From the sequence record OZ335958.1: a DNA stretch of 64,000 nucleotides, one strand, 5' to 3'. This stretch comes from a phage. A program made the position numbers and the translations under genes. Below are positions 1 to 64,000 of this stretch, piece by piece. Numbering within the stretch: position 1 is the stretch's first letter; each line of letters opens with the position of its first letter. A model generated the notes under the pieces. It was not told the origin of the DNA and did not search any database. It saw nothing but the letters and a program-made list of their open reading frames with translations.

Positions 1-369
1 GGAACGAAGATGCCGCTGAGACTCTGCTAACCCTGAACGGTCAAATTCATCAATAACGATTACTTTTTGACGACCATCAAATGAAGCTGCGCTAGCAAAA
101 TTAGTCAAAGGACCACGAACGAAATCAATTTTACAATCTGACCCATTTACAAACATCATATCAGCATTTACATCATGACACAATGCTTTTGCTACAGTTG
201 TTTTACCTGTTCCTGGAGAAGGAGAATGAAGAATAATATGTGGAATCTTACCTTTACTTGTAATAGATTTAAAGGTTTCTTTATCAAAGGCGGGAAGAAT
301 ACATTCATCGATAGTAGATGGACGATATTTCTGTTCAAGAATGTGTTCTTTTTCATTTACAGTAATCAT
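1..369 (-). CDS. 44: Clamp loader large subunit gp44, N-terminal portion (gene continues beyond window start)
   Basis: Reverse-strand translation begins MITVNEKEHILEQKYRPSTIDEC and contains P-loop HSPSPGTGKTT; matches T4 gp44 as recalled; start codon at 367-369. Confidence 0.9.
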   Translation of the reverse strand, partial: MITVNEKEHILEQKYRPSTIDECILPAFDKETFKSITSKGKIPHIILHSPSPGTGKTTVAKALCHDVNADMMFVNGSDCKIDFVRGPLTNFASAASFDGRQKVIVIDEFDRSGLAESQRHLRS

Positions 370-402
370 AATTTCCTCATTCAAGTTTTAGTGTAAATTA
401 TA

Positions 403-420
403 AAGGGCCGAAGCCCTTTA
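403..420 (-). other. Intercistronic GC hairpin; minus-strand RNA reads GGGCUUCGGCCC (UUCG tetraloop)
   Basis: Perfect inverted repeat aaagggccgaagcccttt between genes 44 and 45. Confidence 0.45.
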
Positions 421-1107
421 TTAAAAATCGTGGGTAGAATCAGCTTCAAGAGCTACTACATAATTCGCATGTTCACCTTCAAATTTAGCAGCACCTTGTT
501 TACCTTTTGCCCAGAGCAGAAGTTTATAATTTCCTGGTTGCATTTTCATATTTGCCATATTGATAATGAAATTAAATGTATTTTCACCATCATAATCACC
601 AAGAGTCAAAGAATATTTAACACGGGTCAAAGCAGAATCTTCTACTTTGTTAAAACCGTTAATTACGATTTTACCTTCTTTTACTGTGATAGCAATTGTA
701 TCAATCTGCAGACCACGAGATACACGCAACAGCTGTTGAAGGTCTTCAGCTTTAATTTCGGTAACAACAGATGCTACCGGGAATGGAATTGGTTTATTAG
801 GAGCAACTACTGTACTTGGATCGGCTGCTGGCCAAAAAATTGTTGAACGAGCATCAGCAATTTTAATATTTCCATCTTCTGACTGGGAAATTTCTGCATC
901 GTCATTAACTAGGGACAGAATACCGAGAAAACCGTTCAAATCGTAAATTGCTACATCAAAATCAATAGTGTCAGAAATATTTGCTTCTGCATAAGTTGTA
1001 CCATTAACTGCGCGAGTCATAATAAATTGACCAGATTTAAGCATAATACCAGAGTTAATAGTAGCGAAATTTTTAAGCAGAGCAGTAGTATCTTTAGACA
1101 GTTTCAT
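421..1107 (-). CDS. 45: Sliding clamp gp45
   Basis: 228 aa ORF, MKLSKDTTALLKNFATINSGIMLKSGQFIMTRAVNGTTY; matches T4 gp45 length and sequence as recalled. Confidence 0.92.
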   Translation of the reverse strand: MKLSKDTTALLKNFATINSGIMLKSGQFIMTRAVNGTTYAEANISDTIDFDVAIYDLNGFLGILSLVNDDAEISQSEDGNIKIADARSTIFWPAADPSTVVAPNKPIPFPVASVVTEIKAEDLQQLLRVSRGLQIDTIAITVKEGKIVINGFNKVEDSALTRVKYSLTLGDYDGENTFNFIINMANMKMQPGNYKLLLWAKGKQGAAKFEGEHANYVVALEADSTHDF

Positions 1108-1162
1108 GTAATTTCCTTCAATTCAAATGAGATTTAATTTTATAACTAATTTAATAAAGCAA

Positions 1163-1552
1163 TTAACGATTAAAATCGGCAGCAATTGTTTCCGCAACAA
1201 TTTGAGCAGCGACAATTAGGCGTTCATCTGCATTACCACAATAATCATCTTCAAGACGTTCACCGCATGAAGTCATAATAAATTTAGCACCAGCATTTAA
1301 AGATTCTGTCGTATGTTTGCGCATTAGTTCAATCCATTTATTGCTTACTTCACGATCGATAGCTTCATAATACGCATGACGAGCAGGTGCAGATTTAATT
1401 TTATTCTGAATAACTTCCATCGCGTTATCAGAAAGAGACAAAACCCATGCTCGACGAATTTTATTTTGATTTTGTGGATTTGATTCAGAACGCACGTGTT
1501 TTGGCTGAATATCTTTTACATCAACAGTATAATTCACAGTAATTTTAGTCAT
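1163..1552 (-). CDS. rpbA: RNA polymerase-binding protein RpbA
   Basis: 129 aa ORF immediately downstream of gene 45, the position and size of T4 rpbA. Confidence 0.75.
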
Positions 1553-1561
1553 AATACACCT

Positions 1562-1750
1562 TTAGTCATAATAATCAGTAACAGTCCAAGCTTCATTTCT
1601 GTTGGACATTATTTTCGTATATTCTGCTTTAAATGCATTCTTAAGCATAGATTCAGTAACTATATGCTCTTCATTAGAAAAATTATTTCTCAGAATATAT
1701 CGTTTTATTTCAGGAATAGTTAATAGATGCTGTCCAGTTGAATATTCCAT
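1562..1750 (-). CDS. Hypothetical small protein (T4 45.2 position)
   Basis: 62 aa ORF on the operon strand between rpbA and gene 46. Confidence 0.55.
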   Translation of the reverse strand: MEYSTGQHLLTIPEIKRYILRNNFSNEEHIVTESMLKNAFKAEYTKIMSNRNEAWTVTDYYD

Positions 1751-1805
1751 GTTTTTCCTCCATAGAGATTATACTCTAATAAATTAAAGCATAATCTCTT
1801 ATAAA

Positions 1806-3488
1806 TTAAACCATTACAGTAAATCGACCAACTTTCTTCATTTGAAGATGCTGACCATATGCTTGTGGGTCGTGGTCTCTATGTGAAATAACAAAAACAT
1901 TAGTATTTTTTAAACTATCTAAAATAGTTGAAATAGCTTTTACACCTTCAACGTCTGTTGCTGAATCAAAAACTTCATCAAGAATTAACGTGTTTATTTT
2001 AACACCTGAAACTTTTTCAGCAATATCACGCCAAGTAAATAAAAGAGCAATATCAATTCGTGCTTTTTCGCCTTGACTGAATGAAGCATAACTAAAATCT
2101 TCACGACCACGGGATTTAATTGTCTCATTAAATTCTTCATCTAATGTAAACACATAATCCGCTTCCATTATTTTAAGATAATGATTAATCTGCTTATTAA
2201 ATAACGGAATGTACTTTTTAATAATAGCACCTTTAATACCAGAATCTTTGAGCATATCAGTCAAAATTCCTCTGTGGTATTTTTCCATTACTAAATTAGT
2301 TTTTGTCTTAACAATTTTATCAAGTTCTTCTTGAAGCAGTGCTATTTCATCAGCATGGTCAATAAACTCGGATGATGCTTTTTCTATAGCCGCTTTAACT
2401 TTTTTAGCTTTATCTACCGTCGTGATTAGAGATTGCTTTTTATTGCGAATATCATTCGCCAACGTCTGCTGGGTTTTAATATTATCTCGGTATTCATCAA
2501 CAAGAACTTTTAAATTATCACGATGTGTTGAAAGCTGTTCGAACGAATGTGTGCATTCAGAAACTTTATCTTTAATTTTAGAAACAACTTTATCACCGGA
2601 ACTTAATTGTGACAAACAGGTTGGACATAATCCACCTTCGTGATACATATTAATGACTTTATTATACGAGTCAATTTTTGATTTAATTAAAAATGCTTCT
2701 TGACCGATTTTATTAAATGCATCAGTCGGGTCTTCATCCAAAACAATATTAACTAATCTTTCATTAGCTTCTTCTATTTCCGATTTTAACGTTCTAGCTT
2801 CTTTTGCCAAATCATCATACATATTCTGCAGACGAGTAAGGTTATCACCAGTTAATTTTTTCTGGCGTTCAACGTTATCATTATATATTTTAATTTGCTG
2901 GATAATACTATCTTTTTTAACATCAAGCACTTGGTTTTGTGAATTTAATTCACGTATTAGTGCTTTATTAAGCTTATCCATTTCAGCTAATGTTCCTACC
3001 TCGAGTAGGTCTTCGACGAGTTTTCTTCTTGCAGGAGTGGATAAGCCCATAAAAGGGGTATATCCAGCCGTGCCGAGTACGACGATCTGTTTGAAACTGG
3101 CGTATGACATTCCGATAAGCTGTTCAAATTCTGCTTGGAAATCTTTACTGCTGGCAGATTCATTAAGACGTGTACCGTTAACGGTGATTTCGAAAACATT
3201 CGGTTTTTGTCCTCTTTTGATATAGTACTTTTTCTCATCATATTCCATCCACAGTTCAACTAAAAGTTCTTTCTTATTTGTGCTGTTTATTAATTGACCT
3301 TTCTTTACATCACGAAATGGCTTGCCAAAAAGCCCAAATGTGATGGCTTCTAACATAGTAGACTTACCACCGCCATTTCGTCCAGTAATAAGAGTTTTTT
3401 GAACCTTATCTAGTTGAATGTCAATAGGATTTCCACCTACTGACATTATATTTTGATACCTAACTCGGTTTAGTTTAAAATTCTTCAC
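1806..3488 (-). CDS. 46: Recombination endonuclease subunit gp46 (Rad50/SbcC-like ATPase)
   Basis: 560 aa ORF with Walker A GRNGGGKST, central coiled coil with CPTC zinc hook, C-terminal LILDEVFDSATD Walker B; matches T4 gp46. Confidence 0.92.
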   Translation of the reverse strand: MKNFKLNRVRYQNIMSVGGNPIDIQLDKVQKTLITGRNGGGKSTMLEAITFGLFGKPFRDVKKGQLINSTNKKELLVELWMEYDEKKYYIKRGQKPNVFEITVNGTRLNESASSKDFQAEFEQLIGMSYASFKQIVVLGTAGYTPFMGLSTPARRKLVEDLLEVGTLAEMDKLNKALIRELNSQNQVLDVKKDSIIQQIKIYNDNVERQKKLTGDNLTRLQNMYDDLAKEARTLKSEIEEANERLVNIVLDEDPTDAFNKIGQEAFLIKSKIDSYNKVINMYHEGGLCPTCLSQLSSGDKVVSKIKDKVSECTHSFEQLSTHRDNLKVLVDEYRDNIKTQQTLANDIRNKKQSLITTVDKAKKVKAAIEKASSEFIDHADEIALLQEELDKIVKTKTNLVMEKYHRGILTDMLKDSGIKGAIIKKYIPLFNKQINHYLKIMEADYVFTLDEEFNETIKSRGREDFSYASFSQGEKARIDIALLFTWRDIAEKVSGVKINTLILDEVFDSATDVEGVKAISTILDSLKNTNVFVISHRDHDPQAYGQHLQMKKVGRFTVMV

Positions 3489-3748
3489 AAAAGATTCCTT
3501 TTAATGTATCTTTTAGACCATTCTATCATATCATCATAATCTAAAAAGTATTCATCAAATTCAGCCATGCAAACAACACCTTGCGCTGCTTTTGATGTGA
3601 TATAAATTATTCCAACATATCTAGAATCTTCTTCGGTGTAATCAATATTTGCTATGAATTCATCGTTAATGTCAAATGTCGAAAACTTCACAGTATGCAT
3701 CCTTAATACAAGATACAGCCATATCTTGTAATGATTTAGGTGTGTCAT
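3485..3748 (-). CDS. Hypothetical protein (T4 46.1 position); true start may be the internal Met near 3700
   Basis: 87 aa ORF; overlaps the next ORF by 77 bp unless an internal start is used. Confidence 0.5.
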   Translation of the reverse strand: MTHLNHYKIWLYLVLRMHTVKFSTFDINDEFIANIDYTEEDSRYVGIIYITSKAAQGVVCMAEFDEYFLDYDDMIEWSKRYIKRNLL

Positions 3749-3935
3749 TATCTAAAATGTTGAAGTTAAAAGATACAGCCCAGTCAGTGCAGACCGTAAC
3801 CTTTTTAATACAATTATCTTCAACCTCTAGCGGTTCAAACCAATATTCAATAATTTCTTTATGCCCAATATCATCTTTTACTTCGCATTCAAAATGCTGA
3901 CTCATCATAACATTTTTAAATTCATCAAAAGTCAT
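3672..3935 (-). CDS. Hypothetical protein (T4 46.2 position)
   Basis: 87 aa ORF between genes 47 and 46 on the operon strand. Confidence 0.55.
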   Translation of the reverse strand: MTFDEFKNVMMSQHFECEVKDDIGHKEIIEYWFEPLEVEDNCIKKVTVCTDWAVSFNFNILDNDTPKSLQDMAVSCIKDAYCEVFDI

Positions 3936-4951
3936 TGTGTTGCCTCTACATATAACTGATTTGCATATTGAATAAGTGCTTCGCGGTCAGAATCAGTGAT
4001 GTCTGGAATTGCATTAATGTATTCTTCCATCAACGTCTGAAGAGATTGAACTTCAACTTCTTCACTATCATCTGACTCGACAGAGTTATCAATCTTTGAC
4101 ACAACTCGTAATGAATGCACAACTTTTTCTAGTTCAGATTCGAACTTCGTTAGATTTTTGTCTACTTCAGTTACTATAACACGTACTGATAGATTTGTAA
4201 AATCTTTATAGTCAATTTTTCCCTTAAATGGATATTGAATTCGACGATGCCAGGTGGTGTTGTTTGGAATAAATTCCATTCGTTCTGTTTCTGTATCAAA
4301 CATCCAGAACCCGCGAGGGTCATTCTCGTCACCTGCAGTTAGTGTCCATGGTGTCCCAATATATCTGACGTTAGCAGCCTCAGAGATAGTATGGAAGTGA
4401 CCAGACCACACCTCTTTATAAGTCTTAAGGAAATCAGGTTCAAGACCGTGAGATTTCATTCCTTTATAAAAATAAAATCCATTCAGTTCCCAGTGACCAA
4501 CACAAAAAGAAGCAGATGAAGTTTTGATGTGTTCAAGAATTTCACCAGTATTTTCTTCGCACATCCAAGGAATTAAATCAATCAAACATCCGTCAAAATC
4601 TACTGTAGTAGGCTTATCATATACTTTAACATTAGGATATTTAGCCAAAAGCTCAGTAGAAGCATTTGGAGTTAAAGTATTTTTAAAGTGCATATCATGG
4701 TTTCCTACAACAGTATGTAGGGTAATACCAGCATCATCAAGCATTTGAACTATTTCACGAGCGAACTCCATAGTTTTATGTGTGATTGCTTTTCGCACAT
4801 CAAAAATATCGCCGTATTGAATCCATGTAGTAATTCCGTTTTTCTTAGAATATTCTATTGCTTGTTTAATTCCATCCAACTGAATGGATTGAACCCACTC
4901 ATCATCAGCTTTAACACCTAAATGCCAATCACCTAAATTTAAAATTTTCAT
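3932..4951 (-). CDS. 47: Recombination endonuclease subunit gp47 (Mre11/SbcD-like phosphoesterase)
   Basis: 339 aa ORF MKILNLGDWHLG...GNHDMH calcineurin-like phosphoesterase motifs; matches T4 gp47. Confidence 0.92.
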   Translation of the reverse strand: MKILNLGDWHLGVKADDEWVQSIQLDGIKQAIEYSKKNGITTWIQYGDIFDVRKAITHKTMEFAREIVQMLDDAGITLHTVVGNHDMHFKNTLTPNASTELLAKYPNVKVYDKPTTVDFDGCLIDLIPWMCEENTGEILEHIKTSSASFCVGHWELNGFYFYKGMKSHGLEPDFLKTYKEVWSGHFHTISEAANVRYIGTPWTLTAGDENDPRGFWMFDTETERMEFIPNNTTWHRRIQYPFKGKIDYKDFTNLSVRVIVTEVDKNLTKFESELEKVVHSLRVVSKIDNSVESDDSEEVEVQSLQTLMEEYINAIPDITDSDREALIQYANQLYVEATQ

Positions 4952-5111
4952 ATATCAAGAACCGTCATTGAAATGCAAAATAAAATTATTGAAATAAATC
5001 CATCTGGAGTGCTAAAGAACCCAATCCAACATGCTCTAGTGAATAGATAAAATGCGAGAAAAAGTATCACATATCCAAGAAATATCATTATATCAAACTC
5101 CGTATAAAGCT

Positions 5112-5129
5112 AAAGGGCCGAAGCCCTTT
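5112..5129 (-). terminator. GC hairpin (GGGCUUCGGCCC on minus-strand RNA) followed by U-rich tract; overlaps the a-gt stop codon
   Basis: taaagggccgaagcccttta palindrome with A-run on the plus strand upstream (U-run on minus-strand RNA). Confidence 0.5.
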
Positions 5130-6330
5130 ATTTTGTAATAATGTCAAACTGTTCTTTAAAGCAGAAGCTTGAATCTTGATGCTGATACAAAAATTCATAA
5201 GCTTTTTCGCGTTCACGGTCATAAAGAGCTCGGTCAGATGACAGTTCTTTAATACGTTCAAATGTTGATTCCATGTCATTTTCATCAAACCAAACGATAC
5301 CGCTATCATGTGAAATTAACGGAGTATTATCAACACGGAATTTTAAATTTTCACCAGTAGATTTCCAAAATACTGGAATTGTTCCACATGCACCAAGCTC
5401 GAGATGAGTATATTCTAAAGAACGCTGTAGATATTTTTTGTCCAACTTACTCAGCTGATAACCAAATCCGGATTTACTCATGCGTTCAAGCATTTCGCTA
5501 TTTACATAACGGTCAAGAATTTGCGTTGGCAAATTAGGAGCAATTTTAATTTGGTCTACTTGATGAAGACGATAATACTCATATGGAATTCCTTTTTCTT
5601 TAATAGGAATGAACGCTGGAGAACGTTCCAGACCTTCCATAATAGTACTTAGCCCAGCAGGTTTAAGATGTTTTTCGTGAAAATCAAACATCTGATAAAA
5701 ACCTTTCCATGTAGTCGTACGACCAATCCAACGGTTGACATTCATGTTAATTTCAGAAACATCTTTCCAGTAGGTTGATCGAACCTTAGCAATATCCATA
5801 GGAGGCTGAAAGTTGTATACAGTCGGTGCTTCTTCAATATCGTCAAACAGTGAAACAGTTTCTGGATACCATTCTTTCATCAGAACTTTATTAAAATCAC
5901 CATTATCAGAATGACTAAAAATAACATCAGCTCGGCGAACAGTTTCTTCTAATCCCAAATTTCGGCGCAAAGAAAGAGAAGAATGGTCATGTTGATAAAC
6001 TACAACACGAACCGAAGGTTTAATGTTATCAATAATTTTTTTATAGTTATTAATAGTGTCTTCTTCGACTGAAGTAGCAGGAACTGAATTGATAATTAGA
6101 ATATCACAATCATTTACCAGCTTAAGTGTTTTATCGTATTCTTTTGCCAATAAAACCGGAATTGAAAATGATTTATAATCATGCGCGCAATTACGGGTAA
6201 ATGATTTATCTTTAGCATAAACCAAAGTTACTTCATGACCATTTTTAATAAACCAATCACGTTGCTCAAGAGAAAATTTAGTTACGCCACAACCTTCAAG
6301 ACCTCGAGCCATAAAAATGCATACTTTCAT
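5128..6330 (-). CDS. a-gt: DNA alpha-glucosyltransferase (glucosylates hydroxymethylcytosine)
   Basis: 400 aa ORF MKVCIFMARGLEGCGVTKFSLEQRDWFIKNGHEVTLVYAKDKSF; matches T4 AGT as recalled. Confidence 0.88.
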   Translation of the reverse strand: MKVCIFMARGLEGCGVTKFSLEQRDWFIKNGHEVTLVYAKDKSFTRNCAHDYKSFSIPVLLAKEYDKTLKLVNDCDILIINSVPATSVEEDTINNYKKIIDNIKPSVRVVVYQHDHSSLSLRRNLGLEETVRRADVIFSHSDNGDFNKVLMKEWYPETVSLFDDIEEAPTVYNFQPPMDIAKVRSTYWKDVSEINMNVNRWIGRTTTWKGFYQMFDFHEKHLKPAGLSTIMEGLERSPAFIPIKEKGIPYEYYRLHQVDQIKIAPNLPTQILDRYVNSEMLERMSKSGFGYQLSKLDKKYLQRSLEYTHLELGACGTIPVFWKSTGENLKFRVDNTPLISHDSGIVWFDENDMESTFERIKELSSDRALYDREREKAYEFLYQHQDSSFCFKEQFDIITK

Positions 6331-6382
6331 TTAATATCCTCATTGTTTTGGTTTATTTTACCAAAAATTTATAAAGCAATAT

Positions 6383-6399
6383 AGGAGCCGAAGCTCCTA
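6383..6399 (-). other. Intercistronic GC hairpin (GGAGCUUCGGCUCC on minus-strand RNA)
   Basis: aggagccgaagctcct inverted repeat upstream of a-gt. Confidence 0.4.
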
Positions 6400-6570
6400 T
6401 CCGCATAATACACCATACAGAGGCTCATTAGAGCTTCTAAATTTTATGCGTTTATGTGTTATAGTTCCTGCTTTAGCTTTATCATGAGACTCTTTAAAGC
6501 GTCTCATCATTTCTACTTTAGAGGAACGAATTTTATTATAATCTATTTCACAAGTCTGGGCGTTCATCTT

Positions 6571-6777
6571 TCACAGTTGCCACCATTTTTTGACTTGATA
6601 GGAATCAACCCACACTTTCATATTAGGGTCTGCTCTTACAATAGGAGGATTAACTTCTTTAATTGAACTATCGTGGTATTCTTTTTCAGAAATTTTCACA
6701 CAAAGATGACCATTCAAAGATTCAGTAAATCCTGCATTAATTTTAAGACGCTTGAATTTTACGTGTGTAAGCATCAA
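6571..6777 (-). CDS. Hypothetical small protein
   Basis: 68 aa ORF on the operon strand; start position uncertain (35-bp overlap with upstream ORF). Confidence 0.4.
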   Translation of the reverse strand: MMLTHVKFKRLKINAGFTESLNGHLCVKISEKEYHDSSIKEVNPPIVRADPNMKVWVDSYQVKKWWQL

Positions 6778-7060
6778 TCATATCCTCAATCTGCGATCTA
6801 GTAGTCTTCCAAAGAATACTAATGAGTTCATCGTTATATGGCTGTTTTAGAATATCCCGACTTTTCTTGATAGCATATTCGTATTGAGCAAAATTATTGT
6901 TTTCAGCTGCAATCTGAGCGTGCTTATAAAGACGGTTCAGTTCGCGTTTGTTTTTAGACAATAACTTATTTGCTTTTCTTTCTGCTTCAAGACGGTTCTT
7001 TTCTTCAAGAGAAGAAATAAGCTTTTCCACTTCATCATTAATTTCGGGTTTATCAGTCAT
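6743..7060 (-). CDS. Hypothetical protein, charged/helical
   Basis: 105 aa ORF tightly packed after gene 55. Confidence 0.5.
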   Translation of the reverse strand: MTDKPEINDEVEKLISSLEEKNRLEAERKANKLLSKNKRELNRLYKHAQIAAENNNFAQYEYAIKKSRDILKQPYNDELISILWKTTRSQIEDMIDAYTRKIQAS

Positions 7061-7061
7061 A

Positions 7062-7280
7062 TTATTTCTCTAATATAAAATAAAAATCATCATCTGTTAA
7101 ATGATACCGATAATTTAATTCTACACCGTTAGATTTAAAAGCGGTATCATACGGATTTTCTGGATCAATATCAATGTCAAGAGCTAAAACTTCCCTGAGA
7201 TACATTTTAAGTAAATAGGGAATAGCTTCAACTTCAGGTATTTCTTCCAAGAATCCGGAGAGGTTAATCGTTAGCCTCAT
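7062..7280 (-). CDS. Hypothetical small protein
   Basis: 72 aa ORF, 1-nt spacing from neighbour. Confidence 0.5.
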
Positions 7281-7827
7281 ATAAAAAATCCAAACTAGGA
7301 GAATCGTCTACAACACTTTTCTTTTCAGCCCCCGGTGTTCTATAGGTTGATTCTTCGTAATGCGTCATTTTATCGTAGATGTCTTGAATAAAAGTTTCAT
7401 CTACTAACGCAACCATATCGTCGTCACGACTGTCATAGACATTGTGAACGAAGTAACTATATTTCTTTGCAACTTCCTTACGTTCTTTTTTAATACGTTG
7501 GACGAATGCATTAAAACAAGCTTGAGTTATATATGCATGTGGGTTTTTATATTTCGTTTCATCAAAATTATGAAGCCCCTTAATAGAAGCTTCTATACCA
7601 TCTGCAATCATTTCTTGTTTCCAAGATTGGGTGTATCCTGAAAAGTTGAAACGTTTAGATAAGCCTTCTGCGATAAGCATAATGGCTAATCCGATAGTAT
7701 CATTCTGACGAACTACTTTATTTGGGTCTTTATTATTTGCTAATTCTGTTTTCCAATCAATAATAGCTTGTAAAAGCTCTTTATTGTTTACGTAATTATA
7801 TTTAGGCTTAGTTTCTGACATTTTCAC
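7264..7827 (-). CDS. 55: Late-transcription sigma factor gp55
   Basis: 187 aa [33 protein letters not shown]; matches T4 gp55. Confidence 0.9.
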
Positions 7828-7899
7828 CTCTTAGCTCAATTCATAGATCTATTATATCATAATATTTGAAGATCTATCTTAAAGCATAGAGGGTATCAG

Positions 7900-8169
7900 T
7901 TATCTAAGTAAGCAGTATGCTTGGAATACTTTCTCCATCATCTTTTTAAATTCATGAATATCTATATAATGACTAGTTAAATCAGCATGATATAAAAAGT
8001 CTAAAAACTTTTCATGTGTGCTAACATATTCACTTTCATTTAATTCAGAAACATGGCTTTCCCAATATCCAACACCAGTCTTATTTGGGAAAAATGAAAT
8101 TTTCATATATTGGTCAACATAGAAAATTCCATAATTTTCAATAGTAATAGAAATATTAATAAATTTCAT
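7900..8169 (-). CDS. Hypothetical protein
   Basis: 89 aa ORF on the operon strand. Confidence 0.5.
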   Translation of the reverse strand: MKFINISITIENYGIFYVDQYMKISFFPNKTGVGYWESHVSELNESEYVSTHEKFLDFLYHADLTSHYIDIHEFKKMMEKVFQAYCLLR

Positions 8170-8387
8170 ACATTCATCAACTTAGCCGCTTCAAGAGCTG
8201 CATCTAACGAATCAAACTGGTCAACGTATTCAATCAATTCGCCATAATTAGCATATAACCACCATTGACTAAATTCATACTCAAGGATGAATCCATTTCC
8301 TTCAATTTGAGTTAAACCAATGCCGTTTGTATTTACTTCATATCCGGCAAGACGCAAATCGTTAATAAGAGCTTCGTTCATATTCAT
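8166..8387 (-). CDS. Hypothetical protein
   Basis: 73 aa ORF with 4-nt overlap to neighbours (translational coupling). Confidence 0.5.
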   Translation of the reverse strand: MNMNEALINDLRLAGYEVNTNGIGLTQIEGNGFILEYEFSQWWLYANYGELIEYVDQFDSLDAALEAAKLMNV

Positions 8388-8710
8388 ACCTTAGCAATTT
8401 TCAGGTCAGCAAATTTTTTCTTGCGTTGATTTTTCATACGACGAATAGTTTTATCAGAAATTTCATGCTTTTGATAAGCTTTAGATTCTACACCAAAAGC
8501 TTTAACATCAAATTCTGACAAGATATATTGAACCAACAATTCACGGACAGTATTGCGTCCAATTTTCTGATCATTCTGTTTCATCGTCTGATGAAGCTCT
8601 TTTTCCCATTTATCCAAAATTTGAGGAGTTACAATATCGCCTTTTTCTAGCAAAGAAACTACTTTATCATATGCGTAAGAATTGATGGCGTTTTTAATTT
8701 GAATAGTCAT
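8384..8710 (-). CDS. Hypothetical protein, basic C-terminus
   Basis: 108 aa ORF. Confidence 0.5.
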   Translation of the reverse strand: MTIQIKNAINSYAYDKVVSLLEKGDIVTPQILDKWEKELHQTMKQNDQKIGRNTVRELLVQYILSEFDVKAFGVESKAYQKHEISDKTIRRMKNQRKKKFADLKIAKV

Positions 8711-8747
8711 ACATTATCCTCAATTACATTAAAATTTTATTATCCAA

Positions 8748-8765
8748 AAAGGGCCGAAGCCCTTA
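8748..8765 (-). other. Intercistronic GC hairpin (GGGCUUCGGCCC on minus-strand RNA)
   Basis: aaagggccgaagccctt inverted repeat. Confidence 0.4.
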
Positions 8766-8963
8766 GCTAAACTTTTTGGCACCCTTCCAGCCTTCGTACA
8801 TCATTGCGACTGACAATGACAAAGCTCCTTCACATGCTGTATACTTATTATTCCAGAACCAATTTAGAAAAACTTCATCCTCAATACCATTATGTTTCAT
8901 GTTCTGGAAAAATTTGGCACGTTCTTCAGCAATTCGTTGCGATAATTTAGATTCAGGATTCAT
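8763..8963 (-). CDS. Hypothetical small protein
   Basis: 66 aa ORF. Confidence 0.45.
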   Translation of the reverse strand: MNPESKLSQRIAEERAKFFQNMKHNGIEDEVFLNWFWNNKYTACEGALSLSVAMMYEGWKGAKKFS

Positions 8964-9179
8964 TTAAATTTTCCAGTTACCATTTTCATCAATAAATTTA
9001 ATCCAGTCATTTACTGACCACTTGATCGTATCGCCCTTTGGAGCAACATTTAAAGTGTATAATCCTTGTTTAAAAAGCATGCGTTTGATATTCATATTTT
9101 CCTCAGCTGTAACGATAGCACTCGTTTGATTTACGCTTAGCAACTCGTTGAGAAGTATTGTAATCAAAATCATCGTCAA
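8964..9179 (-). CDS. Hypothetical small protein (start probably the internal Met near 9095)
   Basis: 71 aa ORF; N-terminal part overlaps the upstream ORF. Confidence 0.4.
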   Translation of the reverse strand: MTMILITILLNELLSVNQTSAIVTAEENMNIKRMLFKQGLYTLNVAPKGDTIKWSVNDWIKFIDENGNWKI

Positions 9180-9396
9180 TGTAAACTGATTTTTTCAACT
9201 TTCTTACTTCACCGCGTAATTGGCGATTTAGCTCATCTTTAACTTCTGAATCAATGCCTTTCATTCTACGCCATTTATCAGAGCGAAAAATGTTTTCAAC
9301 CATATCTTTATGACTTACACCATCAGGAGCTTTACGCTTTCCGAAATAGTCATAATCACGAACTTTCAAGTCTTTACGACGATACGTTTTACCCAT
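9103..9396 (-). CDS. Hypothetical basic protein (start taken at internal Met)
   Basis: ORF 9103-9441 with Met 16 giving a non-overlapping start. Confidence 0.45.
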   Translation of the reverse strand: MGKTYRRKDLKVRDYDYFGKRKAPDGVSHKDMVENIFRSDKWRRMKGIDSEVKDELNRQLRGEVRKLKKSVYIDDDFDYNTSQRVAKRKSNECYRYS

Positions 9397-9571
9397 GGAG
9401 TTTAATTTCCTTAGCAACTGAACTAAATACAGCACGGTCACAAATCATCTGTTTATGTAACTTGAGTATAAGATAATAAACTTCAAAACCGTTTACATAA
9501 GTAACACGAACAACATTACCATTAATAAAATAATATTGTCCCTTTTTAATTTCTTTATCAACCACAACCAT
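9389..9571 (-). CDS. Hypothetical small protein
   Basis: 60 aa ORF preceded by an early-promoter-like motif at 9601-9631. Confidence 0.4.
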   Translation of the reverse strand: MVVVDKEIKKGQYYFINGNVVRVTYVNGFEVYYLILKLHKQMICDRAVFSSVAKEIKLHG

Positions 9572-9600
9572 ATCAAATCCTCAAAGGCAATTCATATGTT

Positions 9601-9631
9601 AATAATACCACAGTTTGAACTTCTTGTAAAC
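9601..9631 (-). promoter_or_regulatory. T4-type early promoter candidate (-35 GTTTAC with upstream TTTGTGAAA-like element)
   Basis: Plus-strand aataataccacag...cttgtaaac is the reverse complement of GTTTAC(17)-10-like; shared motif with other intergenic sites. Confidence 0.4.
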
Positions 9632-9729
9632 AACTTTATGAAAATTATTTTAGGGAACGATAAGAAGGGAACGATAGCTTAGAATGGTAATATACAGAAT
9701 GTGAGAAAGAAAGGCCCAGAGGGCCCGTC

Positions 9730-10182
9730 TTAGTCTTCTATGATATCTCTATCATATCCAAGTGAAATGAGAGTTTCTTTGAAGTGTTTAATGTTCTTTT
9801 GTCTAGAATCATTAATGAAAATGACTGGATAACGAATATTAAGAGATGTGAATCCAGCGCGTTTAGCAAGAGATACAATCAGTGGACGATCATACTCAAT
9901 CTTACCATTATTTGTAAGAACTTTATAGAAAGTAAAAGGAGCATTGAGCTCCTTTAAAAGTTTTGTAACTGATTGACATCCAGGACAACGACCAACTTCA
10001 TCTGGAATTCCATAGACTTCAATCTTATTCTTTAAGTTCGAGTTTTGTTCCACGAGAAATAATTCCTTGATAAGCCCAATATGGCGGATTAACAGAATCC
10101 TCACCAGAATTTTCTTCAGGAAAATAAACCTGGATAACAAATCCAGATGCATCAAAGGTAAAATAAACTGTAGGTAATTCAC
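9730..10182 (-). CDS. Glutaredoxin/NrdH-like redoxin (CPGC active site); real start probably downstream of the ORF-track start
   Basis: C-terminal ~95 aa YGIPDEVGRCPGCQSVTKLLKEL is thioredoxin-fold like; N-terminal part overlaps the upstream ORF and is likely not translated. Confidence 0.55.
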   Translation of the reverse strand: MNYLQFILPLMHLDLLSRFIFLKKILVRILLIRHIGLIKELFLVEQNSNLKNKIEVYGIPDEVGRCPGCQSVTKLLKELNAPFTFYKVLTNNGKIEYDRPLIVSLAKRAGFTSLNIRYPVIFINDSRQKNIKHFKETLISLGYDRDIIED

Positions 10183-10336
10183 CTAACAATTCAGCACGAT
10201 TATTAATTTCTTCGAGTTCTCGTTCACGTCCGGCCCAAAAACTAGGATTTAGACTACATTCATAGAAATAATAGTCATTACCGAACATATCAAAACCTTT
10301 CCAACTCTCTACCACATATCGCTCAAAACTAATCAT
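10025..10336 (-). CDS. Hypothetical protein
   Basis: 103 aa ORF. Confidence 0.5.
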   Translation of the reverse strand: MISFERYVVESWKGFDMFGNDYYFYECSLNPSFWAGRERELEEINNRAELLGELPTVYFTFDASGFVIQVYFPEENSGEDSVNPPYWAYQGIISRGTKLELKE

Positions 10337-10338
10337 AA

Positions 10339-10554
10339 TTAAGCCTTTTTATCAAGAACAGCATTCAGCTTGTTAGTAATTTTATCCAGGCGCTCATTGA
10401 ACTCGCTAGAAGATAGACCTTTTTCTGGAGAAATCAAACTAATTACGAAAAATATAACAATAAAAGGAATAAGGAAAATAGCTCCAACTGCCATAAACAG
10501 AAAGAATGTTACAGTTGTAAGAAAATCAGCTAAACCTTTACGAAATTTATACAT
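10339..10554 (-). CDS. Small membrane protein (one TM helix)
   Basis: 71 aa, hydrophobic stretch VTFFLFMAVGAIFLIPFIVIFFVISLI. Confidence 0.5.
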   Translation of the reverse strand: MYKFRKGLADFLTTVTFFLFMAVGAIFLIPFIVIFFVISLISPEKGLSSSEFNERLDKITNKLNAVLDKKA

Positions 10555-10669
10555 ATTTTACCCTTAATTGATTAACCAAGCATTGATAAGCACTAAACTA
10601 TATTGCGAATAAAATTCTGGACCAAAATGAAAAATCATATCATTTATAGTGTCCATAATATAATTCAAT

Positions 10670-11140
10670 TTAATCATGTTTCCACACCCCATCGGTATTT
10701 GACCAAAGTCGCTGATTATCTGATCCTCGCCACAGCTTTTTGGTCGGAAGATTTTTCTCATACTTCCCATCAATAATAACATCAACATATTTAAGCATTT
10801 CTAGTTGTTTAATATCTTCAAACTTATATCCTGTCCACAACCAAATGCTTTTATTGGGATAAAGATTTTTTACTGTTTGAACAATGCAATGAATAACATC
10901 TCGGTTATCAGGATAAAGAGGGTCACCTCCAGTTATAGTTAATCCTTCTATATAATCATTATTCAAACATTCAATTAATTGTTCTAGTGTTTCACCAGTG
11001 AATGGAACGCCATTTCTAGCATTCCATGTTGATTTATTATAACACCCTTCGCATTTATGCAAACAACCTGTAACGAAAAGAACGACCCTGCATCCAGGGC
11101 CATTCACAAAATCGCAGGGATAAAATCTATCGTAATTCAT
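10670..11140 (-). CDS. nrdG: Anaerobic ribonucleotide reductase activating protein NrdG (radical SAM)
   Basis: 156 aa, Cys cluster CLHKCEGCYN typical of glycyl-radical activases; directly follows nrdD with 4-nt overlap. Confidence 0.88.
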   Translation of the reverse strand: MNYDRFYPCDFVNGPGCRVVLFVTGCLHKCEGCYNKSTWNARNGVPFTGETLEQLIECLNNDYIEGLTITGGDPLYPDNRDVIHCIVQTVKNLYPNKSIWLWTGYKFEDIKQLEMLKYVDVIIDGKYEKNLPTKKLWRGSDNQRLWSNTDGVWKHD

Positions 11141-12954
11141 TGGTGTTTAACCCTATGCATGATTTCTTTATTTTTGCCGAGATTAAATCCGCGTTCGTTC
11201 GGATTTCCCAAATAACCACAAGTTCTTCTTATTGTGTTCATCTTTTTAGGATCAGTTTCTCCACAAATAGAACAAACAAATCCGTTTTCAGTAGGAGTCA
11301 TTTCATGTGTACTTCCACACGTAAAACATTTATCTACTGGCATATTAACACCAAAATAATCTAAATGTTGTGCAGCATAATCCCATACAGCCTCAAGACC
11401 TTTTAGGTTATTTTTCATATCAGGAAGTTCAACATAAGAAATGTGACCACCTGTCGCAATGAAATGATATGGTGCTTCTCGAGAAATCTTTTCAAACGGA
11501 GTAATATTTTCTTCTACTGAAACGTGGAAACTATTAGTGTACCATCCTTTATCAGTAACATCTTTTACACTTCCATATTTCTCAGTATCAAGTTTACAGA
11601 AGCGATAGCACAGATTTTCAGCAGGTGTAGAATACAAACTAAAAGCAAAACCGGTTCTTTCAGTCCACTGTTTAAGACGAGCATTCATTTTAGTTAAAAT
11701 TTCCTGTCCAATATCACGACCGACAAGAATATTCAATTCGTGAATACCAATGTATCCTAAGGACACTGAACTTCTACCGTTTTTAAATAACTCAATTATG
11801 TCGTCATCAGGTTTAAGACGAACCCCGAATGCACCTTCTTGGTAAAGAATAGGAGCAACAATCGCTTTAACTCCTTTTAAGGAACTAATTCTACACATCA
11901 AAGCTTCAAAACACAAATCCATTCGTTCATTGAACAATTCGGCAAATTTCTGTTCATTGAATTGTGTTCCAATATAAGAATCTAACGCAATACGAGGAAG
12001 ATTCAGTGTTACAACACCAAGATTATTACGTCCATCAAGAATTTCATTACCAGTCGAATCTTTCCATACGCTTAAGAAACTACGGCAACCCATTGGAGAA
12101 ACAGGAATAGATGAACCGGTGATAGCTTTATTGTTCTTAGCTGAAATAATATCAGGATACATTCTTTTGCTTGCACACTCTAAAGCAAGCTGCTTAATAT
12201 CATAGTTCGGATCATCTTTATAAAGATTAACACCTTCTTCAACGAACATAACAAGTTTAGGGAAAATAGGAGTTATCCCATCGCGACCAAGGCCTTTAAT
12301 ACGATTTTTCAGAATTGCTTTCTGAATCATTCGTTCAGTCCAGTCAGTTCCAGTACCAAATGTAATTGTTACAAAAGGCGTTTGTCCGTTTGAACTAAAG
12401 AGAGTATTTACTTCATATTCATAAGCTTGGAATGCATCGTATACGTCTTTTTCTGTTTTAGATTGGGCGTAATTCAACGCATCAGCGATTTGCCATTTTT
12501 CTGCATCCTCAATATGTTTTGCATAGGTGCGTTTAACATAAGGAGAAAGTACTTTATCTACATTCGCAAAAGTCGTTCCACCATATTGATGAGAAGCAAC
12601 CTGCGCAGTAATTTGTGCCATAATTGCAGTAGCAACGCCGATTGATTTAGGAGTTTCAATCTGCGCATTACCGAGCTTAAATCCATTCTCAAGCATTCCT
12701 TTTAAATCTACTAAACAGCAATTAGTAAATGGAAGAGCAGGTGAATAATCAATATCATGGAAATGAATAATTCCGCTTTCATGCGCTTTCATAATAAAAG
12801 ACGGGACCATATTTTTGGCAATGTGTTTAGACACAATACCAGCCATAAGGTCCCGTTGAGTTGGAAAAACACGAGAATCTTTATTAGCATTCTCGTTTAA
12901 AAGGTCTTTATTAGTTTTATGAATCAATCCTTCAATTTCTTTTTCAATTGTCAT
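11137..12954 (-). CDS. nrdD: Anaerobic ribonucleoside-triphosphate reductase NrdD (glycyl radical enzyme), uninterrupted
   Basis: 605 aa ORF with C-terminal glycyl-radical motif RRTCGYLG and C-x2-C zinc ribbon; no intron interruption seen. Confidence 0.9.
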   Translation of the reverse strand: MTIEKEIEGLIHKTNKDLLNENANKDSRVFPTQRDLMAGIVSKHIAKNMVPSFIMKAHESGIIHFHDIDYSPALPFTNCCLVDLKGMLENGFKLGNAQIETPKSIGVATAIMAQITAQVASHQYGGTTFANVDKVLSPYVKRTYAKHIEDAEKWQIADALNYAQSKTEKDVYDAFQAYEYEVNTLFSSNGQTPFVTITFGTGTDWTERMIQKAILKNRIKGLGRDGITPIFPKLVMFVEEGVNLYKDDPNYDIKQLALECASKRMYPDIISAKNNKAITGSSIPVSPMGCRSFLSVWKDSTGNEILDGRNNLGVVTLNLPRIALDSYIGTQFNEQKFAELFNERMDLCFEALMCRISSLKGVKAIVAPILYQEGAFGVRLKPDDDIIELFKNGRSSVSLGYIGIHELNILVGRDIGQEILTKMNARLKQWTERTGFAFSLYSTPAENLCYRFCKLDTEKYGSVKDVTDKGWYTNSFHVSVEENITPFEKISREAPYHFIATGGHISYVELPDMKNNLKGLEAVWDYAAQHLDYFGVNMPVDKCFTCGSTHEMTPTENGFVCSICGETDPKKMNTIRRTCGYLGNPNERGFNLGKNKEIMHRVKHQ

Positions 12955-13424
12955 TTTAAACTCTTTCTAAGCTGCTTCTTAAATGAAGCTATTAATTGTG
13001 TTTTAGTGTCAGATTCATTATATTCAAATCCTCTTTGAAGCATCTCAGCCATCATTTCCTCTTTTCCTAAACGAGAAAATTCCTTTGATTTATCTCCAAC
13101 GAAGTTAGGGTGAATATTATTTTGGGTGTAATCGGATTTTAAATAAGTAAGTAAATTTTCTAACCATTCAAGATAATCAACGCCTTGTCCCTTTAAGCCA
13201 GAACGATTAAATTTGTGCTTCATTTGACCTTCCGCTGCATTGCAAAGATTACAGAGCAATCCACGTACCTTTCCTGCTTTTGGTCCATTTAATTCATGGT
13301 CATGGTCAAGGTGATTAGCTTGAACATCAGGATTTAGTTCTCGTTGGCAAATTAAGCATTTACCGTTTTGTGCGTTATAAAATTTTTGTTTTTCTTCTTT
13401 ATATAATTTGCCAGTCAATAACAT
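12951..13424 (-). CDS. 49: Endonuclease VII (Holliday junction resolvase) gp49
   Basis: 157 aa, zinc-binding CLICQ...CNLCN and HLDHDHE motif; size matches T4 endo VII. Confidence 0.85.
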   Translation of the reverse strand: MLLTGKLYKEEKQKFYNAQNGKCLICQRELNPDVQANHLDHDHELNGPKAGKVRGLLCNLCNAAEGQMKHKFNRSGLKGQGVDYLEWLENLLTYLKSDYTQNNIHPNFVGDKSKEFSRLGKEEMMAEMLQRGFEYNESDTKTQLIASFKKQLRKSLK

Positions 13425-13465
13425 AATAAACCCTTACCTTAAATAGATAAGGGTATTTATTATTT

Positions 13466-13642
13466 TCAAGTATTGTAAAACATTCGATGCAATCGCTTAT
13501 ATTGTCGAATCATCTTTTTAGTAGGACGAGAATAAGTTCCTACACAAGTGGTCATATTAGGGTCTGTAGAATTTCCTTTAATAAAAAGTTTCCAGACTTT
13601 ACCACCATTTAGCTTTTCAGTATAAATCAATTCAGTTTTCAT
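13466..13642 (-). CDS. Hypothetical small protein (58 aa, below ORF-track cutoff)
   Basis: Hand translation MKTELIYTEKLNGGKVWKLF...; start overlaps upstream stop as TAATG. Confidence 0.3.
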   Translation of the reverse strand: MKTELIYTEKLNGGKVWKLFIKGNSTDPNMTTCVGTYSRPTKKMIRQYKRLHRMFYNT

Positions 13643-14106
13643 TAGAATGGCCTATCAGAAAAAGAAATTTGAGTTTCAAGCCATTCAATATATTCTGCCG
13701 CAGCTTGCATCAAATTTCCTTCATAACCATCGTTATTTTCTTGTGCAGCTAATTTAGCTAATGCGTATGAAATGCGTTCACCTTGAAAAGCGGCTTTAGG
13801 TTTATGAATAACTTGATCAACTCGTTCTACAACTTCTTCAATTTCGCCATTTTCTGCTGATTCAGTATTCCACAAGCACCAATATGTAATTGGCTTATCA
13901 TAGATGTTAATAATCTTTCCATCAGAAAGTTCAATTTCAATAATTCCAGTATCAGGTTCTATGTCATCTTCACATTCTTTTACAAGTTCACGAACTTTAA
14001 AGACAGTACCTGCACTAAGTTCCGGCCAGTAATTACACAGCCCTTTATCAGCACGATTAATTCTAAACCACTTATCTACTGCAATCATGTCCCATCTCCA
14101 TATCAA
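13642..14106 (-). CDS. Hypothetical protein (ORF-track start is TTG; an ATG 6 codons in is more likely)
   Basis: 154 aa ORF, acidic. Confidence 0.5.
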   Translation of the reverse strand: MIWRWDMIAVDKWFRINRADKGLCNYWPELSAGTVFKVRELVKECEDDIEPDTGIIEIELSDGKIINIYDKPITYWCLWNTESAENGEIEEVVERVDQVIHKPKAAFQGERISYALAKLAAQENNDGYEGNLMQAAAEYIEWLETQISFSDRPF

Positions 14107-14211
14107 TTAAGTCGTTTATCGTCGGTTCATTATATACTGTTTCTTCATCAGTGTAAACCGGTTCTTCCGGCTCTGGCTCTACAGTTTCCCATCTAGCCGC
14201 CCACCAAGGTT

Positions 14212-14559
14212 TTATAGCGTAATCCATTCTCGTACTGTCTGAGTTACTACACGTTCACGGGGCTCGACTAGTTCAACAGTCGGAACTGCATAATACCAGT
14301 CAGAATGATAAGAACCTGAGCGAGATTCATTTACAGACACATGAACGTTATGTTTTGGACTAAAATAAATGCACTGCCGGTATTGACATTTGCCGTCTTG
14401 TACCCAATCTTCTATTTCGATAGGTTTAAGATAATCTGAAAAATCGAAATCATAATTTTCTGAAAATGCATCATGGTCTTCAATGATTTCACCCAGAACT
14501 GCATCAACATCGTAAATCATATTTACCCCAGTTTGACCATACAATCGCCATATTTCCAT
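14212..14559 (-). CDS. Hypothetical protein
   Basis: 115 aa ORF. Confidence 0.5.
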   Translation of the reverse strand: MEIWRLYGQTGVNMIYDVDAVLGEIIEDHDAFSENYDFDFSDYLKPIEIEDWVQDGKCQYRQCIYFSPKHNVHVSVNESRSGSYHSDWYYAVPTVELVEPRERVVTQTVREWITL

Positions 14560-14738
14560 TTAGAAATAGACTTTTCACCATTAAAATAATAAACTTCGAG
14601 TTTAGCACGATTATTTTTAATTTGAATAACCTTGGCTGTCATCAAAGTTCCATACCCATAATAAACTGCAACCTCATCACCTACATATACCGCGCTTCCG
14701 CGGTAGTCATGGATATAATCAGTTCCTTCGAGCATCAT
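14523..14738 (-). CDS. Hypothetical small protein
   Basis: 71 aa ORF, 4-nt overlap with nrdC. Confidence 0.45.
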   Translation of the reverse strand: MMLEGTDYIHDYRGSAVYVGDEVAVYYGYGTLMTAKVIQIKNNRAKLEVYYFNGEKSISKWKYGDCMVKLG

Positions 14739-14998
14739 TTAAAATATTCCCGCAATTGGTCAAATCCACCAATATAACTTCCATCAGGAGCAAATACTTG
14801 TGGCATCGTCAAACCAATTTGAGTATCACGACCTAGTTTCGTCAGAAGCTCAGCGATTTTCTCATCATCAAAAACACCTTTTTCTGGCATAATGTTGATA
14901 AATTCAAACGGCTGTTTCTTCACAGCCAAAAGACGTTTTGCATTATCGCAATACACACATTTATGGATACTGCTATCATAACCATATACTTTAAACAT
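14735..14998 (-). CDS. nrdC: Thioredoxin/glutaredoxin NrdC
   Basis: 87 aa, active-site CVYC, MFKVYGYDSSIHKCVYCDNAKRL; matches T4 thioredoxin. Confidence 0.85.
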   Translation of the reverse strand: MFKVYGYDSSIHKCVYCDNAKRLLAVKKQPFEFINIMPEKGVFDDEKIAELLTKLGRDTQIGLTMPQVFAPDGSYIGGFDQLREYFK

Positions 14999-14999
14999 A

Positions 15000-15257
15000 T
15001 TATTCCTTAATTCCTAGTACTTGTTTAAAAGTCTCGTCGTAATCAAGACTTTGGCCCGTTTGTTCTTTATGTTTGTATATAATATCACTTATTTCTGATA
15101 GCATATTTTTATATGAACGAGTTAAAGCAGATTTAAGCACGCTGTATCTATCAGGAAATTTACCGTGTTCATTATAATACGCTATTGCTAATTCACGGAC
15201 TGCCTTTTCAGCAATCTCCATATATTCTTTACGCTTGGTCATTTTCTTCTCGGTCAA
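15000..15257 (-). CDS. Hypothetical protein
   Basis: 85 aa ORF. Confidence 0.5.
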
Positions 15258-15546
15258 ATCGGTGTTTGCAATGACGGCATTTATAACGAAGATTACTAGT
15301 CTGCCAATGAACTAATTGTACCTGTTCAGTACCGCATTCAGGACAATTAGGAACGTTTTTAGAAGCCCTTTCGCGACGTTCAACCATAGCCATAATGGCA
15401 TCCCAAGCTGGAGGTTTAAAATCTAAATCGTCACAACCATGAATCTTTCCACGCATTTCCAGATCGTCTTCTTCACCAGCCATAATAATTTTAATTAGAC
15501 TGGAATTACTTGAAGCTGCAATATCTTCTAATAGACGCTTTTTCAT
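15229..15546 (-). CDS. Hypothetical zinc-ribbon protein
   Basis: 105 aa with CPECG...CRHCKH. Confidence 0.5.
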
Positions 15547-16472
15547 TTCAGCACCTCAATAGCATTACGTAAACCATTTGCTTTTGCATTAAGAGCTTTT
15601 AACAATTTGGTGTGTTCGGCAATCTGGGCTTCAACTTCAATCAAACGAGCATTGAGATATTCACGTTCTTCGCTCAAGTTATCAATCTTTTCTACTTTAG
15701 GCTCTTTTACAACTGTCTTATATGTATTAGGGTTCTTCAGTTTAATTAGAATGCGTGAACTGTATAACATTGAACCATTATCTTCGGTTTCGTCATACAT
15801 TTCTACTACGTCCATGATTTTTAACATCATGCGAAGTTTATAAGACAACGAACGAATAGTTTTGTTGTGCTTATTAATTTCTTTAGAGTTCATGGTGCCG
15901 AGATTACGTGAGTAATAATAAGGAACCTGGATATTAATTAATACTGATGAACCACCTGGCTTGTGTGTTACTTCATCAGCAATAACCCAGTCCTTAACAT
16001 GAACTGTATTTGTACGGTCATCACCCGCGGTAAACAGTTTGCGAGCATGCTTAAAAAGCATATTCACTTGGGTATTGAATTGACAAGCAAATTTATCAGC
16101 AAATTTAGTTTCAGGAATGGTAGATAGCCAATCAGCTAAATGGGTCTTTTTAACATCGTTAACAATAGTAAATTCAACCAAATCGGTTATAGATGTCGCA
16201 GATTTAATGAAGCTCGGCTTCATAAAGTTTTTAATGTTATCACGAGCTACAGTAGAAGATAACATACGAGAACGTTTAAACCATTCAAGCAAATTGCCTA
16301 ATGAATGAGAATAGGCGTTCTGAGTATCTTTACAGATATGATTTTCCTGGCCAACATATTGAAGGAAATCACGAAGAATATTATTGATTACTGCTCTGTG
16401 TCCGATCTGATAATTACGATGTTTAGTAATAAGACTGTCAAAATAATCAATATAATGTTTACGAGTTTTCAT
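15543..16472 (-). CDS. Paralog-array member 1: uncharacterised protein with C-terminal coiled coil
   Basis: 309 aa, N-terminus MKTRKHYIDYF, C-terminal heptad-rich [42 protein letters not shown]. Confidence 0.6.
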   Translation of the reverse strand: MKTRKHYIDYFDSLITKHRNYQIGHRAVINNILRDFLQYVGQENHICKDTQNAYSHSLGNLLEWFKRSRMLSSTVARDNIKNFMKPSFIKSATSITDLVEFTIVNDVKKTHLADWLSTIPETKFADKFACQFNTQVNMLFKHARKLFTAGDDRTNTVHVKDWVIADEVTHKPGGSSVLINIQVPYYYSRNLGTMNSKEINKHNKTIRSLSYKLRMMLKIMDVVEMYDETEDNGSMLYSSRILIKLKNPNTYKTVVKEPKVEKIDNLSEEREYLNARLIEVEAQIAEHTKLLKALNAKANGLRNAIEVLK

Positions 16473-16524
16473 GTTCTTCTCACTTGGTTAATGATTTATG
16501 CTCCGAGCCATCCTTGGCTTTAAA

Positions 16525-17526
16525 TTACTTAATTAATTGTAAAGCTTGTTCAAGACGATCTAGGCGATTAACAGATTCTTCCCAAATCCTTTTAGCCTGC
16601 TCATAATCTTTCTGCGCTTTATTAGAAATTTCTAGAACTTCTTTATAAGCTTTTTCTAGTGCAATAACTTCTGGACGAATTTCTACCGGTTCAGGTGAAT
16701 CGTCAAGACATTCCATTAGTTCCTCAAGGGTAGTTTCTTCTTTAGGAGTATTCACAATTTCATCACATTTTTGTTGGTAAATTTCTTTATCAGTCGGTGA
16801 GTACGCACACTTTACTTCACGGAGACTAACTACAATTTTATATCCTTCCCAACCGCATATATTCTTAAAAGGATAAGTATGAATATTTTCTACTGTTTCC
16901 ATACAAAGTAATGCGGTCTCTAACTGACGAGTTATATCGCTAGCAATTGAGAAAAATTTATTAATGTTCTTTTGATTAGCTTCTGGTGTAAAAAATTCAT
17001 AATTCACAAAAATAGCTGCTTTATTTTTATCAAGCTCATATTCTTTTATGATAATCATATCAGAAGCCCAAGGATGGATTTGACGATAATCACCATAGCA
17101 TAATTTAGAAGCTGATTTTAGAAGTTGCTTCTTGAAAAGTCTGAAATTACTAATCCAACGACGAGTAAAAATATTCTCAGGGTCTTCTTTATTATTAAGA
17201 TGATAAGAATTAACATCACCGAACCAATTATATCCTACTACATCTTTAGTTCGTTTAATTTCTTTCCCAAATTTACTAAGAATATCTCTGTTGACTAAGT
17301 ATGAAAGAAGACGAGAACCTTTAAAGGTTTCCTTAATATCATCTTTATATTCGCAACTAGAAATTTTATGAACTTCATGAATAAATTTGTCGGAAGAAAC
17401 AATACTTGCATCAGTATTGTTGAGCCACTGATTGATAATAGAAAGAACACTATTCTGACTAGACATAGATTTAACTTTATCATCAATAACGCTATTGAAT
17501 GATTTGATATATTCGTTACGAGTCAT
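16525..17526 (-). CDS. Paralog-array member 2 (start at MTRNEY with GAGGAG Shine-Dalgarno)
   Basis: ORF-track 16525-17556 trimmed to Met 11; C-terminal coiled coil EVIALEKAYKEVLEISNKAQKDYEQAKRIWEESVNRLDRLEQ. Confidence 0.6.
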   Translation of the reverse strand: MTRNEYIKSFNSVIDDKVKSMSSQNSVLSIINQWLNNTDASIVSSDKFIHEVHKISSCEYKDDIKETFKGSRLLSYLVNRDILSKFGKEIKRTKDVVGYNWFGDVNSYHLNNKEDPENIFTRRWISNFRLFKKQLLKSASKLCYGDYRQIHPWASDMIIIKEYELDKNKAAIFVNYEFFTPEANQKNINKFFSIASDITRQLETALLCMETVENIHTYPFKNICGWEGYKIVVSLREVKCAYSPTDKEIYQQKCDEIVNTPKEETTLEELMECLDDSPEPVEIRPEVIALEKAYKEVLEISNKAQKDYEQAKRIWEESVNRLDRLEQALQLIK

Positions 17527-17549
17527 ATTAATCTCCTCAGTAGAAAGTA

Positions 17550-17584
17550 AGAACATTATACCACATCCTTGTGGCGAAGTAAAC
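17550..17584 (-). promoter_or_regulatory. T4-type early promoter candidate
   Basis: gaacattataccac...gtaaac on the plus strand, i.e. GTTTAC -35 and TATAAT-like -10 for minus-strand transcription. Confidence 0.4.
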
Positions 17585-18609
17585 TAGTTTAGTGCATTTA
17601 GTGCATTGTTCAGTTTAGAACGTTGCTTCGTGAGATTTTTGACTTTTTCTTGAGCTTTTTCTAGTATCTTTTCAGCTTCTAACACTTCATTAGTTGCTTT
17701 AATGAGTTCATCATCTACTGCCTTGATAGACTTCTCAATCGCATCTGCATGCCATTTTTCAACAGGTTTAAGACTCGGATTTTCAACAGGAAGAAAATTC
17801 GCTTTATTGAATTTCCATGCATCCTTATTACCTGAACTATACATCCAAAATTTAGGATCGTTTGATGAGTAATTGGATAAATTTAAGTTATAGTTATCTT
17901 GTACTTCCTGCTTTTTCTCTTGCGGGATTTCGTCCTTTCTCAAAAAATCATATTTAAATGAAACGATCATATCAAGTTCATACGTTGTTGTATGTTCCCA
18001 ATTTCGCTCAAAATGAGGTAAAATCTTAGACTGAACCGCGGCAACTACATCCATATACTTAAATGCTTCTGTCAACTGTGATTTAAGGCATTCACAAATT
18101 GAAAGAGAATTTTTTGTATTAGGTTTAAAGCTAATTCGTGCAGTTCTGTTATTTTCTTTTAATGGTCTTACTTCCATCTGAAGAGTATAACCATCAAATT
18201 TCAGATTCTTTAAGTTAATATCAGAACCTTTTAATCGACTCGCAATTGATAAAATTTGTTTTAATTGTTTACGGAATAGAGCAATAAATCTCCATTCAAT
18301 ACGATAATGATTTGGATTGAAAAATCCAGATGATAAATCGACCTTACTTTGACCAACGCCTTGAACAAATAGAGGATTTTTATAATCAATAGTTTTACAG
18401 AAATCGGTGAGCTGCTCACGAGCAGTCATTTGTGTAATATACCCCGCTTTACTAAAATGACGTAACCATTCACTGCTATTCATATATTTAAAGTGAATAT
18501 CACTATTAACTTTATCAGGGTCTAAATTATTTTGACACAAAAATGTCATAACATCACGAGTATAGCTGGCATTACGAACCATATCTTCAATTTGAGAACG
18601 AGTTTTCAT
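17584..18609 (-). CDS. Paralog-array member 3
   Basis: 341 aa, N-terminus MKTRSQIEDM, C-terminal coiled coil DDELIKATNEVLEAEKILEKAQEKVKNLTKQRSKLNNALNAL. Confidence 0.6.
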   Translation of the reverse strand: MKTRSQIEDMVRNASYTRDVMTFLCQNNLDPDKVNSDIHFKYMNSSEWLRHFSKAGYITQMTAREQLTDFCKTIDYKNPLFVQGVGQSKVDLSSGFFNPNHYRIEWRFIALFRKQLKQILSIASRLKGSDINLKNLKFDGYTLQMEVRPLKENNRTARISFKPNTKNSLSICECLKSQLTEAFKYMDVVAAVQSKILPHFERNWEHTTTYELDMIVSFKYDFLRKDEIPQEKKQEVQDNYNLNLSNYSSNDPKFWMYSSGNKDAWKFNKANFLPVENPSLKPVEKWHADAIEKSIKAVDDELIKATNEVLEAEKILEKAQEKVKNLTKQRSKLNNALNALN

Positions 18610-18617
18610 GGTGTTCC

Positions 18618-19529
18618 TTAAGATTTAAGTAAATCAACAATTTTAATTAACTTTTCACGCTCAGATTTAGCTTTACTACTCAGTCCAGATAGTCTGAAAA
18701 TTTCATCATCATATTGTTGAATGGAAATATTCAGCTCTTCAATCTGTTTATTAAAATAATCAATTTGTTCAGAATGTTTTTCGTTACTACGAACTGGTAC
18801 AGGTTTCGTAGGCAATGTAGTTGAACTGGATTCATCCGGGCGATAAATTAAAATACAACTTGAACCAATAGGGCATTTTGCACCAGATGAATATTCTAAT
18901 GTTCCAGCTTCTTTTAAAACTTCAAAAGCTAAACAGAGATGATGCCCCATATTAACATAATCTGTGGAGCGAGCTCTGATGTAATAATCATCGCCACGAA
19001 TACTAAATTTAAAGCATTTAAGGTCTTCCGTATTATTGGTCTTAAAAATCATTTGTTTATCTAGACCTTTAGCTAATCGAGCGCCTAATGCTAATAATCG
19101 TCGTTGATTTTCCCACAAATCCACAATCATTTGATCGAATGATAATTTCGGCATTAGTCGACCATAAAGGTCATATCCTTTATTATAATTACGAAGGATT
19201 TCACTCGCGTTAATACGAGACAATGCTCCAATTTTATTAAGAGCTTTCATAATGCGATTAGATAAACTCATTCCAGACCCATTTGTTCGCTGTAAATGTT
19301 TTTCTAATCCAAATCCAATATCAACTTTAAACTTATCTAAAATTTCTGCATGAACATCTCTGTCGATAACATTCAAATCCAAAGTTGGGTTAAATCTATG
19401 AAAAAATTTATCTGGCTCTGCACTGCGAAATACAGTCCATTCATTCATCATTTTTTTATTAACTAAAGATTTAATTACTGCATTGACATTATTAATTACT
19501 ACTGACATATTTTCCTCACTCAATTTCAA
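18618..19529 (-). CDS. Paralog-array member 4
   Basis: 303 aa, central segment alignable by eye to members 2 and 3, C-terminal coiled coil QIEELNISIQQYDDEIFRLS...REKLIKIVDLLKS. Confidence 0.55.
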   Translation of the reverse strand: MKLSEENMSVVINNVNAVIKSLVNKKMMNEWTVFRSAEPDKFFHRFNPTLDLNVIDRDVHAEILDKFKVDIGFGLEKHLQRTNGSGMSLSNRIMKALNKIGALSRINASEILRNYNKGYDLYGRLMPKLSFDQMIVDLWENQRRLLALGARLAKGLDKQMIFKTNNTEDLKCFKFSIRGDDYYIRARSTDYVNMGHHLCLAFEVLKEAGTLEYSSGAKCPIGSSCILIYRPDESSSTTLPTKPVPVRSNEKHSEQIDYFNKQIEELNISIQQYDDEIFRLSGLSSKAKSEREKLIKIVDLLKS

Positions 19530-19923
19530 TTTTACTAAATATACAGAATAAGATGGAACAGACTATATAAGCACCACACACAGATTGAACTAATACCATT
19601 CCAAAGAACCAAACAATATTATCAAACAATGTCTGTTTTACGTCGAAAGGACGTAAACTTACAGTAATATTATCACCTTTTTCTATTGAAGAATACATCT
19701 CTGGGGAAATATATTCACTAAATCTATAACCGTCTTTGAGTTCATATACGGCAATAAACGATAAACTAGACCCTTTTCCTTGCGTTCCTGTAATGGTATT
19801 AACTACAGTAACATCATAATCTTTATAATGCATATAATCATTAATTGCGTAATAACCATATGCAATTACTACACATAAACAACATATCAATAAATTCAAT
19901 CTTTTAATTATCAACTGTTTCAT
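19516..19923 (-). CDS. Membrane protein (N- and C-terminal TM helices)
   Basis: 135 aa, LNLLICCLCVVIAYGYYAI and VWFFGMVLVQSVCGAYIVCSILFCIF hydrophobic segments. Confidence 0.5.
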   Translation of the reverse strand: MKQLIIKRLNLLICCLCVVIAYGYYAINDYMHYKDYDVTVVNTITGTQGKGSSLSFIAVYELKDGYRFSEYISPEMYSSIEKGDNITVSLRPFDVKQTLFDNIVWFFGMVLVQSVCGAYIVCSILFCIFSKIEIE

Positions 19924-19978
19924 AATAATCTCAATTAAAAGGGCTTAGAACCATTATACCATCCTTGGTATAAAGCGG

Positions 19979-20506
19979 TTATGCGAGTACCGTCTTTAAC
20001 CGTTCTTCAAACTTCCGAAGAGTATTTTGGCGTTCAGCTCTTTGCTTTTTGTAAGTTTCAATACGCTCTGAAATGAGAGTGTATCGTTCATTTACTGATT
20101 CTTTCATAAAATCAGGAATTTCACGAGAAGCTTTAATCTCGTCAAATTTATCAATAACAGCTTGCTCTTCAGCAATTAAGTTATCATACATTAAAATATC
20201 TTTCTTGATGAACTCAATATCTTCTTGAGTTACACGAGATAATTTAGATGCTTTATCCTTTTTGTACTGTTCGTTAGTATCACGAGACCAGTGTAATGTA
20301 CGATTTTTATTCGTATTTTTGTAAATTTCTACAATACCGATCTCATCAATAATAACGATCCAATTCCAACGGGATTTGTAAATTTGTCCTCCATCAACAG
20401 TGATTTCACCTCCGATTGAGATGTCATTAAAGAACTTGCTTTGTGCCTCAGATTTAAATTTACCATCGTTGTAATTTACCAAGTTGAAAATATCTTTAGC
20501 GTTCAT
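19979..20506 (-). CDS. Hypothetical protein, C-terminal helical/charged
   Basis: 175 aa ORF preceded by an early-promoter motif. Confidence 0.5.
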   Translation of the reverse strand: MNAKDIFNLVNYNDGKFKSEAQSKFFNDISIGGEITVDGGQIYKSRWNWIVIIDEIGIVEIYKNTNKNRTLHWSRDTNEQYKKDKASKLSRVTQEDIEFIKKDILMYDNLIAEEQAVIDKFDEIKASREIPDFMKESVNERYTLISERIETYKKQRAERQNTLRKFEERLKTVLA

Positions 20507-20523
20507 TTTCTGTTCCTCCGTAG

Positions 20524-20564
20524 TTGATAGGGTAATAGTACCACAGAGGAACAGTCTTGTAAAC
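20524..20564 (-). promoter_or_regulatory. T4-type early promoter candidate
   Basis: ttgatagggtaatagtacca...gtaaac (reverse complement GTTTAC ~17 bp TACTATTACCCTATCAA). Confidence 0.45.
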
Positions 20565-20566
20565 CA

Positions 20567-20881
20567 CTAAAAGAAACTTCTTTCACAATTTTTTCCACTG
20601 AACCATGCACTCACTGCTTTCTTAGTCTCAGGAGCAGTGTTATCCATAAACCATTCAAAGGCAGCCTTTTTATGATTCTGGAGGGCTTCTCGGGCTTTAA
20701 TCTGCTCACGGTCTATTAACACTAACATATGAGCCTTTCTTGTCACCATGGGCTTCTTATGATTTTTTGAATACTCCCAGTCATTTGTCCATCGCATTGT
20801 CGTTGCGAACTTAAATACTTCTTCTTTAATTTTAGTTTCGTAAATTTCACGAGCCTTTGAGTATAACATCATTACCTCCAT
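20567..20881 (-). CDS. Hypothetical protein
   Basis: 104 aa ORF. Confidence 0.5.
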   Translation of the reverse strand: MEVMMLYSKAREIYETKIKEEVFKFATTMRWTNDWEYSKNHKKPMVTRKAHMLVLIDREQIKAREALQNHKKAAFEWFMDNTAPETKKAVSAWFSGKNCERSFF

Positions 20882-20970
20882 TCACCAGTTTAATTCTAGT
20901 CATCTTTTTAATGGCAGTCCATATAATCTATTTCTGAACTGCCTTTTTGTCATAGAAGTCCTCTTATGAA

Positions 20971-21957
20971 TTATTTCAGAAGAGTAACCTCAGCGATTTC
21001 TTCCCAACCGTTTTTGTCGGTCATAATAAAGTCAGCAAGATAAAGAGCAGTACGCAGTGAAACATTGCGTAAACGATTAACATTAACTTTCATCCATGAT
21101 AATGCTTTATAAGTTTCTTCATCAGAAAGACCGCGCTTTTGCATCATGTCAGTTGAAAGAATAACATCTTCAACCCTGACCATAATTTCTTCATTAGTAT
21201 GAACACCCAAATCCAAATAAACTGAGCGGGACACTAATGCTTGTAAATGTGGAGCAAGTTTAGTACCGCGGTCTAATTCGCGGTCAATGTCAACGTTTGT
21301 GATAAAAACAATCGTTCCTTTAAATTCAAACTCACGCTCAATGCCTTTTTCTTCTAAGTAAGAAGACGCAGTGCTCCAGCAGACTTTACGGGTCTCTCCA
21401 GTGTCCAGAGCGGCTTTTAGAAGATTAAGAATGTCCATATCAGAGAAAACATCCACATCATCAATCAAAAGGACAGAATTCTCTTCACGATTATTCCAAA
21501 GCTGCTCATAAAGACCAATACCAGAGATTTTACCATTAATGCTTTTATATTCAATGTATCCAATATCATTTGCTTTATTCAAAGCTTTATCTAAAGAATA
21601 CGTTTTACCAATACCTGCTGCACCAGAGATAATCAATGAACGAATATTTCCATTAATAATACCATTCGTCATCATTCCCATAACATTAAATCTTTTATTA
21701 ATGCGGGTTTTCATATCTTCATACGATTCTTTAACTTCTTCAACTTTTACACCATCATATGAAATATCTGATTTGTAAACCCAAACACCGCGACGTTTAC
21801 CGTCAATTTCAACAAAAACTTTACCATCTCCTTGTGCATCTACCGGAGCATTATCTGGGAACCATTCGCCTAAGAGCTCAAAAGTTCCAGAGATTTCTTT
21901 ACCGAAGTAGATACCCTTATTGATAGTTACAGTTTTCATTTTATTCTCCAATTTCAC
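20971..21957 (-). CDS. P-loop NTPase (AAA-like ATPase) of unknown function
   Basis: 328 aa; Walker A GAAGIGKT and Walker B LLIDDVD after a ~100 aa N-terminal domain. Confidence 0.6.
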   Translation of the reverse strand: MKLENKMKTVTINKGIYFGKEISGTFELLGEWFPDNAPVDAQGDGKVFVEIDGKRRGVWVYKSDISYDGVKVEEVKESYEDMKTRINKRFNVMGMMTNGIINGNIRSLIISGAAGIGKTYSLDKALNKANDIGYIEYKSINGKISGIGLYEQLWNNREENSVLLIDDVDVFSDMDILNLLKAALDTGETRKVCWSTASSYLEEKGIEREFEFKGTIVFITNVDIDRELDRGTKLAPHLQALVSRSVYLDLGVHTNEEIMVRVEDVILSTDMMQKRGLSDEETYKALSWMKVNVNRLRNVSLRTALYLADFIMTDKNGWEEIAEVTLLK

Positions 21958-21964
21958 ATTTGTT

Positions 21965-22005
21965 TTGATAGGGTAATAGTATCACACTACTACCCTACTG
22001 TAAAC
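21965..22005 (-). promoter_or_regulatory. T4-type early promoter candidate
   Basis: ttgatagggtaatagtatcac...ctgtaaac motif. Confidence 0.45.
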
Positions 22006-22008
22006 AAT

Positions 22009-22272
22009 TTATTTTAATGTTTGCCAAATTTTTACTGCTTCGCGACGAGATACTTCTACAGCTCCAAGTTCTACGGCTTTTTGGCGTCGGCGAGCATGTA
22101 AGTCATAATGTTTAATGCGTTTATCTTGAAACCAAGAACGTTTCATTCCTATTGCTTCTGCCATTTTATGAAGCTCTTCAATATCTCCATCAGTGAACAT
22201 ATGACAATTTTTAGTTGGATGACCGCGAAGTTTCCATCCATGATTCATTAAAACATCTACGTAAACTGTCAT
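22009..22272 (-). CDS. DUF4031-like small protein
   Basis: 87 aa MTVYVDVLMNHGW...CHMFTDGDIEELHKMAEAIGMKRSWFQ...HYDL...KAVELGA resembles the DUF4031 pattern as recalled. Confidence 0.5.
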   Translation of the reverse strand: MTVYVDVLMNHGWKLRGHPTKNCHMFTDGDIEELHKMAEAIGMKRSWFQDKRIKHYDLHARRRQKAVELGAVEVSRREAVKIWQTLK

Positions 22273-22418
22273 TGATTCTGCTCCAAATATGTTTCTATAA
22301 TTTTCTGAGCGAGATAAACTGCGTTATCTTCAGTTGCATCTTCTAAGAAATTTTCAAAATAAGCTGAAATTTCTTCTGTATCAATCAACTTTTTTACTTC
22401 AATTAACGTAGTTTTCAT
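22269..22418 (-). CDS. Hypothetical acidic small protein (49 aa, below ORF-track cutoff)
   Basis: Hand translation MKTTLIEVKKLIDTEEISAYFENFLEDATEDNAVYLAQKIIETYLEQNQ; ATGA overlap with downstream gene. Confidence 0.3.
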   Translation of the reverse strand: MKTTLIEVKKLIDTEEISAYFENFLEDATEDNAVYLAQKIIETYLEQNQ

Positions 22419-22444
22419 TTTATTCCCCAAATCCGTATCAGTTG

Positions 22445-22482
22445 ATAGTTGTATAGTACCATAAAGCTTTATGCTTGTAAAC
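22445..22482 (-). promoter_or_regulatory. T4-type early promoter candidate
   Basis: gttgatagttgtatagtacc...cttgtaaaccgttttgtgaaaaaatttt; near-identical to the motif at 37440-37470. Confidence 0.45.
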
Positions 22483-22510
22483 CGTTTTGTGAAAAAATTT
22501 TGAAATAAAA

Positions 22511-22532
22511 AAGGGAGCCCGAAGGCTCCCTA
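22511..22532 (-). other. GC hairpin (GGGAGCCUUCGGGCUCCC on minus-strand RNA)
   Basis: aagggagcccgaaggctccctat inverted repeat. Confidence 0.4.
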
Positions 22533-23546
22533 TCATTTATAATAACTTCGATGGTTTTCAAGATAAATCCTCTCAAGGAAGTCATCCCAGAAACCCATGT
22601 CTACTTTTTGCTGCATACCGTTCTTAGAAGCTTCAATGGAAGCTGCTTCTACTTGATCGACTACATCTTCCAAAAACTCTTGAACAGTTTTAAATGGATG
22701 TTTACCCAACTTCACGTCGAGAATAAATGGAGCATCTTGAAGTGGATAGACTAAGTCACCAGTTTTGTAAATTTCCAATAGTTGGAGTCCACCACGGCAA
22801 GCATGACTCAGAGCTTTCCAGTCAATGCCCTCATTAGCTTCGGCCTTACGAGCGCGTTCGCCGTATTCAGCATCAAGTTTATTCAAAGATTGCTTAAGCT
22901 CGATAAGAGAAAGCGTTGTTTGATATTTACGACCCAACACGGTGTAGAACGTTTGTGGTCCTGTTTTCTCATGATTATGGAATACCCATTCACAGAATTC
23001 GTTCTCTGGAAGACGATGCTTAATATCTTCAACTTTAGTTCGACGCTGCTTAATGGAACCGTCTTCTTGGTAATCAACCCATTGCTCAGGGATTTGATTA
23101 ACTACTTTCAATACATCACGTAATGCGGCCAAACGAGAACCCTTGACACCATATTTAGAAGCTTGCTTGCGAACATATCCTAAATAGGATTTCATGTTAG
23201 TCGTATAAAAACGAGAACGATTGTCTTGAATAAACTTCCATACATCAGGCAAATCAGATTTAACTACCAGTTCAGGTGGAGTATGGAGCATATCCAATGC
23301 TACAGTTTCACCATCTGCTGCTAATTTAAAGAAATACTTAAGACTGTATAGTTCATGGTCAATATCATCTTTAGTGTTTTTAGATGATGTGTTGTTAGTG
23401 TTTTTACTCATATGCTCTTTAACATTTCCGATAAGAATATCACGAGCAGGAGGAACAAAGATTTCTTTAAAATCTACATCAGATTCTGGAGTAGAAGTTC
23501 CATAAAGATGACTACCAAAATAGCTTTTCATTACTGTTTTCATCAT
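22533..23546 (-). CDS. Pol-beta-superfamily nucleotidyltransferase-like protein
   Basis: 337 aa; N-terminal hG[GS]-x(9-13)-D-h-[DE] signature YFGSHLYGTSTPESDVDF and a later acidic residue in ETVALDMLH; C-terminal helical domain. Confidence 0.5.
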   Translation of the reverse strand: MMKTVMKSYFGSHLYGTSTPESDVDFKEIFVPPARDILIGNVKEHMSKNTNNTSSKNTKDDIDHELYSLKYFFKLAADGETVALDMLHTPPELVVKSDLPDVWKFIQDNRSRFYTTNMKSYLGYVRKQASKYGVKGSRLAALRDVLKVVNQIPEQWVDYQEDGSIKQRRTKVEDIKHRLPENEFCEWVFHNHEKTGPQTFYTVLGRKYQTTLSLIELKQSLNKLDAEYGERARKAEANEGIDWKALSHACRGGLQLLEIYKTGDLVYPLQDAPFILDVKLGKHPFKTVQEFLEDVVDQVEAASIEASKNGMQQKVDMGFWDDFLERIYLENHRSYYK

Positions 23547-24004
23547 TCAGCCTTATATTCAATAACAGGACATACTTTAGCTTTACGCGCTTTTAAAAAT
23601 TCGACGATAATAGATTTCTTGGGTTGAATAGGAGGTAAACCTTTATACGCCCTATCAATATTTTCTACATGTAAAGCATAATCCTTTTTCCATTTATAAT
23701 CTTTATATTTTTCATGCAGTTGTGCAGGAATAACAAATGAACCAATAATAAGTAAAACAAGCAAAATGGCAAGTATAAATGCTGATGGAATAAGAGTCCA
23801 TAAACTACCAAAAATAAGCCATTTCTGTATGATTTCTGCACAGATAATAGTTAGACCTGCGAGTATAGTACATCCGAAAAAAGAAACGAAAAATGCAGGG
23901 ATAACAATAGACCAAAAATATGCACAAAGTGTCTTAGGTCGTTTCCATTCGTCGTTAAACATTTTGAATAATTTATAATGCCAAGAGTTTTCATTAATAA
24001 TCAT
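23543..24004 (-). CDS. Membrane protein (2-3 TM helices)
   Basis: 153 aa, hydrophobic segments FWSIVIPAFFVSFFGCTILAGLTIICA and LIPSAFILAILLVLLIIGSFVI. Confidence 0.5.
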   Translation of the reverse strand: MIINENSWHYKLFKMFNDEWKRPKTLCAYFWSIVIPAFFVSFFGCTILAGLTIICAEIIQKWLIFGSLWTLIPSAFILAILLVLLIIGSFVIPAQLHEKYKDYKWKKDYALHVENIDRAYKGLPPIQPKKSIIVEFLKARKAKVCPVIEYKAE

Positions 24005-24006
24005 AA

Positions 24007-24528
24007 TTATCCTTTCATTGAAGGTGTAACAGTTGTTAAATACTTAATCATAGCTTCAGCTTCTGATTTTGATAATGAAATTTCTCCATTATTTTGACGA
24101 ATAGAAATAAAATCCGGATGACGGTCACCACCAGCTTTTAAAACACACATATAAGTATCAGTTTCATCTTCAATATTTGAAATGATTGAAGCAGTTCCAC
24201 ATGAATGTGGTTTTTGATAAACTAATACAGCTTTTCTTCCACCGTTTGACTGTTCATAAACTTTTAATACATCAAACAAATCACTTCTTTTATCAATAGC
24301 TAAGATGTTGTTTTCATCTTCAATGTTAAATCCTTCGGATACTTCATAAAGTGTCACCCATAAATCGCCAATATCAATAACAGCGTTCACTTTTCCATGA
24401 CTTTCAAGAGCATGACAAATTTTCTTGATTTCATCATAACTCATTTTAATAATATCATCTCCTTGAATAAGAAAGATGTCATTTTTAAATTCAACACGAA
24501 TTAAACCGCTTTCACTTGAAATAAACAT
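24007..24528 (-). CDS. Hypothetical protein, paralog of adjacent ORF
   Basis: 173 aa; C-terminal LSKSEAEAMIKYLTTVTPSMKG resembles neighbour's FTKDEAIALKTYLDSVIPTMISK. Confidence 0.5.
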   Translation of the reverse strand: MFISSESGLIRVEFKNDIFLIQGDDIIKMSYDEIKKICHALESHGKVNAVIDIGDLWVTLYEVSEGFNIEDENNILAIDKRSDLFDVLKVYEQSNGGRKAVLVYQKPHSCGTASIISNIEDETDTYMCVLKAGGDRHPDFISIRQNNGEISLSKSEAEAMIKYLTTVTPSMKG

Positions 24529-24534
24529 ATTTCC

Positions 24535-25092
24535 TCACTTTGAAATCATAGTTGGAATGACAGAATCAAGATAAGTCTTTAGCGCAATAGCTTCGTCTTT
24601 GGTAAATGTGACAATATGTGATCGAAAATCATCAATTTGACGAATAGTTAAGACATCTCCATCTTCATAACATTTTGATAAATTTAAAACAGTTTCATCA
24701 TTTTGATTGCAAGCGTTAGTAATAATAGCATTGCAATTTTTGAGCCATTTTAAACTATGTTTTCTTTCATTAGAATAATAAAAATATTTAATCTTATCTA
24801 TAAAACTATCCCAATGGATAACTGATAAACACATTGACTCACTTTTAATATTAAATCCTGGGCATGAAGAATAAAAATGAATTTTGTGCTCATCATTGAT
24901 GCTTACTATTTTATCAGTATAAGGATATTCAATTTGGGTTAAATGAATGATTTCACTAGGCGTAAAATATAGCATATCGTCTTCTTGTGTCAAACGATAC
25001 ATATTATTTACTTTTTCTATAGCTAATTCACCAAAAAGCGGACTAACTTCTAATACTAATCGTTTCATATTGATTCTCTTCGACTCACTCAC
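24535..25092 (-). CDS. Hypothetical protein, paralog of adjacent ORF (ORF-track start is GTG; ATG at ~25068 possible)
   Basis: 185 aa; shares C-terminal motif with 24007-24528. Confidence 0.5.
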   Translation of the reverse strand: MSESKRINMKRLVLEVSPLFGELAIEKVNNMYRLTQEDDMLYFTPSEIIHLTQIEYPYTDKIVSINDEHKIHFYSSCPGFNIKSESMCLSVIHWDSFIDKIKYFYYSNERKHSLKWLKNCNAIITNACNQNDETVLNLSKCYEDGDVLTIRQIDDFRSHIVTFTKDEAIALKTYLDSVIPTMISK

Positions 25093-25221
25093 AATTACAT
25101 ACTCCTTTGAATAATATCAATAATGTTGTTCACCAGATTATAAGTAAACATTGGATAATTATATTGAATCATCACATACACAACAAACAAAACTTTCATT
25201 CTCTTCTCCTTGGCAGTTGAC

Positions 25222-25257
25222 AAGATTACTATATCATAACCTTGCCAACTTGTAAAC
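25222..25257 (-). promoter_or_regulatory. T4-type early promoter candidate
   Basis: attactatatcat...cttgtaaac. Confidence 0.4.
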
Positions 25258-25259
25258 CA

Positions 25260-25433
25260 TTAAATGACGTTTTCAATAAAATTCTGAAGCTTTGTGTGAG
25301 CATCAACCATGATTTTCATTTCTTCCTTTGCGAAAGCTGTACCTCTTTCCCTAGCAGAATACTCATAGTCAGAAACTGCGTTAGCATATTCTTCAATTAG
25401 CTTCATTAAAAACATCTGCTTTTCAGTTTTCAT
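25260..25433 (-). CDS. Hypothetical small protein (57 aa, below ORF-track cutoff)
   Basis: Hand translation MKTEKQMFLMKLIEEYANAVSDYEYSAREG... Confidence 0.3.
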   Translation of the reverse strand: MKTEKQMFLMKLIEEYANAVSDYEYSARERGTAFAKEEMKIMVDAHTKLQNFIENVI

Positions 25434-25617
25434 TATTCCACCTAATCATTTCAAGATATTGAACTAACTTAGCTTTGGATTTATCCAAATCCTTTTTAGC
25501 TGCTTCTATACCATCGTATGAGTATCCTTCACAATGCTCAACTGCTAATTGATATGAATCTATTTCAACATCACGTGCTAATTTAATAATTTTTTCAAAC
25601 TGTTCACGTGTTAGCAT
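25423..25617 (-). CDS. Hypothetical small protein
   Basis: 64 aa ORF. Confidence 0.45.
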   Translation of the reverse strand: MLTREQFEKIIKLARDVEIDSYQLAVEHCEGYSYDGIEAAKKDLDKSKAKLVQYLEMIRWNNEN

Positions 25618-25619
25618 AC

Positions 25620-25859
25620 TTAAACTCTCGTATTATGATCGATAATTTCATCAAGAAACATATCTAAAGCTTCTACAGCATTATCAACTTTAGCTTCAAA
25701 TTTTTCAATACCTTTATTTGCAATGCCTGCCGAAAACCAAGCAAAGTCACTAAGTTCCTCATCTGCTTTGCGAATTAAAGCTACCAATTCTTTAATTTTA
25801 TCTGCTTGTTCAATTCTAGTCATTATTCCACCACATATGAAAGAGAGAATATTGCACAC
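25620..25859 (-). CDS. Hypothetical small protein
   Basis: 79 aa ORF. Confidence 0.45.
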
Positions 25860-26011
25860 GCCATATGAGTTGCAGCTTCATCACACATATCATAACGTTT
25901 CTTAAGAAGTTCTACAAGTTCTTCACTAGTAACTTCATCCATGTCGACGAAAAAATCACCATTAATGATGACATAGATATTTCCTTCTTGATTGAGTGCT
26001 TCAATTTTCAT
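25823..26011 (-). CDS. Hypothetical small acidic protein (start at internal Met with AAGAGGAG Shine-Dalgarno)
   Basis: ORF-track 25823-26056 trimmed to Met 16; the upstream codons are occupied by the promoter. Confidence 0.45.
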
Positions 26012-26029
26012 GATGTTCTCCTCTTTATC

Positions 26030-26069
26030 CGATGGTTGTATAGTATCACAGCTCAAATTGAAAGTAAAC
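26030..26069 (-). promoter_or_regulatory. T4-type early promoter candidate
   Basis: ggttgtatagtatcac...aaagtaaac. Confidence 0.4.
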
Positions 26070-26083
26070 CGGTAAAATGAAAA

Positions 26084-26103
26084 AAGTCTCCCGAAGGAGA
26101 CTA
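26084..26103 (-). other. GC hairpin (AGUCUCCUUCGGGAGACU on minus-strand RNA)
   Basis: agtctcccgaaggagact inverted repeat. Confidence 0.4.
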
Positions 26104-26106
26104 ATG

Positions 26107-26493
26107 TTATTCGAGGGAAAGAAGATATTTACTCTGGTAAAACATCCCAGTGATATCATCTATCGTGCTTTGAATGGCTGGAGGCATTTCTTTATAAATG
26201 CTGTTAGATTGATCTAGTATGTGATCAATCATTTTAATTGTATCGGTAGGAAGTTTACTGGCGTCTGGAATAGAAGGCGTGTATTTTCTACCAGAATACC
26301 CTAAATATTGCTCACCAAATTTATCAATCAAATCTGGCAATTCAGAGAAAATAAAATCGTATGCTTTGTGTCTAGCATAACTTTTAGTTTCAAAATGTGC
26401 AGAATGAAAATAAGCTTGTGCAGCCATTAATAAACCTAAGTATTCATCTGCCTTTGAAGGTTTTCCACTTTGTGAAAAGTCGCTGAATTTCAT
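26107..26493 (-). CDS. Hypothetical protein (T4 rI.-1 position)
   Basis: 128 aa ORF immediately downstream of rI. Confidence 0.5.
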
Positions 26494-26783
26494 TCAGTCT
26501 CCAATTTAATGTTCATAATTCTAGCGTATGATTGTGCCATCTCCGCGCCTCGCTCTATACATTCAAAATCGGAAGAGCACGGGTCATTTTTATAAGTCGT
26601 TCGCATAAAACTATAGAACTGTTCAGATGATTCTACGCTTTTATTTTCAAAAAGCATATAAACGTGTCTAATACCAGATTCCATAAATTTATCAAAATGA
26701 GGATCGACATTCGCTTCAATTGGTGGAGATAAAGCAAACGCTAATCCTAGCATGGCAAATAGTGCCGTTGCTTTTAAGGCCAT
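26490..26783 (-). CDS. rI: Lysis-inhibition regulator rI (periplasmic, signal peptide)
   Basis: 97 aa with N-terminal signal-anchor MALKATALFAMLGLAFALSPPIEA; size and sequence as recalled for T4 rI. Confidence 0.7.
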   Translation of the reverse strand: MALKATALFAMLGLAFALSPPIEANVDPHFDKFMESGIRHVYMLFENKSVESSEQFYSFMRTTYKNDPCSSDFECIERGAEMAQSYARIMNIKLETE

Positions 26784-26795
26784 AAAGGCCTCCTA

Positions 26796-27008
26796 TCATT
26801 TTTGTCCTGTATTTACTTTATGCCGATGCACGGCCTTAACTTTATCAAGGTATTTTTCAAAATTTCGCAATCTAGTATAGTCTGCCGGAGATTGGTTGAG
26901 TGATACTTCTCGACGCAAAGCTGAAATGATATTTCCAACTTCCCTACGAATTTCATCTAATTGAAGAACAGTAAGATTGCGAAGTTGCTTTTCAGTTAAT
27001 TGTAGCAT
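26796..27008 (-). CDS. Hypothetical small protein (T4 rI.1 position)
   Basis: 70 aa ORF. Confidence 0.45.
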
Positions 27009-27050
27009 ATATACCCCTTTAGTTAGATAAACCTATTTATAACTTTTGCA

Positions 27051-27632
27051 CTAACCGAGCTTTTTAGTTAATTCATTCCAATGTTTTCTACACAAAGAAA
27101 CATAAATTTCATCACCAATACAGATTTGATTACCTTCTTTAACCGGTGTTCCATCTTCCATTAATCGAGCTGTCATAATAGCCTTTTTACCACAATGACA
27201 AACTGCCTTTAGTTCAATAAGTTTATCTGCAATCGCCAAAAGTTCTTTAGAACCTTCAAATAATTTTCCAGCGAAATCAGTCCTTAGTCCATAAGCCATA
27301 ACAGGAACACTATATGTATCAACAATTCGGCTTAATTGATGCACCTGTTTAGTTTTTAAAAACTGGGCTTCATCTACAAATACACAATGAATATCTTTTT
27401 GTGCTTCAGCCCATTTATAGAACTCAAAAATATCCATATCATCCGTAATAATATTCGCTTCCTGCTTAATTCCAATGCGAGAAACGACTTCACAGACAGA
27501 ATCACGAGTATCAATAGCAGGCTTAAGAACTAATACACCCATTCCGCGTTCTTTATAATTATGTGCAGCAGTCAAAAGAGAAGCAGATTTTCCAGCATTC
27601 ATTGCTGCGTAAGTAAAAATTAAACTCGCCAT
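27051..27632 (-). CDS. tk: Thymidine kinase
   Basis: 193 aa, P-loop AAMNAGKSASLL and C-terminal CHCGKKA...C zinc ribbon typical of TK. Confidence 0.9.
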   Translation of the reverse strand: MASLIFTYAAMNAGKSASLLTAAHNYKERGMGVLVLKPAIDTRDSVCEVVSRIGIKQEANIITDDMDIFEFYKWAEAQKDIHCVFVDEAQFLKTKQVHQLSRIVDTYSVPVMAYGLRTDFAGKLFEGSKELLAIADKLIELKAVCHCGKKAIMTARLMEDGTPVKEGNQICIGDEIYVSLCRKHWNELTKKLG

Positions 27633-27641
27633 ATCACCTTC

Positions 27642-27827
27642 TTAAAGCGTATTCACATAAGCTATTAATTCGTTTTCTTTCTTATCAAACCGATCAGCAA
27701 ATTCTTCTTGCTGATCGGGAGATAGCGGGCCGTATTCATCATAAAAGGTGTTTGCTTCTGTATGCTCATCTAGAAGTTCATGGATAAGCTCAAACAATTT
27801 ATCTTTTTGTTCTTTACTCAGACTCAT
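27642..27827 (-). CDS. Hypothetical acidic small protein
   Basis: 61 aa ORF. Confidence 0.45.
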   Translation of the reverse strand: MSLSKEQKDKLFELIHELLDEHTEANTFYDEYGPLSPDQQEEFADRFDKKENELIAYVNTL

Positions 27828-27997
27828 ATATTAATTTCCAGGAGTTTTAAAATAATTCGCTTTTGCTTAAATATTTCCATAGTTAAATGACCAGTATCTT
27901 TTTGACCGATTCCAATGGCAAAACCTTTATTGACAGCGAGTTCAATTAAATTATCAAGCTCACGTAACACTTCATATTGTAACTCAAAACTATTCAT
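27824..27997 (-). CDS. Hypothetical small protein (57 aa), translationally coupled
   Basis: Hand translation MNSFELQYEVLRELDNLIELAVNKGF...; ATGA overlaps at both ends. Confidence 0.35.
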   Translation of the reverse strand: MNSFELQYEVLRELDNLIELAVNKGFAIGIGQKDTGHLTMEIFKQKRIILKLLEINI

Positions 27998-28200
27998 TTC
28001 GGTTTACCTTCTTTAACGAAATCGGGATAAGGATAAAATCCTGAATAAAATCCTTCACCTTTATGATTGATGCATCCTTTATTAGAACAATAGCACCAAT
28101 AATCGAAATCACAAGCCATTTCATCATTACATAAAGCAAAAACAACTGGCCATTCACACTTTTCGCAGTGGGCATTTTTAAGAATACTTGTTTGGCTCAT
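27994..28200 (-). CDS. Cys-rich small protein (gene B), probable zinc binder
   Basis: MSQTSILKNAHCEKCEWPVVFALCNDEMACDFDYWCYCSNKGCINHKGEG; start set at the Met that forms an ATGA overlap with upstream gene A1. Confidence 0.5.
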   Translation of the reverse strand: MSQTSILKNAHCEKCEWPVVFALCNDEMACDFDYWCYCSNKGCINHKGEGFYSGFYPYPDFVKEGKPK

Positions 28201-28382
28201 AACCATGTAACCTTTAAACAATATTCTTCTACGTGTTGTTTACGACCTTTCTTATCAATAAAGGTATATTCAACGAATGTTCCAATATAGTCTTTATCTA
28301 CACCATGTGGACTATTAATTGGGCATTTAGTACGGCAAATGCGTTCCCATTGACGAATAATTTCCACTTTGTTTTTAGTCAT
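28197..28382 (-). CDS. Small protein gene A copy 1 (61 aa, N-terminus created by the duplication junction)
   Basis: MTKNKVEIIRQWERICRTKCPINSPHGVDKDYIGTFVEYTFIDKKGRKQHVEEYCLKVTWL. Confidence 0.45.
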   Translation of the reverse strand: MTKNKVEIIRQWERICRTKCPINSPHGVDKDYIGTFVEYTFIDKKGRKQHVEEYCLKVTWL

Positions 28383-28455
28383 TACATAAAGCAAAAACAA
28401 CTGGCCATTCACACTTTTCGCAGTGGGCATTTTTAAGAATACTTGTTTGGCTCAT
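28375..28455 (-). pseudogene. Truncated 5' copy of gene B (26 codons) generated by the tandem duplication
   Basis: MSQTSILKNAHCEKCEWPVVFALCND then stop at the repeat junction. Confidence 0.5.
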
Positions 28456-28664
28456 AACCATGTAACCTTTAAACAATATTCTTCTACGTGTTGTTTACGA
28501 CCTTTCTTATCAATAAAGGTATATTCAACGAATGTTCCAATATAGTCTTTATCTACACCATGTGGACTATTAATTGGGCATTTAGTACGGCAAATGCGTT
28601 CCCATTGACGAATAATTTCCACTTTGTTTTTAGGATCAAACGGATGCGGGTAATGTACTTTCAT
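28452..28664 (-). CDS. Small protein gene A copy 2 (70 aa, likely ancestral N-terminus)
   Basis: MKVHYPHPFDPKNKVEIIRQWERICRTKCPINSPHGV...; C-terminal 57 residues identical to copy 1. Confidence 0.5.
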   Translation of the reverse strand: MKVHYPHPFDPKNKVEIIRQWERICRTKCPINSPHGVDKDYIGTFVEYTFIDKKGRKQHVEEYCLKVTWL

Positions 28665-29115
28665 AATCCATCACTATTAAATCAATATCAGGAGTAAACA
28701 TGTCGATTAATTTAGAAACCTTATCCCAATCGCCGCCAGCAATACCGCAACCTATACGTGGAATGTAAATTACTGGTTTAAACAAAAGGGTTTCTGCCTG
28801 TAGATTTAATTCTATCATGCAGTTTACTAAAGCACCATAATCAAGATTAGGACCCGGTTCGTATTGTGTATACAGGTTATAGCATATACCAAATCCCGTA
28901 GGGCTATGTTTAAAAACAATAGACATATCGCCTAATTTATCACGAGAACCGTACTCGGTAGTGGTTTTATCTATTTCTAAAATTTTGGGATAGGCTCTTG
29001 CTAATTGACCCGCTACGCCAGAGCCCATTGTGTGGAAGCAATTGCACCCGTGCGCAATAATATTACCTTGAAGAAATAGGGCGACAATATCGCCCTTGAT
29101 ATATTTTACAATCAT
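28636..29115 (-). CDS. Macro-domain protein (ADP-ribose binding/processing fold)
   Basis: 159 aa; KGDIVALFLQGNIIAHGCNCFHTMGSGVAGQLA matches the macro-domain G-D-I ... N-x-x-N ... G-x-G-V-A signature. Confidence 0.55.
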   Translation of the reverse strand: MIVKYIKGDIVALFLQGNIIAHGCNCFHTMGSGVAGQLARAYPKILEIDKTTTEYGSRDKLGDMSIVFKHSPTGFGICYNLYTQYEPGPNLDYGALVNCMIELNLQAETLLFKPVIYIPRIGCGIAGGDWDKVSKLIDMFTPDIDLIVMDYESTLPASV

Positions 29116-29459
29116 CTAGTACTCAATCCTCGATTATAAGAATCTACTAAACGGTCAACCATTGAATGACAAGCGGCTTTATCTTTCTCCTCCGCAACTG
29201 AACATTCTAAAGTATTCCACTTTTTAGCATATCGTTTTAACAATGTATCATTTTTGTATCTGCTTGATTTATCTCTTTCTCCGTCTTTATATGCATATAT
29301 TAATTTCTGCGCAAATTCAGCTTGGCATGCTTTATTTTTCCCACAATAATCCGCGGCAGTACGGTTTACATACTCTCTAATTTCAGTATATGATGTATCT
29401 GCTAACGCAGAAGCAGAAAATGAAATTAATCCTATACATAAAACCAAAATTTTAGTCAT
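29112..29459 (-). CDS. Secreted/periplasmic small protein (signal peptide)
   Basis: 115 aa, MTKILVLCIGLISFSASALA signal peptide, 4 Cys. Confidence 0.5.
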   Translation of the reverse strand: MTKILVLCIGLISFSASALADTSYTEIREYVNRTAADYCGKNKACQAEFAQKLIYAYKDGERDKSSRYKNDTLLKRYAKKWNTLECSVAEEKDKAACHSMVDRLVDSYNRGLSTR

Positions 29460-29997
29460 TTACTATTTCCAAAAGTTTATTATTTTTAAGGTAATTAGCC
29501 TTTTCTAGGACTTCAGAAGCATATTTAGAACCTGCTTTAACATTCCATCCCGAATTATAAGAGGATATCGCCTTTCTTATATCGCCCTTATGTATATTTA
29601 ACCAATAAGAAAGTTCAATGTACGCCCAGGAAGCTGAATTGGACCGTTTATTCAACATTCTTTTTATTTCAGCATCGGTCATATTATAACCAAGTTCCTT
29701 AACTCTTGCTCGCATAGTAGGCAAATAATTTTGGAACATTCCATAGGCATGATGCTTTGGTTTAGATTTTAAATTAACTCCGGCAGAGCTTTCTTGCCAT
29801 AAAATAGCAGCCATTATATGACCTAATCCGCTCTTGTGGATATTTTTGTGTGTTTTATATTTTCCATCCTTAGAAAATTGTTCCCCGAATTGATACGCGT
29901 AACGCATGTTATCGAGTTGGACATTACTGAAAGTATGCTCGGAGCTATGCGCCATCATTGAAATGGCCAATAGACCAGCGAGTAGTGCTTTTCTCAT
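29452..29997 (-). CDS. Lytic transglycosylase-like periplasmic protein
   Basis: 181 aa, signal peptide MRKALLAGLLAISMMAHS and SLT-type motif ILWQESSAG. Confidence 0.55.
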   Translation of the reverse strand: MRKALLAGLLAISMMAHSSEHTFSNVQLDNMRYAYQFGEQFSKDGKYKTHKNIHKSGLGHIMAAILWQESSAGVNLKSKPKHHAYGMFQNYLPTMRARVKELGYNMTDAEIKRMLNKRSNSASWAYIELSYWLNIHKGDIRKAISSYNSGWNVKAGSKYASEVLEKANYLKNNKLLEIVND

Positions 29998-30004
29998 GCT
30001 TACC

Positions 30005-30466
30005 TCATTGAGTTTTAATTACTGCTTTAGAAGCCTTTCCTGGTAAACGACGACTGTTGATAATTGCCATCCTGCATTGAAGCGACGGGTCTTTGAACTT
30101 CGCATTAGGTTTACAAACTGTAAATCCAAGCCAAAGATTTCCATCTGTGATTTCTAAACGTCCAGGACGGTATTCAACCCCATCAATAAAATCCTCATCA
30201 ATGTCAGGACGCGGAGGCATACTCAGGAATTCATTAACTTCTAAAACATGGTCTTTTATTTTGTGGAATAATTCAAAAACATATGTCTCATCAATCTCCC
30301 GTTGAATTGCACGATCAAGAAGATGCTGAGAATATTTTAGATGAAACGATGAGACCCCTGCTGCTTTTGATGCCTCACGAATCTCATTGTTAATTTGACG
30401 AAACTCCGACTCAAAGTGACGACGAAGCTTATTTCGACGGATAAAAACTTCTGTGTTGATAGTCAT
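30005..30466 (-). CDS. regB: Sequence-specific endoribonuclease RegB
   Basis: 153 aa MTINTEVFIRRNKLRRHFESEF; matches T4 RegB as recalled. Confidence 0.85.
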   Translation of the reverse strand: MTINTEVFIRRNKLRRHFESEFRQINNEIREASKAAGVSSFHLKYSQHLLDRAIQREIDETYVFELFHKIKDHVLEVNEFLSMPPRPDIDEDFIDGVEYRPGRLEITDGNLWLGFTVCKPNAKFKDPSLQCRMAIINSRRLPGKASKAVIKTQ

Positions 30467-30487
30467 GTTATTCTCCTCTTAACTGAT

Positions 30488-30523
30488 AGAAAAATTATAC
30501 CACAGTCAAGAGGAAAAGTAAAC
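30488..30523 (-). promoter_or_regulatory. T4-type early promoter candidate upstream of regB
   Basis: aaaattataccacag...aaagtaaac. Confidence 0.45.
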
Positions 30524-30525
30524 AG

Positions 30526-30804
30526 TTATTCTTTAAATCTAATCAATTTATTCATAGACTTTGAAACTTCTGCACGGACCTCATGTAGGTTTTTAAGCTG
30601 TTCAAGACGCTGCTCATAGTAAGCAATTTCATCTTCTTCGAGACAGTCCTGTGAATCTTCTTTAAGATAACGTGCATAGTCCTGGAAAGCTTTACGGACT
30701 ACTTCTTGGAAGTCATCAAGACTTTGAATTTTCTTAGGAGCAACAGATACACGACGAGGGGCAGTATAATACTCATAACCAAACCCTGCGCTTAATTGAG
30801 CCAT
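30526..30804 (-). CDS. Hypothetical protein (T4 vs.3 position; start at internal Met)
   Basis: ORF-track 30526-30846 trimmed to Met 15 giving a TAATG junction. Confidence 0.45.
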
Positions 30805-31106
30805 TAATATTTTTCCTCTGGTTGGAACACAGCACGACAAGCCCACATACTAGCTTCTTTGAGTTTCGTTTTAGCAATAGTTAACTGATCGAGGCTTTCA
30901 GCATAATTCTTTGCGAATTCGTAGTCTTCACAATTATCTAGTGCTTCCCAGAATTCATCATATAAAGCGTCAAAGATAAGTCCTAAACGAACTTCAGCGT
31001 CTTTGATAGCATTCACTTTATCGATTTTCTCTTCAGTGTGCGGCTTATAACCTTTAATATCTTCAATCATATTTGACTTCCTCGCCCGTTCCCAAATCAT
31101 ATTCAA
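30804..31106 (-). CDS. Hypothetical helical protein (T4 vs.4 position)
   Basis: 100 aa ORF. Confidence 0.5.
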
Positions 31107-31284
31107 CTAAACGAATAGGTTCATGAATGCCATATCCCTGAACAGAAATTTCTGTCGTAGGATAAATTCCACTAATATCACCCATATTCCACGCTTCATT
31201 AAATTGCTGTTCGCCTGAATTACTAAACCATTCTGCGAAAGCATTTAACACATCTTTAGAACCTTCAATAATTATCTTTGCCAT
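31063..31284 (-). CDS. Hypothetical small protein
   Basis: 73 aa ORF. Confidence 0.45.
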   Translation of the reverse strand: MAKIIIEGSKDVLNAFAEWFSNSGEQQFNEAWNMGDISGIYPTTEISVQGYGIHEPIRLVEYDLGTGEEVKYD

Positions 31285-31646
31285 TACAAGCTCTCAGTAA
31301 AGGTACGAGCGATAACGTCGCGCTGCTGTTCCGGAGTCAGAGAGTTAAAGCGAACTGCATAACCGGATACACGGATGGTCAGCTGCGGATATTTTTCCGG
31401 ATGCTTAACTGCATCTTCCAGAGTTTCACGACGCAGAACGTTAACGTTCAGGTGTTGACCACCCTCAATTTTAACTGTAGGTTGTGTTTCAATTTCAATT
31501 TCACGGGCATGCAAACCATAGAAAATTTCTGGGTCTACAAAAGAGTCCTCTTTAAAGGTTTTAGAGACAATAATTCGTGCTTGAATACCATCTTCAAAAT
31601 AAATAGTACCTCTATGTGTGCCTTCAAGAATTTGATATGCTTTCAT
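31284..31646 (-). CDS. Autonomous glycyl-radical cofactor (GrcA/YfiD-like)
   Basis: 120 aa; C-terminal [24 protein letters not shown] is the glycyl-radical motif of pyruvate formate-lyase C-terminus/GrcA. Confidence 0.7.
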
Positions 31647-31652
31647 ATAACC

Positions 31653-31982
31653 TCAATTAGAAAATAAATTTATCCAAGATTGTTCTTTAATTAAAAATGG
31701 CTCAGAATCATATGCCATTAAACTTTGTGTGATTAGTCCTTTAAAAGGCCCATCAATAAATTCCATAGTAAAATATGGAATTTTATTCATTAGTCGTGCA
31801 TTAGGAGCAGTGCACAAAACTCTGCATCCTTTGAATACGCCTTTTTGTAATTTGTACTGCTTAGGATAAAATTCGCTCAAGACGTTATTATTTGCCAAAA
31901 TTTCAAAATGATTCACCAACTTATTTTTAATAGTTTTTGGTGAAAAATAAAGATATTCGAAAAGCTGTGTGTCTGTCATCAT
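31653..31982 (-). CDS. Hypothetical protein (start at internal Met forming ATGA overlap)
   Basis: ORF-track 31653-32033 trimmed. Confidence 0.45.
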   Translation of the reverse strand: MMTDTQLFEYLYFSPKTIKNKLVNHFEILANNNVLSEFYPKQYKLQKGVFKGCRVLCTAPNARLMNKIPYFTMEFIDGPFKGLITQSLMAYDSEPFLIKEQSWINLFSN

Positions 31983-32566
31983 TGCATTCCAATCACAAAA
32001 AATTGAGGACGAGTAATACCGCCAATGCAGCATTTACTGTTGCAGCAGTGTTGCACAGTTTCAATATGAATATCATAAATTTTATCCATATCAGGAGATT
32101 TAACAGGCTCATCGATTATATACAAGATTCGAGAAAGCGATAAACCTCTGAACTTGCTACCTCTATTACCAATAAAACTACGGACAGAATCGGTAAATAA
32201 GCGGAATCGGATATCATCGCTAGAATAACGAGAAAATTCTTTTTTAATGTGGCCTGCAGAAATTTTAGCGTAAGCTGAAGTGTTAGAAAGAACAATAACT
32301 GTTCCACCATCATACAGCCAATTAGCAGCAAAATTAGTCACAGCAGTTGATTTACCGGATTGACGTCCACCATCTAGTCGAAGTGTACAATACTGTTTGA
32401 GCAAGTCTTCAAATGGTAGGATATAATCGTTTTTACAAATTTCTTCTACTCTAGCATCAGAATGGTGTGTAAAAGCATTCATCAGGGATAGATAAGGACC
32501 AGTTAAAAATGTTCTCATTTTATTCTCTCTAAATTTGGGCCATTCCATGGCGCGTGAATTGTCCAT
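31979..32566 (-). CDS. P-loop NTPase-like protein
   Basis: 195 aa with Walker A GGRQSGKST. Confidence 0.5.
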   Translation of the reverse strand: MDNSRAMEWPKFRENKMRTFLTGPYLSLMNAFTHHSDARVEEICKNDYILPFEDLLKQYCTLRLDGGRQSGKSTAVTNFAANWLYDGGTVIVLSNTSAYAKISAGHIKKEFSRYSSDDIRFRLFTDSVRSFIGNRGSKFRGLSLSRILYIIDEPVKSPDMDKIYDIHIETVQHCCNSKCCIGGITRPQFFVIGMQ

Positions 32567-32671
32567 TTCTGTATTTACCCATTACCGCACTTGGGCTCGA
32601 CCTTATTACAGGTTGGCGGGAATCCCTCATAGAATCATGAAGTCCAGCTTGTTCCCATATTTCTTATTTGC

Positions 32672-33145
32672 TTATTTGAATGATTTGACGTACTGAATAG
32701 AGCCTTTGCTATTCACGAAAGCGATTTTACCATTTTTGTTATACATGGTAGCAGTACGCTGATAGCCATAAGTTTGCTTACCAGATTGATAACCAACTAG
32801 TGCGAAATTATCTTCACCCATTTTATTCTGCTTAGCGCGGATACGTTCATGACCGTGCGCCATAAGAACCTTAGCATCACCAGTTGCAATGGATCTACGA
32901 GTTTTTTCATCTTCAACTGTATTAACAAAGTCGTCAAATGAATCAAATTTAGCATGAGATTTATTATACAGTTTTCCATCTACTGCATAATTATATCCCT
33001 GTACATCCATCTCAACTTCTGTACCATCATCTAATACAGCAGTGATTTTTTGACCTTTTTTAAATTTCAAAAGATCAGTAAAAGATTCAGCAATAATTTG
33101 AGAATTAATAGCTGCTTCAGTGATAAATTCTTGATATGTTTTCAT
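32672..33145 (-). CDS. Internal-protein-like protein with capsid-targeting leader
   Basis: 157 aa starting MKTYQEFITEAAINSQIIAES: T4 IP capsid-targeting sequence consensus with I-x-E prohead-protease sites. Confidence 0.6.
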   Translation of the reverse strand: MKTYQEFITEAAINSQIIAESFTDLLKFKKGQKITAVLDDGTEVEMDVQGYNYAVDGKLYNKSHAKFDSFDDFVNTVEDEKTRRSIATGDAKVLMAHGHERIRAKQNKMGEDNFALVGYQSGKQTYGYQRTATMYNKNGKIAFVNSKGSIQYVKSFK

Positions 33146-33154
33146 GTGTTTCCT

Positions 33155-33571
33155 TTAAATGTAAATATTTTTGCCGTAGTATTTATACCAGTGTGGCTTC
33201 ATTAAAATTTTTTCATCGAGTCGTTGTTGACTCAATTTAATAGCCGATTTGCATTGGTTATAATCATTTTTCCATTCTGCTGGAATATCGCTGATGTCAG
33301 GAACTTCAGTATCTTTTATACTAAACCCACGTTTTAAGCATTCCGCTATAATGTCTGATTGACGCTTTCGCAAAAATTCTAACTTATCATAAAAGAACGT
33401 AACATGACCAGAACCTAAAATAAACTCGGAAGATATTTTAAAATCTTTAACCCGCTTACCATTTGCCACATGTTTACGAACTATACCAAAAACACGTGGC
33501 AATTCACGGTATTCTGCGATTAAATGTTGATCAGCAAGTTCAGATACTAAAGTCAAATTAATACGAGTCAT
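33155..33571 (-). CDS. denV: Endonuclease V (pyrimidine-dimer DNA glycosylase) DenV
   Basis: 138 aa [29 protein letters not shown]; matches T4 DenV. Confidence 0.92.
33179..33186 (-). promoter_or_regulatory. Late promoter (TATAAATA on minus strand) upstream of the IP-like gene
   Basis: Plus-strand tatttata ~34 bp upstream of the 33145 start. Confidence 0.5.
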
Positions 33572-33589
33572 TTTATCCCTCCTAGAATT

Positions 33590-33625
33590 GTGAATATACT
33601 ATCACAATTCTAGGAGAAAGTAAAC
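33590..33625 (-). promoter_or_regulatory. T4-type early promoter candidate upstream of denV
   Basis: gaatatactatcac...aaagtaaac. Confidence 0.45.
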
Positions 33626-33629
33626 AACT

Positions 33630-34160
<531 letters not shown>

Positions 34161-34616
34161 TTAAAAGAGGCTGTTCATTATTCGGTAAAGTGAAGGACCC
34201 ATCACATATTGCCACTGAGTACGAGGAATAAGAGCAAAAGCATCCATCTCTGGAATCATAACGCCATCTTTATTTTCAAAATAAGACTCGCAATGGCAAT
34301 TTCTAAACATCTCATGCTCTACTGGAATCGTATAATAAAATAACTGTAAGTCTTTATTACTAGAATATTTAAATACACCTAAGTCTTCTAGAAGGTCTGG
34401 ATTATAATCGATAAAACCAGTCTCTTCTGAGCATTCTCTTTTTGCAGCTTCCAGTGCATTCAAATCAGAACTTTCTACACGCCCCTTTGGAATATCCCAG
34501 CGATGTGCCATCATTCCAGGTTTACGAGAACCGGTAACTCGTCCCATAAATAAATCTTTATCTTCTGTCATAAAGATAATACCAGCTGATAATGTTTTCA
34601 TTTTAATTTCCTGCAT
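34161..34616 (-). CDS. nudE: Nudix hydrolase NudE
   Basis: 151 aa with Nudix box GRVESSDLNALEAAKRECSEETG. Confidence 0.85.
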   Translation of the reverse strand: MQEIKMKTLSAGIIFMTEDKDLFMGRVTGSRKPGMMAHRWDIPKGRVESSDLNALEAAKRECSEETGFIDYNPDLLEDLGVFKYSSNKDLQLFYYTIPVEHEMFRNCHCESYFENKDGVMIPEMDAFALIPRTQWQYVMGPSLYRIMNSLF

Positions 34617-35086
34617 TCAGTGATAAAATTATTTAAATTTTGAGCATATTTCTTTTCATCAAAAATCTTTTGTTGTCTGCGCATCCGCCATGGCATTTCA
34701 ATGAACATGTACCATATTCCTGATAATATTGATGCTGTAAAAATATTAACAAGTATAATTAAAAGAATCCAATCTCCCGTTCTGCCTACTGGACTTTCTC
34801 CAAAGAAGCAAAATACAAATGATGTCACAGGAAAACTAATAATATACCACAGAATCATAATCTTATCTGTGAACCAATCAGCGTTCGTTAATTTAGCGCG
34901 ACCGTTTCGAATACACACGAATTTATCATCTGTCGCAGTAGATGGCTTAGCTGCTTGATATCCCATTCTAAACTCCCTAATTAATCGTTTCTTTGTATCT
35001 TCAGAACAGCCGCTCCAGTCAACTCTATCAACTGAAATGCCATCGTCCCCATCATCTAAATCATACCAGCGAGTTTTTAAAATCAT
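34598..35086 (-). CDS. Membrane protein
   Basis: 162 aa with TM segments IMILWYIISFPVTSFVFCFF and WILLIILVNIFTASILSGIWYMF. Confidence 0.5.
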   Translation of the reverse strand: MILKTRWYDLDDGDDGISVDRVDWSGCSEDTKKRLIREFRMGYQAAKPSTATDDKFVCIRNGRAKLTNADWFTDKIMILWYIISFPVTSFVFCFFGESPVGRTGDWILLIILVNIFTASILSGIWYMFIEMPWRMRRQQKIFDEKKYAQNLNNFITECRKLK

Positions 35087-35445
35087 TTAATTTTCCTACA
35101 ATCACTCACAAACTCTTCCATTGATTCTTTTTCAATATAAGACATATAGCTATTATATTCCTTTAATTGTATTTTGTAATCCTTTTTTCTTTGCCAATTT
35201 ATTTTAAAATTATCATAATGAAAATATAACATGGTACCAAAGAATGAAAATAATGAAATCGCTATAGTAAAACGAAGTTCACTCCAAACCTCTATTATAA
35301 TTACTGTGCCGTCGATGTTTAAAATAAAACAGTCAATTAACAATCCAATAAGACTACCCGCAAGAGCTGCAAATACTGATACAGCAAGAATTAATAGTGC
35401 CTCAGGAAACGAATATTTGACTTTATTTAGTTTTGGCTTTTGCAT
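35083..35445 (-). CDS. Membrane protein
   Basis: 120 aa with two hydrophobic helices. Confidence 0.5.
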   Translation of the reverse strand: MQKPKLNKVKYSFPEALLILAVSVFAALAGSLIGLLIDCFILNIDGTVIIIEVWSELRFTIAISLFSFFGTMLYFHYDNFKINWQRKKDYKIQLKEYNSYMSYIEKESMEEFVSDCRKIK

Positions 35446-35840
35446 CGTGATTCCTTAACAAATTTCATAATTTCATCAAATTCATACATATCTAGCTTAA
35501 GCTGGTGTTCCTTTTTAATCTTTTTACACTGAGCTTTCCAATCACGTACACGTTTACGATAATGTCTTCCTTGATACCAGTATCCTACCCAATTTACAGG
35601 TACTAATAAAAGCGGAACTACCAATGGAAGAATTAGTGTTGCTCCAAATATTACACCAGATTCAATATCAGTCATAACGTCTATAACCATTCCAGCAATC
35701 ACCAAAATCACAAATGATACAGCTACCACAGGACCTATTAACACATCAGTAGAAATTAGCTGACGCTTTGGTTCATACTTCACAGGTTTACTTGGAAGGT
35801 ATAGTGATGGCTTTGACATATTCTCTACATTCCTTAACAA
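35427..35840 (-). CDS. Membrane protein
   Basis: 137 aa with two hydrophobic helices. Confidence 0.5.
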   Translation of the reverse strand: MLRNVENMSKPSLYLPSKPVKYEPKRQLISTDVLIGPVVAVSFVILVIAGMVIDVMTDIESGVIFGATLILPLVVPLLLVPVNWVGYWYQGRHYRKRVRDWKAQCKKIKKEHQLKLDMYEFDEIMKFVKESRCKSQN

Positions 35841-36402
35841 ATTTTTCTAATAATAAATCACTTTCAAAATTGGGATTTTCTACGAATTTATCAAAAAGAT
35901 CATCAACAATAGTTAAGATATTCTTTTTACTAAGAATACGCTTATTTTCATATTTTGTTTCAGAGTCAACTATAAGAGTAAAGAAATATTTCTTTCCCTG
36001 AAATTTTACCGTAGTATCAATATAAAATAAATTTGATTTTTGTAAATTACGTTTAAACCATGCATCACTTAAACTATAAACGCCAAGATAATCATAATCG
36101 TCGTTTAAATAACAAACCGTCCATTCAGGAGAAATGAAATCAGTAAATTCAACATCAAAATCACACGTCAATGAATGAATTGATTCAATACTGTTAATGA
36201 GTATTCCAGGACGTATTAAAGACTTTTTACCTCTAGAAAATCTTCCGGAAAGGCTTTCATCAGTTTCATATGAAGACCCCCAATAGTAATTACGTCCTTC
36301 TGCCATGCGTTTAAGAGCATTTAGTAATTGGTCTGGAACATCAACCTGTCTTTGGAACTCTTCAAACATTGAATTGAAATCACTTTGCATTTTCATTTTC
36401 AT
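35788..36402 (-). CDS. Hypothetical protein
   Basis: 204 aa ORF. Confidence 0.5.
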   Translation of the reverse strand: MKMKMQSDFNSMFEEFQRQVDVPDQLLNALKRMAEGRNYYWGSSYETDESLSGRFSRGKKSLIRPGILINSIESIHSLTCDFDVEFTDFISPEWTVCYLNDDYDYLGVYSLSDAWFKRNLQKSNLFYIDTTVKFQGKKYFFTLIVDSETKYENKRILSKKNILTIVDDLFDKFVENPNFESDLLLEKFVKECREYVKAITIPSK

Positions 36403-36420
36403 TCCTATTTACTCCAAGTA

Positions 36421-36440
36421 TAAGGGGCCGAAGCCCCTTA
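36421..36440 (-). other. GC hairpin (GGGGCUUCGGCCCC on minus-strand RNA)
   Basis: taaggggccgaagcccctta inverted repeat. Confidence 0.4.
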
Positions 36441-36443
36441 TCA

Positions 36444-37037
36444 TTATTTCAGAGAATTAATGTATTCCTGAACATCGGCAGAGGTAGTTTCAACCCCAGA
36501 AATATTACCATTAAAGGTTTCAACTCGAGCAAGGGTATCTTCAATATCAACCTTAGTCAGTGCTGCAATTTCAACTACATCATCGGCAGTACTAATTCCA
36601 AGGGCATTTGCCGCACGAGTTTCACGGATATATTCCAATTTAACTGCAAGCTCTTGACGAGCATCATCTAACTCAACTACTTTCTTGGCGATTTCAATTC
36701 GCATTTCAGCATAACCGTCAGCCTTAGTAGTCAACTGCTCAGCTGTTCGACGATATAGTAAACCGAGTTTAGCATGCATTGTTACATCTTGGCCTTCGGA
36801 AAGAAGTTTACGAATTTCACGCTCTTTTGATTCGGCCTGTCGATTCTTTTCGATAACAAGTTCACGAATACGTTTTTCTTCGTTAATAGATTTAACAGAA
36901 GCAGTTTTTAGATCTTTAATTTTATCAAGTAGTTTTGCTGCTGCAGCAGTATACTGTTCTTCGACAGATAGATTTTTAGCCATAGCAGAACCAAGTTTAG
37001 TGCGAATAAACTCAACAATTTTCTTCAGTGTGTTCAT
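36444..37037 (-). CDS. Coiled-coil protein, PspA/IM30-like architecture (tentative)
   Basis: 197 aa, long charged helical repeats; family assignment not verified. Confidence 0.45.
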
Positions 37038-37141
37038 AGTATTTCCTTAGGTTGATTAAGATTTAAAATCCGTAAAAGTAGTATTATACTCTATCATCAA
37101 GTTACAGGCTCATAATATCTCAATCATGAGCCTATGTAAAC

Positions 37142-37405
37142 TTATTTCATATTATTGAAATATTCTTCTGCGATTTCGTCGTTATCGTGGTAAACTTTAG
37201 AAGACAGTTTAACATAACCTTCTGCTGTGAACATATTAATCACAACCTTTACAGTATACCACTGTCCGTCTTCATTACCCATTACTGCGTAAGTTTCAAA
37301 CATCGGATGGTCAGGACCGATAACTTTAATATCATTCACTGTACGACCGAAATCTTCTGAAACGCATTTCATAAAGAAGTTGAACAGTTCGCCGTAATTA
37401 TCCAT
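37142..37405 (-). CDS. Hypothetical protein (start at MDNYGELF with GGAGAA Shine-Dalgarno)
   Basis: ORF-track 37142-37459 trimmed; upstream codons coincide with the promoter motif. Confidence 0.5.
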   Translation of the reverse strand: MDNYGELFNFFMKCVSEDFGRTVNDIKVIGPDHPMFETYAVMGNEDGQWYTVKVVINMFTAEGYVKLSSKVYHDNDEIAEEYFNNMK

Positions 37406-37439
37406 TTCATTCTCCAAGTTGTTTTTCTGTATCAGTAGT

Positions 37440-37470
37440 TGATAGTTGTATAGTACCATGGAAGAACAGG
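37440..37470 (-). promoter_or_regulatory. T4-type early promoter candidate
   Basis: gttgatagttgtatagtacc...ggatgtaaaccgttttgtgaaaaaattttt. Confidence 0.45.
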
Positions 37471-37612
37471 GATGTAAACCGTTTTGTGAAAAAATTTTTA
37501 AAAAGTTTTATGGAATTCTGGGGCAGGGAGGGGCAATTAAAAGGTAGGATAATATATTATAAAGGGTATAAACTAAATGATGCCTAGAGAGGCCCGGAAA
37601 GGCCTAGATACC

Positions 37613-37640
37613 AAAAAGCCCCAACCTTTTGGTCGGGGTT
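37613..37640 (-). terminator. Rho-independent terminator (minus strand)
   Basis: Minus RNA: CCCCGACC-AAAA-GGUUGGGG followed by CUUUUU; 8 nt after the stop of the IP-like gene. Confidence 0.55.
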
Positions 37641-37647
37641 AAGAATG

Positions 37648-38121
37648 TTATTTGATTTGTTTAGCAGACCAAATGCGGTCTTTAATAATTTTTTGAATGT
37701 CTTCAACATACTCAAGAGAGTGAACGTGTGGATTATCTTTGAAACTATAAGCACGGGCTAACTTTTGGCCTTCGGTTTTGATTACTAAAAGCTCTTTAAG
37801 GATAGCTTCATATTTAGCGATAATTCCTTTAACGATATTTTTTTCTTGTGCCGCTTTAGGATCTGCTTTAGGAGCAGGTTTACCCGAAGGCTTTGCAAAA
37901 GCAGCTCCAGTAGCAACTAAACTTTTCCAGGCCATACTAACTGCATTTCCCGTAAATCCTTCTGCTTTCATGTCGCGAGCAAATTGGAATCGTGATTCGT
38001 CAGAAGCATCTTTATAGGAATATTTACCCGCTGCAATGGCTGCTTTTGCGACAGCTTGAATTTCGGTGCTAGATGCTTCATTTAACACCGCTTCATTTAA
38101 AAATTGAGCATATGATTTCAT
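37648..38121 (-). CDS. Internal-protein-like protein with capsid-targeting leader
   Basis: 157 aa starting MKSYAQFLNEAVLNEA (IP leader with L-N-E cleavage motifs), Ala/Lys/Pro-rich centre. Confidence 0.55.
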   Translation of the reverse strand: MKSYAQFLNEAVLNEASSTEIQAVAKAAIAAGKYSYKDASDESRFQFARDMKAEGFTGNAVSMAWKSLVATGAAFAKPSGKPAPKADPKAAQEKNIVKGIIAKYEAILKELLVIKTEGQKLARAYSFKDNPHVHSLEYVEDIQKIIKDRIWSAKQIK

Positions 38122-38161
38122 CTTATTTCCTGTTTTAATTCGTGGATTTAATATACTACTA

Positions 38162-38169
38162 TATTTATA
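38162..38169 (-). promoter_or_regulatory. Late promoter (TATAAATA on minus strand)
   Basis: tatttata on plus strand ~40 bp upstream of 38121 start. Confidence 0.5.
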
Positions 38170-38171
38170 CT

Positions 38172-38199
38172 AAAAAGCCCCAACCTTTCGGTCGGGGCT
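38172..38199 (-). terminator. Rho-independent terminator closing the tRNA/stable-RNA operon
   Basis: Minus RNA: AGCCCCGACC-GAAA-GGUUGGGGCUUUUU; near-identical to the hairpin at 37613-37640. Confidence 0.55.
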
Positions 38200-38204
38200 A
38201 AGCC

Positions 38205-38500
38205 TTGCGGCAACCTTGTCGGGGTTCCACCTGCTAAGGCAAGTGTTTGTACGAAACGCCGGGATTCGAACCCGGTTATTAAGTAGTTGACGCTACTCAA
38301 TATTTTTAAAAGGCCATATCTCGACCATATCCGAACGTTCCGTCAAAAACGCTACTCGGCTTACGGCAAAGATATTTCCTCGAATCGATAATTCGGTGCG
38401 CCGTTTCAGCTGTGATAGTAAAGAACCAGAACACAGTAAAACTGTGGGAGGAACTATACTCCAGGGAACATCAGTCCGACGACTTACCGGTAACGACCCG
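38205..38500 (-). ncRNA. Putative small stable RNA(s) with tRNA-like T-arm (possible counterpart of T4 species 1/2 RNAs)
   Basis: No ORF; minus-strand ACCGGGUUCGAAUCCCGGCG T-arm-like element at ~38256-38279; bounded by the terminator. Confidence 0.25.
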
Positions 38501-38505
38501 GTTTC

Positions 38506-38856
38506 TTAATATTCTTTTAAAGTATCAATCTGTTCACGACGTTTACGCCATAAATCAATTGCTTCATACGCAGATTCAGCATTTCTAATTAGTCGGCATT
38601 TGTGTAAAGACTTATGATTTTGATATTGTGTAGATAACGGAATTTTATCTAAAAGGTCTTTACGTTCAAAGTATTCATAACCATCTAAGCCAAATGAACG
38701 ATTTTTAAGAAATTGCCAATGACCGTATTCGTTTTCGACATAAACATAATCTGCGTGCTGATAAAGCAAATTAATTACACGTTCAGAAATAACAGTGTCA
38801 TTATGATTAAAATAGAATGTTAAATCATGAACTACTAAATAAACATTACCTTTCAT
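38506..38856 (-). CDS. Hypothetical protein encoded within the tRNA region
   Basis: 116 aa ORF with GAGGAAAAU Shine-Dalgarno directly after tRNA-Arg. Confidence 0.55.
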   Translation of the reverse strand: MKGNVYLVVHDLTFYFNHNDTVISERVINLLYQHADYVYVENEYGHWQFLKNRSFGLDGYEYFERKDLLDKIPLSTQYQNHKSLHKCRLIRNAESAYEAIDLWRKRREQIDTLKEY

Positions 38857-38872
38857 ATTTTCCTCACTTAAT

Positions 38873-38948
38873 TGGTCGAGGCAGTAGGGATCGAACCTAC
38901 GACCCAGGACTTAGAAGGTCCTTGCTCTTCCTTCTGAGCTATGCCTCG
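38873..38948 (-). tRNA. tRNA-Arg (anticodon UCU)
   Basis: Hand-folded cloverleaf: acceptor CGAGGCA/UGCCUCG, anticodon loop CUUCUAA, T-loop UUCGAUC, CCA encoded. Confidence 0.8.
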
Positions 38949-38952
38949 GATT

Positions 38953-39027
38953 TGGCGGACGTGATAGGATTCGAACCTATAACCAATCGCTTAACAGGCG
39001 ATCGCTCTGCCATTGAGCTACACATCC
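38953..39027 (-). tRNA. tRNA-Asn (anticodon GUU)
   Basis: Acceptor GGAUGUG/CACGUCC, anticodon loop CUGUUAA, T-loop UUCGAAU, CCA encoded. Confidence 0.75.
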
Positions 39028-39031
39028 AAAT

Positions 39032-39118
39032 TGGTGGGGAGTGATGGAGTCGAACCACCCGAGTCGCAATGACAATGGATTTACAGTCCACACCGCTACC
39101 TCTACGGGATAACTCCCC
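39032..39118 (-). tRNA. tRNA-Tyr (anticodon GUA), long variable arm
   Basis: Acceptor GGGGAGU/ACUCCCC, anticodon loop ACUGUAAAU, T-loop UUCGACU, CCA encoded. Confidence 0.75.
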
Positions 39119-39127
39119 AAATTAATT

Positions 39128-39202
39128 TGGTGGCCCTGGGTGGAATTGAACCACCATCTGGCGATTATGAGTCGCTTGCTTGAACCTTCCAGCTACAGGG
39201 CC
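39128..39202 (-). tRNA. tRNA with anticodon CAU (Met, or Ile if lysidine-modified)
   Basis: Acceptor GGCCCUG/CAGGGCC, anticodon loop CUCAUAA, T-loop UUCAAUU, CCA encoded. Confidence 0.75.
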
Positions 39203-39203
39203 T

Positions 39204-39279
39204 TGGTGCTGATTGACGGAATCGAACCGCCGACCTTCTCATTACAAGTGAGTTGCTCTACCTACTGAGCTAAATCAGC
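39204..39279 (-). tRNA. tRNA-Thr (anticodon UGU)
   Basis: Acceptor GCUGAUU/AAUCAGC, anticodon loop CUUGUAA, T-loop UUCGAUU, CCA encoded. Confidence 0.8.
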
Positions 39280-39284
39280 AAAAC

Positions 39285-39374
39285 TGGCGGAGGCGATAGG
39301 ATTTGAACCTATGAGTCGCCGGAGCGACTGCCGGTTTTCAAGACCGGTGCATTAAACCACTCTGCCACGCCTCC
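39285..39374 (-). tRNA. tRNA-Ser (anticodon UGA), long variable arm
   Basis: Acceptor GGAGGCG/CGCCUCC, anticodon loop CUUGAAA, T-loop UUCAAAU, CCA encoded. Confidence 0.8.
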
Positions 39375-39376
39375 AG

Positions 39377-39450
39377 TCTCCATACAAGGATTTGAACCTT
39401 GGACCTCCTGATCCCAAATCAGGCGCTCTACCAAACTGAGCTACACGGAG
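39377..39450 (-). tRNA. tRNA-Pro (anticodon UGG), CCA not encoded
   Basis: Acceptor CUCCGUG/UAUGGAG, anticodon loop UUUGGGA, T-loop UUCAAAU; abuts tRNA-Ser as in the T4 Pro-Ser dimeric precursor. Confidence 0.75.
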
Positions 39451-39460
39451 TAAATTAAAT

Positions 39461-39534
<74 letters not shown>

Positions 39535-39539
39535 AAATT

Positions 39540-39626
39540 TGGTGCGAGAAGTGGGACTCGAACCCACAAGGAAATCATTCCGCAGCATTTTAAGTGCTGT
39601 GCCTTTACCAATTTGACCATTCTCGC
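39540..39626 (-). tRNA. tRNA-Leu (anticodon UAA), long variable arm
   Basis: Acceptor GCGAGAA/UUCUCGC, anticodon loop CUUAAAA, T-loop UUCGAGU, CCA encoded. Confidence 0.8.
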
Positions 39627-39627
39627 G

Positions 39628-39700
39628 CTGGGAATAAAGGACTCGAACCTTTGCATCCTGGAATCAAAATCCAGTGCCTTACCAACTTGGCTAATTCCCA
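39628..39700 (-). tRNA. tRNA-Gln (anticodon UUG), CCA not encoded
   Basis: Acceptor UGGGAAU/AUUCCCA, anticodon loop UUUUGAU, T-loop UUCGAGU; abuts tRNA-Leu as in T4 Gln-Leu precursor. Confidence 0.75.
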
Positions 39701-39786
39701 ATTATTAACAAAGGCTCTTAAGCAAGAACCCTTGATGATAGAGGGTATTAATCAGTGCGATATGAGTTAATAATAACAAATAATTC

Positions 39787-40302
39787 TTAAAGCAAATTAA
39801 ACATTTTAACGGTCGGCAAAACAATTTCTTCTTCTATATAAGAGTATTTAACACTCTCAACTACACGCAAAAAATCATAATCATAATACTCAGAAGCATT
39901 ACCTAAAATATTAATAAGTCCTTCAAGCACTTTATTACCATTCACAAAAAATAAGTCAAATACACGTTCTTCATCTTCTTCAGATTTATTACCAAGATCA
40001 ACTTCTATGCGAAAGACCTTTTTAATGAATTCTGGATAAAGCTGGTCTGAGAACAGTCCTTCAACCAAGTATTCATAAATAAAAAGAGATTGCTCGCTGA
40101 ACAAACCATTACCGCAATAGCGCTCAATTTTAGTACTAGAATATCTGCTTTTAAATTTCTTTAAAAGATACTGAAATTGTAAGATTTCATGCTCTTCTAC
40201 GCCAAACAGTGTTTTAGTTTTATAGTTGTCACCATCATTTTCCCAGGTAGTGACATCAATTACGTAGCCCTGCGGAATTGTAGTACCTAAACAAATATTC
40301 AT
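39787..40302 (-). CDS. Hypothetical protein
   Basis: 171 aa ORF. Confidence 0.5.
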   Translation of the reverse strand: MNICLGTTIPQGYVIDVTTWENDGDNYKTKTLFGVEEHEILQFQYLLKKFKSRYSSTKIERYCGNGLFSEQSLFIYEYLVEGLFSDQLYPEFIKKVFRIEVDLGNKSEEDEERVFDLFFVNGNKVLEGLINILGNASEYYDYDFLRVVESVKYSYIEEEIVLPTVKMFNLL

Positions 40303-40305
40303 TTT

Positions 40306-40596
40306 TCACCACGCTGCGTTAATGTAAGTATATTTAATACATTCAAGACCCAAAGGATTCTTGAAAATATCATATTCAAGAGGACCTTTTTCTGTTTCAA
40401 TAAAGAAATCAAAATTTACTGTATTAAATTTACGTTCTTCCTTCACTAATTTAACTTGAGAAGATGAACGGTCAATGTAAACCTTTTCAACTTCAAAACA
40501 TGTTAAAATGCCATAATCATCAATCAAAGCTTTAGCCGCGTCTTGATCATATTTATATCCATTTTCAATGGATGATACTTTCGCATAAAGAATCAT
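40306..40596 (-). CDS. Hypothetical protein
   Basis: 96 aa ORF. Confidence 0.5.
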   Translation of the reverse strand: MILYAKVSSIENGYKYDQDAAKALIDDYGILTCFEVEKVYIDRSSSQVKLVKEERKFNTVNFDFFIETEKGPLEYDIFKNPLGLECIKYTYINAAW

Positions 40597-40598
40597 TA

Positions 40599-40997
40599 TC
40601 AGCCTTCATCAACAATAGTGTGAGTATTGGCATTTACGATTTGCCACCAATCAAAGCGATTAGAATCCATCGGTTTGTTTTCATTTTCTTTGATAATGTC
40701 ACGGAGTTCATCTTCAGAGAATGCTTTAGCAATTAAATCGGTATACCCACCACGGGGATAATAATTATCACCTGCAAACAAAAGGAAATTTACCTTCCCG
40801 GAAGGAACATATGCTTCCTTAGGATACTTGTTTCCTGCGTGGTCAACCACTTCAATATAACGGTAAGGAATATCGGTTCTTTCAACCCATTGCCATGCCG
40901 CTGCAGGGGAATCGAAAGCATCTACACCTAAACGATTATCTTCATCTTTAGACGGATTATTTTCGTAATCCGCATATACATAATATTCAACGTTCAT
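40599..40997 (-). CDS. Hypothetical protein
   Basis: 132 aa ORF. Confidence 0.5.
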   Translation of the reverse strand: MNVEYYVYADYENNPSKDEDNRLGVDAFDSPAAAWQWVERTDIPYRYIEVVDHAGNKYPKEAYVPSGKVNFLLFAGDNYYPRGGYTDLIAKAFSEDELRDIIKENENKPMDSNRFDWWQIVNANTHTIVDEG

Positions 40998-41182
40998 TAT
41001 TCACCTTTAGAAATTTTATCCATAACAATAGCAATTAAACCAATTAAAAATGCTACTACAAGTGAAAAAACATTTTCTGCCGTAGTCAATAATCCGCATA
41101 TAAATCCAACAAACATTGAAAAACTGAAAGCGGAAGCAGAAATTGCAATAGCAACATTTCGAATTAATTCACAACGTTTCAT
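40997..41182 (-). CDS. Small membrane protein (start at MKRCELIR with GAGGAGAA Shine-Dalgarno)
   Basis: ORF-track 40997-41323 trimmed; two hydrophobic helices. Confidence 0.5.
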   Translation of the reverse strand: MKRCELIRNVAIAISASAFSFSMFVGFICGLLTTAENVFSLVVAFLIGLIAIVMDKISKGE

Positions 41183-41240
41183 TTTATTCTCCTCAGTAGT
41201 TGATAGGGTAATAGTATCACTACCCCATCTAAAAGTAAAT

Positions 41241-41474
41241 TTATTTTTTACGAAAAATTGATTTATTTTCTGCTGCCCATTTTTCAATAACTGCAGCAGG
41301 ACCAGTAACAACAATTTTATCACCGTAATCTTCTGCGGCGAGTTGACCGAAATTATCTAATGCATCACGAAGAACTCCATGAGGCATTTCACCCATTTTA
41401 TCTTTCTTGCCGGTGTAAATAAACTCAACTTTTACATCAGAAGATTCAGCGATAAATTCTTGATAAGTTTTCAT
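41241..41474 (-). CDS. Internal protein (IPI-locus type) with capsid-targeting leader
   Basis: 78 aa from MKTYQEFIAESSDVK..., exact T4 IP leader MKTYQEFIAE. Confidence 0.65.
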   Translation of the reverse strand: MKTYQEFIAESSDVKVEFIYTGKKDKMGEMPHGVLRDALDNFGQLAAEDYGDKIVVTGPAAVIEKWAAENKSIFRKK

Positions 41475-41502
41475 TTTAGTTTCCATTCGATTGTTTTGTT
41501 TT

Positions 41503-41541
41503 GATAGGGTAATAGTATCACAACTAAAACCCTATGTAAAC
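41503..41541 (-). promoter_or_regulatory. T4-type early promoter candidate
   Basis: ttgatagggtaatagtatcac...ctatgtaaacaactttgtgaaattatttt. Confidence 0.45.
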
Positions 41542-41553
41542 AACTTTGTGAAA

Positions 41554-41811
41554 TTATTTTAAATCTTCTAATCGTTTCTTCATCTTAGAACCATTTTTAG
41601 CAATTTCTCCTGCATCGGAGCATAATGCTAAAAGTGCTTTAACTTTCGTTTGGTCTCCTTTAAAAGATGAAGGATCTACTGCAGCAGCAAGTTCTTTAAT
41701 ACGAGAGAAAAGACGCTCAGCTTCAGCTAAAGCCATTCCAAGCTTTACTTCCATACCGTGGGAAGATTCAGTGATAGTAGTTTTTGCAGCAAACTCTTTG
41801 AAAGTTTTCAT
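41554..41811 (-). CDS. Internal-protein-like small protein with IP-type leader
   Basis: 85 aa starting MKTFKEFAAKTTITES (leader variant with I-T-E site). Confidence 0.55.
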   Translation of the reverse strand: MKTFKEFAAKTTITESSHGMEVKLGMALAEAERLFSRIKELAAAVDPSSFKGDQTKVKALLALCSDAGEIAKNGSKMKKRLEDLK

Positions 41812-41832
41812 TTTATTTTCCTAATTAATTTT

Positions 41833-41871
41833 GATGAGGTAATAGTATCACTACCTCATCAGCATGTAAAC
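41833..41871 (-). promoter_or_regulatory. T4-type early promoter candidate
   Basis: ttgatgaggtaatagtatcac...catgtaaacaactttgtgaaattatttt; near duplicate of 41503-41541. Confidence 0.45.
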
Positions 41872-41883
41872 AACTTTGTGAAA

Positions 41884-42568
<685 letters not shown>

Positions 42569-42569
<1 letters not shown>

Positions 42570-43294
42570 TATAGTACCTTTAGTGTATTTTTAATTTTAG
42601 AAAAAAGTTCTTCAAGAGAACCATCGTTTGTAATTACTAAATCGCCATCACGAATTGGCAATCCAGCTTCTGTAATATGAGTATCATTGGATTTTTGACC
42701 AGGACGAACTACATGAATTACTGTAGCACCCATCGCCCTAGCCGCATCCATTTCATGATCTTGACGAGTATCAGGAACGATATAATAATCATAACCTGAG
42801 TTAAATTTATCAAGATAATCTAAAGCAAATAATTTTACCCAATACATGCGGTCGAAGTTATTAACAATCAAATCCGTACCTAGGGCTTGCATCAGACGAC
42901 GGATTGACCATTGATCTTCAATATTATTTATAACGTCAGCAATCTTGTTAAATGCTACGAAATTAACTGATTCTTTTCCTTCGTCATCAAAAACAAACAC
43001 ACCTTTAATTGGGCTTTTACTATTAAGATAGCAAAATGCTTGTTCCATAATCGTAATTACTTCTAATTTAGTCAGATTTAAATTAGTCTCACGATCATAG
43101 TCAATTCCTTCAAACTCTCTACGAGTTAAGCAAGGATAGTCAGTGTTTGCTGCAAATACAGACCATGCATAAGCCAATGCATCCTTAATAGGACCAGCAA
43201 GTTGATATTTAACTGCAGAATAATTATTCATGATAAAATCTGCAGTAGTATCTTTTCCACTACGCTTTACACCACTTAAAAAGATTAGTTTCAT
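42569..43294 (-). CDS. 1: Deoxynucleoside monophosphate kinase gp1
   Basis: 241 aa, P-loop GVKRSGKDT; matches T4 gp1. Confidence 0.9.
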
Positions 43295-43343
43295 ATGTTT
43301 CTCCTCAAATTTAGTTAAGATTATAACACATGAAACTGAAGCA

Positions 43344-43874
43344 TTAAACTTCTGCTATAATTTTACCATCTTTTTCTACTTGAAAATACGTATAAGGAAT
43401 CGTTGCTGTGCATACTAAAGCTGGGTCTGAATCTTCCGTGTAGCTGAATTCTACTTCAGATAGGTCAGAAACCCAGGGCTTATAAAAATTTATTGACATC
43501 ACGATTTCAGTTTTACTATTATCTAAAATGTAAAGCGTAATGTATTCAGGACCTGTTTTTTGGGCAGTATTTTCACCTGTAAGATAGTTACTAGTTCCTA
43601 GCATCCATTCATACATTCCTATCCACGACTTAAGCTCTTCATCAACTATAAATCTCACGATGAGTGGATCGTACTCAAATGTAACTCCTGGACGTTGTGC
43701 TCTACCTAGTCCAAACGGCCCAGTCACGGTATCAGTAACAGGTATCCTAATTCCTGGAATAGGAACTGACTGAGCATTTAAAGTAAAAGCAGATGTAGTA
43801 TTACTATGCGGTATTGATACTACAAAGTTAGTTGTATTTGCTTGGTTAAAAATTTGTTGTAGTGCTTGCGACAT
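43344..43874 (-). CDS. 3: Tail completion / tube terminator protein gp3
   Basis: ORF-track 43344-43955 trimmed to Met 28 (GAGG Shine-Dalgarno) giving 176 aa as in T4 gp3. Confidence 0.8.
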   Translation of the reverse strand: MSQALQQIFNQANTTNFVVSIPHSNTTSAFTLNAQSVPIPGIRIPVTDTVTGPFGLGRAQRPGVTFEYDPLIVRFIVDEELKSWIGMYEWMLGTSNYLTGENTAQKTGPEYITLYILDNSKTEIVMSINFYKPWVSDLSEVEFSYTEDSDPALVCTATIPYTYFQVEKDGKIIAEV

Positions 43875-43980
43875 ATATTCCTCATAATGCTTCATAAATG
43901 TTGGTGGTATAATGGGTCTAAGTCCCTTCCATTCAATTCCAATTAGAACAAACAATAGAAAAGAATGGAAGATAATAGAA

Positions 43981-44805
43981 TTAGATATTTGACCAGACTT
44001 TGTTTGCAGAGAAACGTTTTCCTTTTGAAACGAACTGCTGAAGTGGCATTAACACAACGTTCGCCCAGTCTTTCGGGGCGATTTCAACAAGGCTACCCAT
44101 AATATTACCGGGTATATATGCCTTAATCATTTGGTCTGCACCCCTAAATCCTTTCACTTGACTCCAATCAATTTTTAATTTCGTTTTATTAGTAATAGTA
44201 GGCGTATTTGAATATTGCTTTAAAAGCTCTTCTAGAAACTGTTGACGAGCTTTAGGTGGAATATAGTGCAAGTTCAATCCATACATTAAATTGTGTTTAC
44301 CTAAACCGAGGTAAATTATCAAAGGAAATTTATCCCAATAAGGAAGAGTTTCCTTGTGTTTAGCATCATAAGCAAAAGCATATATTCGTCCCGGCTGCGG
44401 GCGAACAACTTTGTGTCCTTTTACTTGCTTGATAGTTTCAGCAAACCACTTTCTGGTTTTATTATTAATTGCTGCGCCTTCATTACGAATTTTATCACGC
44501 AATGTTTGCCTGAATGAATTTATCATAAGCAGTTGTCTTTCTTGCTTATTGAGTTTATTCATTGGTTTTGATTCAAGCTTTTGAATCTTTTCAGCTGTTT
44601 TAATTCCTGAAGCATATTTTGACATTGCTGAAGTAAACGTAGAGTATTTGATTCCTCTTTCTTCGGCAAATTGCTTTCCTGTCATTCCTTTTGCTTTGGC
44701 CTTTTTGTATTCAAGACCTATCTGAATCCATTTCTTTTCGTTTAATGATTGCTTAACCTTTGGAACTTGGGGAGTGCTTTCATTAATTATTTGAAAAATA
44801 GCCAT
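43981..44805 (-). CDS. 2: DNA end-protector protein gp2
   Basis: 274 aa in T4 gene 2 position, basic. Confidence 0.8.
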
Positions 44806-45257
44806 TATGCCCCCTTAAAGCCAAGAGCTCGTAATCCATCTTCTGTTAAAATTCTAAATTTTATTCCACGCTTTTCAGCTAAAGATTGCGCTGCTTTCCA
44901 TTTGTCAGTATTAACGGAATATGTATAAATTTCATTCATAAATCTTTTCTTCGCTGCAGTTGTTAGATGTGCCGGTTTAACTGGTGGTTGTGTTTCTTTT
45001 TTAGGTTTTATTTCAATAAAAAATTCTTGTCCAGAAGAATCTTTCATCCAAATATCCATGAAGTATCTACGTTTTTTCCCTTCTGCATTACAAAAATAAG
45101 GAATTACTGCTGTTTCACTACCCCATGCAATAATTTCTGGATTTTTATCTAACCATTCAAAAAAGAATTTTTCCCAATTTGATCTATACGTAATTTTTTT
45201 AGGGTCACCTCTATATTTTGATATATTTTTAGGAACCCATTTTCCAGAATATGCCAT
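44805..45257 (-). CDS. 4: Head completion protein gp4
   Basis: 150 aa [30 protein letters not shown]; matches T4 gp4. Confidence 0.85.
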
Positions 45258-45268
45258 TGGATTCTCCT

Positions 45269-45276
45269 TATAAATA
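45269..45276 (+). promoter_or_regulatory. Late promoter TATAAATA for gene 53
   Basis: Exact TATAAATA ~29 bp upstream of the 45305 start. Confidence 0.6.
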
Positions 45277-45283
45277 GATAATA

Positions 45284-45291
45284 TATTTATA
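45284..45291 (-). promoter_or_regulatory. Late promoter TATAAATA for gene 4 (divergent)
   Basis: tatttata on plus strand ~27 bp upstream of the 45257 start. Confidence 0.55.
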
Positions 45292-45304
45292 AACAGGAGG
45301 GCCC

Positions 45305-45895
45305 ATGCTCTTTACATTTTTTGATCCGATTGAATATGCGGCCAAAACGGTGAATAAAAACGCGCCGACTATTCCTATGACAGATATTTTTAGAAACTAT
45401 AAAGACTATTTCAAACGTGCTCTTGCAGGATACCGCTTACGCACTTATTATATTAAAGGTTCACCACGTCCGGAAGAATTAGCAAATGCTATATATGGAA
45501 ATCCGCAGTTGTATTGGGTTTTATTGATGTGTAATGATAATTATGATCCGTATTATGGATGGATTACTTCGCAAGAAGCTGCTTATCAAGCATCTATACA
45601 AAAATACAAAAACGTAGGTGGAGACCAAATAGTATATCATGTGAATGAGAACGGTGAAAAATTTTATAATTTAATATCATACGATGATAATCCATATGTT
45701 TGGTATGACAAAGGCGATAAAGCTAGAAAATATCCTCAATATGAAGGAGCACTTGCTGCGGTCGATACGTATGAAGCTGCTGTTCTTGAAAATGAAAAAC
45801 TTCGTCAAATAAAAATAATAGCAAAATCAGACATCAATTCATTTATGAACGACCTTATACGTATAATGGAGAAATCTTATGGAAATGATAAGTAA
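45305..45895 (+). CDS. 53: Baseplate wedge protein gp53
   Basis: 196 aa MLFTFFDPIEYAAKTVNKNAPTIP; matches T4 gp53. Confidence 0.9.
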   Translation: MLFTFFDPIEYAAKTVNKNAPTIPMTDIFRNYKDYFKRALAGYRLRTYYIKGSPRPEELANAIYGNPQLYWVLLMCNDNYDPYYGWITSQEAAYQASIQKYKNVGGDQIVYHVNENGEKFYNLISYDDNPYVWYDKGDKARKYPQYEGALAAVDTYEAAVLENEKLRQIKIIAKSDINSFMNDLIRIMEKSYGNDK

Positions 45896-47606
45896 TAACC
45901 TTAATTGGTTTGTTGGTGTTGTTGAAGATAGAATGGACCCATTAAAATTAGGTCGTGTTCGTGTTCGTGTAGTTGGTCTGCATCCACCTCAAAGAGCACA
46001 AGGCGACGTAATGGGTATTCCAACTGATAAATTACCATGGATGTCAGTTATTCAACCTATAACTTCTGCAGCAATGTCTGGAATTGGAGGCTCCGTTACT
46101 GGTCCGGTAGAAGGAACTAGAGTCTATGGTCATTTTTTAGACAAATGGAAAACTAACGGAATTGTCCTTGGCACGTATGGTGGAATAGTTCGCGAAAAAC
46201 CTAATAGACTTGAAGGATTTTCTGATCCGACTGGACAGTATCCTAGACGTCTAGGAAATGATACTAACGTATTAAACCAAGGCGGAGAAGTAGGATATGA
46301 TTCGTCTTCTAATATTATCCAAGATAGCAATCTAGACACTGCGATAAATCCTGATGATAGACCGCTATCAGAAATTCCAACTGATGATAATCCAAATATG
46401 TCAATGGCTGAAATGCTTCGCCGCGATGAAGGATTAAGACTAAAAGTTTATTGGGATACTGAAGGATATCCGACAATTGGTATTGGTCATCTTATCATGA
46501 AGCAGCCAGTGCGTGATATGACCCAAATTAATAAAGTTTTATCAAAACAAGTTGGTCGTGAAATTACCGGAAATCCAGGTTCTATTACAATGGAAGAATC
46601 GGTAACTTTATTTGAACGCGATTTGGCTGATATGCAACGTGACATTAAATCACATTCTAAAGTTGGCCCAGTTTGGCAAGCAGTTAATCGTTCTCGTCAA
46701 ATGGCATTAGAAAATATGGCATTTCAGATGGGCGTTGGCGGTGTAGCTAAATTTAACACAATGTTAACTGCTATGTTAGCCGGAGATTGGGAAAAGGCAT
46801 ATAAAGCTGGTCGTGATTCATTGTGGTATCAACAAACAAAAGGCCGTGCATCTCGTGTTACCATGATTATTCTTACAGGTAATTTGGAATCATACGGTAT
46901 TGAAGTGAAAACACCGTCTAGGTCTTTGTCAGCAATGGCTGCTACTGTAGCAAAGTCTTCTGATCCAGCTGACCCTCCTATTCCGAATGATTCGAGAATT
47001 TTATTTAAAGAACCTGTTTCTTCATATAAAGGTGAATATCCGTATGTTCATACAATGGAAACTGAAAGCGGTCATATTCAGGAATTTGATGATACCCCTG
47101 GGCAAGAACGATACAGATTAGTTCATCCGACTGGAACATATGAGGAAGTATCACCCTCAGGAAGAAGAACAAGAAAAACTGTTGATAATTTGTATGATAT
47201 AACAAATGCTGATGGTAATTTTTTGGTAGCCGGTGATAAAAAGACTAACGTCGGTGGGTCAGAAATTTATTACAACATGGATAATCGTCTCCACCAAATA
47301 GATGGAAGCAATACAATATTTGTACGTGGCGATGAAACTAAGACGGTTGAAGGTAATGGAACTATCCTAGTCAAAGGTAATGTTACTATTGTAGTTGAAG
47401 GTAATGCTGACATTACAGTTAAAGGAGATGCTACCACTTTAGTTGAAGGAAATCAGACTAATACAGTAAATGGAAATCTTTCTTGGAAAGTTGCTGGTAC
47501 AGTTGATTGGGACGTTGGTGGTGATTGGACAGAAAAAATGGCATCTATGAGTTCTATTTCATCTGGTCAATACACAATTGATGGATCGAGGATTGACATT
47601 GGCTAA
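45879..47606 (+). CDS. 5: Baseplate hub/central spike with tail lysozyme domain gp5
   Basis: 575 aa; lysozyme-like middle domain (MAEMLRRDEGLRLKVYWDTEGYPTIGIGHL) and C-terminal VxGxxxxx beta-helix repeats. Confidence 0.95.
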   Translation: MEMISNNLNWFVGVVEDRMDPLKLGRVRVRVVGLHPPQRAQGDVMGIPTDKLPWMSVIQPITSAAMSGIGGSVTGPVEGTRVYGHFLDKWKTNGIVLGTYGGIVREKPNRLEGFSDPTGQYPRRLGNDTNVLNQGGEVGYDSSSNIIQDSNLDTAINPDDRPLSEIPTDDNPNMSMAEMLRRDEGLRLKVYWDTEGYPTIGIGHLIMKQPVRDMTQINKVLSKQVGREITGNPGSITMEESVTLFERDLADMQRDIKSHSKVGPVWQAVNRSRQMALENMAFQMGVGGVAKFNTMLTAMLAGDWEKAYKAGRDSLWYQQTKGRASRVTMIILTGNLESYGIEVKTPSRSLSAMAATVAKSSDPADPPIPNDSRILFKEPVSSYKGEYPYVHTMETESGHIQEFDDTPGQERYRLVHPTGTYEEVSPSGRRTRKTVDNLYDITNADGNFLVAGDKKTNVGGSEIYYNMDNRLHQIDGSNTIFVRGDETKTVEGNGTILVKGNVTIVVEGNADITVKGDATTLVEGNQTNTVNGNLSWKVAGTVDWDVGGDWTEKMASMSSISSGQYTIDGSRIDIG

Positions 47607-47640
47607 TATACTTCCAATGAGCGCTGATTTAGGAGAATCC

Positions 47641-48135
47641 ATGGAAGGTTCTTCTATCGACGTCACCTTTACTGCTCAATTAGAAACAGGTGAAACGTTA
47701 GTATCTATAAATATAACTAGTTACGAAGAAACTCCTGGGGTTTTAGTAGAAGAAAATCGTTTATATGGAACGTATGAATCCGTGTTTGGATTCGGAAATG
47801 ATGCGTTGAAATATCGTTTAGATAATGAATTTAAAACCGCTGCTTCATGGGAAGACCTTCCAACTGATTCTAATACTCAGTTATATTTATGGAAAGCTCC
47901 TCAGAACCTCCAGAAGACATTCACTTACGAAGTAACATTAATATATGACTACCAAGAACAAAGTGAATCTGGAGGTTCTGGCAGTAATTCTAGGTCATCT
48001 TCTGATACTACTGAACCAACGGATCCTCCTGCTCCAATAAGAAAAACTCTTGTTAAAAATTACACAAAAACTATAGTTGGAAATTGGAGTCGTTGGGCTA
48101 ATAAATTGAGAAGCTACGTATATGAGAGGCAATAA
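47641..48135 (+). CDS. Hypothetical protein (T4 5.1 position)
   Basis: ORF-track 47578-48135 trimmed to Met preceded by AGGAGAA. Confidence 0.5.
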   Translation: MEGSSIDVTFTAQLETGETLVSINITSYEETPGVLVEENRLYGTYESVFGFGNDALKYRLDNEFKTAASWEDLPTDSNTQLYLWKAPQNLQKTFTYEVTLIYDYQEQSESGGSGSNSRSSSDTTEPTDPPAPIRKTLVKNYTKTIVGNWSRWANKLRSYVYERQ

Positions 48136-48429
48136 ATGTCAGGATTAAGTTATGATAAGTGTGTTACTGCTGGCCATGAAGCATGGCCTCCAACAGTTGT
48201 GAATGCTACACAAAGTAAAGTATTCACTGGAGGAATTGCTGTTCTCGTAGCAGGTGATCCAATTACGGAACATACAGAAATTAAAAAGCCATATGAAACA
48301 CATGGCGGAGTGGCACAACCTAGAACTTCTAAGGTATATGTCACTGGAAAGAAAGCTGTTCAAATGGCTGATCCAATATCATGCGGTGATACTGTGGCTC
48401 AGGCATCATCTAAAGTATTCATTAAATAG
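48136..48429 (+). CDS. 5.4: PAAR-repeat spike tip protein gp5.4
   Basis: 97 aa [43 protein letters not shown]; PAAR-like. Confidence 0.85.
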
Positions 48430-48437
48430 GATTTAAA

Positions 48438-50420
48438 ATGGCAAATACCCCTGTAAATTATCAATTAACAAGAACAGCAAATGCTATTCCCGAGATATTC
48501 GTCGGGGGTACATTTGCTGAAATAAAACAAAACCTCATTGAATGGCTTAATGGCCAAAATGAATTTTTGGATTATGATTTTGAAGGCTCAAGATTAAACG
48601 TTCTGTGTGACCTTTTGGCTTATAATACATTGTACATTCAGCAGTTTGGTAATGCTGCCTTGTATGAAAGCTTTATGCGTACTGCTAATTTGCGTAGTTC
48701 AGTAGTTCAAGCTGCACAAGATAATGGATATTTACCTACTTCAAAATCAGCTGCTCAAACTGAAATTATGCTAACTTGCACAGACGCATTGAATAGAAAT
48801 TACATTACTATTCCTCGCGGTACTCGCTTTTTAGCATATGCAAAAGATACTTCCGTTAATCCTTATAACTTTGTATCTACTGAAGATGTTATTGCTATTC
48901 GCGATAAAAATAACCAATATTTTCCGCGTTTAAAATTAGCCCAGGGGCGTATAGTAAGAACTGAAATCATTTATGATAAATTAACACCTATTATCATTTA
49001 TGACAAAAATATAGATAGAAACCAAGTTAAGCTGTATGTTGATGGAGCAGAATGGATTAACTGGACAAGAAAGTCAATGGTTCATGCTGGTTCTACATCA
49101 ACAATTTACTACATGCGTGAAACTATTGATGGAAATACTGAGTTTTATTTTGGCGAAGGCGAGATTTCTGTTAATGCGGCAGAAGGAGCATTGACTGCTA
49201 ATTATATTGGAGGTCTTAAACCTACCCAGAACTCTACGATTGTTATTGAGTACATCAGTACTAACGGTGCAGATGCGAATGGCGCAGTCGGATTTTCATA
49301 TGCAGATACATTAACAAATATAACTGTCATCAACATTAATGAAAATCCAAACGACGACCCAGATTTTGTTGGAGCAGACGGCGGCGGTGACCCAGAAGAT
49401 ATTGAGCGTATTCGCGAATTGGGTACTATTAAACGCGAAACCCAACAACGCTGCGTAACTGCGACTGATTATGATACATTCGTTTCAGAGAGATTTGGTT
49501 CTATTATTCAAGCAGTTCAGACGTTCACTGATTCTACAAAACCCGGTTATGCATTTATTGCTGCTAAACCTAAATCAGGTCTGTATTTAACTACTGTACA
49601 GCGTGAAGATATTAAAAATTATCTCAAAGACTATAATTTAGCTCCTATTACACCATCAATTATTTCTCCTAATTACCTTTTTATTAAGACTAATTTAAAA
49701 GTCACATATGCTTTAAATAAGCTGCAAGAATCTGAACAGTGGCTTGAAGGTCAAATAATTGATAAAATTGATCGTTATTATACCGAAGACGTAGAAATTT
49801 TTAACTCATCTTTCGCTAAATCTAAGATGTTGACATATGTAGATGATGCAGATCATTCTATCATTGGCTCATCAGCGACAATTCAAATTGTTCGTGAAGT
49901 ACAAAACTTCTATAAAACGCCTGAAGCAGGTATTAAATACAATAATCAAATAAAAGACCGTTCTATGGAATCTAATACGTTTTCATTTAATTCTGGACGA
50001 AAGGTTGTAAATCCTGATACTGGTTTAGAAGAAGATGTATTATATGACGTTCGCATAGTATCAACAGACCGAAATTCTAAAGGAATTGGTAAAGTTATTA
50101 TTGGTCCATTTGCTTCTGGCGATGTTACAGAAAATAAAAACATTCGTCCATATACAGGCAACGATTTTAATAAATTAGCAAATTCTAGTGGACGCGACAA
50201 ATACTATGTTATCGGTGAAATAAATTATCCAGCTGATGTGATTTATTGGAATATCGCTAAAATTAATTTAACATCTGAAAAATTTGAAGTTCAGACTATT
50301 GAATTATATTCTGACCCAACCGATGATGTTATCTTTACTCGCGATGGTTCACTGATTGTATTTGAAAATGACTTACGTCCACAATACTTAACTATCGATT
50401 TGGAGCCTATATCACAATGA
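48438..50420 (+). CDS. 6: Baseplate wedge protein gp6
   Basis: 660 aa; size and sequence as T4 gp6. Confidence 0.9.
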   Translation: MANTPVNYQLTRTANAIPEIFVGGTFAEIKQNLIEWLNGQNEFLDYDFEGSRLNVLCDLLAYNTLYIQQFGNAALYESFMRTANLRSSVVQAAQDNGYLPTSKSAAQTEIMLTCTDALNRNYITIPRGTRFLAYAKDTSVNPYNFVSTEDVIAIRDKNNQYFPRLKLAQGRIVRTEIIYDKLTPIIIYDKNIDRNQVKLYVDGAEWINWTRKSMVHAGSTSTIYYMRETIDGNTEFYFGEGEISVNAAEGALTANYIGGLKPTQNSTIVIEYISTNGADANGAVGFSYADTLTNITVININENPNDDPDFVGADGGGDPEDIERIRELGTIKRETQQRCVTATDYDTFVSERFGSIIQAVQTFTDSTKPGYAFIAAKPKSGLYLTTVQREDIKNYLKDYNLAPITPSIISPNYLFIKTNLKVTYALNKLQESEQWLEGQIIDKIDRYYTEDVEIFNSSFAKSKMLTYVDDADHSIIGSSATIQIVREVQNFYKTPEAGIKYNNQIKDRSMESNTFSFNSGRKVVNPDTGLEEDVLYDVRIVSTDRNSKGIGKVIIGPFASGDVTENKNIRPYTGNDFNKLANSSGRDKYYVIGEINYPADVIYWNIAKINLTSEKFEVQTIELYSDPTDDVIFTRDGSLIVFENDLRPQYLTIDLEPISQ

Positions 50421-53400
50421 CAGTAAAAGCACCTTCAGTCACTAGTCTCAGAATTTCCAAGTTATCCGCAAATCAGGTGCAAGTACGCTGGGATGACGTT
50501 GGTGCTAATTTCTACTATTTTGTAGAAATCGCTGAGACAAAAACAAACTCGGGGGGAAATCTCCCGAGTAATCAATACCAATGGATTAACTTAGGATATA
50601 CTGCAAATAACAGCTTCTTTTTTGATAATGCTAATCCATTGACATCGTACATTATTAGAGTAGCTACAGCTGCGCAGGATTTTGAGCAATCTGATTGGAT
50701 TTATACCGAAGAGTTTGAAACTTTTGCTACAAACGCTTATACATTTCAAAACATGATTGAAATGCAATTAGCTAATAAATTCATTCAGGAAAAATTTACT
50801 CTTAATAATTCTGACTATGTTAATTTTAATAATGACACTATAATGGCTGCATTGATGAATGAATCATTCCAATTCAGCCCATCATATGCTGATGTTTCAT
50901 CAATAAGTAATTTTATTATTGGTGAAAATGAGTATCATGAAATACAAGGTTCTATTCAGCAAGTATGTAAGGATATTAACCGAGTTTATTTGATGGAATC
51001 AGAAGGGATTCTATATCTTTTTGAGCGCTATCAGCCTGTAGTTAAAGTATCCAATGATAAAGGACAAACCTGGAAAGCTGTAAAGCTCTTCAATGACCGT
51101 GTAGGATATCCTTTATCTAAGACTGTATATTACCAATCTGCGAGCACAACATATGTTCTAGGATACGACAAGATTTTCTATGGCCGCAAATCTACTGATG
51201 TTAGATGGTCAGCTGATGATGTCAGATTTAGTTCGCAGGACATAACATTCGCTAAACTTGGTGATCAACTTCATTTGGGATTTGATGTTGAAATCTTTGG
51301 TACTTATGCTACATTACCTGCAAATGTGTATCGTATAGCTGAAGCTATTACTTGCACCGATGATTACATTTACGTTGTCGCCAGAGACAAAGTTAGATAT
51401 ATAAAAACGAGCAATGCACCTATAGATTCTGATCCATTATCTCCAACATATTCAGAAAGGCTATTTGAACCTGATACAATGACTATAACTGGAAATCCTA
51501 AAGCAGTATGCTATAAAATGGATTCTATTGGTGATAAAGTTTTTGCTCTTATTATCGGTGAAGTTGAAACATTAAATGCTAATCCTAGAACGTCAAAAAT
51601 AATTGATTCTGCTGATAAAGGAATATATGTTTTAAATCATGACACAAAAACGTGGAAAAGAGTTTTTGGCAACACTGAAGAAGAAAGAAGACGTATTCAA
51701 CCTGGGTATGCGAATATGTCAACTGATGGTAAATTAGTTTCTCTATCTTCGAGTAATTTTAAATTTTTAAGTGATAATATTGTTAATGACCCTGAAACTA
51801 TAGCAAAATATCAGTTAATCGGTGCCGTTAAATATGAATTTCCTCGTGAATGGTTAGCTGATAAGCATTATCATATGATGGCATTTATAGCAGATGAAAA
51901 GTCTGATTGGGAAACCTTTGCTCCACAACCAATGAAATATTATGCTGAACCTTTCTTTAACTGGTCTAAAAAGTCTAATACACGGTGCTGGATAAACAAC
52001 TCTAATAGGGCTGTGGTAGTTTATGCAGATTTAAAATATACTAAAGTTATTGAAAATTTTCCAGAAACATCGCCAGATAGATTAGTTCATGAATACTGGG
52101 ATGACGGCGATTGCACTATAGTAATGCCAAACGTTAAATTCACGGGATTTAAAAAATATGCGTCTGGGATGCTTTTTTATAAATCCTCTGGTGAAATAAT
52201 TTCTTATTATGATTTTAACTATCGAGTGAGAGACACGGTTGAAATAATTTGGAAGCCAACTGGAATATTTTTAAAAGCATTTTTACAAAACCAAGAGCAT
52301 GAAACTCCTTGGTCACCAGAAGAAGAGCATGGATTAGCTGACCCTGATTTAAGACCATTGATTGGCACAATGATGCCTGATTCTTATTTACTGCAAGATT
52401 CGAATTTTGAGGCATTTTGCGAAGCATATATTCAGTATCTTTCTGATGGATATGGAACTCAGTATAACAATTTACGAAATTTAATTCGTAACAAATATCC
52501 ACGAGAAGAGCATGCATGGGAATATTTGTGGTCAGAGATATATAAAAGAAACATTTATTTAAATGCTGACAAACGTGATGCTGTTACAAGATTTTTCGAA
52601 TCACGTAGCTATGATTTTTATTCTACTAAAGGAATTGAAGCATCATACAAATTTCTTTTTAAAGTTCTTTATAATGAAGAGGTTGAAATTGAAATCGAAT
52701 CTGGGGCTGGTACTGAATATGATATAATCGTTCAATCTGATTCTTTGACTGAAGACTTAGTAGGACAAACGATTTATACGGCTACGGGAAGATGTAATGT
52801 TACTTATATAGAAAGAAGCTATTCTAATGGTAAATTGCAATGGACCGTAACTATTCATAATCTTTTGGGAAGATTAATTGCTGGTCAAGAAGTTAAAGCA
52901 GAAAGACTTCCGAGTTTTGAAGGCGAAATTATTCGTGGGGTTAAAGGAAAGGATTTGCTTCAAAATAATATAGACTATATTAATAGAAGCCGATCATATT
53001 ATGTAATGAAAATTAAATCCAATTTACCTTCTTCCCGCTGGAAATCTGACGTTATTCGTTTTGTTCATCCAGTAGGATTTGGATTTATAGCAATTACCCT
53101 TTTAACGATGTTTATTAATGTTGGTTTAACTCTTAAACATACAGAGACTATAATTAATAAATATAAAAACTACAAATGGGATTCTGGATTGCCTACTGAA
53201 TATGCTGATAGAGTAGCTAAATTGACTCCAGCTGGTGAAATTGAACATGATTCAGTAACAGGCGAAGCAATTTATGAACCTGGCCCAATGGCTGGTGTAA
53301 AATATCCTCTTCCTGATGACTATAATGCTGAAAATAATAATTCAATATTTCAAGGTCAATTGCCTTCTGAACGACGCAAATTAATGAGTCCTCTATTTGA

Positions 53401-53515
53401 CGCATCTGGAACAACATTTGCACAGTTTAGGGATTTAGTTAATAAACGTCTAAAAGATAATATAGGAAATCCAAGAGACCCTGAAAATCCAACACAGGTT
53501 AAAATAGATGAATGA
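50417..53515 (+). CDS. 7: Baseplate wedge initiator gp7
   Basis: 1032 aa; size/order as T4 gp7. Confidence 0.9.
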   Translation: MTVKAPSVTSLRISKLSANQVQVRWDDVGANFYYFVEIAETKTNSGGNLPSNQYQWINLGYTANNSFFFDNANPLTSYIIRVATAAQDFEQSDWIYTEEFETFATNAYTFQNMIEMQLANKFIQEKFTLNNSDYVNFNNDTIMAALMNESFQFSPSYADVSSISNFIIGENEYHEIQGSIQQVCKDINRVYLMESEGILYLFERYQPVVKVSNDKGQTWKAVKLFNDRVGYPLSKTVYYQSASTTYVLGYDKIFYGRKSTDVRWSADDVRFSSQDITFAKLGDQLHLGFDVEIFGTYATLPANVYRIAEAITCTDDYIYVVARDKVRYIKTSNAPIDSDPLSPTYSERLFEPDTMTITGNPKAVCYKMDSIGDKVFALIIGEVETLNANPRTSKIIDSADKGIYVLNHDTKTWKRVFGNTEEERRRIQPGYANMSTDGKLVSLSSSNFKFLSDNIVNDPETIAKYQLIGAVKYEFPREWLADKHYHMMAFIADEKSDWETFAPQPMKYYAEPFFNWSKKSNTRCWINNSNRAVVVYADLKYTKVIENFPETSPDRLVHEYWDDGDCTIVMPNVKFTGFKKYASGMLFYKSSGEIISYYDFNYRVRDTVEIIWKPTGIFLKAFLQNQEHETPWSPEEEHGLADPDLRPLIGTMMPDSYLLQDSNFEAFCEAYIQYLSDGYGTQYNNLRNLIRNKYPREEHAWEYLWSEIYKRNIYLNADKRDAVTRFFESRSYDFYSTKGIEASYKFLFKVLYNEEVEIEIESGAGTEYDIIVQSDSLTEDLVGQTIYTATGRCNVTYIERSYSNGKLQWTVTIHNLLGRLIAGQEVKAERLPSFEGEIIRGVKGKDLLQNNIDYINRSRSYYVMKIKSNLPSSRWKSDVIRFVHPVGFGFIAITLLTMFINVGLTLKHTETIINKYKNYKWDSGLPTEYADRVAKLTPAGEIEHDSVTGEAIYEPGPMAGVKYPLPDDYNAENNNSIFQGQLPSERRKLMSPLFDASGTTFAQFRDLVNKRLKDNIGNPRDPENPTQVKIDE

Positions 53516-54512
53516 TTCAAGTGTTATCTATCGTGCGATAGTTACTTCAAAATTTAGAACAGAAAAAATGTTGAATTTTTATAATTCAATTGGGAGTGGT
53601 CCGGATAAAAACACTATCTTTATCACATTTGGAAGATCAGAACCGTGGTCATCAAATGAAAATGAGGTGGGCTTTGCTCCACCTTATCCAACTGATTCTG
53701 TATTGGGTGTAACTGACATGTGGACTCATATGATGGGAACCGTAAAGGTTCTTCCATCTATGCTTGATGCGGTTATTCCTCGTAGAGATTGGGGAGATAC
53801 TAGATATCCGGATCCATACACATTTAGAATTAACGATATTGTAGTGTGTAACTCAGCTCCTTACAATGCTACTGAATCAGGCGCAGGCTGGCTAGTATAT
53901 CGTTGTTTAGATGTTCCTGACACAGGAACATGCTCAATAGCATCTTTGACTGACAAGGATGAATGTATTAAGTTAGGTGGAAAATGGACTCCTTCTGTTA
54001 GGTCAATGACTCCTCCTGAAGGTCGAGGAGACGCGGAAGGAACAATCGAACCTGGAGACGGATATGTTTGGGAATATCTTTTTGAGATTCCGCCTGATGT
54101 ATCTATAAATAGATGCACAAATGAATATATCGTAGTTCCTTGGCCTGAGGAATTAAAAGAAGACCCAACTAGATGGGGGTATGAAGATAATCTCACTTGG
54201 AAACAAGATGATTTTGGATTAATTTATCGCGTTAAGGCAAACACTATACGTTTTAAAGCATATTTAGATTCAGTTTACTTTCCTGATGCTGCATTACCGG
54301 GAAATAAAGGATTTAGACAAATATCAATAATCACCAATCCTCTTGAAGCTAAAGTTCATCCAAATGACCCAAACGTTAAAGCTGAAAAGGATTATTATGA
54401 TCCGGAAGATTTAATGAGGCATTCGGGCGAAATGATTTATATGGAAAATAGGCCACCTATTATCATGGCAATGGATCAAACAGAAGAAATCAATATTCTG
54501 TTTACATTTTAA
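53508..54512 (+). CDS. 8: Baseplate wedge protein gp8
   Basis: 334 aa MNDSSVIYRAIVTSKFRTEKMLNFYNS; T4 gp8. Confidence 0.9.
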   Translation: MNDSSVIYRAIVTSKFRTEKMLNFYNSIGSGPDKNTIFITFGRSEPWSSNENEVGFAPPYPTDSVLGVTDMWTHMMGTVKVLPSMLDAVIPRRDWGDTRYPDPYTFRINDIVVCNSAPYNATESGAGWLVYRCLDVPDTGTCSIASLTDKDECIKLGGKWTPSVRSMTPPEGRGDAEGTIEPGDGYVWEYLFEIPPDVSINRCTNEYIVVPWPEELKEDPTRWGYEDNLTWKQDDFGLIYRVKANTIRFKAYLDSVYFPDAALPGNKGFRQISIITNPLEAKVHPNDPNVKAEKDYYDPEDLMRHSGEMIYMENRPPIIMAMDQTEEINILFTF

Positions 54513-54516
54513 ATTA

Positions 54517-54543
54517 AGGGAGCCCATAGGCTCCCTTTTTTCT
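54517..54543 (+). terminator. Rho-independent terminator after gene 8
   Basis: GGGAGCC-CAUA-GGCUCCC followed by UUUUUUUCUUU. Confidence 0.6.
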
Positions 54544-54544
54544 T

Positions 54545-54552
54545 TATAAATA
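54545..54552 (+). promoter_or_regulatory. Late promoter TATAAATA for gene 9
   Basis: Exact TATAAATA ~25 bp upstream of 54577. Confidence 0.6.
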
Positions 54553-54576
54553 CTATAAACTCATAAGGAAACCGCT

Positions 54577-55443
54577 ATGTTCATTCAAGAACCAAAGAAA
54601 TTGATTGATACCGGCGAAATTGGTAACGCTTCTACTGGTGATATCTTATTCGACGGTGGTAATAAAATTAATAGTGATTTTAACGCAATTTATAATGCGT
54701 TTGGCGATCAGCGCAAAATGGCAGTAGCAAATGGCACTGGAGCAAATGGCCAAATTATCCATGCTACTGGATATTATCAAAAGCACTCTATAGCAGAGTA
54801 TGCAACTCCAGTAAAAGTTGGCACTAGACATGATATTGATACCTCTACTGTAGGTGTTAAAGTTATCATTGAAAAAGGCGAACTTGGCGACTGTGTTGAA
54901 TTTATTAACTCAAATGGGTCAATATCAGTTACTAATCCTTTAACAATTCAGGCTATTGATTCAATCAAAGGTGTTTCGGGTAATTTGGTAGTAACTAGCC
55001 CATATAGTAAAGTTACTTTACGATGTATTTCATCTGATAATTCTACGTCTGTTTGGAATTATTCTATTGAAAGTATGTTTGGCCAAAAGGAATCACCGGC
55101 CGAAGGTACATGGAATATTTCTACGTCTGGATCAGTTGACATTCCGCTATTTCATCGTACTGAATATAATATGGCTAAATTGTTAGTTACATGCCAATCA
55201 GTAGATGGAAGAAAAATTAAAACAGCAGAAATAAATATTCTTGTAGATACTGTTAATTCAGAGGTCATTTCTTCTGAATATGCTGTCATGCGAGTTGGGA
55301 ATGAAACTGAAGAAGACGAAATCGCTAATATTGCATTTAGTATTAAAACAAATTATGTAACAGCGACTATAAGTTCTTCAACTGTCGGTATGAGAGCAGC
55401 AGTTAAAGTTATCGCTACGCAGAAAATCGGGGTGGCTCAATAA
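54577..55443 (+). CDS. 9: Baseplate wedge / long-tail-fibre socket protein gp9
   Basis: 288 aa MFIQEPKKLIDTGEIGNASTGDILFDGGNKINSDFNAIYNAFGDQRK; T4 gp9. Confidence 0.9.
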   Translation: MFIQEPKKLIDTGEIGNASTGDILFDGGNKINSDFNAIYNAFGDQRKMAVANGTGANGQIIHATGYYQKHSIAEYATPVKVGTRHDIDTSTVGVKVIIEKGELGDCVEFINSNGSISVTNPLTIQAIDSIKGVSGNLVVTSPYSKVTLRCISSDNSTSVWNYSIESMFGQKESPAEGTWNISTSGSVDIPLFHRTEYNMAKLLVTCQSVDGRKIKTAEINILVDTVNSEVISSEYAVMRVGNETEEDEIANIAFSIKTNYVTATISSSTVGMRAAVKVIATQKIGVAQ

Positions 55444-57248
55444 TGAAACAAAATATTAATATCGGTAATGTTGTTGATGATGGTACCGGTGACTACCTGC
55501 GTAAAGGTGGTATAAAAATAAATGAAAACTTTGATGAACTTTATTATGAACTCGGTGATGGAGATGTTCCATATTCAGCCGGTGCCTGGAAAACTTATAA
55601 TGCTTCATCTGGTCAAACACTAAAAGCTAAGTGGGGAAAATCATACGCTATTAATACCTCTTCTGGAAGAGTAACTTTACAACTTCCTAAAGGAACTGTT
55701 AATGATTATAATAAAGTAATTAGAGCTAGGGATGTATTTGCAACATGGAACATTAATCCAGTTACTTTAGTAGCTGCTTCTGGAGATACAATTAAAGGGT
55801 CGTCATCGTCAGTTGAAATTAATATTCAATTTAGTGATTTAGAGCTCGTTTATTGCGCACCAGGACGTTGGGAGTATGTCAAAAACAAACAAATTGATAA
55901 AATTATTAGTTCAGATATTAGTAATGTAGCTCGCAAAGAATTTTTAGTAGAAGTTCAAGGACAAACTGACTTTTTAGATATTTTCCGTGGAACTAGTTAT
56001 AATGTTAATAACATAAGAGTAAAACATCGCGGTAACGAATTATATTACGGCGATGTATTTAGTGAAAACAGTGACTTTGGCTCTCCAGGGGAAAATGAAG
56101 GTGAATTAATTCCTCTTGATGGATTTAATATTAGGTTAAGACAGCCTTGTAATATTGGTGACACTGTTCAAATTGAAACATTTATGGATGGTGTATCACA
56201 ATGGAGAAGTTCATATACAAGACGCCAAATAAAAGTACTAGATTCAAAACTAACATCAAAGACTTCTTTAGAAGGAAGCATTTATGTTACTGATTTATCG
56301 GCGATGAAATCAATTCCATTTTCTGCATTTGGATTAATTCCTGGTGAACCCATTAATCCTAATTCTCTTGAGGTTCGTTTTAATGGAATTTTACAGCAGC
56401 AGGCTGGAACAGCTGGATATCCTCTGTTTTTGTGCGAAGGCGCTAATTCAGATACGCAAGAAGGATGTATATCTCTTGGTGGCGAATGGAAAGAATCAAA
56501 CACCGATTATTCTATAGAATATGAAGACGGAAAACCTATCAGTCTTTTATTTGATAGAAAATTTGAATCCGGCGACATTATCGTTATAACATGGTTCAAT
56601 AACGATTTAGGAACTCTTTTAGAAAAAGATGACATCATTGAATTGACTGATGACCGTTATGTTAGCAAAGGATCATCTACCGAGGTTACTGGTGATGTAG
56701 CCTTAACGGATTTTGATAAAATTGGTTGGCCAAATGTTGAAAAAGTTGATTCTTATACTAGAACGTATAATTCAATATCATCTATTTTCGACAGCATTTA
56801 TCCAGTTGGTTCAATTTATGAAAATGCTATAAACCCAAATAATCCAGTGACTTATATGGGATTTGGTTCGTGGAAATTATTTGGTAAAGGACAAGTTTTA
56901 GTAGGATGGAACGATGATGTTACAGATCCAAACTTTGCATTAAACAATAATGATTTAGATTCTAGCGGAAATCCTTCACATACTGCAGGTGGAACAGTTG
57001 GAACAACATCAGTAACGCTTGAAAACGCAAATCTTCCTGCGACTAAAACTGATGAAAGAGTTTTAATTGAAGACGAAAATGGATCAGTTATTATTGGAGG
57101 TTGTCAATATGACCCAGATGAAACTGGTCCTATATATACAAAATATCGTGAAGACTACGCAACAACAAACTCTTCACATACTCCTCCTGCTAATATTAGT
57201 AATATTCAACCATCTATTACTGTATACCGTTGGATAAGGATTGCATAA
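55443..57248 (+). CDS. 10: Baseplate wedge / short-fibre attachment protein gp10
   Basis: 601 aa; N-terminus paralogous to gp9 ([19 protein letters not shown]). Confidence 0.9.
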
Positions 57249-57907
57249 TGAGTTTACTTAATAATAAAGCGGGAGTTATTTCCCGCTTAGCGGATTTTCT
57301 TGGTTTTAGAACTAAGAAAAATGATATTTCGGTTATGAATAATCAACCAGTAGGCGCTGTAACAATTTCACAAATATCAAAAGGTTTTTATGATTCAAAT
57401 GTAGAATCTGCTATCAATGATGTTAGAAATATGGCAGAGCAACAGGTTGGAGCTGTATTAGTTAATATAAGTGGCGTATCTCCTACTGGTGTGCAACAAA
57501 CAGATTATTGGTCATTTGAAGGAACTGTTACTGATACTTCAGCAAAACCGGGTGACCCAGTTATTGTTAACATGTTTGGTATTCCAGTTAAAGCTACTAA
57601 TGGAATGACTTCAATTGAATTCACAAGTGCCGTTAGAATAGCTCTACAGGAAATGGTTGTAAAATTTATCGCAATTGATTCATTTGAAGACCATCCTACC
57701 ATAGGAAATAAAATACAAGTTAAGTATTTAGATAACCAAGAACATATCTTAGAACAATACTCTGATAAAGGAATTACTTTCAAACAAGAAATAATTTCTC
57801 CTTCTAAACCTGGGTATGGAACTTGGCAATTATTAGGTGCGCAAACTGTTACGCTAGATAGTCACACACAACCTACAGTATTTTATTATTTTGAGAGAAT
57901 AGCATGA
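57248..57907 (+). CDS. 11: Baseplate wedge protein gp11
   Basis: ORF-track 57230-57907 trimmed to MSLLNNKAG (TAATG junction with gene 10) giving 219 aa as in T4. Confidence 0.85.
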
Positions 57908-59454
57908 GTAACAATACATATCAGCACGTATCAAATGAATCAAAATATGTTAAATTCGATCCAGTAGGATCGAATTTTCCTGACACTGTCACGACAGTGC
58001 AATCTGCATTGTCAAAAATAAGTAATATTGGCGTAAATGGTATTCCTGATGCAACTATGGAAGTTAAAGGAATAGCAATGATTGCGTCAGAGCAAGAGGT
58101 TTTAGATGGAACTAATAATTCTAAAATCGTTACACCAGCTACATTAGCAACAAGATTATTGTATCCAAATGCTACTGAAACTAAGTATGGTTTAACGCGC
58201 TATTCAACAAATGAAGAAACTTTAGAAGGCTCAGATAATAATTCGTCAATAACTCCACAAAAATTGAAATACCATACTGACGATGTATTCCAAAACAGGT
58301 ATTCATCTGAATCATCAAATGGAGTTATTAAAATATCATCTACACCTGCGGCTTTGGCAGGTGTAGATGATACTACAGCGATGACTCCATTAAAAACCCA
58401 AAAACTTGCAATAAAATTAATTTCACAAATAGCTCCTTCCGAAGATACTGCATCAGAATCTGTGAGAGGTGTAGTTCAGTTATCAACTGTCGCTCAAACT
58501 CGTCAAGGAACTCTTCGCGAAGGATATGCAATTTCCCCATATACCTTTATGAATTCTGTTGCAACACAAGAATATAAGGGTGTTATACGTTTAGGAACGC
58601 AGTCGGAAATTAACAGTAATTTGGGGGATGTTGCAGTAACAGGTGAAACACTAAATGGTCGAGGAGCTACTGGTTCTATGCGTGGAGTAGTTAAATTAAC
58701 GACGCAGGCCGGTATTGCCCCTGAAGGTGATAGTTCTGGAGCATTAGCATGGAACGCGGATGTAATTAATACTCGTGGTGGACAAACTATTAATGGTTCT
58801 TTAAATTTAGACCATCTTACAGCAAATGGAATTTGGTCACGCGGTGGAATGTGGAAAAATGGCGATCAGCCAGTTGCGACAGAACGTTATGCGTCCGAAA
58901 GAATTCCAGTTGGGACTATTATGATGTTTGCAGGTGATTCAGCACCTCCTGGTTGGCTTATGTGCCATGGTGGAACCGTGTCAGGTGACCAATTTCCTGA
59001 TTATAGAAACGTAGTTGGAACGAGATTTGGTGGGGATTGGAATAATCCAGGGATTCCTGATATGCGAGGTCTTTTCGTCAGAGGAGCTGGCACAGGCGGT
59101 CATATTTTAAATCAACGAGGACAAGATGGTTATGGAAAGGATAGACTTGGCGTAGGATGTGACGGAATGCATGTTGGTGGTGTCCAGGCGCAACAAATGT
59201 CATACCATAAACACGCCGGTGGTTGGGGGGAATATAACAGAGGTGAAGGCCCATTTGGCGCGTCAGTTTATCAAGGATATCTTGGAACTAGAAAATATTC
59301 CGATTGGGATAATGCTTCATACTTCACTAATGATGGATTTGAATTAGGTGGACCGAGAGACGCTCATGGTACACTTAATCGTGAAGGATTAATTGGTTAT
59401 GAAACTAGACCATGGAATATATCATTAAACTATATTATTAAAGTTCATTACTAA
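57904..59454 (+). CDS. 12: Short tail fibre gp12
   Basis: 516 aa; position and N-terminus as T4 gp12. Confidence 0.88.
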
Positions 59455-60921
<1,467 letters not shown>

Positions 60922-60923
60922 CA

Positions 60924-60939
60924 TGGGGCCGCAAGGCCC
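60924..60939 (+). other. GC hairpin with GCAA tetraloop between wac and gene 13
   Basis: GGGGCC-GCAA-GGCCCC; no U-tract follows, so likely a processing/stability element rather than a terminator. Confidence 0.4.
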
Positions 60940-60952
60940 CAAAGGATTTTAA

Positions 60953-62654
<1,702 letters not shown>

Positions 62655-62695
62655 TAAATATTATAAACTAATTAAAGCCCAGATTAGGAGAAATC

Positions 62696-64000
<1,305 letters not shown>

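Follow-up and report, generated by a model that had tools for sequence, protein, structure and literature searches.

Four adjacent genes of a T4-like phage are best explained as old and strongly diverged paralogues of one ancestral gene. We consider this explanation as a whole moderately probable: the genes would be non-essential early accessory genes within a counter-defence island, with NrdC.5 acting as an inhibitor of the Dsr1 defence and NrdC.3, NrdC.4 and NrdC.6 as specificity variants. Each gene was already known individually; the four-way paralogy is the new element. An earlier note on this DNA had proposed a diversifying tandem array of rapidly diverged paralogues, possibly with a host-range or counter-defence role, an interpretation that our analysis partly supports.

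Identity and coordinates of the four genes

The window, a 64,000-nucleotide stretch of sequence record OZ335958.1, is 97.5% identical at the DNA level to Tequatrovirus genomes, which identifies its source as a Tequatrovirus, a T4-like phage. The locus occupies 15543-19508 on the minus strand and comprises the orthologues of T4 nrdC.3, nrdC.4, nrdC.5 and nrdC.6, as judged by sequence, bearing out the suspected relation to T4 nrdC.x genes. The four consecutive ORFs that had been described were confirmed as open frames at 15543-16472 (309 aa), 16525-17556 (343 aa), 17584-18609 (341 aa) and 18618-19529 (303 aa), with two starts corrected to give proteins of 333 and 296 aa. Gene names were taken from the ime09, T4 and RB69 annotations.

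15543..16472, minus strand: nrdC.3, 309 aa; phrog_1435 (E 1e-116); named from the ime09 annotation
16525..17526, minus strand: nrdC.4, 333 aa; phrog_1435 (E 3e-164); named from the ime09 annotation
17555..17583, minus strand: T4 early-type sigma-70 promoter-like site, GTTTAC, N17 spacer, TGGTATAAT; candidate (consensus match only)
17584..18609, minus strand: nrdC.5, 341 aa; Pfam DUF7235 (PF23882); phrog_2351; orthologue of the T4 anti-Dsr1 gene
18618..19508, minus strand: nrdC.6, 296 aa; phrog_2257; the most divergent of the four

Identity to T4, computed per gene, was 60% for NrdC.3 (76% to RB69 NrdC.3), 91% for both NrdC.4 and NrdC.5, and 97% for NrdC.6. NrdC.5 matched PF23882 with 410 bits (cut-off 30), and an exhaustive nrdC.5 profile search returned only 13 matches among 1.84 billion representatives. 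The window proteins are full-length members of families of unknown function in PHROGs (phrog_1435, phrog_2351 and phrog_2257) and Pfam (PF26897, PF23882 and PF26899). These databases keep three separate families, grouping only nrdC.3 with nrdC.4, and the four-way link is unrecorded in the resources queried.

The likely start of nrdC.4 is ATG 17526 rather than the upstream ATG 17556, since it is preceded by a GAGGAG ribosome-binding site and homologues, which carry the precomputed Pfam label PF26897, begin with MTRNEY. ATG 17556 sits inside the -10 element of the candidate promoter, which lies directly upstream of nrdC.4 within the 57-nt gap after nrdC.5 and scored 10/12 matches with an extended -10 TG in a promoter scan. 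Likewise, nrdC.6 likely starts at ATG 19508, since a GAGG site is present and homologues (labelled PF26899) begin at the residue corresponding to M8 of the 303-aa ORF; TTG 19529, the start of that ORF, was rejected on the same grounds. The N-termini quoted in the earlier note (MKTRKHY, MTRNEY and MKTRSQ) are correct, and its placement of the array in a phage early region agrees with the early-type promoter match and with the description of nrdC.5 as an early gene (PMC9391042). The TGA stop of nrdC.3 overlaps the ATG of nrdC.2 (ATGA).

Homology among the four proteins

All-against-all comparison recovered significant similarity among the four proteins, with NrdC.6 joining the others only at the level of super-profiles. 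NrdC.3 and NrdC.4, each other's closest paralogue, are clearly homologous by sequence (BLASTP E 5e-8; hhalign 98%), and NrdC.4 and NrdC.5 are probably so (hhalign 89.6%, E 1.9e-6, 235 columns). Compared with NrdC.5, the other three proteins reach no more than about 26-29% identity, in partial alignments, or resemble it only at the profile level. A super-profile of NrdC.6 with Karamvirus sequences aligned to one of NrdC.3, NrdC.4 and NrdC.5 with hhalign 95%, a score of 63.5 and E 3.7e-8, in the central domain outside the coil. Reversed profiles scored 16.6-18.2 and 40 block-shuffles 22.1±4.7 (maximum 39.1), placing the observed score ~9 SD above the shuffles, while six neighbouring gene families used as controls gave E>=0.04. 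The idea of divergent paralogues with a common architecture is supported by the BLASTP, hhalign and super-profile comparisons.

It could instead be that NrdC.6 is unrelated and converged on the size and C-terminal coil of the others, leaving an array of three paralogues. Single-family profile comparisons of NrdC.6 with the other three were not significant (E 0.002-0.19), jackhmmer did not merge it with the other families, and a BFVD search with the NrdC.6 model returned no NrdC.4 or NrdC.5 models, all as convergence would predict. We nevertheless consider convergence quite improbable, given the super-profile match in a non-coil domain, the conserved gene order and position, and three further results. 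First, the alignments run co-linearly and agree with one another: NrdC.6 residue 94 pairs with NrdC.5 residue 49, which in turn pairs with NrdC.4 residue 65. Second, an independent single-copy family from Moonvirus matched the merged four-family profile (96%, E 1.9e-9, 232 columns) better than it matched either half. Third, Foldseek with the AlphaFold model of NrdC.6 matched only proteins of ~300-335 aa from T4-like phages, including a Tequatrovirus protein that, at 308 aa, has a length compatible with NrdC.3 (E 8.7e-3, probability 0.84). Two loosely alignable motifs pointed out in the earlier note fall in columns paired by profile-profile alignment and are real homologous positions, not chance resemblances.

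Shared architecture and C-terminal coils

The proteins, of ~300-340 aa, share a layout: helices at the N-terminus, then a conserved alpha/beta core in the centre, a variable linker and a C-terminal helix. The core is marked by two signature helices, the first exemplified by W-x3-F-x7-L-x2-A-x-[RK]-L-x2-G-D and the second by ...L-x3-[LF]-x2-M-[DE]-x-V.... The C-terminal helix spans 45-60 residues with heptad periodicity:

15546..15692, minus strand: NrdC.3 C-terminal heptad-rich helix, residues 261-309
16528..16668, minus strand: NrdC.4 C-terminal heptad-rich helix, residues 287-333, ending LEQALQLIK
17587..17763, minus strand: NrdC.5 C-terminal heptad-rich helix, residues 283-341, ending LNNALNALN
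18621..18782, minus strand: NrdC.6 C-terminal helical segment, residues 250-303 (303-aa numbering), ending LIKIVDLLKS

The predicted C-terminal coils were upheld: each of the four proteins has a coil-like segment that scored above the 95th percentile of shuffles (NrdC.3 261-309, NrdC.4 287-330, NrdC.5 283-341 and NrdC.6 250-288). By the same heptad scoring, none of six neighbouring proteins had a C-terminal coil, and only nrdC.10 reached the threshold, in an internal segment (71-98). For NrdC.5 the heptad score was 1.25, where shuffles set the threshold at 0.88, and AlphaFold2 predicted a long helix at 282-340 (pLDDT 64-86); for NrdC.6 it predicted two C-terminal helices, 250-279 and 285-302, in a model with pLDDT 74.6. 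The NrdC.5 model was poor overall (pLDDT 46), so a shared fold across the four is a prediction from sequence. The NrdC.3 helix is the most conserved part of that protein between allele classes and persists as a remnant in phage ACG-C40. The NrdC.5 coil also occurs in P0230, there on a different N-terminal domain. Consistent with the absence of a catalytic motif remarked on earlier, searches of Pfam, PHROGs, PADLOC and PDB found no enzymatic domain or motif in NrdC.3-NrdC.6.

Distribution and evolution

By sequence comparison the family is limited to T4-like phages, and it has no known fold; genomes of relatives and other genera carry between 0 and 4 copies. The duplications are old, since each paralogue has its own orthologues in several genera. 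Within Tequatrovirus, dN/dS for nrdC.3-nrdC.6 was 0.10-0.28, compared with 0.03-0.07 for five neighbours (nrdC, nrdC.1, nrdC.8, nrdC.9 and nrdC.10); the raised rate is not unique to the four, as nrdC.2 and nrdC.7 both gave 0.22. The four genes thus evolve faster than most neighbours yet show no classic hypervariation, because dN/dS stays well below 1. Most of the variable positions fall in the linker and the N-terminal helices, with few in the conserved core, and nrdC.3 has two deep allele classes. Copy number does vary among relatives, but the description of the array as rapidly diverged and diversifying is too strong, given old duplications, dN/dS below 1 and an NrdC.6 so close to that of T4. 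Gene-wide dN/dS below 1 and the 97% conservation of NrdC.6 fit a housekeeping-like accessory role as well as they fit an arms race.

Relation to counter-defence

Among the four, only nrdC.5 has an experimental tie to defence. T4 nrdC.5 overcomes the Dsr1 sirtuin defence, so that E. coli carrying Dsr1 can again be infected (Srikant, Guegler & Laub, eLife 2022, PMC9391042); the activity was described for the T4 allele only, against ECOR17 Dsr1 (PMC9391042). The window gene is its orthologue with identical flanking genes, and at 91% protein identity its product would be expected to have the same anti-Dsr1 activity, with NrdC.3, NrdC.4 and NrdC.6 as remote paralogues without an assigned target.

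We propose that NrdC.5 is produced early in infection and works as a stoichiometric protein inhibitor, whose C-terminal coil would give dimerisation and avidity. Dsr1 senses the phage major capsid protein through a TPR domain (PMC12803255), and NrdC.5 may bind Dsr1, most plausibly at this domain, ahead of the late-made capsid trigger. We suggest such a sensor block because DSAD1 of SPbeta-like phages blocks DSR2 in this way. DSAD1 is described as repressing the DSR2 sirtuin defence, which is triggered by the tail tube protein. It is a functional analogue, being a phage protein that lacks an enzymatic domain and neutralises a defence protein of the SIR2-NADase type.

Alternatively, NrdC.5 might beat Dsr1 indirectly, by masking or sequestering the trigger (either the capsid protein or some assembly intermediate) or by changing host physiology in such a way that NAD+ loss becomes harmless; the paralogues would then bind phage or host proteins in the manner of chaperones. 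Direct binding is proposed by analogy, phages have known indirect ways around NAD+ depletion (the NARP pathways among them), and coiled-coil proteins often serve as scaffolds. Still, the lack of any enzymatic domain or motif in the four proteins makes an NAD+-rebuilding role unlikely, and expression before the capsid protein suits pre-emptive blockade of the sensor better than masking of the trigger. Overall, we regard indirect action as rather unlikely.

Under the explanation we favour, in which NrdC.5 blocks Dsr1, the other three proteins would be variants of this inhibitor scaffold with their specificity directed against other host immune proteins. A competing possibility, to which we give some weight while thinking it unlikely, is that only NrdC.5 acts in counter-defence, and that NrdC.3, NrdC.4 and NrdC.6 share the scaffold but modulate a host process in early takeover or are redundant under weak selection. 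In the HIDEN-SEQ report (10.1101/2025.11.20.689424), nrdC.3 to nrdC.6 are given as non-essential in T4 and Bas37, which agrees with the accessory role in the favoured explanation. In the two Bas37 comparisons and the one T4 comparison considered here, its tables place their orthologues at log2FC near 0, showing no phenotype on K-12 or on clinical isolates for those of nrdC.3, nrdC.4 and nrdC.6, and its main text does not list the four as hits. Natural loss, splitting and fusion are also frequent (ACG-C40, the L009 frameshift, the P0224 chimera and phage Manna), and with the paralogues at no more than 26% identity their function may have changed. Against this, each paralogue is intact across hundreds of genomes in several genera, which together with dN/dS of 0.10-0.28 indicates purifying selection rather than decay; such phenotypes show only on hosts equipped with the system concerned, and the number of hosts assayed so far is small. 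The counter-defence role suggested in the earlier note is thus documented for nrdC.5 and conjectural for the other three.

Moreover, at least four counter-defence genes lie in or beside the block. The gp49.2 protein, whose orthologue is present in the window, is an anti-OLD factor (PMC13096335), and the HIDEN-SEQ report describes nrdC.1 as anti-Septu and bas37_0203, an nrdC.8 orthologue, as anti-Druantia III (10.1101/2025.11.20.689424). The known T-even anti-defence islands (the dmd-tifA-adfA anti-toxin island; gp49.2, nrdC.1 and nrdC.8) likewise consist of small non-essential early genes, each directed against one host system, and are variable among relatives and prone to deletion and amplification. 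Those islands are made of unrelated genes, whereas here four adjacent copies of one scaffold occur, which suggests that specificity diversified here through duplication of one gene and not through the uptake of new ones. Since their paralogue nrdC.5 disarms Dsr1, nrdC.3, nrdC.4 and nrdC.6 make good candidates for additional genes of immune evasion.

The array consists of catalogued T4 genes

Four consecutive minus-strand ORFs had been proposed in the earlier note, and they were borne out by the ORF listing.

15543-16472, minus strand: nrdC.3, 309 aa (ORF listing)
16525-17556, minus strand: nrdC.4, corrected start ATG 17526, giving 333 aa
17584-18609, minus strand: nrdC.5, 341 aa (ORF listing)
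18618-19529, minus strand: nrdC.6, corrected start ATG 19508, giving 296 aa

The gene names were taken from annotated relatives. Of the 744 phage genome records matched in a megablast search with 15000-20600, nearly all belong to Tequatrovirus, and identity reached 97.5% at best. The genes nrdC.2, nrdC.1 and nrdC border the array at one end and nrdC.7 to nrdC.11 at the other, and the ORF map between nrdC.2 and nrdC.7 has the strand and order found in annotated ime09, T4 and RB69. Full-length identity to T4 was 60% for nrdC.3, 91% for nrdC.4, 91% for nrdC.5 and 97% for nrdC.6. These are already catalogued T4 genes, one of which has a published function. Many GenBank records call nrdC.1 to nrdC.11 'thioredoxin', a label that spread from the gene-name prefix in the records of relatives; nrdC alone is glutaredoxin/thioredoxin-like.

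Reading of the upstream sequence placed a GAGGAG ribosome-binding site before ATG 17526 of nrdC.4 and a GAGG site before ATG 19508 of nrdC.6, and homologues of both genes begin at these corrected starts. The upstream ATG 17556 sits within the TGGTATAATG -10 element of a promoter-like site.

17583-17555, between nrdC.5 and nrdC.4: near-consensus T4 early-type promoter-like site, GTTTAC-N17-TATAAT (GTTTAC-N17-TGGTATAAT; sequence match)

Because the ATG used in many annotations, which yields a 343-aa NrdC.4 (region 17526-17556), is part of this -10 element, the start that gives 333 aa is the more likely one. Similar sites of the form TTTACA-N17-TACTAT precede nrdC.8 (20563-20535) and nrdC.10 (22004-21976).

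The four genes are related outside their coiled coils

NrdC.5 matched Pfam DUF7235 (PF23882) over its entire length (positions 1-307 of 307) with a score of 410 bits (cut-off 30), while nrdC.3, nrdC.4 and nrdC.6 fell below the cut-off of this family. Full-length HMM matches assigned nrdC.3 (E 1e-116) and nrdC.4 (E 3e-164) to phrog_1435, nrdC.5 to phrog_2351 (E 5e-170) and nrdC.6 to phrog_2257 (E 2e-151). Pfam, PADLOC and PDB sequence searches returned nothing informative for nrdC.3, nrdC.4 and nrdC.6; what matches there were, such as PHL, DUF3905 and BrxC at E 0.008, were discarded as sub-threshold noise.

By all-against-all BLASTP, nrdC.3 matched nrdC.4 (E 5e-8, 26% over 226 aa), nrdC.4 matched nrdC.5 marginally (E 0.06) and nrdC.6 matched none of the other three. 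When jackhmmer was run on the ORFs of every locus collected, only nrdC.3 and nrdC.4 were merged. Family alignments were built from database homologues together with loci of other T4-like genera, and profile-profile comparison of these alignments joined the nrdC.3 and nrdC.4 families at 98% and the nrdC.4 and nrdC.5 families at 89.6% (E 1.9e-6, 235 columns). For nrdC.6, single-family hhalign gave weak yet co-linear matches (E 0.002-0.07), and its placement was resolved only by merging related families into super-profiles: nrdC.6 together with Karamvirus homologues matched the combined nrdC.3, nrdC.4 and nrdC.5 profile with a score of 63.5, probability 95% and E 3.7e-8 across 133 columns of the central domain, extending to 270 columns end to end at a lower alignment threshold. 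Reversed profiles scored 16.6-18.2, 40 block-shuffles averaged 22.1±4.7 and peaked at 39.1, and six neighbouring gene families all gave E of at least 0.04. Outside the coiled coil, homology of all four lay in the central domain, with E from 1e-13 to 4e-8 across pairwise and super-profile comparisons. As an independent check, a single-copy Moonvirus protein that had been left out of the merged profile matched the profile of all four families at 96% (E 1.9e-9, 232 columns), and matched either half-profile less well.

The proposal of four diverged paralogues thus holds up, with similarity far above the reversed, shuffled and neighbour controls, and the motifs that the earlier note had quoted fall within the aligned signature helices. 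We conclude from profile similarity that all four form a single superfamily, in which nrdC.3 and nrdC.4 are the closest pair and nrdC.6 the most distant member. A four-way paralogy of nrdC.3-nrdC.6 was not found described in the literature; the genes themselves are known, and the new element is the profile-based evidence for all four as paralogues of the anti-Dsr1 protein.

C-terminal coiled coils had also been called in all four proteins, in agreement with heptad periodicity at 4/4 C-termini and with AlphaFold2 helices there in NrdC.5 and NrdC.6. The heptad score, a home-made measure of periodicity in a long proline-free helix, exceeded 95% of shuffles in each protein; among the neighbour proteins only NrdC.10 reached its threshold, in an internal segment. 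The coil module is not shared by nrdC.8 (E 0.11-0.49). The AlphaFold2 model of NrdC.6 (pLDDT 74.6, pTM 0.64) consists of one helix at the N-terminus, a helical region at 52-152, a hairpin-helix-hairpin unit at 173-229, a low-confidence linker and two C-terminal helices at 250-302. With this model, Foldseek retrieved one 308-aa protein of NrdC.3 length (E 8.7e-3). The NrdC.5 model, built on a shallow alignment, reached pLDDT 46 and was better only at the N-terminal helices and along a C-terminal helix of 59 residues; it was kept out of the fold searches because of its poor pLDDT.

The array lies in a counter-defence island

Most early accessory genes of T4, the best-studied lytic phage, are still without an assigned function. 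For nrdC.5 one has been published: a T4 deletion mutant was unable to plate on E. coli with the sirtuin (SIR2-NADase) defence protein Dsr1 of ECOR17 (Srikant, Guegler and Laub; PMC9391042), and expression of nrdC.5, in the T4 allele only, restored plating on the Dsr1-carrying host (PMC9391042). The guess of a counter-defence role, made from the sequence alone, was a good one. From its 91% identity to the T4 protein we infer that NrdC.5 of the window has the same anti-Dsr1 activity. A literature search on NrdC.5 and Dsr1 found no mechanistic follow-up or other names beyond the 2022 paper.

Orthologues of three further anti-defence genes flank the array in the window.

14212-14559: gp49.2 orthologue (anti-OLD)
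15000-15242: nrdC.1 orthologue (anti-Septu)
19979-20506: nrdC.8 orthologue (bas37_0203, anti-Druantia III)

Gp49.2 inhibits OLD (PMC13096335). According to the HIDEN-SEQ study, nrdC.1 inhibits Septu and bas37_0203, listed in the supplementary annotation table as a 528-nt nrdC.8 orthologue, inhibits Druantia III (10.1101/2025.11.20.689424). Because these three orthologues flank the array, about 14.0-20.5 kb of the window is a counter-defence island. In that study, nrdC.3 to nrdC.6 are classed as non-essential in T4 and phage Bas37, and their orthologues have log2FC near zero in two Bas37 comparisons and one T4 comparison (10.1101/2025.11.20.689424).

Orthology, paralogy, dispensability and the early-type promoter context are shown, as is the action of the T4 orthologue against Dsr1. 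We propose that NrdC.3-6 are non-enzymatic inhibitor proteins produced early. The sensor of Dsr1 is reported to be a TPR domain that also occurs in Avs7 and recognises the major capsid proteins of phages (2026 preprint, PMC12803255). By analogy, NrdC.5 would probably bind Dsr1, most plausibly at this sensor, ahead of capsid protein build-up, and the predicted C-terminal coil probably drives self-association. Such inhibition would parallel that of DSR2 by the phage protein DSAD1, in function only, as no DSAD1 chain was returned by any PDB sequence or structure search. NrdC.3, NrdC.4 and NrdC.6 could be variants of differing specificity, each directed at some other host immune protein, a reading to which we give about even chances.

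Through their paralogy to the anti-Dsr1 gene nrdC.5, the orphans nrdC.3, nrdC.4 and nrdC.6 become specific, testable candidates. If the paralogues differ in target, they would show a phage diversifying an immune-inhibitor scaffold through tandem duplication and would aid host-range prediction for therapeutic T4-like phages; if they are without such a role, they would set bounds on guilt-by-association inside anti-defence islands.

Rates of evolution and allele exchange

Among eight Tequatrovirus genomes, dN/dS was 0.28 for nrdC.3, 0.18 for nrdC.4, 0.19 for nrdC.5 and 0.10 for nrdC.6, compared to 0.03-0.07 for nrdC, nrdC.1, nrdC.8, nrdC.9 and nrdC.10; nrdC.2 and nrdC.7 each stood at 0.22. Gene-wide positive selection (dN/dS > 1) was absent, all four genes lying below 0.3. 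The idea of a diversifying locus therefore stands in part: the array evolves faster than five neighbours and has 0-4 copies in other genera, although its gene-wide dN/dS stays under 0.3. Across Tequatrovirus, nrdC.4 is 85-97% and nrdC.5 87-97% identical, compared to at least 98% for the control nrdC.10, and variation is concentrated in the N-terminal helices and linker, with core and coil conserved. The extreme conservation of nrdC.10 (20971-21939), a predicted AAA-type ATPase with sub-threshold Pfam AAA/STAND matches, contrasts sharply with the variable adjoining genes; its identity is 35-78% in phages of Klebsiella, Acinetobacter, Aeromonas and Vibrio as well as in jumbo phages (1312 records).

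Two deep allele classes were found for nrdC.3 within Tequatrovirus. The window allele, 60% identical to that of T4 and 76% to that of RB69, belongs to a different class from T4; about 358 phage records carry the window type at 90% identity or more, and the T4/T2/T6 type is only ~60% identical to it. Synonymous divergence at nrdC.2/nrdC.3 was 0.65-0.72, compared to 0.07-0.2 in neighbouring genes. This high divergence, together with closeness to the RB69 allele, points to an old, presumably recombinational, exchange of alleles. NrdC.2 partly shows two deep allele classes too (15229-16472, nrdC.2 and nrdC.3). Judged from sequence, the array is a family of old duplicates whose evolution outpaces that of most neighbours, with apparent recombinational allele exchange.

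A bolder reading, which we consider improbable, is that NrdC.3-6 form a modular sensor-blocker scaffold in which each copy neutralises a different TPR sensor of the Dsr1/Avs7 type. These pattern-recognition sensors are a large group that detects phage capsid protein and is fused to many different effectors, and a T-even phage would hold a small 'antibody-like' repertoire against this one class of immune receptor. Duplication would enlarge the repertoire, while recombination at the conserved C-terminal coil would exchange alleles such as the two nrdC.3 classes.

Copy number and rearrangements

When 1.84 billion proteins were searched exhaustively with the nrdC.5 family profile, only 13 representatives were significant. 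Every named full-length homologue of nrdC.4 or nrdC.6 comes from a T4-like phage genome, and the few filed under bacterial names lie on contigs of ~165-172 kb, the size of a phage genome. With the conserved genes nrdC.10 and nrdC as anchors and the copies between them counted, there are four copies each in T4 and the window, three in RB69 (nrdC.6, nrdC.5, nrdC.3) and in related loci L010-L018 (nrdC.6, nrdC.5, nrdC.4), two candidates in Acj61, each with weak support, and one each in Citrobacter phage Moon and Enterobacter phage KMB19; no NrdC.3-6 copy was detected between these anchors in Klebsiella phage KPV15. Proteins of 257-268 aa that KPV15, Karamvirus and Acj61 carry at the corresponding place were considered as members and found to be unrelated. 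The conserved 257-262 aa protein in the equivalent slot of KPV15 (locus L021, 12243-13031) and KMB19 (L022, 12683-13456) gave E>0.1 against the NrdC.3-6 family; this variable slot may hold a different cargo gene there.

Several rearrangements were also observed. Phage ACG-C40 (L004, 6305-6716) carries a deletion from about codon 70 of nrdC.5 to the C-terminus of nrdC.3, and the homologous protein P0224 is a chimeric nrdC.5/nrdC.3 ORF. In a Tequatrovirus contig (L009, 8971-10003) nrdC.4 is split in two ORFs by a frameshift, and the last 83 aa of nrdC.4 are all that remains in Salmonella phage Manna (H95). Another homologue, P0230 (173 aa), joins the exact NrdC.5 C-terminal coiled coil to an unrelated N-terminal domain, for which tblastn found no match among the phage genomes; modules may have been shuffled at the coil, or the protein may be an assembly chimera. 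Lastly, the RB69 'nrdC.5' (L003, 5473-6375, 300 aa) differs from every other member in its end, which is not coil-like and so suggests a 3' frameshift in record AY303349 or a real truncation.

Follow-up and report, generated by a model that had tools for sequence, protein, structure and literature searches.

A perfect tandem repeat of 255 nt runs through tk.3 and the gene next to it in a T4-like phage genome, and it is probably an assembly or joining artefact, namely an untrimmed overlap between contig ends that was made internal by rotating the genome. We found it in a 64,000-nt stretch of record OZ335958.1 (the window), which belongs to a Tequatrovirus (T4-like) genome and carries gene 46, followed by tk, regB, 10 tRNA genes and baseplate genes. 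An initial annotation of this DNA had left the choice between a very recent event and an assembly artefact. These were the right alternatives, and the artefact is the better supported of the two.

Extent of the repeat and its junction

Tandem Repeats Finder reported positions 28124–28633 as 2.0 copies with a period of 255, 100% matches, no indels and a score of 1020. By a base-by-base test (s[i]==s[i+255]), the identity runs from i = 28124 to exactly 28378 and ends on both sides. Copy 1 accordingly spans 28124–28378 and copy 2 spans 28379–28633 by both methods (255 nt each), and the copies abut without a spacer at 28378|28379. Their identity, initially noted between these same coordinates, was confirmed at 255 of 255 positions. 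The pair is the only long perfect repeat within the 64-kb window and cannot be a product of chance.

The only other tandem repeats in the window lie at 47350–47453 (24-nt period, 71–81% matches) in a plus-strand ORF at 45879–47606. They belong to the C-terminal part of gp5 (Gp5_OB, lysozyme and Gp5_C domains) and are the ordinary 8-residue repeats of the cell-puncturing beta-helix. A dispersed repeat of the form 'TGATAGGGTAATAGTATCAC ... TGTAAAC' (plus strand) was also observed between minus-strand genes, with members of this 71-nt family at 9589, 20522, 21963, 41198, 41499 and 41829, and further ones at 22476, 37473, 41535 and 41865. Read on the minus strand, the family resembles the T4 early-promoter consensus (GTTTAC ... 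TAnnnT). No member was found within or near the 255-nt unit.

The junction at 28378|28379 has 0 nt of microhomology, as the period-255 identity run is exactly 255. Within 25 nt on each side, the longest word common to both breakpoints was 5 nt, out of register and no longer than the background of the window, and no hidden homology or repeats able to mediate a real duplication were found around the breakpoints. For junctions placed at random in the same window, 0 nt of microhomology was obtained in 52% of trials and at least 6 nt in 0.3%. Documented T4 and T6 amplifications join at microhomologies of 'typically 6-10 bp', or 2–10 bp in earlier work (PMC9391042; PMC13096335).

These data bear on a first alternative, a real, very recent and selectively neutral tandem duplication of 255 nt, which we regard as unlikely. 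It would have originated by illegitimate recombination or a template switch during T4-type recombination-dependent replication and been fixed by a single-plaque bottleneck. The repeat is indeed present in the sequence itself, and an age of only a few generations would fit its perfect identity; however, its breakpoints have neither microhomology nor homology nearby, which sets it apart from the documented T4 events. Homology-free illegitimate recombination is known, and we counted this against an artefact.

Gene content of the unit and the extra reading frames

tk.3, the next gene and their neighbours all lie on the minus strand, in an early-gene run with the order tk ... tk.3, tk.4, vs, regB. 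The intact tk.3 in the ORF list (A2; 28452–28664, minus strand, 70 aa) has its native 5′ end, which overlaps the end of tk.4 (28636–29115, minus strand), a macro-domain gene (PF01661 Macro, phrog_335) located immediately upstream in the same direction. Its product matched PF23832 DUF7202 over positions 1–70 of 70 with 126.9 bits (cut-off 27) and belongs to phrog_2008, and a homologue is annotated as tk.3 in LR746311. The N-terminus of A2 (MKVHYPHPFDPKNK), which had been proposed to be ancestral, is borne out by this full-length match and by the homologues. The second parental gene is an intact homologue of RB32ORF111c (B; 27994–28200, minus strand, 68 aa), the product of which matched PF23895 Phage_zn_bind over positions 1–68 with 101.3 bits (cut-off 27; phrog_2306) and which is likewise annotated in LR746311. 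It is followed on the minus strand by a small gene of 57 aa (27997–27824), a small gene of 61 aa that adjoins tk (27827–27642, Pfam DUF7438) and tk itself (thymidine kinase; 27051–27632, PF00265), the downstream landmark of the same early-gene run. Both parental genes are intact and keep their native upstream contexts, so a duplication would be tolerated, in favour of a real event.

In the direction of transcription, the unit begins at the second base of tk.3 codon 11, takes in the remaining 182 nt of this gene up to its stop and extends over the first 77 nt of the RB32ORF111c homologue, the two parts sharing a 4-nt ATGA overlap. The tk.3 part of the unit comprises codons 11 (partial) to 70 plus the stop and lacks the first 31 nt (10 codons and 1 nt); its RB32ORF111c part comprises 25 codons and 2 nt. 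Both breakpoints cut coding sequence, in tk.3 codon 11 and in ORF111c codon 26. The unit had previously been read as a complete first gene plus 25 codons of the second, which is right for the second gene apart from the additional 2 nt and wrong for the first, since its first 31 nt are absent.

Two further reading frames of the ORF list lie between the parental genes on the minus strand. The first, B′ (28375–28455), has 26 codons (MSQTSILKNAHCEKCEWPVVFALCND) and a TAA; it corresponds to the first 26 residues of the Phage_zn_bind protein and keeps only the first CxxC of this zinc-binding protein. That it is a fragment of B had been recognised from the start, with its stop placed at the junction, whereas the TAA (28377–28375) lies just past it. 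The second, A1 (28197–28382; 61 aa, MTKNK...), is a copy of tk.3 without residues 1–11 that would cover DUF7202 positions 12–70 only, and its stop overlaps the start of intact B (ATGA). The A1 ATG (28382–28380) was originally thought to be created at the junction. We found instead that the triplet pre-exists out of frame in intact B (28127–28125, AATGAT) and that the junction (28379|28378) only places it in frame with tk.3 codon 12. A 77-aa ORF in the same frame as A1 starts at 28430. In an exact-protein look-up among 153 billion gene positions, neither A1 (61 aa) nor the 77-aa junction ORF was on record.

The A1 ATG overlaps the B′ stop (ATGACTAA), an arrangement that resembles genuine T4 gene junctions and that we counted against an artefact. 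We also considered this stop/start overlap as a sign of design and rejected it, as the ATG is already present in gene B. An in-frame ATG has a one-in-three chance, and its combination with an early stop is not improbable in AT-rich sequence.

A second alternative is that a real duplication has been kept by selection, the benefit on some host (against a defence system, for instance) coming from a higher dose of Tk.3 (DUF7202) or from a new product. Candidates for such a product would be A1 with its remodelled N-terminus, the out-of-frame fusion of 77 aa and B′, the CxxC peptide of 26 residues, and A1 would be translated by termination-reinitiation at the overlapping stop and start codons, which could allow coupled translation. 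We consider this very improbable. Codons 1–10 of tk.3 are missing from the unit, among them those for HPFDP (part of an HPFDPKNK motif). HPFDP falls within the residues 1–11 that A1 lacks, and every full-length Tk.3 homologue in our alignment had it, in three phage subfamilies and at identities as low as 41%. No Shine–Dalgarno sequence was found before A1, and promoter-like sites inside the unit gave only chance-level matches when compared with the shuffled expectation. Further points against selection are that there are just two copies, that the microhomology signature is missing at the breakpoints and that tk.3 and RB32ORF111c have no known function. Overall, there is no functional logic to the event, which is a point for an artefact: the conserved N-terminus of tk.3 is cut off, and both a promoter and, for the extra copy, a ribosome-binding site are missing.

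If the duplication were real, A1 would be translated at best by termination-reinitiation, B′ (which would exist only in this case) would be a 26-residue N-terminal fragment and the dose of intact Tk.3 would not be doubled. For a neutral duplication, B′ and the truncated A1 would be passengers, soon removed by homologous recombination between the copies. T4 recombination is very active, and with 255 nt of perfect homology a real duplication would be quickly lost without selection.

The locus in relatives and its neighbourhood

BW-1, the public record closest to the window, matches it with 98.4% identity over 24 kb. The alignment of the two is interrupted precisely at 28378|28379 and resumes 255 nt further back, and is otherwise colinear with few small indels. 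We counted this colinearity outside the repeat in favour of an artefact; that the rest of the assembly looks clean is at the same time a point for a real duplication. The 1.48-kb locus was matched by 709 phage records at one place each (single copy), and each of the matches listed (n = 40) spans 1226 nt compared with 1481 nt of the query. Similarly, 10 genome or metagenome contigs with an identical Tk.3 hold a single copy, and their alignments break at exactly 28378|28379 and resume 255 nt earlier in the same way. A search of IMG/VR, JGI and GTDB with the first 50 or 81 nt of the unit returned one IMG/VR contig, again single copy and not identical. A 44-mer across the junction was absent from INPHARED phages, RefSeq E. 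coli genomes and PLSDB plasmids, and a 35-mer was absent from IMG/VR, JGI metagenomes and GTDB genomes.

The initial annotation had suggested looking for coexisting single- and multi-copy forms among relatives; only the single-copy form was found in the 709 phage records and 10 contigs. No multi-copy or intermediate form was present in any relative checked, which argues against selection, and the occurrence of the repeat in no other genome or metagenome among the collections searched argues against a neutral duplication as well. With these results, the earlier description of the gene consequences was nearly right, and its proposal of tk.3 as a candidate dosage-selected factor is unsupported: the duplicated gene is partial, it has neither a Shine–Dalgarno sequence nor a promoter, the junction shows no microhomology and no relative checked has a multi-copy form. 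Our literature search returned no report on tk.3 or on a duplication at the tk.3 locus.

More broadly, tblastn with Tk.3 against the phage collection returned 840 places in 838 records. Up to two of these records contain a second copy or fragment of DUF7202; they are probably from phages distant from the window. We also came across a metagenome contig of 353 kb with the T4-like locus (ENA ERZ724095, NODE_1_length_353259), about twice the size of a Tequatrovirus genome, which may be a concatemeric over-assembly and points to the occurrence of 'more than 100% of the genome' artefacts among phages of this group.

The surroundings of the repeat show features of their own. DUF7438 is encoded by three adjacent small genes (57, 64 and 67 aa) at 25260–25820 on the minus strand and by the 61-aa gene at 27642–27827. 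These genes (mobD.x/tk.1 region, 2.5 kb from the repeat) are an old, diverged tandem array, and the four paralogues indicate that whole-gene tandem duplication shaped the tk neighbourhood in the past. Such diverged tandem paralogues in the same early region are in favour of a real duplication. An 88-aa gene at ∼30802–31068 on the minus strand, between regB and a glycyl-radical gene, has the Pfam domain Acb2_Tad1_hairpin in all relatives. This is an anti-CBASS sponge family, which marks the neighbourhood of the repeat as an accessory or counter-defence region. The location in an accessory early-gene locus, with the macro-domain gene adjoining and the Acb2-family gene nearby, is a point for selection. 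Further along, 38873–39700 on the minus strand holds the 10 tRNA genes (Arg, Asn, Tyr, Met, Thr, Ser, Pro, Gly, Leu and Gln), as in T4-like relatives.

Origin and meaning of the repeat

T4-like (Tequatrovirus) genomes are circularly permuted, and the assembly history that we infer behind the repeat builds on this property. An assembler would write the circle as a linear contig with its last bases repeating the first, the length of the overlap being set by the assembler k-mer or the read length. The copies would come to lie side by side if this contig was re-opened at the conventional T4 start without trimming, or if two overlapping contigs were butted together. The expected outcome would be a perfect, spacer-free repeat at an arbitrary site through two genes, with no breakpoint homology and no counterpart in relatives. 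The true locus would then be a single-copy run of tk.4, tk.3 (DUF7202), RB32ORF111c (zinc-binding), two small genes and tk, in which ATGA overlaps would couple the translation of the genes and early or middle promoters upstream would drive their transcription.

In a circular MEGAHIT contig, the self-overlap has a length of exactly k. The largest k-mer of this widely used assembler is 255, a setting used in practice, including for phage viromes (PMC7691681; bioRxiv 10.1101/2025.05.16.654412). This coincidence of the repeat length with an assembler limit argues against a neutral duplication; since k = 255 is a minority setting, the match could itself be due to chance. Untrimmed contig-end overlaps of length k are a recognised artefact of phage assembly (127 bp for SPAdes; PMC5923482), and annotation guidance recommends checking duplicated regions and re-opening T4-like genomes at the rII genes (PMC8785237). 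The orientation of the window is that of the T4 map and of T4-convention records, in which tk.3 sits at about 57–60 kb, consistent with a re-opened record. We counted two further points against an artefact. Assemblers collapse repeats more often than they create them, and T4-like phages make tandem duplications, with the DUF7438 array nearby, so that a real event is biologically plausible.

The repeat appears to behave like an untrimmed circularisation overlap. It shares with the 127-bp SPAdes overlaps (PMC5923482) the perfect copies, the arbitrary position with respect to genes, the lack of breakpoint homology and the absence of the repeat from relatives; in those cases it is the software that determines the length, and they occur in circularly permuted genomes, among them those of T4-like phages. 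In contrast to them, the copies are adjacent inside the sequence and not at its ends, which requires an untrimmed re-opening or joining step, and the length is 255, not the common 127, 141, 77 or 55.

T4-like phages are known to generate tandem repeats, in favour of a real duplication, and T-even phages have been proven to adapt by segmental amplification, in favour of a selected one (PMC9391042; PMC13096335). We therefore compared the repeat with the two documented systems. Amplification of T4 dmd-tifA under toxIN selection (Srikant, Guegler and Laub 2022, PMC9391042) is likewise head-to-tail and in an accessory early region, but its units are kilobase-sized and contain whole genes, in several copies joined at 6–10 bp microhomologies and accompanied by compensating deletions. 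Here, we have 255 nt, two partial genes, two copies and 0 nt of microhomology; the gain of 255 nt is small enough to need no compensating deletion. The 718-bp tRNA-Tyr-segB repeats by which T6 escapes Septu (PMC13096335) come closer, with a short unit and a boundary that truncates a gene (segB loses 28 residues). They are, however, promoted by a homing endonuclease, show microhomology between the unit ends, include a complete tRNA, are multi-copy and were experimentally selected, and none of these distinguishing features was seen at the 255-nt repeat. What the repeat has in common with both systems is head-to-tail geometry only, and it shows neither junction microhomology nor a complete selected element.

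Stocks of T2, T4 and T6 that were maintained separately over decades show no differences beyond SNPs and indels of ≤14 nt (PMC8573959). Spontaneous fixed duplications of this size are therefore uncommon, which speaks for an artefact and against a neutral duplication. Outside the T-even phages, the idea of transient tandem amplification as a dosage adaptation, invoked by the initial annotation, is shared with the 'genomic accordion' at poxvirus K3L, which Elde et al. are said to have described in 2012 and in which a complete gene with its promoter reportedly reaches many copies under a defined selection. No intact product could gain in dose from the present unit. Of the three readings, dosage selection is thus the weakest, because there is no gain in intact Tk.3 dose and the repeat would be quickly lost without selection.

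Whichever origin is correct, the repeat does not open a long-standing question. It is doubtful that this is a natural Tequatrovirus in which a partial tandem duplication, independent of homology, took place only a few generations ago and left the parental genes intact. Tandem duplication is already well documented for T-even phages, and such an event would add a modest example whose one unusual trait is the missing microhomology at the junction. Between the parents it would place a new coupled pair, consisting of a CxxC peptide of 26 residues and a DUF7202 protein with a remodelled N-terminus, and it would give a snapshot of how T4-like phages begin to build arrays of small, paralogous early genes like that of DUF7438. 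If the repeat is instead an untrimmed contig-end overlap, as is probable, 255 bases and two ORFs of the record are spurious and should be removed, and phage comparative genomics should not take internal 'duplications' of this kind as evidence of gene amplification.

Follow-up and report, generated by a model that had tools for sequence, protein, structure and literature searches.

The ATG-started open reading frame at 28636..29115 on the minus strand of the phage record OZ335958.1 is tk.4 of a Tequatrovirus (T4-like phage), located between tk.3 and vs. Its 159-residue product is probably (we put the probability at roughly 0.6) a DNA de-ADP-ribosylation enzyme directed against DarTG2, which would act by a lysine-independent mechanism, probably through H22, N25 and Q84. 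The window, that is, the whole stretch of DNA analysed here, is 64,000 nucleotides long. The macro nature of tk.4 has long been annotated (2006), and its counter-defence role in T4 has been known since 2025. What is added here, by comparison of sequences, is that the anti-DarTG2 Tk.4 family lacks the catalytic lysine of DarG and TARG1 and groups with Adpp/Poa1p-type phosphatases. The remaining value of tk.4 is mechanistic: the nearest characterized relative of this DarTG2-protective family without the DarG lysine is a phosphatase that belongs to another counter-defence pathway.

Macro fold and active site of Tk.4

A preliminary description made from the sequence letters had proposed a macrodomain protein at this position, and profile and structure comparisons bore this out. 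The Pfam Macro profile PF01661 matched with 32 bits (curated gathering cut-off, 22; E = 1.3e-7) over profile positions 2–117 of 118, and PHROG 335, labelled 'phosphatase', matched with E = 5.7e-71. The AlphaFold2 model, with 69 homologs in the input, had a mean pLDDT of 93.9 and a pTM of 0.89, and a Foldseek search of the PDB returned TARG1, BT1257, Poa1p and DarG at a probability of 1.00. The model shows the three-layer alpha/beta fold of macro proteins, in which the GxG loop follows the second strand; a fold unlike this one had been named as an outcome that would count against the proposal. In structure and profile, Tk.4 was nearer to TARG1, DarG, Poa1p and SCO6735 than to MacroD-type proteins, PARG or macroH2A, which places it in the ALC1/TARG1-like class. 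We know of no function for BT1257. GenBank, like PHROG, annotates the tk.4 family as 'phosphatase', the T4 RefSeq entry for Tk.4 (NP_049723) reads 'phosphatase; contains A1pp phosphatase motif', and tk.4 orthologs matching the A1pp domain had been recorded in several T4-like genomes by 2006 (PMC1524935).

Among defence-related profiles, DarG was the best and sole match in PADLOC (5.3e-7, positions 3–144 of 329) and the top match in NCBIfam (NF048014; 1.5e-6, 27.7 bits against a cut-off of 250, positions 2–143 of 338). The identity of Tk.4 as a DarG antitoxin was nevertheless rejected. DarG (M. tuberculosis 5M3I; T. aquaticus 5M31/5M3E) carries the catalytic lysine, Lys80, in an FPTK motif, where Tk.4 has LYTQ, and DarG has a C-terminal DarT-binding domain and a neighbouring darT gene, neither of which belongs to Tk.4; darT was absent from the tk.4 neighbours vs, vs.1, regB, tk.3 and a zinc-binding ORF. 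Membership in TARG1 was rejected as well: TARG1/OARD1 uses the pair K84 and D125, whereas the aligned residues of Tk.4 are Q84 and A126.

The coordinates of the gene and of its motifs are collected in the following table.

Table 1. Features of the tk.4 gene and its product in the window
Feature	Position	Strand	Basis and remarks
tk.4 CDS	28636..29115	-	ORF, Pfam Macro, tk.3/vs slot, identity to T4 and OE5505; 159 aa, single macrodomain
ATGA overlap of vs stop codon and tk.4 start codon	29112..29115	-	sequence reading
Hairpin AGGGCGAUAUUGUCGCCCU, GC-rich, 8-bp, then U-rich run	29078..29096	-	terminator-like match; 19 nt inside tk.4 CDS
G8-D9-I10, N-terminal G-D-[IL] motif	29086..29094	-	conservation, 124 relatives
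H22-G-C-N25-C26, putative catalytic-loop motif	29038..29052	-	alignments and conservation
G31-S-G33-V-A35-G36, GxG phosphate-binding loop 1	29008..29025	-	conservation; GxG role from literature
N80-L-Y82-T83-Q84	28864..28878	-	Q84 aligned at catalytic Lys position of DarG (K80)/TARG1 (K84)
P119-R-I-G-C-G-I-A126-G-G-D-W130, diphosphate-binding loop 2	28726..28761	-	alignments and conservation

Residue conservation was counted across 124 family relatives, including T4 Tk.4, Adpp and BT1257. The GDI signature named in the preliminary description was found as G8-D9-I10, with G8 in 121 of the 124 relatives and position 9 being D in 92 and N in 30; in macrodomains, the Asp of the G-D-[IL] motif is the residue that contacts adenine. 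The G-S-G-V-A-G signature was likewise found (G31-S32-G33-V34-A35-G36), G33 being present in all relatives and A35 in 123. The N-x-x-N-like stretch held in part: its second Asn is N25, but the place of the first is taken by an invariant His (H22-G-C-N25). Both H22 and N25 occur in 122 relatives, the remaining two being gaps. N25 aligns with N23 of PhiKZ AdfM and with the DarG Asn, and H22 aligns with H23 of Poa1p, for which the PDB holds mutant structures (H23A, S30A and F152A, according to the entry titles). In loop 2, P119, G122, G124 and W130 are invariant, and A126 aligns with TARG1 D125 and Poa1p F152. The conserved set of the family comprises H22, N25, C26, G33, A35, D49, N80, Y82, Q84, P119, G122, G124 and W130, and all invariant residues are common to the window and T4 alleles.

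Q84 is present in 124 of 124 relatives, and none has Lys at this position. Three independent alignments (the family profile against TARG1, hhalign against M. tuberculosis DarG, and MAFFT with eight proteins) put Q84 ('LYTQY') opposite TARG1 K84 ('ITKK') and DarG K80 ('FPTKK'); the register is gap-free from the preceding beta-strand to Y93, and the codon was checked in the window DNA. By these alignments, Q84 sits at the position of DarG K80. A phmmer search of the PDB with Adpp was discarded as a guide to the register, because Adpp has an insertion near the TARG1 Lys that makes the gap there ambiguous. As the Lys position is occupied by an invariant Gln throughout the family, the chemistry of Tk.4, judged from the alignments, cannot be the lysine mechanism of DarG and TARG1. 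Mutation of K80 inactivates DarG, and SCO6735, from the same clade, is active without the catalytic pair by a mechanism that is unexplained (PMC8120803); its substrate is glutamate-linked protein ADP-ribose. In the mapping of catalytic residues proposed in the preliminary description, macro-type motifs are present, but the site is not the classical N-x-x-N/lysine one, having H-x-C-N-C and the invariant Gln instead.

Relatives of Tk.4

In tblastn searches, homologs with 37–40% identity were found in Vibrio phages, adjoining genes annotated 'ribose-phosphate pyrophosphokinase'; in GRLPWR and Gary, the homolog gene has a Prs-like gene on one side and, on the other, a gene resembling that of nicotinamide phosphoribosyltransferase. 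The homolog of Vibrio phage Gary, KNV71_gp137, is Adpp, to which the window Tk.4 is 39% identical (E = 2e-26). The purified Adpp protein turns ADPR-1''-phosphate into ADPR, and in combination with Adps and Namat (NARP1) it defeats aRES, a defence with a RES domain (bioRxiv 10.64898/2026.01.28.702374). Tk.4 and Adpp have in common the Adpp/Poa1p-like signature H-x-C-N-C ... Q ... IGCG-x-AGGDW, and they differ in a 7-residue insertion after the Gln, which Adpp has and Tk.4 lacks. They also differ in setting: the Adpp gene lies in the NARP1 operon between Adps and Namat, whereas tk.4 of the window lies between vs and tk.3. When Gary Adps and Namat were used as tblastn queries, nothing below E = 0.37 was found in the window, and nothing below E = 0.47 in the complete OE5505 genome, which carries a 99.4% identical tk.4 allele. 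Adps matches in E. coli phages were in genomes of about 78–149 kb, none of them of T4 size, among the 40 of 1,514 records listed. As a side observation, E. coli and Salmonella phages of Felixounavirus size (about 85–90 kb) carry a Tk.4 homolog (about 34–36% identity, 'phosphatase') and a Prs-like Adps homolog, and they may hold further operons of NARP1 with a phosphatase.

Tk.4 is 18–23% identical to DarG macrodomains and PhiKZ AdfM, with values of 20–22% for the window protein. The alignment splits cleanly into two groups, one formed by Tk.4, Adpp and BT1257 (AH-x-CNC, N-x-Y-x-Q and IGCG-x-AGG-x-W) and the other by DarG and PhiKZ AdfM (VN-x-VGVMG, FPTK and PPLG-x-xNGGL). PhiKZ AdfM was tried as a close relative of Tk.4 and rejected, its match being a mere 23-residue local one with E = 0.001. 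PhiKZ gp104, also named AdfM, strips ADP-ribose from DarT2-modified DNA in vitro, and its activity is lowered by N23A (PMC13309987). T4 Tk.4 and PhiKZ gp104 are 18–21% identical and belong to different macrodomain subfamilies. The name 'AdfM' has therefore been given to two proteins that, because the alignment separates them, are not orthologs: PhiKZ gp104 is DarG-like, has the FPTK lysine and is known from biochemistry, whereas T4 Tk.4 is Adpp/Poa1p-like, has Gln and is known from genetics.

Proposed counter-defence function and its alternatives

In T4, HIDEN-SEQ transposon sequencing singled out tk.4 as the one gene with specific depletion on a DarTG2 host; a clean knockout becomes DarTG2-sensitive, while the gene is dispensable on plain K-12, the phenotype being confined to DarTG2, and tk.4 was renamed adfM, for anti-DarT factor Macrodomain (bioRxiv 10.1101/2025.11.20.689424). 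This agrees with the earlier, independent result that T2 and T4 without adfA and adfN are still DarTG2-resistant, from which a further factor was predicted (PMC11825919). In the T4 study, removal of ADP-ribose from DNA was inferred solely from the structural likeness of Tk.4 and M. tuberculosis DarG, and catalytic residues were not discussed (bioRxiv 10.1101/2025.11.20.689424). Because the Tk.4 family, as aligned here, is without the catalytic lysine and groups with Adpp/Poa1p-type phosphatases, the published 'like DarG' mechanism is not yet secure.

Full-length similarity and the tk.3/vs position make the window protein an ortholog of T4 Tk.4 (57% identity over 155 aa, E = 3e-70). The two share their slot, length class (159 and 155 aa), fold class and invariant residues, and their first 47 residues are about 85% identical. 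The window allele is nonetheless distinct: 43% of positions differ, the protein is four residues longer C-terminally, the overlap of tk.4 with tk.3 is 29 nt against 4 nt in T4, and loop 2 reads IGCGIAGGDW against IGAGIGKGNW. With such divergence, the T4 phenotype does not automatically carry over to the window allele, for which we infer the anti-DarTG2 role from the T4 ortholog. Enzymatic de-ADP-ribosylation of DNA is, in the same way, the presumed source of the T4 effect.

Under the DarTG2 reading, Tk.4 would be translated from a vs-tk.4-tk.3 message of the minus strand, belonging to a gene cluster that is pre-replicative in T4. Upon infection, host DarT2 would ADP-ribosylate thymidines in single-stranded phage DNA and thereby block replication. 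With its G-D-I, GxG and IGCGIAGG loops, Tk.4 would bind the ADP-ribose moiety, and it would then hydrolyse the group attached to C1'' of the distal ribose. The ADP-ribose would be stripped and the template restored, with Tk.4 serving as an orphan, phage-borne stand-in for the DarG antitoxin.

This role draws support from the macro fold, the orthology and synteny with T4 and the conserved ADP-ribose-binding motifs, and the removal of DarT2-attached ADP-ribose by a phage macrodomain has a precedent in PhiKZ gp104. The nearby Acb2 gene, 1.7 kb away, and the hypervariability of tk.4 described below, which is typical of arms-race genes, also count for a counter-defence role. Against it stand the invariant Gln in place of Lys and the Ala in place of TARG1 D125, as well as the 37–39% identity and the whole active-site signature in common with the phosphatase Adpp. 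The net charge of Tk.4 is -5, which does not obviously suit a DNA-binding protein, but as a proxy for DNA binding this measure is too crude to weigh. The preliminary description had suggested that ADP-ribose-based host chemistry is counteracted, which fits the DarTG2 genetics of T4 tk.4; its mention of ADP-ribosylation by the phage itself fared less well, as the protein marks set by Alt, ModA and ModB are not a likely substrate. The likely substrate is ADP-ribosyl-thymidine inflicted on the DNA by the host, or ADPR-1''-phosphate.

The latter substrate would be the main one if Tk.4 were chiefly an Adpp/Poa1p-type phosphatase converting ADPR-1''-phosphate to ADPR, with RES-domain NADase defences (aRES) or the by-product of RNA 2'-phosphotransferase repair as the source of the phosphate compound. 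We regard this as unlikely, though second in rank to the DarTG2 role. The similarity to Adpp, whose activity on this compound was seen with the purified enzyme, speaks for such a phosphatase, as do the common signature (H-x-C-N-C, N-x-Y-x-Q and IGCG-x-AGGDW), the place of Poa1p among the leading structural matches with its H23 opposite the invariant H22, and the 'phosphatase' label in GenBank and PHROG. However, Adpp works solely with Adps and Namat, both of which are absent from the window and the OE5505 genome; tk.4 lies outside any NARP1 operon; and the sole reported phenotype of the T4 ortholog concerns DarTG2. As the NARP1 partners are absent, a stand-alone phosphatase of this kind would have no obvious pay-off here, whereas the link of the T4 ortholog with DarTG2 is a direct one.

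The phosphatase role and the DarTG2 role are compatible, and one active site might do both. Since in both ADP-ribosyl-thymidine and ADPR-1''-phosphate the leaving group is attached to C1'' of the distal ribose, one pocket could plausibly serve the two substrates. As a tentative extension, Tk.4-type macrodomains may be lysine-independent ADP-ribose 1''-hydrolases that use one site for ADP-ribosyl-thymidine DNA and for ADPR-1''-phosphate. If so, a single early protein of 18 kDa would counter both DarTG2 and RES-type NADases, two NAD-based defences that are unrelated to each other. T4 Tk.4 and PhiKZ gp104 would, moreover, have arrived at one counter-defence by different chemistry, starting from separate macrodomain subfamilies. 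The substrate range of Tk.4 would show how thymidine de-ADP-ribosylation proceeds without a lysine, whether a single enzyme serves T-even phages against more than one NAD-based defence, and why two 57%-identical alleles exist in otherwise near-identical genomes.

It is quite improbable that Tk.4 is a non-catalytic binder that sequesters ADP-ribose-derived molecules, shields ADP-ribosylated DNA or inhibits DarT2. The missing Lys/Asp pair of the closest mechanistically understood relatives would suit such a protein, and the sponge-type anti-defence protein Acb2 is encoded nearby, but the invariance of the pocket-lining polar residues H22, N25, D49, N80 and Q84 across the 124 relatives points to catalysis. 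Adpp, with the same signature, is an enzyme, SCO6735 is active although it also lacks the pair, and the domain with which DarG binds DarT is missing from Tk.4.

Alt, ModA and ModB modify arginine. That Tk.4 reverses or tunes ADP-ribosylation or RNAylation by these phage enzymes is the least probable reading and a very remote one: OE5505 does encode two Alt-like and two Mod-like ADP-ribosyltransferases, and macrodomains are the commonest erasers of ADP-ribose, but arginine ADP-ribosylation is typically reversed by DraG/ARH-type enzymes (PMC8120803), TARG1-clade macrodomains have acidic residues, nucleic acids or the 1''-phosphate as their targets, the transferase genes are unlinked to tk.4, and T4 does not need tk.4 on plain K-12.

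For the preferred reading, that of an orphan enzyme against DarTG2, the setting of distant homologs is also of interest. On the Pelagimonas chromosome, a distant Tk.4 homolog stands alone, with no darT, kptA or RES genes near it, and for two other distant homologs, which lie on phage-like metagenomic contigs, no partner gene is conserved. These settings fit an orphan enzyme; they gave no lead to its function.

The tk.4 locus and its alleles

The order tk.3-tk.4-vs is common to the window, vB_SsoM_113, T4 and OE5505, and in annotated relatives tk, rI, regB and vs.3-vs.8 genes lie around tk.4. The 1.5 kb surrounding tk.4 is 99.8% identical to that of phages LF73P3, ZCEC15 and vB_SsoM_113, and the whole window aligns with Escherichia phage vB_EcoM_OE5505 (31160-95817) at about 95–97%, its gp117 being 99.4% identical to the window Tk.4. 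Proteins at least 99% identical to the window Tk.4 occur in 64 phage records, and about 310 records have one of 90% identity or more; homologs with E of 1e-3 or less are present in 2,860 phage records.

Every gene examined from rI.1 through the vs.4 ortholog is on the minus strand. The ATGA overlap between vs and tk.4 points to translational coupling, and a GAGGA lies about 12–16 nt upstream of the tk.4 ATG. A scan of 26.5–32 kb for sigma-70-like promoters, with a model of the sigma-70 type only, gave 19 sites against 21 expected by chance. The hairpin inside tk.4 might play a part in attenuation, termination or RNA stability; the T4 tk.4 hairpin has the identical nucleotide sequence and the same fold, at about -14 kcal/mol.

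Three further observations concern the neighbourhood. The vs.4 ortholog (30804..31070, minus strand), 1.7 kb from tk.4, contains the Acb2/Tad1 hairpin domain PF24729 (3.7e-20) of the anti-CBASS/anti-Thoeris sponge family. At 27824-28200 (minus strand), two ORFs of the RB32 type stand in place of T4 tk.1: ORF110c, which has 57 aa and no Pfam match, and ORF111c, which has 68 aa and the phage zinc-binding domain PF23895. An exact tandem duplication of 255 bp (28119-28373 and 28374-28628) begins 8 nt past the tk.4 stop codon and takes in the 3' portion of tk.3 (DUF7202) together with the 5' portion of the zinc-binding ORF of RB32ORF111c type (PF23895), yielding a truncated copy of the zinc-binding ORF (28375..28476) and a chimeric DUF7202 ORF (28197..28430, Pfam 4.4e-28). 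The duplication junction was contiguous in none of the top matches listed (455 matching phage records in all), and OE5505 maps across the duplication with a 255-bp overlap. The duplication is either a very recent event or an assembly artefact.

Within this well-conserved region, tk.4 is a sharply bounded hypervariable cassette. The proteins encoded around it (26796-29459) are 99% (vs), 91% (tk.3), 98% (tk) and 100% (rI.1) identical to those of T4, whereas DNA identity to T4 drops from about 58/60 to about 27–34/60 inside tk.4 and recovers directly after it. It is this drop and recovery that define the cassette, of which at least two alleles occur in near-identical backbones. Such hypervariability is expected for an arms-race gene. 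Another stretch of the region, tk.2 (27642-27827), is likewise just 54% identical to its T4 counterpart.

Follow-up and report, generated by a model that had tools for sequence, protein, structure and literature searches.

The internal protein gene ipIV (Ip4) downstream of denV in a T4-like phage: a probable packaged protein and a candidate inhibitor of host defense

Analysis of the region between the e and vs.8 genes in a 64-kb stretch of phage DNA (sequence record OZ335958.1; this whole stretch is hereinafter called the window) indicates that the gene located immediately downstream of denV is, virtually beyond doubt, the known, named ipIV (Ip4) gene of the T2-type Tequatrovirus phages. The explanation that we favor, with a rough probability of 0.6 for the explanation as a whole, is that this gene encodes a protein that would be packaged into the phage head, processed and injected, and would act as an inhibitor of host defense. 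The components of this explanation differ in strength: by analogy with the internal proteins of T4, packaging and processing of Ip4 appear likely, and an anti-defense role is proposed tentatively, at slightly less than even odds. As a genome feature, ip4 adds nothing new; the initial annotation of this region was correct but ordinary in that the gene already has a name and belongs to established Pfam and PHROG families.

The body of the encoded protein was originally described as not recognizable, and this part of the description did not survive a homology search. Over its entire length (residues 1-157, aligned with positions 1-158 of the 158-position profile), Ip4 matches the Pfam family PF24183 (DUF7412), with a score of 319.4 bits against the curated cut-off of 27 (E 5.7e-96), and it also matches phrog_3155, annotated as 'internal virion protein' (E 6e-102). 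At the amino acid level, it is 100% identical to T2 ipIV, RB32 Ip4 and ipIV of Yersinia phage PST, and 99.4% identical to Ip4 of RB51 and wV7; the exact sequence is found on 459 contigs and carries the UniRef name 'IpIV internal head protein'. Searches of PADLOC and NCBIfam with Ip4 yielded no meaningful match. Among the 50,697 phage records searched with tblastn, the family is represented in 471, in 307 of which the identity to Ip4 is at least 95%; a second cluster, at 60-80% identity, consists largely of proteins from T4-like Klebsiella and Salmonella phages. When 1.84 billion cluster representatives were searched exhaustively with an HMM, only 7 proteins were detected, three of which are distant homologs with 34-36% identity to Ip4. 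Judging by these searches, the Ip4 family is confined to T4-like phages.

All features that the initial annotation had ascribed to the 157 aa open reading frame are indeed present (Table 1). The N-terminus, MKTYQEFITEAAINSQIIAES, contains the two I-x-E sites, namely, I-T-E (residues 8-10) and I-A-E (residues 18-20); the His-rich patch, MAHGHERIRAK, corresponds to residues 95-105; and the Gly/Tyr-rich C-terminal part reads VGYQSGKQTYGYQRT.... Comparison of ip4 with four other copies of the gene (from T2, pSs-1 and two IMG/VR contigs) reveals 9-24 nucleotide differences and 0 amino acid changes, and the 20-24 differences from the T2 and L005 copies are all synonymous. The exclusively synonymous character of the changes across the copies implies strong purifying selection; ip4 is a real, intact gene that evolves under this constraint.

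Table 1. Coordinates of ip4, its constituent parts and its neighbors in the window
Feature	Coordinates	Strand	Remarks
ip4 (ipIV) CDS	32672..33145	-	ATG start, 157 aa + stop codon; identified from the ORF list, Pfam, PHROG and identity to T2/RB32
Codons 1-10, MKTYQEFITE	33116..33145	-	leader resembling a capsid-targeting sequence; ends in the first gp21-type site, I-T-E
Codons 11-20, AAINSQIIAE	33086..33115	-	second propeptide segment; ends in the second gp21-type site, I-A-E
Predicted mature Ip4* body, residues 21-157	32675..33085	-	137 aa, 15.5 kDa, pI 9.3
TATAAATA	33180..33187	-	putative promoter; exact match to consensus; within denV codons W-Y-K-Y-Y; ATG 34 nt on
26-nt 5' flank, AAAAATATTTACATTTAAAGGAAACA	33147..33172	-	same as the DNA before T4 ipII; carries AAGGA and the final denV codons (K-N-I-Y-I-stop)
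Shine-Dalgarno AAGGA	33151-33155	-	good ribosome-binding site, 5 nt ahead of the ip4 ATG; overlaps the denV stop codon
3' junction, GGGAACAAGCTGGACTTCATGATT...	32567..32656	-	same as the DNA right after the denV stop in T4, and after ipIV in T2 and L005; four contexts aligned by eye
denV (endonuclease V), upstream neighbor	33155..33571	-	ORF list and comparison with T4
vs.8 homolog, downstream neighbor	31979..32566	-	87% identity to T4 vs.8 over 195 aa
e (lysozyme), two genes upstream of ip4	33630..34124	-	two copies of TATAAATA ahead, 34138-34145 and 34151-34158

The proposal that the gene encodes an IP-like protein with a capsid-targeting leader and two gp21-type sites is borne out by comparison with T4 and with homologs. 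The Ip4 leader matches MKTYQEFIAE, the leader of T4 IPII and IPIII, in 9 of 10 residues, and the match to the IPIII N-terminus extends to 10 of 13 residues. In the 12 close homologs that retain an N-terminus, the first site conforms to [LIM]-x-E and the second one to hydrophobic-x-E, mostly [LIM]-x-E; at both positions, L-N-E is found in two of the three distant homologs. These distant proteins (34-36% identity) start with MNF..FLNES or contain LNES slightly further in, so an L-x-E leader is kept. In IPIII, a leader of 10 residues is enough for the protein to be incorporated into the prohead core, and gp21 removes this leader (PMC9026906); in the findings of Mullaney and Black (1996) to the extent that they are summarized in PMC9026906, gp21 cleaves after L/I-x-E and packaging is leader-dependent. 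The predicted gp21 site of Ip4 fits this pattern in that the leader ends in (L/I)-x-E and the putative mature body is free of such motifs, I-T-E and I-A-E being the only [LI]-x-E motifs in the entire protein, as expected of a protein that must survive gp21. In the searchable literature, we found no report of virion proteomics, N-terminal sequencing or transcript mapping of Ip4.

The possibility that ip4 is a T4 ipII or ipIII gene in a new location was addressed by searching for full-length homology, with a negative result. In BLASTP and tblastn comparisons of Ip4 with IPII and IPIII, only the leader, approximately residues 1-13, aligns; a 75-residue alignment of Ip4 with IPII, at 31% identity, is driven by the leader, and the bodies of the T4 IPII and IPIII proteins are absent from the entire window. 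The T4 proteins and Ip4 are alike in the leader, the 5' flank with the ribosome-binding site, the gene neighborhood (e ... vs.8) and the basic character of the protein, and the route of packaging, gp21 trimming and injection is presumed to be common to them. Unlike Ip4, however, the T4 genes are located upstream of denV, GmrSD targets have been identified for Ip2 and Ip3, and there is no detectable similarity between the bodies.

The order of genes on the minus strand of the window is nudE, e, denV, ip4 and the vs.8 homolog, and pSs-1 has the same e, denV, ip4, vs.8 arrangement. The T4 order is e, ipIII, ipII, denV, vs.8, so the view that ip4 occupies a slot different from that of the T4 ipII and ipIII genes is confirmed by the comparison of synteny: ip4 lies downstream of denV whereas the T4 genes lie upstream of it. 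The layout in the window is common, given that 304 records cover at least 80% of the 2.3-kb vs.8-ip4-denV-e stretch in one piece (megablast). In T2, where the order is e, ipIV, an ORF, vs.7, there is no denV, and ipIV comes straight after e, behind an intergenic region of the T4 ipIII type: the 70 nt ahead of T2 ipIV are almost identical to those ahead of T4 ipIII. Thus, the phage analyzed here and T2 (along with RB32, RB51 and wV7) have the same protein, of the same length and with the same leader and 3' junction, but in this phage, the gene follows denV and has an ipII-type flank.

This flank encodes the end of denV. The C-terminus of the denV product is KNIYI here and KAIYA in T4, and the last five codons of denV come from the ipII-type 5' flank (33155..33172, minus strand), so that, on the upstream side, the recombination junction falls within the end of denV. 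On the other side, 15 nt past the ip4 stop codon, the sequence turns into GGGAACAAGCTGGAC..., the DNA found immediately after the denV stop codon in T4 and after ipIV in T2 and L005. As an accessory gene in a hyperplastic region, ip4 is present, absent or relocated among T4, T2, pSs-1, L005 and Salmonella phages, with shared flanks. Thus, as far as can be judged from these alignments, ip genes behave as exchangeable cassettes, with the shared flank, ribosome-binding site and leader on one side and a fixed downstream junction on the other side. Recombination within the shared stretch that comprises the flank, ribosome-binding site and leader appears to be the means by which the cassettes move, and in the present case, the last codons of denV appear to have been rewritten in the process. 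In several T4-like contigs from IMG/VR, other leader-bearing genes, unrelated to ip4, follow denV, namely, a 108 aa one starting with MEYKMKTYQEFITES... (L009, L012 and L014) and an 86 aa one starting with MKMYQEFITEAD... (L029 and L036), at a distance of 9-39 nt from denV. The slot after denV hence seems to be a general landing site for internal-protein cassettes. The original description of the ip polymorphism is reportedly that of Repoila et al. in 1994.

Two features of the surrounding DNA deserve a separate description. In the spacer between e and denV (33572..33629, minus strand), AGTTGTTTACTTTCTCCTAGAATTGTGATAGTATATTCACAATTCTAGGAGGGATAAA, an early-promoter-like pair, GTTTAC...TATATT, is combined with a long inverted repeat, CTAGAATTGTGA...TCACAATTCTAG; T4 ipIII, T4 ipII and T2 ipIV are each preceded by a near-copy of this module. 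The spacer resembles a recurring module of promoter and palindrome, and the reshuffling of the e-vs.8 region might take place there. At the other end of the region, the first ~15 residues of the 195-aa vs.8 homolog (31979..32566, minus strand) are unlike those of T4 vs.8, and the T4-type start (MRDSRQPVIRS...) belongs to a separate 33-aa ORF (32529..32630, minus strand) in another frame, which, when set against the T4 annotation, points to either a frameshift or another start site.

The motif TATAAATA, which is an exact match to the T4 late-promoter consensus, occurs 13 times in the 64-kb window compared to 10.8 occurrences expected from shuffled sequence, that is, without enrichment. Its placement, in contrast to its count, is strongly non-random: 8 of the 13 copies sit 10-40 nt before the ATG of a same-strand ORF of at least 60 aa where 0.44 would be expected (binomial P = 2e-9), and the copy ahead of ip4 is one of these eight. 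The motif had been reported to lie about 34 bp upstream of the gene; the distance from its last base to the ATG is exactly 34 nt, but the end coordinate originally given for the region, 33186, is one base short of the end of the motif, 33187. The further assertion that ip4 has a private late promoter is upheld as far as the motif goes, in that it is exact and well placed, at a distance typical of such motifs, and has to be narrowed to a lineage-specific, motif-level feature. The motif is kept at both other denV-ip4 junctions examined (pSs-1 and L004), but none is found within 600 nt of ipIV in T2, within 700 nt upstream in L005, where a different ORF precedes the gene for the same protein, or within 700 nt upstream in the Salmonella-phage homolog loci L006 and L007. 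At the corresponding position, T4 denV reads TACAAATA, and so do other T4-like denV genes that are followed by a leader-bearing gene; conversely, L039 has TATAAATA ahead of a gene without a capsid-targeting leader. On this comparison, the presence of the motif before ip4 is specific to the lineage of the phage analyzed here. It is a probable working late promoter; late read-through from the two copies of the motif before e, across denV, could also extend into ip4.

We also considered the idea that a synonymous TAC-to-TAT change in denV had created the promoter. This idea is weakened because the denV allele in the window differs from that of T4 at 123 of 417 nucleotides (29%) and 31 of 138 residues, so that the TAT/TAC difference cannot be taken for one change that was selected; moreover, TACAAATA is retained in other lineages with a leader-bearing gene after denV, and in L039, TATAAATA precedes a leaderless gene.

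Other leader-bearing genes are present in the window. A second 157-aa ORF (37648..38121, minus strand) starts with MKSYAQFLNEAVLNEASS, a leader-like sequence (M-K-S/T-Y-x-x-F-L-x-E) that contains two L-x-E sites; 40 nt upstream of the ORF, there is an exact TATAAATA (38162-38169, minus strand). This ORF belongs to PHROG 2280 ('unknown function') and to no Pfam family; of the 512 matching phage records, 25 rows were sampled, and in all 25, it is either a 'hypothetical protein' or unannotated. Paralogy with Ip4 was considered and rejected given the lack of similarity between the two proteins. The product of this ORF may represent an unrecognized family of internal (injected) proteins, and it is a better lead than ip4. 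Two more leader-bearing ip genes occupy the ipI locus of the window (41241..41474 and 41554..41811, both minus strand); one encodes a 77 aa protein, MKTYQEFIAES... (PHROG 8111), and the other one an 85 aa protein, MKTFKEFAAKTTITES... (PHROG 3499).

Across the wider set of homologs, the invariant residues of Ip4 are G31, V48, G50, K58, N61, K62, A65, L94, N107, K108, A115, Q120, G122, G127, Y128 and T131. An AlphaFold2 model built with the distant homologs added has a mean pLDDT of 83.8 and a pTM of 0.78; the block means of pLDDT are 84-95 over most of the body, with the exception of residues 121-130, and residues 10-18 are below 50, that is, the leader is predicted to be disordered and the body is modelled with confidence. 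The predicted elements are a beta-hairpin, three helices and a four-stranded meander. A profile search of the PDB sequences yielded nothing below E 0.5, a Foldseek comparison of the first Ip4 model (pLDDT 70) with the PDB gave no match at E <= 0.001, and the matches from fold searches with Ip4 included no solved anti-restriction protein.

Several other interpretations of Ip4 have to be weighed against these observations. Since the ip genes have in common a 5' flank and leader-coding DNA that look like recombination substrates, the leader could have been acquired passively, as a scar of recombination between ip cassettes, in which case Ip4 would not be packaged and would act inside the infected cell late in infection. 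We regard this as very improbable: homologs with identity as low as 61% retain the leader together with both [LIM]-x-E sites, those with 34-36% identity still have MNF..FLNE leaders although they lack the common flanking DNA, and the body lacks internal [LI]-x-E motifs, as would be the case for a protein that withstands gp21. The His-rich patch brings to mind an injected enzyme in which H64, H97 and H99 would form a metal-binding or catalytic site; the MAHGHERIRAK patch does exist, H99 is invariant and H64 is invariant among the close homologs. In the distant homologs P0015-P0017, however, none of the three histidines is conserved (H64 is replaced by D, A and A, H97 by K, L and Y, and H99 by Y, F and a gap), so we rejected the patch as an active site; considering also that no search produced a match to an enzyme family or an enzyme fold, catalysis by Ip4 is hardly credible. 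The lack of conservation of the histidines is suggestive of a binder rather than an enzyme.

An unlikely but more substantial alternative is that Ip4 is, primarily, a structural or DNA-associated component of the head that is involved in core or scaffold assembly or in neutralization of the DNA charge and has no specific host target. The basic pI of the mature form would be compatible with such a role, and so would the very strong conservation, with synonymous change only across the Tequatrovirus copies. In a published screen of active GmrSD variants, none was reproducibly inhibited by ip4-10 (PMC12373910), which would agree with a protein that has no restriction target, the 'ip4' of that study being equated with Ip4 by name only; furthermore, IPIII- and IP0 mutants show aberrations of head assembly (PMC9026906), and IPIII mutants raise polyhead formation in T4. 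Against a structural role, T4 builds normal heads without ip4, and the unrelated bodies of ipII and ipIII are swapped in at the locus, which is the behavior of an accessory gene rather than a structural one. In addition, all four internal proteins of known function are defense inhibitors, and the fold predicted for Ip4 is compact and globular rather than that of an extended, DNA-coating peptide.

The preferred reading, under which Ip4 is a packaged, processed and injected inhibitor of host defense, can be elaborated along the lines of T4 biology. The Ip4 precursor would be made late in infection, and its leader would dock it onto the prohead scaffolding core; after removal of 10 or 20 residues by the gp21 protease, the basic mature protein of ~15.5 kDa would stay in the head and enter the host with the DNA. 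Once injected, Ip4 might, by analogy, inhibit a host defense directed against modified T-even DNA in a stoichiometric, non-enzymatic manner, with some type IV restriction system as the most probable target. Such inhibition by internal proteins is not unprecedented. Ip1, Ip2 and Ip3 of T4 each inhibit one variant of the GmrSD type IV restriction enzyme, with no cross-protection (PMC12373910). The model for the mechanism proposed for Ip4 is T4 IPI*, the ipI product that inhibits GmrSD of E. coli CT596 and belongs to the same class of small, leader-bearing, gp21-processed, injected proteins encoded in a hyperplastic region; unlike ip4, ipI is located between 57B and the tRNA genes, and its sequence is unrelated. 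The leader-bearing Bas37_0260 protein of Tequatrovirus Bas37, encoded by one of the two genes at the ipI locus of that phage, has only the N-terminal signal in common with the T4 internal proteins and blocks McrBC (bioRxiv 10.1101/2025.11.20.689424), so the class of leader-bearing inhibitors reaches beyond GmrSD.

Given that none of the GmrSD variants screened was a reproducible target of ip4-10, the target of Ip4, if the protein is indeed an anti-restriction factor, would lie outside the screened panel. The near-invariance of Ip4 in Tequatrovirus, furthermore, is unlike the diversification that an inhibitor engaged in an arms race might show. A still more tentative version of the anti-defense proposal, to which we assign a somewhat lower probability than to the anti-defense role as such, is that Ip4 inhibits a defense beyond the screened GmrSD variants by means of a small-barrel fold without a solved relative. 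Under this version, and with the same degree of caution, the candidate targets are McrBC/Mrr-type enzymes, another modification-dependent nuclease or an anti-hmC DNA glycosylase. If this is the case, the near-invariance of Ip4 would mean that the targeted defense is itself conserved and widespread, and this could help to explain why e-denV-ip4 is the commonest layout among the sequenced Tequatrovirus genomes.

Among the leader-bearing internal proteins, four are now known to counter type IV restriction enzymes, whereas Ip4, the internal protein of T2 at this locus that is carried by ~300 Tequatrovirus records, is left without a target despite a published screen and is, in this sense, a well-defined orphan. 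Identification of the Ip4 target would add one pair to the catalog of defense and counter-defense systems and might explain differences in host range between T4-type and T2-type phages.

Follow-up and report, generated by a model that had tools for sequence, protein, structure and literature searches.

An internal-protein-like gene between repeated terminator hairpins in the rnaC/e.8 interval of a Tequatrovirus

Internal proteins (Ips) of T4-like phages enter the cell with the phage DNA before phage gene expression and in this way provide the first answer to restriction. In T4, IPII and IPIII start with MKTYQEFIAE/A and IPI starts with MKTFKEFTSTTTPVSTITE/A (a slash marks the gp21 site). Both IPII and IPIII are basic, a property shared by the protein described here. 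Polymorphic leader-bearing ip genes of T-even phages (Ip4-Ip13) were reportedly the subject of a 1994 study by Repoila et al. (EMBO J 13:4181). The GenBank record of phage RB32 describes its Ip7 and Ip9 genes as 'flanked by 43 bp direct repeat', and it is established that polymorphic ip genes with leaders occur as cassettes between short repeats. Mutational work on IPIII attributed capsid targeting mainly to residues 4 and 7, and processing to residues 8 and 10 (review PMC9026906). The injected proteins IPI, Ip2 and Ip3 inhibit different GmrSD type IV restriction enzymes, one each (PMC12373910), and Bas37_0260, the leader-bearing product of a gene at the ipI locus, behaves as an inhibitor of McrBC (bioRxiv 10.1101/2025.11.20.689424). 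So far, a target has been assigned to just these four leader-bearing Ips, each of which acts against a type IV restriction enzyme (PMC12373910; bioRxiv 10.1101/2025.11.20.689424).

A terminator-bounded cassette downstream of rnaC

We analysed a 64,000-nt stretch of phage DNA (record OZ335958.1; hereafter the window), in which the cassette region spans positions 37613-38199. The 1-kb region around the cassette was 97-98% identical to many Tequatrovirus genomes, for example those of Shigella phages sb2 and pSs-1 and of Escherichia phage ECp13. All genes around the cassette are read on the minus strand, in the order ten-tRNA cluster (39700 to 38873), 116-aa ORF, rnaD, rnaC, cassette and the homologues of T4 e.8, e.6 and e.5. 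The rnaD and rnaC genes were identified by their near-identity to the annotated T4 sequence, and the rnaC-like RNA is the last gene of the tRNA/rnaD/rnaC transcription unit that lies upstream of the cassette. A search of Rfam, in which rnaC has no family, returned no match in the cassette or over rnaC/rnaD. The features of the cassette are collected in Table 1.

Table 1. Features in and next to the cassette, with positions in the window.
Feature	Position	Strand	Details
rnaC-like stable RNA (species 1)	38250..38388	-	near-identical by eye to annotated T4 rnaC (L003 6909-7047)
Upstream copy of 36-nt repeat	38167..38202		repeat family D1; 92% identity to downstream copy
Upstream intrinsic terminator hairpin (predicted)	38176..38199	-	10-bp stem, GAAA loop, then TTTTT at 38175-38171
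T4 late-promoter consensus TATAAATA (putative promoter)	38162..38169	-	abuts T-run of upstream hairpin; 40 nt before ATG
Shine-Dalgarno AGGAAA	38126..38131	-	read from sequence
ORF A, internal-protein-like precursor	37648..38121	-	157 aa, 17.2 kDa, pI 9.5; starts MKSYAQFLNEAVLNEA...; PHROG 2280
Propeptide/capsid-targeting leader (predicted) MKSYAQFLNE/AVLNE/A	38077..38121	-	two predicted gp21 sites, after E10 and E15
Two exact 11-nt copies, 15 nt apart	38075..38100		GCTTCATTTAA on + strand; repeat family D6
Conserved helical N-domain (residues 17-77)	37891..38073	-	AGKYSYKD...SRFQF...AWKS motifs; alignments; AF2 pLDDT 80-90
Disordered basic Ala/Lys/Pro linker (residues about 75-87)	37861..37899	-	AF2 pLDDT about 53-55 over residues 81-90
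C-terminal antiparallel helical hairpin (residues 88-154)	37660..37860	-	different C-domain in Klebsiella and Yersinia relatives
Downstream copy of 36-nt repeat	37608..37643		repeat search
Downstream intrinsic terminator hairpin (predicted)	37619..37638	-	8-bp stem, AAAA loop, then C + TTTTT (T-run 37617-37613)

On either side of the cassette's gene (ORF A, or gene A) is one copy of a 36-nt direct repeat; the two copies are identical at 33 of 36 positions (92%) and lie 559 nt apart. A hairpin is found in each copy. Compared with shuffled controls, the upstream hairpin folded at -20.3 kcal/mol (z -4.2) and the downstream hairpin at -15.1 kcal/mol (z -3.3), and the hairpin motif occurred twice in the 64 kb against 0.00 occurrences expected. 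Both show, on the gene strand, the G+C-rich stem-loop followed by a U-run that characterises intrinsic (Rho-independent) terminators. From this structure, the upstream hairpin and its U-run would stop early/middle transcription of the tRNA-rnaD-rnaC cluster, forming the predicted end of the tRNA/rnaC unit and insulating the cassette from early transcription, and the downstream hairpin would end the cassette transcript ahead of the early promoter of the early gene e.8.

Just after the upstream terminator, the putative late promoter TATAAATA would drive ORF A; the minus strand around it reads ...AGCCCCGACCgaaaGGTTGGGGCTttttagTATAAATAtag...AGGAAAtaagATG. The promoter is a motif match, and its motif shows no enrichment across the window as a whole (13 occurrences against 10.8 expected), which speaks against the reading as a late unit and led us to reject enrichment as window-wide evidence for promoters. 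The weight of TATAAATA as a late promoter comes instead from its position behind the insulating terminator and from the conservation of the hairpin/T-run/TATAAATA junction at orthologous loci in RB27 and a Klebsiella Jiaodavirus. The junction GGGGCTTTTT(A/G)GTATAAATA is kept in RB27 and in this Klebsiella phage, KpV477, with an ATG ~40 nt further on, though the stem sequences differ. In KpV477, a different hairpin is followed by the junction TTTTTAG-TATAAATA, by 42 nt and then by an ATG that opens MKFKEFLAE/A. In T4 gene e, the ribosome-binding site is hidden in a hairpin on early read-through transcripts. We rejected such masking for ORF A, as no hairpin of this kind lies over its ribosome-binding site in the sequence.

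The original prediction for this region had named a 157-aa ORF with a T4-type leader and L/I-x-E sites, two almost identical terminator hairpins bracketing it and a late promoter of its own upstream. All of these elements were present: the leader with its four key residues and two L-N-E sites (see below), both hairpins within a repeat matching at 33 of 36 positions and both scored as terminators, and TATAAATA at 38169-38162 on the minus strand, abutting the T-run, as a motif match that is not enriched window-wide. What the prediction had left unstated was that the cassette lies on the minus strand.

Leader and body of the ORF A protein

The ORF A leader MKSYAQFLNE keeps all four determinant positions of IPIII, namely Y4, F7, L8 and E10. 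Y4 and F7 correspond to the targeting residues of T4-type Ips (Y/F at 4 and F at 7 in MKTYQEFIAE), and residues 8-10 provide the gp21 motif, L/I-x-E before a small residue, as L8-N9-E10/A11. A second predicted gp21 site follows at L13-N14-E15/A16. This doubled L-N-E-A cleavage motif is encoded by the two 11-nt copies placed 15 nt apart, and relatives such as those in RB27 and APCEc01 have a single predicted cleavage site. When the window was translated in six frames, the pattern MK[TS][YF]..F[IL].E matched three times against 0.001 expected, always at the start of an ORF. Besides ORF A, the pattern was matched by a 77-aa ORF at 41241-41474, which is 97% identical to the McrBC inhibitor Bas37_0260, and by an ORF at 32672-33145 that is Ip4-like in Pfam family, leader and position. 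The window also contains, at 41554-41811, an Ip5 homologue with an IPI-type long leader. Within the ORF A family, the leader is retained down to 24% identity (MLKFNEFLAE, MINFSDFLNE and MKSFSSFLNE), and the pattern xx[FY]xxF[LV]xE persists in members that are just 24-30% identical overall. Comparison of ORF A with its counterparts in RB32, RB27 and a Mosigvirus gave dN/dS values of 0.08-0.14, indicating that ORF A is a real gene under purifying selection.

The predicted cleavage would leave a mature protein of about 15.5-16 kDa and pI 9.5. AlphaFold models of ORF A (pLDDT 74 and 78) consist of a low-confidence leader, an N-domain of three to four helices, a flexible linker and a long helical hairpin, and linker residues 76-87 have no secondary structure in the AF2 model. 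The architecture is fixed across the family: a leader, a helical N-domain, an A/K/P-rich linker that is present in every member and a helical C-domain that exists in at least two unrelated versions. The body had been predicted to be rich in Ala, Lys and Pro and to be unlike IPI, IPII and IPIII. The composition was accurate for Ala (27 residues) and Lys (21), with Pro concentrated in the linker KPSGKPAPKADPK, and the dissimilarity held throughout our searches. In profile comparisons with T4 IPI, IPII and IPIII and with the protein of a neighbouring cassette (B, see below), the alignment was limited to the first ~10 residues, that is, the leader. Sequence profile searches with ORF A gave zero matches in Pfam, NCBIfam and the PDB, and structure searches with its models returned only generic coiled coils or non-significant matches. 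Whereas T4 IPI scores 7e-54 with PF11634, the IPI_T4 nuclease-inhibitor family, ORF A had no Pfam match, and the hhalign probability was 0.2%. In PHROGS, it matched phrog_2280 alone, which is annotated as unknown function. The ORF A family is small (14 clusters at 90% identity): an exhaustive profile search of 1.8 billion proteins recovered 13 representatives of clusters at 50% identity. All of the traceable ones were from T4-like phages, and no distant homologue gave a functional clue. Overall, ORF A has the sequence features of a T4-type internal protein and lies outside the IPI_T4 family and any other described protein family.

The rnaC/e.8 slot across T4-like phages

We compared the interval between rnaC and e.8 among phages and found four states. 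In T4, the interval holds exactly one hairpin and zero ORFs and reads ...ccgcaacggttAGCCCCGACCgaaaGGTTGGGGCTttttggtatctaagcc...; the 5' side of this single hairpin is that of the upstream copy in the window (GAAA loop), and its 3' tail is that of the downstream copy (TTTTTGGTATCT). The slot is also empty in T2 and T6, with one hairpin and without gene A. Gene A alone occupies it in the window and in RB32, RB27, fD1, Bas40 and Bas43. In pSs-1, ECML-134, Bas37 and fPS-65, gene A is accompanied by a second cassette, B (pSs-1 gp150 / Bas37_0243), which encodes 187 aa with the leader MKTYAEFLTE/A and has its own terminator hairpin. The copy of gene A in fPS-65 is frameshifted. The fourth state, B alone, is that of vB_EcoM_WL-3, where the rnaC hairpin is joined directly to the sequence upstream of B. 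All slot junctions fall at the hairpin/T-run, and phages whose slots differ in content share 95-98% identity over the flanks (rnaC and the e.8 promoter region). Gene A was matched in 512 phage records (tblastn with ORF A) and B in 165; at least part of the 1-kb query was matched in 731. Given its empty, A, B and A+B states, the slot is best described, from these comparisons, as a modular locus for predicted internal proteins that the classical T-even phages lack.

Relatives outside Tequatrovirus bear on the age of the cassette. The Mosigvirus APCEc01 has an A-family orthologue at the same slot position, with hairpins on both sides whose stem sequences differ, and the N-domain of ORF A recurs in a protein of the Yersinia T4-like phage fHe-Yen9-01. 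The predicted unit of terminator, late promoter, leader-bearing ORF and terminator is thus old and conserved. Since Mosigvirus and Jiaodavirus have A-family genes in this slot and the Yersinia phage encodes the N-domain, gene A is probably ancestral and was deleted in the T4, T2 and T6 lineages; the same evidence makes a recent mobile insertion of gene A the less likely history. The loss in T4, T2 and T6 probably occurred by recombination between the flanking repeats. The repeated terminator hairpins would then serve as joints at which units are lost or gained, and homologous recombination in the conserved flanks would move the resulting states between co-infecting phages.

Alternatively, the hairpin repeats might be mere terminators, with all variation of the slot arising from homologous recombination in the long conserved flanks. 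The 95-98% identity of these flanks is ample for T4 recombination, and cassette B ends in an unrelated hairpin. However, the empty T4 site has one hairpin that is a hybrid of the upstream-copy 5' side and the downstream-copy tail TTTTTGGTATCT, and the B-only state joins the rnaC hairpin straight to the upstream sequence of B; both are what recombination between the repeats would be expected to produce. We therefore regard an origin in the flanks alone as the less probable account, though one that deserves some weight. The two mechanisms are not exclusive, and for exchange of gene A between contemporary phages the long flanks can also be used. The earlier suggestion that the flanking repeats could mediate cassette exchange was borne out to the extent that the slot shows empty, A, B and A+B states with junctions at the hairpin/T-run. 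Recombination between the repeats remains our preferred account of the loss, and the four-state slot illustrates cleanly, in natural phages, how genes are gained and lost unit by unit where terminators are repeated.

Predicted function and relation to known internal proteins

Published data on close orthologues bear on packaging and on dispensability. The product of g140 of the Yersinia phage fD1, which is 96.8% identical to ORF A, was detected by LC-MS/MS in purified virions at a strict threshold, and the two other Ip-like proteins of fD1, g129 and g146, were likewise particle-associated at this threshold (PMC8309999 Table S3). As the fD1 virion list is unspecific, comprising 113 of 277 gene products with DenV, endolysin and NudE among them (PMC8309999 Table S3), the detection of g140 raises the odds of packaging only modestly. 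The paper on fPS-65 contains no proteomics. In phage Bas37 (KarlGJung, MZ501089), the orthologue Bas37_0244 is identical to ORF A at 155 of 157 residues. Of its 34 TA sites, 29 accepted transposon insertions, and HIDEN-SEQ classed the gene as 'Non-essential' (bioRxiv 10.1101/2025.11.20.689424); dispensability, as expected for a T4-type Ip, is also seen in the absence of gene A from T4, T2 and T6. Disruption of Bas37_0244 left fitness unchanged between K-12 and five uropathogenic isolates, making six E. coli hosts in total, with log2FC values of -0.11 (CFT073), -0.30 (CFE299), -0.14 (CFE303), 0.00 (CFE331) and +0.39 (CFE336) and an adjusted p = 1 for each (bioRxiv 10.1101/2025.11.20.689424). 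Cassette B (Bas37_0243) was scored 'Essential' in the Bas37 transposon library, with 1 of 48 sites hit (bioRxiv 10.1101/2025.11.20.689424). The accessory-gene screen of Silas et al. 2025 included neither the ORF A protein nor cassette B.

Together, these data and the sequence features lead us to favour, with reasonable though not high confidence, a model where the cassette is a monocistronic late unit of a Tequatrovirus that would encode a packaged and injected internal protein, probably a host-specific counter-defence factor. By the rules for T4 Ips, the precursor would be synthesized late and directed to the prohead scaffolding core by the decapeptide MKSYAQFLNE, the prohead protease gp21 would cut after E10 and/or E15, and the basic mature protein would stay in the head with the DNA and be injected with it. 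By analogy, it would then neutralise a host-specific immunity factor, for which the foremost candidate would be a modification-dependent (type IV) restriction enzyme, because all four characterised leader-bearing Ips act on such enzymes. The parts of this model differ in strength: the ORF A product is quite probably a packaged internal protein, for a counter-defence effector the chances seem about even, and inhibition of a type IV restriction enzyme is a tentative proposal.

Several observations weigh against an injected effector and would suit a protein that is packaged through its leader and has a structural, DNA-associated role, such as charge neutralisation, genome organisation or aid to ejection, with no specific host target. 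The basic, A/K/P-rich composition befits a DNA-associated filler, with a mature pI of 9.5 and the Lys/Pro/Ala linker in every family member. A dN/dS of ~0.1, an N-domain shared across genera and A-family genes conserved across Tevenvirinae genera fit a housekeeping or structural role as well as an arms race. In addition, disruption of Bas37_0244 gave no conditional phenotype in six hosts, and the predicted fold is uninformative. Nonetheless, the lack of gene A in T4, T2 and T6 and its dispensability in Bas37 make a general structural requirement unlikely, and its patchy presence among phages with 95-98% identical flanks is a signature of accessory counter-defence genes. There is also a precedent, as T4 IPII and IPIII were once regarded as basic filler proteins, before their GmrSD targets were found. 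We thus consider a purely structural role, the chief alternative to an injected effector, unlikely. That the product is an unpackaged cytoplasmic late protein whose N-terminus merely resembles a targeting sequence and whose detection in fD1 virions reflects contamination is very improbable: many non-structural proteins are on the fD1 list and the leader and MKTYQEFIAE disagree at 4 of 10 positions, but the four experimentally important positions are all conserved, the leader is among the most conserved parts of a family diverged to 24% identity, the chance expectation for its pattern is ~0.001 per window, and cassette B and relatives carry even more canonical leaders (MKTYAEFLTE, MKTYNEFLNE).

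The original prediction had called the protein a possibly novel effector. This stands in so far as the family, to our knowledge, had not been recognised as internal proteins: RB32 and all other inspected records list the ORF A orthologue, unnamed, as a 'hypothetical protein'. It does not stand for the gene as such, which occurs in about 500 phages, or for the repeat, as an annotation in the GenBank entry of RB32 had described the orthologue as 'flanked by 34 bp imperfect direct repeat'. As far as we can determine, three points are new: the ORF A family and its neighbour B had not previously been recognised as internal proteins, A and B occupy a third locus that is empty in classical T-even phages, and the two-domain build of gene A is conserved across several genera. 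A wider and more speculative possibility, to which we give limited credence, is that the slot is an unrecognised third T-even ip locus, overlooked because it is absent from T2, T4 and T6, whose A and B products would be injected effectors against immunity systems that have not been matched to phage inhibitors. The N-domain and basic linker of gene A would be common to several Tevenvirinae genera, and its exchangeable C-terminal helical domain would set specificity.

Recognising A and B as probable injected proteins gives a short, concrete list for anti-defence screens and a better annotation of phage-therapy genomes. They are leader-bearing candidates in hundreds of therapeutic and environmental T4-like isolates. 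Their absence from the three classical laboratory T-even phages may explain the label 'hypothetical protein' in the records inspected. Their leaders, including the doubled predicted cleavage site, are further natural capsid-targeting leaders for protein-delivery engineering.

Like T4 IPI, IPII and IPIII, ORF A has an N-terminal targeting propeptide with an L/I-x-E gp21 site at its end and a small, non-essential product with a body unrelated to other Ips; its putative late promoter would, like theirs, lie on the 'early' strand. It differs from these proteins in that the similarity stops at the leader and PF11634 gives no match, the leader itself diverges (S3, A5, Q6, L8 and N9), the predicted cleavage site is doubled, and its position is a third locus, the rnaC/e.8 interval, where T4 has no gene. 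ORF A resembles the polymorphic ip genes, such as RB32 Ip5, Ip7 and Ip9, in being one of a set of interchangeable short ORFs that have only the leader in common and short direct repeats at their ends. In contrast to ORF A, those genes are located at the ipI locus (tRNA.4 / 57B) or the ipII/III locus. With Bas37_0260, it shares the N-terminal signal as its sole similarity to IPI-III and its occurrence in non-classical Tequatrovirus; it is a different protein at a different locus, and disrupting its orthologue Bas37_0244 had no conditional effect in those experiments. The cassette B gene, although absent from the window, unrelated in its body and preceded by a different upstream motif (AATAAATA), is like ORF A a leader-bearing gene that occupies the rnaC/e.8 slot with a hairpin of its own.

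Internal-protein-type genes in the window

Besides gene A, the cassette gene encoding an internal-protein-like product with a capsid-targeting leader, the window holds a homologue of Bas37_0260, a gene of phage KarlGJung (Bas37). A 2025 report describes inhibition of the type IV restriction system McrBC by Bas37_0260 (bioRxiv 10.1101/2025.11.20.689424). The promoter-like sequence GTGATACTATTACCCTATCAA is present as a direct repeat around this 77-aa ORF (~41530-41500 and 41222-41200). Because further leader-bearing ORFs encode an Ip5 homologue and an Ip4-like protein, the latter with TATAAATA 34 nt 5' of its ORF, the internal-protein-type genes of this phage number at least four, spread over three loci.

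Features in the window and in related phages
Feature	Sequence	Coordinates	Strand	Remarks
Ip4-like protein	window	32672-33145	-	157 aa; leader-bearing; Pfam DUF7412
T4 e.5 homologue	window	35788-36402	-	99% identity to Bas37_0239
T4 e.6 homologue	window	36444-37037	-	100% identity to Bas37_0240
116-aa ORF	window	38506-38856	-	phrog_3355 (function unknown); between tRNA-Arg and rnaD
Bas37_0260 homologue	window	41241-41474	-	77 aa; canonical leader MKTYQEFIAE; 97% identity
Ip5 homologue	window	41554-41811	-	leader MKTFKEFAAKTTITE, predicted gp21 cleavage before S
Cassette B, Bas37_0243	Bas37 (L014)	629-1192		accessory leader-bearing gene
Cassette B, pSs-1 copy	pSs-1 (L004)	1747-2310		accessory leader-bearing gene
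Gene A family member	Klebsiella phage KpV477 (L008)	1995-2530		in-frame TAA in linker
Gene A family member	Yersinia phage fPS-65 (L006)	1227-1699		frameshift

Host-specific depletion of e.6 and e.5 homologues

In the supplementary tables of the HIDEN-SEQ transposon screen, Bas37_0240 (log2FC -6.49) and Bas37_0239 (log2FC -3.62) show strong depletion in a single host, uropathogenic E. coli CFT073 (adjusted p 0 for both), a result that the main text of the preprint does not discuss. As depletion is confined to CFT073, these data suggest that the e.6 and e.5 homologues have an uncharacterised host-specific function encoded directly 3' of the gene A cassette.

Accessory genes among relatives

Gene A family members appear to be inactivated in some phages. 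The stop codon in KpV477 and the frameshift in fPS-65 fit an accessory gene that the phage can do without, or else sequencing errors. The 94-aa predicted protein P0014, from a metagenome contig, resembles the window ORF 40599-40997 in its N-terminal part and corresponds to the final ~30 residues of gene A (37648-37730) in its C-terminal part. Either natural recombination across the tRNA region produced it, or it is a chimera created during assembly.

Cassette B, a leader-bearing gene in the rnaC/e.8 slot of other phages, is missing from the window and from many relatives. In the Bas37 transposon library, Bas37_0243 has insertions at 1 of 48 TA sites and is scored 'Essential', and Hoc and a few other Bas37 genes show equal insertion depletion (HIDEN-SEQ). 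Because these genes are as depleted as cassette B, the near-absence of insertions in cassette B may be a technical artefact or reflect toxicity of its truncated product. Hoc is dispensable in T4.

At the site of the 116-aa ORF, T4 and T6 have no ORF in the tRNA-Arg/rnaD interval, and T2 and several Bas phages have one of equal length; this ORF is a further presence/absence difference within the tRNA region.
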